A stretch of DNA of 5,751 nt, from NCBI GenBank assembly GCA_036845085.1, contig DAIUEN010000032.1:1-5751 (forward strand). The letters are read 5' to 3'. The position numbers were made by a program, and so were the translations under genes. Below, in pieces: positions 1 through 5,751 of the stretch. Source of the DNA: Candidatus Nanopusillus sp. GTDB taxonomy: Archaea; Nanobdellota; Nanobdellia; Nanobdellales; Nanobdellaceae. The stretch's first letter is position 1; each line of letters begins with the position of its first letter. Under the pieces are notes generated by a model. The model had not been told where the DNA came from, searched no databases, and saw only the letters and a list, made by a program, of their open reading frames with translations.

Positions 1-46
1 TAAAAAAAATAAAAAAAAATATACAAGATATAGAAAAAACTTTAAA

Positions 47-53
47 TTATATA
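47..53 (+). promoter_or_regulatory. Candidate TATA box upstream of the small ORF
   Basis: TTATATA at -31..-25 relative to ATG 78, preceded by the purine-rich GAAAAAAC. The spacing matches the other candidate promoters in this window. Confidence 0.3.
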
Positions 54-77
54 GAAAAACATACAAAAAGTAAGAAA

Positions 78-215
78 ATGATAAAGTTAATAGAAAAAAT
101 AAAGTTATTGATCAGGGAATTAGTTGTAGTAAAATTTGATAGGAAAAAATTTGGTAAAAAATTTGAGAAATCTCTAAAAAAAGTATTAAAAAAAGCTGTA
201 AAAAATGTACGATAA
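78..215 (+). CDS. Possible small Lys-rich protein (45 aa from ATG 78: MIKLIEKIKLLIRELVVVKFDRKKFGKKFEKSLKKVLKKAVKNVR). The same frame is open back to position 3, so it could instead be the 3' end of a gene starting upstream of the window.
   Basis: My own translation of frame 3; this ORF is not in the supplied track. ATG at 78..80, TAA at 213..215. TTATATA at 47..53 lies 25-31 nt upstream of the ATG. The ORF overlaps the next ORF (ATG 205) by 11 nt. Caveat: poly-A-rich sequence readily yields Lys-rich ORFs. Confidence 0.3.
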   Translation: MIKLIEKIKLLIRELVVVKFDRKKFGKKFEKSLKKVLKKAVKNVR

Positions 216-687
216 AAGAATAGAAATATTTTTTCATGATTTATGTACAGTATTATATAAAAGCTTAGTTTATGAAAGAAGTTTGATTTACTATACCATA
301 CCAGAAAATTACGAATATTTTTATCGAGATTTATGCAGAGAAATTTGGTATACCATTTTTAAAAATAAAGAAATATATAATTATGTAATACAATTTATCA
401 ATCATTATATGGATATTTATGGAAATAGACATCCAGATTATTACATATATCTAGAAGAAATAATGGAATCTATAATAATAGATATATGGTTTGAGGAATT
501 AAAAAGGAAAGAAAAGATATTAGATAAAATCCGAAAATATCTTTACCGTCTTATAAATATTATAAAACTTGATCGATGCAAAAATGAGTGCTTCTGTGAT
601 TTAGAAGAAAAAGAAAAAAATTACGTAATAAATAAGCTTTATAATAGTATGAAAATGTTAAAAAAGCTAATTTATCCTAGAATATAG
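205..687 (+). CDS. Hypothetical protein, 160 aa, Tyr-rich, no recognisable domain
   Basis: A 160-codon ORF is unlikely by chance where stop triplets are this frequent, and no competing ORF lies opposite. I count about 21 Tyr (~13%). There is a small Cys cluster, DRCKNECFCD, near the C-terminus. I recognise no family motif. Confidence 0.6.
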   Translation: MYDKRIEIFFHDLCTVLYKSLVYERSLIYYTIPENYEYFYRDLCREIWYTIFKNKEIYNYVIQFINHYMDIYGNRHPDYYIYLEEIMESIIIDIWFEELKRKEKILDKIRKYLYRLINIIKLDRCKNECFCDLEEKEKNYVINKLYNSMKMLKKLIYPRI

Positions 688-690
688 TAT

Positions 691-1446
691 CTACAATATA
701 TCTACTTTGTATTTATTAAGAATAGTCCTTTTCATTATATCTTTTATCTCTAAAGATTTTTCTAAAGCTAAAGATAAAGCTTCTCTTAATTCCCTTCTAT
801 ATATTTCTCCATCCAACTGTAGCAAAGTAAATTTTTTTTCAGACGGTATTATTGCAACTGGTATATCAGTAGCCCTACCTTCCCCATAGTAATTAATATA
901 ATTTTTCTTTTCGGGATCTTCCTTTAATTTTTCAGAATCATAATCTTCTTCCTCTTTTATTAAATCTACAACAATTTTTTCTCCAACTTTACCTACTGCT
1001 ACAGCAGTTACAAGATCTCTCATAGGAATTCCTGCATTTGCTAATGCTAAAGAAGCTGCATTTATACTAGCAGTTCTAGTACCAGCATCTGCATTTAATA
1101 TTTCTACATAAACATCAACAATGCTTCCAGGTAATTCTTCCAATAATAATGCTGGCTCTAAAGCCCTTTTTATTACTTCAGATAACTCTATTTCTCTCCT
1201 ACCAGGACCTGGTTTTTTTCTTTCAGGAACAGAAAATGTTAACATATCATATCTAACTCTTAGAAATGCTTTATCATAGTCTATAGACATTTTTGATGGT
1301 CTTATATAAACTGCAGCTAAAGCTTCAGTATTTCCAAATCTAAAATATCCAGATCCATCTGCATTTTTCAAGATTCCTATTCTAGCCTCCATTTCTCTTA
1401 ACTGGTTATAATCTCTTCCGTCAAATCTAAGAATATTTTTCATCAT
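691..1446 (-). CDS. rrp41: Exosome complex exonuclease Rrp41 (RNase PH domain, phosphorolytic 3'-5' exoribonuclease subunit)
   Basis: The protein matches archaeal Rrp41 hallmarks along its length. These include DGR..NQLR, LKNADGSGYF..GNT..LAAVY, LRVRY.M..FSV.ERKKPGPGRRE, DVYVEILNADAGTRTASINAASLALANAGIPMRDLV and TLLQLDG. The start overlaps the rrp4 stop (ATGA). Confidence 0.93.
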   Translation of the reverse strand: MMKNILRFDGRDYNQLREMEARIGILKNADGSGYFRFGNTEALAAVYIRPSKMSIDYDKAFLRVRYDMLTFSVPERKKPGPGRREIELSEVIKRALEPALLLEELPGSIVDVYVEILNADAGTRTASINAASLALANAGIPMRDLVTAVAVGKVGEKIVVDLIKEEEDYDSEKLKEDPEKKNYINYYGEGRATDIPVAIIPSEKKFTLLQLDGEIYRRELREALSLALEKSLEIKDIMKRTILNKYKVDIL

Positions 1447-2078
1447 GCTCTACCCTTTTCTATCATTTCTTTAACCTTTTCAGTCAATCCTTTTTTATAA
1501 GAATTTTTTATTATATATTCTATTACAGAAATTGTCCTCAGAACATTTAATTTATCTCCTGAAATAAATACTCTTCCGTTATTCCCAATAATAATATTTA
1601 CTTTAAGCATTTCTTTTAGTATATTCAACATAGATCCTTTTTTGCCTATGACTCTAGGCAATCTAACAGGATTTACAGAAATTATTACACCTTTTTCCAA
1701 CTTCCCCAATCCTTCTTCTTTTACTGTTAAATTTATTATTTTATTTTTACTTATTTTGTATATTTTGCACAATAGAAAATCTTCATAGGTATATAAATCA
1801 TTCAAGTCCATATTTTCTCCAATATTTGTGTCTTTTACTAATAAAAATCCCAAATATGGGGAATTTATGTCTATAACCCAGCCATTTGGTAATACATCAA
1901 TAACTTTCCCTATAATTACATCATTTAGTTTTGGTATATAAAAACCTTCTAACCTTGTTATTTTAACCCCATTATTTGTTTCTCTTAGAGATATAAATTT
2001 CGAATATCTATGCTCTCCTATACCATATGTATTTTCTATTTCTCCCTTTCCTACATAATCGCCAGGTATTACAATCAT
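1443..2078 (-). CDS. rrp4: Exosome complex RNA-binding cap protein Rrp4 (N-terminal domain + S1 + KH)
   Basis: S1 signature YIPKLNDVIIGKVIDVLPNGWVIDINSPYLGFL. KH domain with GXXG, LPRVIGKKGSMLNILKEMLKVNIIIGNNGRVFISG. C-terminal KGLTEKVKEMIEKG resembles crenarchaeal Rrp4 as I recall it. A KH domain rather than a Zn-ribbon distinguishes it from Csl4. Confidence 0.92.
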   Translation of the reverse strand: MIVIPGDYVGKGEIENTYGIGEHRYSKFISLRETNNGVKITRLEGFYIPKLNDVIIGKVIDVLPNGWVIDINSPYLGFLLVKDTNIGENMDLNDLYTYEDFLLCKIYKISKNKIINLTVKEEGLGKLEKGVIISVNPVRLPRVIGKKGSMLNILKEMLKVNIIIGNNGRVFISGDKLNVLRTISVIEYIIKNSYKKGLTEKVKEMIEKGRA

Positions 2079-3190
2079 TATATGTATCTAAAGATGTCAT
2101 CTTTATATATCCTTTGTATCATATAATTCCTTTCATTTTTGTGCTTTATTTTTTCCAATTCTTCATATAATAAGTAAAAAATATTATTTATTGTTGAATA
2201 TAACTCTATACCATCATAAGAAACATTAATATTTACTTTACTAGACCATAACCTAGCTTTTATTATAAATCTTATTATTCTATCTTCTATAGATTCATTA
2301 ACTTTTTTTATGTGTAAAACCAATCTGATGTCATCTCCTAATATTTTAGAATATTTTTTAATTAATCCTTCATATTTCTTCCTTATATATTTAATATCTA
2401 TTTCGTCTAAATCTATTCCATGAATTACAAGATTATATTGTTTTTCCTTTTTTAGTTGTAAATATGATATCAATATATCCTTTGCTGTTATTATTCCATA
2501 TATCTTATAATTCTCTAATACTGGTACAGAAAATATCCTATTATTTACTAGTGTTTCTATTACCTTTAATAAAGAATCTGTACTATTTACATAGATAAGT
2601 TTGTTACTAATTATAGATCTTACTTCTATCTCTAAATCTTTTTCTTCAAATGATCCAGAATTTCTTTCTTTTTCAAATACAAAATATCTTATTATATCTG
2701 ATAAAGAAATGATTCCTATAGGAGTATTATCCTTAGAACTTAATACAATTAGTCTAGATACTCCCTTACTTTTCATCAAACCTATTGCTTTAGATACATC
2801 ATCTTTATCATAAACAAAATATATGTTTCTATTTACTAAATTATTTATAGATAGTTTATTTATTATCTCTTTATCTTCTTTTATACTTTCCAATACTTCA
2901 AATATATTTACTATCTCTATTTTATCATCTTTTTTTACAGGAACTATCCTAGTATTTGACAATATCATTTTTTCTATTATATCTAATATATTATAATCTC
3001 CCAATGGCTTTATTCTTAAAGTAATTTTCTCTATTGTAGTATCTGGTCTATATAAATACTTAATAATCTTATCGTTTGATATAACCCCAAAATATTTTCC
3101 TTTATTATCTAAAACTAGAATATCTTCACCCTTCTTAATATAATCTATTATATCTGATATTTTCTTATCTTTTGTAACAGCAACAACCAT
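2078..3190 (-). CDS. Four-CBS (two Bateman modules) protein with a C-terminal ~115-aa domain resembling the HPF/RaiA (YfiA) ribosome-hibernation fold; start reassigned to Met50 of the 419-aa track ORF
   Basis: Four CBS-like repeats are visible: ..ILVLDNKGKYFGVISNDKIIKYL, ..TRIVPVKKDDKIEIVNIFEVLESI, ..VSRLIVLSSKDNTPIGIISLSDIIRYF and ..RIFSVPVLENYKIYGIITAKDILISYL. The C-terminal part (2081..2437) reads as beta-alpha-beta-beta-beta-alpha. Its elements are NLVIHGIDL / DEIDIKYIRKKYEGLIKKYSKIL / IRLVLHIKKV / RFIIKARLWS / VNINVSYDG / IELYSTINNIFYLLYEELEKIKHKNER. ATG at 3188..3190 avoids a 74-nt overlap with the upstream gene and has TTTTATTAA 23-31 nt upstream. The stop overlaps the rrp4 start (TAATG). 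Confidence 0.8.
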   Translation of the reverse strand: MVVAVTKDKKISDIIDYIKKGEDILVLDNKGKYFGVISNDKIIKYLYRPDTTIEKITLRIKPLGDYNILDIIEKMILSNTRIVPVKKDDKIEIVNIFEVLESIKEDKEIINKLSINNLVNRNIYFVYDKDDVSKAIGLMKSKGVSRLIVLSSKDNTPIGIISLSDIIRYFVFEKERNSGSFEEKDLEIEVRSIISNKLIYVNSTDSLLKVIETLVNNRIFSVPVLENYKIYGIITAKDILISYLQLKKEKQYNLVIHGIDLDEIDIKYIRKKYEGLIKKYSKILGDDIRLVLHIKKVNESIEDRIIRFIIKARLWSSKVNINVSYDGIELYSTINNIFYLLYEELEKIKHKNERNYMIQRIYKDDIFRYI

Positions 3191-3193
3191 AAG

Positions 3194-3229
3194 AAAAAAA
3201 TTTAAAAAAAGGTTAATAAAATTAAAAAA
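3194..3229 (-). terminator. Oligo-T runs (T6, T7, T7 on the minus strand) downstream of membrane paralog 3; possible archaeal intrinsic termination signals
   Basis: Plus-strand A6 at 3224..3229, A7 at 3204..3210 and A7 at 3194..3200 begin about 35 nt after the stop at 3264. Archaeal RNA polymerase is known to terminate at oligo-T tracts. The runs are interleaved with the candidate TATA box of the next unit. Confidence 0.25.
3213..3221 (-). promoter_or_regulatory. Candidate TATA box for the CBS-rrp4-rrp41 unit
   Basis: The minus strand reads TTTTATTAA at -31..-23 relative to the ATG at 3190. The AT-rich background lowers specificity. Confidence 0.35.
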
Positions 3230-3263
3230 CTTTAATTTAGTAGATTTATTTAGTGTCTTGTCG

Positions 3264-3923
3264 TTAGTTACTAAGATTACCTCCTGATTTACTTTGTGAT
3301 TTATCTCTCGCTTTATATAATAGATCTTCTGCGGCAACTACAACTCCTTCTGAAGTTTTTTTAATCCTATCCTTTAAGCTAGTTTGCTTTGGTGTTGAGG
3401 TCATCCAATGTATTAATGCAAACAATATTAAGAATATTATTAATATAGCTAATAGTCCAGATTCTATTAAGAATAAGAATATTGTCTCGACTATTTGTTG
3501 AGACCATACTCCAACTCCTTCAGGATCATAAGAGGCAGCATATAAAAATGCAAATACTACTGTTAAACCCAAAATTCCTTGAACAACTGTCCTAATCCTA
3601 TTTAAGTTAGAATTTTGAGAAGAATTTCCAAATCCTATGAATATAGATAATCCAATTAATATCATTAGTAAAACTAACATTTCATAGAAGAAGAATGAAA
3701 TAAATCTAGCAGTAAAGAATACTAATCCTACTTTATATACAAAATACATAGCAATGGCAAATGATATTACCGCATATATTCTTTCAGATTCAGATTTATT
3801 TCCAAATAATCTTGCTTTTCTAATCAATCCATATATTAGTGAAAATATTAACAAAAACGGGGCAATTATTGTGAATATTCCATATTGCATAAATAAAGAA
3901 TAAAATGTTGAAACAAACTCCAT
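3264..3923 (-). CDS. Membrane protein, about 5 TM, unknown family (paralog 3 of 3), with a Ser/Lys-rich hydrophilic C-tail
   Basis: Shares with the two upstream genes the N-terminal TM motif G(I/F)F.II.PFLLIFSL(I/V)YGLI, followed by a basic loop. Also shares the C-terminal ETIF..LIESGLL..IIFLILF.LI.WMT..PK. Tail sequence is KQTSLKDRIKKTSEGVVVAAEDLLYKARDKSQSKSGGNLSN. No Cys residues. Confidence 0.75.
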   Translation of the reverse strand: MEFVSTFYSLFMQYGIFTIIAPFLLIFSLIYGLIRKARLFGNKSESERIYAVISFAIAMYFVYKVGLVFFTARFISFFFYEMLVLLMILIGLSIFIGFGNSSQNSNLNRIRTVVQGILGLTVVFAFLYAASYDPEGVGVWSQQIVETIFLFLIESGLLAILIIFLILFALIHWMTSTPKQTSLKDRIKKTSEGVVVAAEDLLYKARDKSQSKSGGNLSN

Positions 3924-3933
3924 CTTTATTTAT

Positions 3934-4509
3934 CTAAGAACTTTGTTGCTGTTGTTGCTGAGCCTGTTGCTGTTGGCCAGTTTTAGAAGGTTTTGTCATC
4001 CAATATATTATCAAGAACAATATTAGAAATATTATTATTACTACCAATAATCCAGATTCTATTAGATAGGCAAATATAGTTTCTAATATTATACTATTAA
4101 CCGCAACTGAAGGTGTTGAAAATGAAGAAAATGCAGCATATAATATAAATATCATTATTAGCATATATATAGTTCCTTTCACCCAGACTGGAATATCTTT
4201 ATCATATACTGCCAATGCCAATGCTAATAAGAAAAATGCTAAGATTACTAAAGCGGCTTGTCCTACAAAATTTAGCAATGCATTCATTATATGTTGGTTT
4301 TGAAGTGCTAGCAAAGAAAAACCAAAAGAAAATAGTATTTCTATTCTATGACCTTGTACATCCCTGTCGCCTTCAGATAATAAATTCGAAAATCTAATTA
4401 ACATATAAACTAAAGAAAATATCAATAAGAATGGTAGAATTATATGAAAGAATCCTAGTTGAGTTAAATTTCCATAGAATATCTCATTAACATTTAATGT
4501 CTGAGGCAT
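3934..4509 (-). CDS. Membrane protein, about 5 TM, unknown family (paralog 2 of 3), with a poly-Gln C-tail
   Basis: N-terminal motif LGFFHIILPFLLIFSLVYMLI and C-terminal LETIFAYLIESGLLVVIIIFLILFLIIYWMTKPSK, then TGQQQQAQQQQQQSS. It starts 5 nt after the paralog 1 stop and ends 10 nt before the paralog 3 start. Confidence 0.75.
   Translation of the reverse strand: MPQTLNVNEIFYGNLTQLGFFHIILPFLLIFSLVYMLIRFSNLLSEGDRDVQGHRIEILFSFGFSLLALQNQHIMNALLNFVGQAALVILAFFLLALALAVYDKDIPVWVKGTIYMLIMIFILYAAFSSFSTPSVAVNSIILETIFAYLIESGLLVVIIIFLILFLIIYWMTKPSKTGQQQQAQQQQQQSS
3943..3975 (-). repeat. CAA/CAG codon tract encoding QQQQAQQQQQQ
   Basis: The plus strand reads ttg ttg ctg ttg ttg ctg agc ctg ttg ctg ttg, an imperfect trinucleotide repeat at the 3' end of membrane paralog 2. 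Confidence 0.9.
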
Positions 4510-4514
4510 TTTAA

Positions 4515-5108
4515 CTATTTATTACCACCACCTGAACCACCTTGTTTGCTACCTCCACTTCCGCCCACTGGCCTTGTTATCCAATATACAAAGCCCATTA
4601 GTATTCCTAATACTACCATAGTCATAATAAATCCTAATACTTCAGTATTATTAAATATATCGCCAAAAACAGAAAATATAGATATAAGGCCAAAGGAATA
4701 TAATGCAACTAGAAAAAATATTACCGTTGCTAATATTCCAACAACTTTTTTATAATTATCGCTAACTATTTCTCCAGTATCAGATTTTACTAAAAATGGA
4801 GATACCGATAGTAATAACATGAATAATACTAATATATACAAAACAAAATAGGGAATTATCTCCCTTATATTTATAACAACATTAACAGAACCTACAACAA
4901 AGAATGATATAGAAGCAGAAACCATTGCAATTATACTTCTAACCGCTCTAGCTTTAACTTCGTTTGAAGTATCAAAAGGATCTCCTAATATTTTATACTT
5001 TGAAAGTAATCCATATACTATAGAATATACAAGTATAAATGGTAATATTATGTTAAAGAATCCCATGTAGTTCAGTATATTCAATATTATTTCCCACATT
5101 GATGACAT
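4515..5108 (-). CDS. Membrane protein, about 5 TM, unknown family (paralog 1 of 3, most diverged), with a Gly/Ser-rich C-tail
   Basis: N-terminal motif MGFFNIILPFILVYSIVYGLLSKYKILG and final TM LGFIMTMVVLGILMGFVYWITRP, then VGGSGGSKQGGSGGGNK. TTATATATA lies 21-29 nt upstream of the ATG. Confidence 0.75.
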   Translation of the reverse strand: MSSMWEIILNILNYMGFFNIILPFILVYSIVYGLLSKYKILGDPFDTSNEVKARAVRSIIAMVSASISFFVVGSVNVVINIREIIPYFVLYILVLFMLLLSVSPFLVKSDTGEIVSDNYKKVVGILATVIFFLVALYSFGLISIFSVFGDIFNNTEVLGFIMTMVVLGILMGFVYWITRPVGGSGGSKQGGSGGGNK

Positions 5109-5128
5109 ATTAGTAATAAAAACTTTAC

Positions 5129-5137
5129 TATATATAA
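5129..5137 (-). promoter_or_regulatory. Archaeal TATA box for the membrane-protein triplet; probably a leaderless mRNA
   Basis: The minus strand reads TTATATATA at -29..-21 relative to the ATG at 5108. It sits in the 32-nt gap after the ferredoxin stop. No Shine-Dalgarno-like element lies between it and the ATG. Confidence 0.45.
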
Positions 5138-5140
5138 GCT

Positions 5141-5350
5141 TTATTCTTCAGATATAAGTTGAATAAGTATAGCATTAACAGGACATGATCTTACAGCTAT
5201 GAGTGCATTATTTATTTCTTCTTCATTCTCTAAAATTTTTTTATTTATAAAAATTTTTCCATTTTTAATACCAAAGATATTTCTATCTATTATATAACAT
5301 AACATACAGCCAGTACATTTATTATAGTCTATATCTATATAATATTTCAT
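5141..5350 (-). CDS. Small ferredoxin-like protein, single Fe-S cluster type (divergent paralog)
   Basis: 69 aa with exactly four Cys, arranged C12-x2-C15-x2-C18 ... C56-P. This is the ligand pattern of single-cluster [4Fe-4S]/[3Fe-4S] ferredoxins. It has the same length and C-terminal EE as its upstream neighbour, from which it is separated by 12 nt. Confidence 0.7.
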   Translation of the reverse strand: MKYYIDIDYNKCTGCMLCYIIDRNIFGIKNGKIFINKKILENEEEINNALIAVRSCPVNAILIQLISEE

Positions 5351-5362
5351 AAAAAATATAAA

Positions 5363-5572
5363 TTATTCTTCTTTAATCTTTATAGCGCCGGTAGGACATG
5401 CATTTGCCGCTTCTTTAGCTTTTTCCATTAAATTTTCATCAGTAACTTCATTTAATTTACTATGACTTTTTCCATCAGTATCCCATTCAAATATTTCTGG
5501 GGCTATTGCTATACATGCTCCACAAGCAATACACAAATTTTTATCAACCCATACATTTAATTTTTTTGTCAT
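5363..5572 (-). CDS. fdx: Ferredoxin, single [4Fe-4S] cluster (Pyrococcus/Thermotoga type)
   Basis: VWVDKNLCIACGACIAIAPEIFEWDTDGK...AKEAANACPTGAIKI contains C14-x2-C17-x2-C20 ... C59-P. Overall it resembles the roughly 60-70-aa monocluster ferredoxins of thermophilic archaea and bacteria, as I recall them. Confidence 0.88.
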   Translation of the reverse strand: MTKKLNVWVDKNLCIACGACIAIAPEIFEWDTDGKSHSKLNEVTDENLMEKAKEAANACPTGAIKIKEE

Positions 5573-5616
5573 ATAATGTTATATAAACTTTTTATTATTT
5601 AAGTCTTATTTAATTT
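5573..5616. promoter_or_regulatory. Compact 44-bp divergent promoter region between the ferredoxin and the Cas4-like gene
   Basis: Plus-strand TTATATAAA at 5579..5587 lies 30-38 nt before ATG 5617. Minus-strand TTAAATAAT (5594..5602) lies about 22-30 nt before ATG 5572. Both are TATA-like, but the whole gap is AT-rich. Confidence 0.3.
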
Positions 5617-5751
5617 ATGATAGAAAAAGCTTTCGTTAGAGTAACTGATATTACAGATTATTTATTTTGTAAAAGAAAAGTATATTTAAAGAGAGTTCTT
5701 AACTATAAAGAAGAAAAAAACGAAAAATCTTTAATCGGTTCTATAATACAT
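5617..5751 (+). CDS. N-terminal 45 codons of a Cas4/RecB-like PD-(D/E)XK nuclease (DUF83/COG1468-like); the gene continues beyond the window
   Basis: My own translation: MIEKAFVRVTDITDYLFCKRKVYLKRVLNYKEEKNEKSLIGSIIH. The frame stays open to the last base. The pattern V(S/T)D...Y..C.R+.YL ... G..IH matches the Cas4-family N-terminus, which has the first Fe-S Cys followed by a G..H helix. The catalytic core is not visible in this window. Confidence 0.5.
   Translation, partial: MIEKAFVRVTDITDYLFCKRKVYLKRVLNYKEEKNEKSLIGSIIH

Follow-up and report, generated by a model that had tools for sequence, protein, structure and literature searches.

Nanoarchaeota are obligate ectosymbionts, and in the window analysed here (a 5,751-nt stretch of contig DAIUEN010000032.1 from Candidatus Nanopusillus sp., assembly GCA_036845085.1) a gene for a CBS-domain protein runs directly into two genes of the RNA exosome. 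What does this gene encode, and does its place beside the exosome genes tell us anything about its function? A preliminary description of the locus placed the gene at 2078..3190 and read its product as a four-CBS sensor fused to an HPF/RaiA-like domain, tied to the exosome genes in a candidate energy-gated ribosome/RNA shutdown module. The mechanical open reading frame call is longer (2078..3337, reverse strand, 419 aa, TTG start), with a 49-codon extension that runs from TTG 3337 into the 3′ end of the upstream gene at 3264..3923. Since the N-terminus in 18 of 18 homologues is the Met equivalent to ATG 3190 (MVVAV...), we take the true gene to be 2078..3190 (reverse strand, 370 aa plus a TAA stop), as the preliminary description had it. 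The TTG start was rejected, as it overlaps the upstream gene and adds an extension found in no homologue.

The product of this gene is very probably a ribosome hibernation factor of the archaeal HibA/AHA family, in a Nanopusillaceae-like (DPANN, Nanoarchaeota) genome, and we refer to the gene as hibA. HibA has been described in Pyrococcus abyssi (PAB0961, Q9UYR4) and also in Thermococcus barophilus (Nat Commun 2026; PDB 9SR9-9SRF and 9T7H; PMC13324472), and AHA, from Haloferax volcanii (HVO_2384; bioRxiv 2026; PMC12934967), belongs to the same family. [quoted passage not shown] The lead given in the preliminary description, that cryo-EM had located CBS proteins on archaeal ribosomes in hibernation, is correct, whereas its view of HPF as bacterial or plastidial is out of date given these archaeal proteins, and the window protein is thus not novel as a kind. 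When the whole protein was searched against the PDB with phmmer, the top match was P. abyssi HibA (9sr9_H, 1.5e-15, query residues 11-301), and BLASTP against the reconstructed P. abyssi protein (Pa-HibA) gave 2e-16 with 25% identity over 354 columns. A family profile run against 1.84 billion representatives matched 321 proteins at E<=1e-30, mostly of 360-400 aa and matched end to end. The same profile matched the Thermococcales HibA representative (P0086, 83% identical to Pa-HibA) at 1.2e-40, with positions 11-364 aligned to 23-387.

Residues 1-248 (2447..3190, reverse strand) make up the N-terminal CBS module, in which four CBS motifs form two Bateman modules. Pfam CBS matches the protein at 1.5e-24 in three significant stretches, and with the full-length AlphaFold2 model (pLDDT 86, pTM 0.84) Foldseek aligned 256-290 columns with the four-CBS proteins SriA, MJ1225, AMPK-gamma and Dri, in agreement with the four-CBS architecture first proposed. 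The best structural match of the module is the 50S-binding SriA (9znf_4, 5.9e-15, in a PDB copy older than the HibA entries), in agreement with the published view that the CBS module of HibA/AHA arose from a SriA/CM-5-like ancestor (PMC13324472, PMC12934967).

Only CBS3 and CBS4 keep the ribose-binding motif G-x-x-S/T-x-x-D. In CBS3 it reads G159-I-I-S-L-S-D165 (2696..2716, reverse strand), with G159 and D165 invariant in 19 of 19 family members and found in 51 and 48, respectively, of 51 diverse HibA sequences. The CBS4 motif is G232-I-I-T-A-K-D238 (2477..2497, reverse strand); G232 is present in 18 of the 19 family members and T235 and D238 in all 19, the counts among the 51 diverse sequences being 51, 48 and 48. 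The counterparts in CBS1 and CBS2 are degenerate, which is common to HibA sequences generally, and conservation at CBS3 and CBS4 alone agrees with HibA and AHA, whose nucleotide site is formed by CBS3/CBS4. By analogy with these proteins, the two intact sites probably bind AMP, ADP or ATP. The P. abyssi protein binds all three nucleotides, and AMP and ATP have no clear effect on its binding to the ribosome (PMC13324472). The term ‘nucleotide-gated’ thus says more than the data show, even where HibA/AHA members have been characterised, and energy gating is hypothetical for the whole family, the nanoarchaeal protein included.

An extended loop follows CBS3 (residues ~173-190; 2621..2674, reverse strand) and is the counterpart of the HibA ‘PTC loop’ and the AHA ‘loop 3’. 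It is mostly coil, of low confidence in the AlphaFold2 model (pLDDT 58-75), and corresponds in the alignment to residues of about 190-207 in P. abyssi HibA. In AHA, AMP lies at the CBS3/CBS4 junction and loop 3 is found inside the peptidyl-transferase centre (PMC12934967). The loop segment has 23 residues in the window protein, against a mode of 27 among the 51 HibA sequences, and with 4 residues fewer than in most HibA proteins it may insert differently into that centre.

For the C-terminal domain (residues ~251-370; 2081..2440, reverse strand), we built a separate model, because Foldseek of the full-length protein against the PDB was dominated by CBS-tetrad proteins and the HibA entries were absent from that copy. 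The isolated domain was modelled by AlphaFold2 with a pLDDT of 88. [quoted passage not shown] The top 24 Foldseek matches, again from a PDB copy older than the HibA entries, were all HPF/RaiA/pY-type ribosome-bound factors (best figures 1e-5, TM up to 0.73/0.87, rmsd 1.8 A), so that the structural comparison proposed in the preliminary description returned an HPF/RaiA/pY fold. Profile searches point the same way: against the PDB, the domain profile matched HibA at 5e-7 and E. coli HPF at 1.6e-3, as well as V. cholerae HPF, S. aureus HPF, RaiA and pY, with HPF/RaiA matches ranging from 1.6e-3 to 3e-2. All but two of the 25 PDB sequences at E<=10 (23/25) were HibA, another CBS+HPF-type chain, or HPF/RaiA/pY, the remaining two being designed helical repeats. 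Given these 23 profile matches and the 24 Foldseek matches, we consider chance to be excluded as the source of the HPF resemblance.

PF02482, which had been suggested as a check, scored in 14 of the 16 domains from the family (best 3.1e-5) but in neither the window's own protein nor its C-terminal domain alone, for which Pfam reported CBS only. TIGR00741 matched the window's C-terminal domain at 0.0044 with 17.5 bits, below its cut-off of 40.9. As the window's domain falls below the Pfam and TIGRFAM thresholds, the case for its homology to HPF is made by the family profile together with the predicted fold. The K-H-K-N-E-R basic patch remarked on earlier is indeed present, within ‘EKIKHKNER’ at residues 345-353, which HMMER pairs with ‘LTKHKDKLK’ of E. 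coli HPF; K349 of this patch and K295, both basic residues of the HPF domain, are invariant in the family. The HPF domain of HibA/AHA is reported to carry two archaeal-specific insertions, beta1-alpha1 and beta2-beta3 (PMC13324472, PMC12934967). In the window protein the beta2-beta3 insertion adds about 10-12 residues in comparison with E. coli HPF, and the beta1-alpha1 stretch has 2 residues fewer than its Pa-HibA counterpart and shows no clear insertion relative to HPF. The core of the preliminary description, a CBS-tetrad adenylate sensor joined to an HPF/RaiA-type ribosome-silencing domain, is thereby upheld by sequence profiles, predicted fold and the match to the HibA/AHA family.

Comparison with known systems places the protein accordingly. 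HibA is the best solved-structure match for both modules and shares the CBS3/CBS4 nucleotide-site motifs, while the window protein differs in its identity of about 25%, in the shorter CBS3 loop and beta1-alpha1 stretch described above, and in its gene neighbours. AHA likewise combines an AMPK-gamma-like CBS tetrad with an HPF domain, and AMPK-gamma is among the best structural matches of our model. The bacterial and plastid HPF/RaiA proteins (YfiA, pY, PSRP1) have the same fold by profile and Foldseek, and the HPF-type domain here would share their binding site in the 30S decoding channel. They are, however, either stand-alone domains of about 95-115 aa or, as long HPF, followed by a dimerisation domain at the C-terminus, whereas the domain in the window is C-terminal to a CBS tetrad in a 370-aa protein, has a longer beta2-beta3 hairpin (by the 10-12 or so residues given above) and an extra C-terminal helix, and in its sequence alone stays under the curated PF02482 and TIGR00741 thresholds. 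Dri of Thermoproteota and SriA-D or ARC-A/P of Methanosarcina also place CBS tetrads on ribosomal tRNA sites, and SriA is, as noted, the top structural match of the window's CBS module, with Dri matching too. Unlike the window protein, these factors have no HPF/RaiA domain, Dri consisting of two CBS tetrads and the Sri proteins of stand-alone tetrads.

Downstream of hibA on the same strand lie rrp4 (1443..2078, reverse strand, 211 aa), encoding the exosome cap subunit with S1 and KH domains, and rrp41 (691..1446, reverse strand, 251 aa), encoding the RNase PH-type core subunit. The first matched NCBIfam Rrp4 at 2.7e-56 (190.2 bits against a cut-off of 200) and Pfam RRP4_S1 and KH_6, and the second NCBIfam ECX1/Rrp41 at 1.3e-77 and Pfam RNase_PH (2.5e-33) and RNase_PH_C. 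At the first junction, TAATG (2076..2080, reverse strand), the hibA TAA (2080..2078) and the rrp4 ATG (2078..2076) overlap by one base; at the second, ATGA (1443..1446, reverse strand), the rrp41 ATG (1446..1444) and the rrp4 TGA (1445..1443) form a four-base overlap. Both junctions are as the preliminary description had seen them, and from these overlapping stop and start codons hibA, rrp4 and rrp41 are almost certainly carried on one transcript. The canonical contiguous rrp4-rrp41-rrp42 order is absent, rrp41 being followed by a convergent unrelated ORF, and in none of the related loci examined does an rrp42 adjoin rrp41. No tRNA gene and no Rfam family was detected in the window.

Upstream of hibA there is an A/T-rich spacer of 73 nt (3191..3263, reverse strand), with no Shine-Dalgarno motif and with a TATA-like TTTATTAA at 3213..3220, that is, -30 to -23 from the hibA ATG. 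A TTTAAAAA-type box occurs at a similar distance from hibA in several relatives. The window has a G+C content of 26%, and in such DNA a TATA-like box lacks statistical meaning; the upstream spacer in relatives is just 17-41 nt, so that hibA may instead be transcribed by read-through from upstream genes. We regard the spacer as a possible, if weak, candidate for the promoter of a leaderless hibA-rrp4-rrp41 mRNA.

To what extent is this gene order shared? hibA and rrp4 are spaced by -1 to +2 nt in the window and in each of 13 related species, rrp4 and rrp41 by -14 to +3 nt in the relatives, and the tight order is kept down to 42% HibA identity. In three more distant relatives (34-41% identity) a small HTH gene lies between hibA and rrp4. 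The related loci were found by a search from a close alignment, which reached Nanopusillaceae-type genomes, and unrelated CBS proteins (from cyanobacteria and others) were set aside. Distant genomic contexts were taken via cluster members; the alignment-seeded homologue search gave few distant members. The linkage is absent in the mid-distance P0023 lineage, where the order is hibA-rps19-rpoL, and at five distant loci, those of Archaeoglobus, Thermococcales, Nitrososphaerales, Altiarchaeales and the P0025 lineage. In the Thermococcales representative hibA has unrelated neighbours, in contrast to the operon with rrp4-rrp41 found here, and in Thermococcales the heat-shock repressor Phr reportedly controls hibA (PMC13324472). 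H. volcanii is reported to be without an RNA exosome (PMC10470531), and on that account no exosome linkage is possible there. The adjacency to rrp4, for which the preliminary description had proposed a survey, holds in the window and the 13 relatives, is interrupted by one gene in the three more distant ones, and is absent in the P0023 and the five distant lineages. As gene organisation, the exosome linkage of hibA is real and, among the lineages sampled, confined to this nanoarchaeal lineage. The conserved hibA-rrp4-rrp41 operon in this group is the sole unreported feature of the gene, and neither of the two family papers mentions it (PMC13324472, PMC12934967).

Whether HibA and the exosome are functionally coupled, beyond being co-transcribed, is a separate matter. 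A fixed ratio of HibA to Rrp4/Rrp41 might let HibA protect the 3′ ends of rRNA against the exosome, or HibA might touch the exosome directly, with low energy both silencing ribosomes and redirecting RNA decay. The tight gene order persisting while HibA identity drops to 42%, and the linkage surviving even with an inserted HTH gene, argue for such coupling, as does the precedent of aSBDS. This ribosome-associated factor is also encoded with exosome genes, PMC2695463, citing Koonin et al. 2001, placing it in a predicted archaeal exosome superoperon; it has a slight inhibitory effect in vitro on the breakdown of poly-rA by the exosome (PMC2890523) and was found beside HibA on idle P. abyssi ribosomes (PMC13324472). 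The HibA authors also describe the exosome as the main route of archaeal 3′ to 5′ RNA decay, RNase R being mostly absent (PMC13324472). aSBDS belongs to an unrelated protein family, and its exosome linkage is widespread whereas that of hibA is confined to the nanoarchaeal lineage. Against coupling, the linkage is missing from the six other lineages named above. The linked genes are also part of a ~7 kb block (ferredoxins, three membrane proteins, hibA, rrp4 and rrp41) that is syntenic as a whole in very small genomes, so that the adjacency of hibA and rrp4 may reflect inherited order and genome compaction, and our literature search found no paper tying a hibernation factor to Rrp41. On balance we consider functional coupling unlikely. 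We are similarly doubtful of the picture in which a hibernation factor is wired into the nanoarchaeal exosome operon and an AMP/ATP-sensing HibA would decide, by the energy that the host supplies, between parking and shielding ribosomes and their turnover by the exosome. Of the tie to the exosome first suggested, the conserved gene order stands (the window and 13 species, with a spacer gene in a further three relatives), and the joint ‘ribosome/RNA shutdown module’ is, with the linkage confined to one lineage, best treated as hypothetical.

It is very unlikely that the protein is instead a generic CBS-tetrad regulator acting off the ribosome, either as a transcription factor like P. yayanosii HhpR or as the regulatory subunit of an enzyme. 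Source annotations do label one homologue ‘predicted transcriptional regulator’ and the N. aerobiophila orthologue ‘homoserine O-acetyltransferase’, CBS tetrads are found in many functional contexts (PMC13324472, PMC12934967), and Pfam shows CBS alone in the window protein. But HhpR and CM-3 are stand-alone CBS modules with no HPF domain (PMC13324472, PMC12934967), whereas the HPF/RaiA-type C-terminal domain here is well supported and the homology to HibA is strong over the full length. With no acetyltransferase or DNA-binding domain detected by Pfam or NCBIfam, we rejected both labels. Least credible of all is a decaying relic, a HibA-derived gene whose function was lost in a reduced symbiont genome and which is kept through its overlap with rrp4: the shortened CBS3 loop, the degenerate CBS1 and CBS2 motifs and an apparent frameshift in an A-run of the N. 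acidilobi orthologue would be expected of one, but the window and at least 12 other species have an intact ORF of full length, residues at the CBS3/CBS4 motifs as well as K295 and K349 are invariant, AlphaFold2 confidence is high, genomes of about 0.6-0.77 Mb have kept the gene, and CBS1/CBS2 degeneracy is typical of HibA in general.

As a HibA/AHA-type hibernation factor, the nanoarchaeal protein would be expected, by homology to the cryo-EM structures, to occupy the vacant tRNA sites on the 50S subunit with its N-terminal CBS tetrad, tethered to the HPF domain, and the extended CBS3 loop could reach the peptidyl-transferase centre. Tetrad and HPF domain would jointly keep an idle 70S ribosome from coming apart, stop translation and protect the ribosome against nucleases. 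With hibA on one transcript with rrp4-rrp41, HibA would presumably be made constitutively alongside the housekeeping RNA-degradation complex, and its control would lie at the protein level and not in transcription. AHA expression is similar in growth and stationary phase, and such steady expression is compatible with constitutive co-expression of hibA with the exosome genes.

The two 2026 studies showed CBS-tetrad-HPF fusions to be the principal hibernation factors of archaea, with a share of roughly 40-47% of genomes or species (PMC13324472, PMC12934967). According to the HibA paper, DPANN mostly carry stand-alone HPF-like proteins (PMC13324472), which makes the clear DPANN/Nanopusillaceae member of the HibA/AHA family added by this window worthy of note. 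It also allows re-annotation of orthologues now called ‘hypothetical protein’, ‘CBS domain-containing protein’, ‘predicted transcriptional regulator’ or ‘homoserine O-acetyltransferase’. If the operon is functional, it would offer a simple handle on a question of the HibA authors, namely which nuclease hibernation shields archaeal ribosomes from. Were energy indeed to decide between parking and exosome turnover, the operon would be the first archaeal genomic evidence that hibernation and rRNA decay are co-regulated, with the protein that protects ribosomes and the principal 3′ to 5′ RNA-decay machinery produced in constant proportion. That hibA persists in genomes of about 0.6-0.8 Mb, among the smallest known for any cell, is an argument that parking ribosomes is important to cells relying on a host for their energy.

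The gene at 2078..3190 (minus strand), hereafter hibA, matches an archaeal ribosome hibernation factor whose family has been named and characterised by experiment in two studies. Of the hibernating-like 70S particles that Madru et al. (Nat Commun 2026, PMC13324472) obtained from stressed Pyrococcus abyssi, about three quarters carried HibA. [quoted passage not shown] On the 50S the CBS module adopts three positions, and in one of these the long loop of CBS3 extends into the peptidyl-transferase centre. Of archaeal genomes, 47% encode a member of the family. Working independently in Haloferax volcanii, Souza et al. (bioRxiv 2026, PMC12934967) described it under the name AHA and located two AMP molecules at the junction between CBS3 and CBS4. 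The top match in our searches, PDB 9SR9, is the 'HibA-ATP' of PMC13324472; its similarity to the window protein spans both modules (1.5e-15), and the identity to P. abyssi HibA is 25% (2e-16). When the family profile was searched against 1.84 billion representative proteins, it retrieved 321 at E<=1e-30, mostly 360-400 aa and matching end to end, including members from Archaeoglobus, Nitrososphaerales and Altiarchaeales and the homologue P0086 (1.2e-40), which is 83% identical to P. abyssi HibA. Judged by sequence and predicted structure, this homology over both modules, together with the CBS3/CBS4 motifs, the CBS3 loop and the beta2-beta3 hairpin, led us to assign the gene to the HibA/AHA family. 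The core of the preliminary description, a CBS sensor joined to an HPF/RaiA-type ribosome-silencing domain, is thereby supported. The kind of protein is already known from the 2026 papers, and the window contributes a new member, somewhat trimmed, from a DPANN lineage.

The four CBS motifs, like the other elements read directly from the sequence (segment order, basic patch and gene junctions), were confirmed. Pfam CBS was detected at 1.5e-24 in three significant stretches, and an AlphaFold2 model of the full-length protein that used the alignment of the family as input (pLDDT 86.1, pTM 0.84) aligned over 256-290 columns with the four-CBS-motif proteins SriA, MJ1225, AMPK-gamma and Dri. The ribose-binding motif G-x-x-S/T-x-x-D is conserved across the family in CBS3 (G159...D165) and CBS4 (G232...D238), and among 51 diverse HibA sequences its residues are kept in 48-51; in CBS1 and CBS2 the motif is degenerate, a pattern that fits a nucleotide site at CBS3/CBS4; the window protein likely binds adenylate there. 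It also has the extended CBS3 loop, 4 residues shorter than the family mode.

Evidence that the C-terminal domain is HPF/RaiA-like is clear at the level of the family, from both profiles and modelling. The C-terminal domains of 16 family members were combined into a profile; against all PDB sequences, this matched first the P. abyssi 'Dehydrogenase' 9sr9_H (5e-7) and second E. coli HPF (1.6e-3 to 2.4e-3), followed by V. cholerae HPF, S. aureus HPF, another CBS-plus-HPF chain (9l96_a) and RaiA/YfiA/pY; 23 of the 25 matches at E<=10 fell within the HibA/HPF/RaiA superfamily. Individually, 14 of the 16 domains matched PF02482 (best 3.1e-5). The window domain on its own reached no curated family threshold, with no match to PF02482 and 17.5 bits against TIGR00741 (yfiA; cut-off 40.9). 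Modelled separately with AlphaFold2 (pLDDT 88.2) and compared with the PDB by Foldseek, it had only HPF, RaiA, pY/PSRP1 and related ribosome-bound factors among its top 24 matches (E 1e-5 to 2e-3), with an rmsd of 1.8 A and TM up to 0.73/0.87 to Listeria HPF; none of these was ACT or another unrelated ferredoxin-like fold, the outcome named beforehand as speaking against the assignment. [quoted passage not shown] The K-H-K-N-E-R patch occupies residues 349-354, with K349 invariant in the family, and the beta2-beta3 hairpin is about 10-12 residues longer than that of E. coli HPF.

All 18 aligned homologues begin at the Met corresponding to ATG 3190, and the coordinates 2078..3190 given in the preliminary description are therefore correct, for a protein of 370 aa. 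The mechanical ORF, with a TTG start at 3337 (419 aa), was rejected since it overlaps the upstream gene and its extension is present in none of the 18.

The window (26% G+C over 5751 nt) contains a minus-strand gene run. At its head are two small single-cluster 4Fe-4S ferredoxins of 69 aa each (5363..5572 and 5141..5350; Fer4_13/Fer4_15), which begin a conserved block and number three in some relatives. Three tandem paralogous multi-pass membrane proteins follow (4515..5108, 197 aa; 3934..4509, 191 aa; 3264..3923, 219 aa). Their C-terminal tails are of low complexity (poly-Q; Gly/Ser-rich), and a Pfam search gave no significant family for them; they lie directly upstream of hibA in 13/13 related species, at 35-47% identity. 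After hibA come rrp4 (1443..2078) and rrp41 (691..1446), whose products score under the NCBIfam equivalog cut-offs (190.2 vs 200 bits for Rrp4; 260.2 vs 318.7 bits for Rrp41). A convergent plus-strand ORF of 160 aa (205..687), rich in Tyr, Ile and Lys, ends 3 nt from the rrp41 stop; a family search gave no match. In relatives the genes beyond rrp41 vary, and this ORF is not kept there.

Both stop/start overlaps were verified in the sequence, TAATG at hibA/rrp4 (2080..2076) and ATGA at rrp4/rrp41 (1446..1443). The same-strand order of ferredoxins, three membrane proteins, hibA, rrp4 and rrp41 is shared by the window and all 13 Nanopusillaceae-type species recovered, with -1 to +2 nt between the hibA stop and the rrp4 start and -14 to +3 nt between rrp4 and rrp41. 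These gaps leave no room for a promoter, so co-transcription of the three genes can be safely inferred, and translational coupling is plausible. Neither the window nor any of the related nanoarchaeal loci (L001, L003, L005-L007, L083, L088) has rrp42 after rrp41; the gene is presumably elsewhere in the genome, because Cluster 2 DPANN are reported to encode Rrp4, Rrp41 and Rrp42, lacking Csl4 (PMC7414124).

In three relatives at a greater distance (34-41% identical to the window protein), a helix-turn-helix gene (HTH_38/HTH_40/Sigma70_r4_2-like, 140-150 aa) lies between hibA and rrp4 (L083 6186..6638; L088 1571..1993; L090 1615..2064); the window family lacks this gene, and there hibA adjoins rrp4 directly. 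A 34%-identical relative, on a single short contig (L095 1015..2827), has hibA-rps19-rpoL and no exosome linkage; uS19, the rps19 product, is among the ribosomal proteins that the HPF domain of HibA touches in the structure from P. abyssi (PMC13324472). Unrelated genes adjoin the Archaeoglobus fulgidus homolog (L085, CP006577.1, 5001..6173), and the exosome cap gene csl4 with rpoL (1..443), about 5 kb upstream beyond a histidine kinase, UbiD and DUF2070, is probably near by coincidence. No exosome genes were found near hibA in Thermococcales, Nitrososphaerales and Altiarchaeales loci or in one further lineage. Both HibA/AHA papers leave such a linkage unmentioned, and the searchable literature library held no paper combining archaeal hibernation factors with Rrp41. 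The hibA-exosome linkage is thus real, lineage-specific and unreported.

That hibernation and exosome-mediated decay are functionally coupled in these host-dependent nanoarchaea would be of moderate interest if true, and we consider it improbable. In its favour, archaeal 3' to 5' decay is mainly the work of the exosome (PMC13324472), and in other archaea the predicted exosome superoperon includes the gene for aSBDS (PMC2695463), the other factor seen on idle P. abyssi ribosomes (PMC13324472). Against it, these compact genomes share the order of the entire gene block, and the loci covered outside the nanoarchaeal lineage do not show the linkage. The proposed combined 'ribosome/RNA shutdown module' goes beyond the data, as does nucleotide gating: P. 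abyssi HibA binds AMP (Kd 12 uM), ADP and ATP, and its ribosome binding was not clearly changed by any of them (PMC13324472), while AMP-stabilised binding was put forward by the AHA authors as a hypothesis only (PMC12934967).

By homology, the HPF-type domain would sit in the small-subunit decoding channel and exclude mRNA and A/P-site tRNA, with the tethered CBS tetrad filling the vacant large-subunit tRNA sites; the 70S would be kept assembled, inactive and protected until mRNA and tRNA compete the factor off. Placement in an operon with housekeeping exosome genes suggests that the factor is made constitutively and regulated as a protein. The similar levels of AHA in growing and stationary cells are consistent with this, whereas Thermococcales hibA is reported to be Phr-controlled (PMC13324472).

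Ortholog annotations (P0002, P0003, P0007, P0010) disagree among 'predicted transcriptional regulator', 'hypothetical protein' and, for Nanobdella aerobiophila, 'homoserine O-acetyltransferase'; one JGI record carries the correct label, 'CBS domain-containing protein/ribosome-associated translation inhibitor RaiA'. In Ca. Nanopusillus acidilobi (L014, CP010514.1, ~3975..4010) the hibA frame appears to shift within an A-run that follows codon 10 (MTVFISKDKK*, with reading then resuming in another frame); a homopolymer sequencing error, pseudogenisation or a slippery site could account for it. Among homologues, the closest, at 42-55% identity, come from Candidatus Nanopusillus, Nanobsidianus, Nanoclepta, Nanobdella aerobiophila and strain YN1. 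All are DPANN ectosymbionts, and the complete genomes recovered, four in number, measure about 0.6-0.77 Mb. Given that PMC13324472 describes DPANN as having mostly stand-alone HPF-like proteins and leaves Nanoarchaeota out of its main text, full-length HibA in this lineage represents a modest addition.
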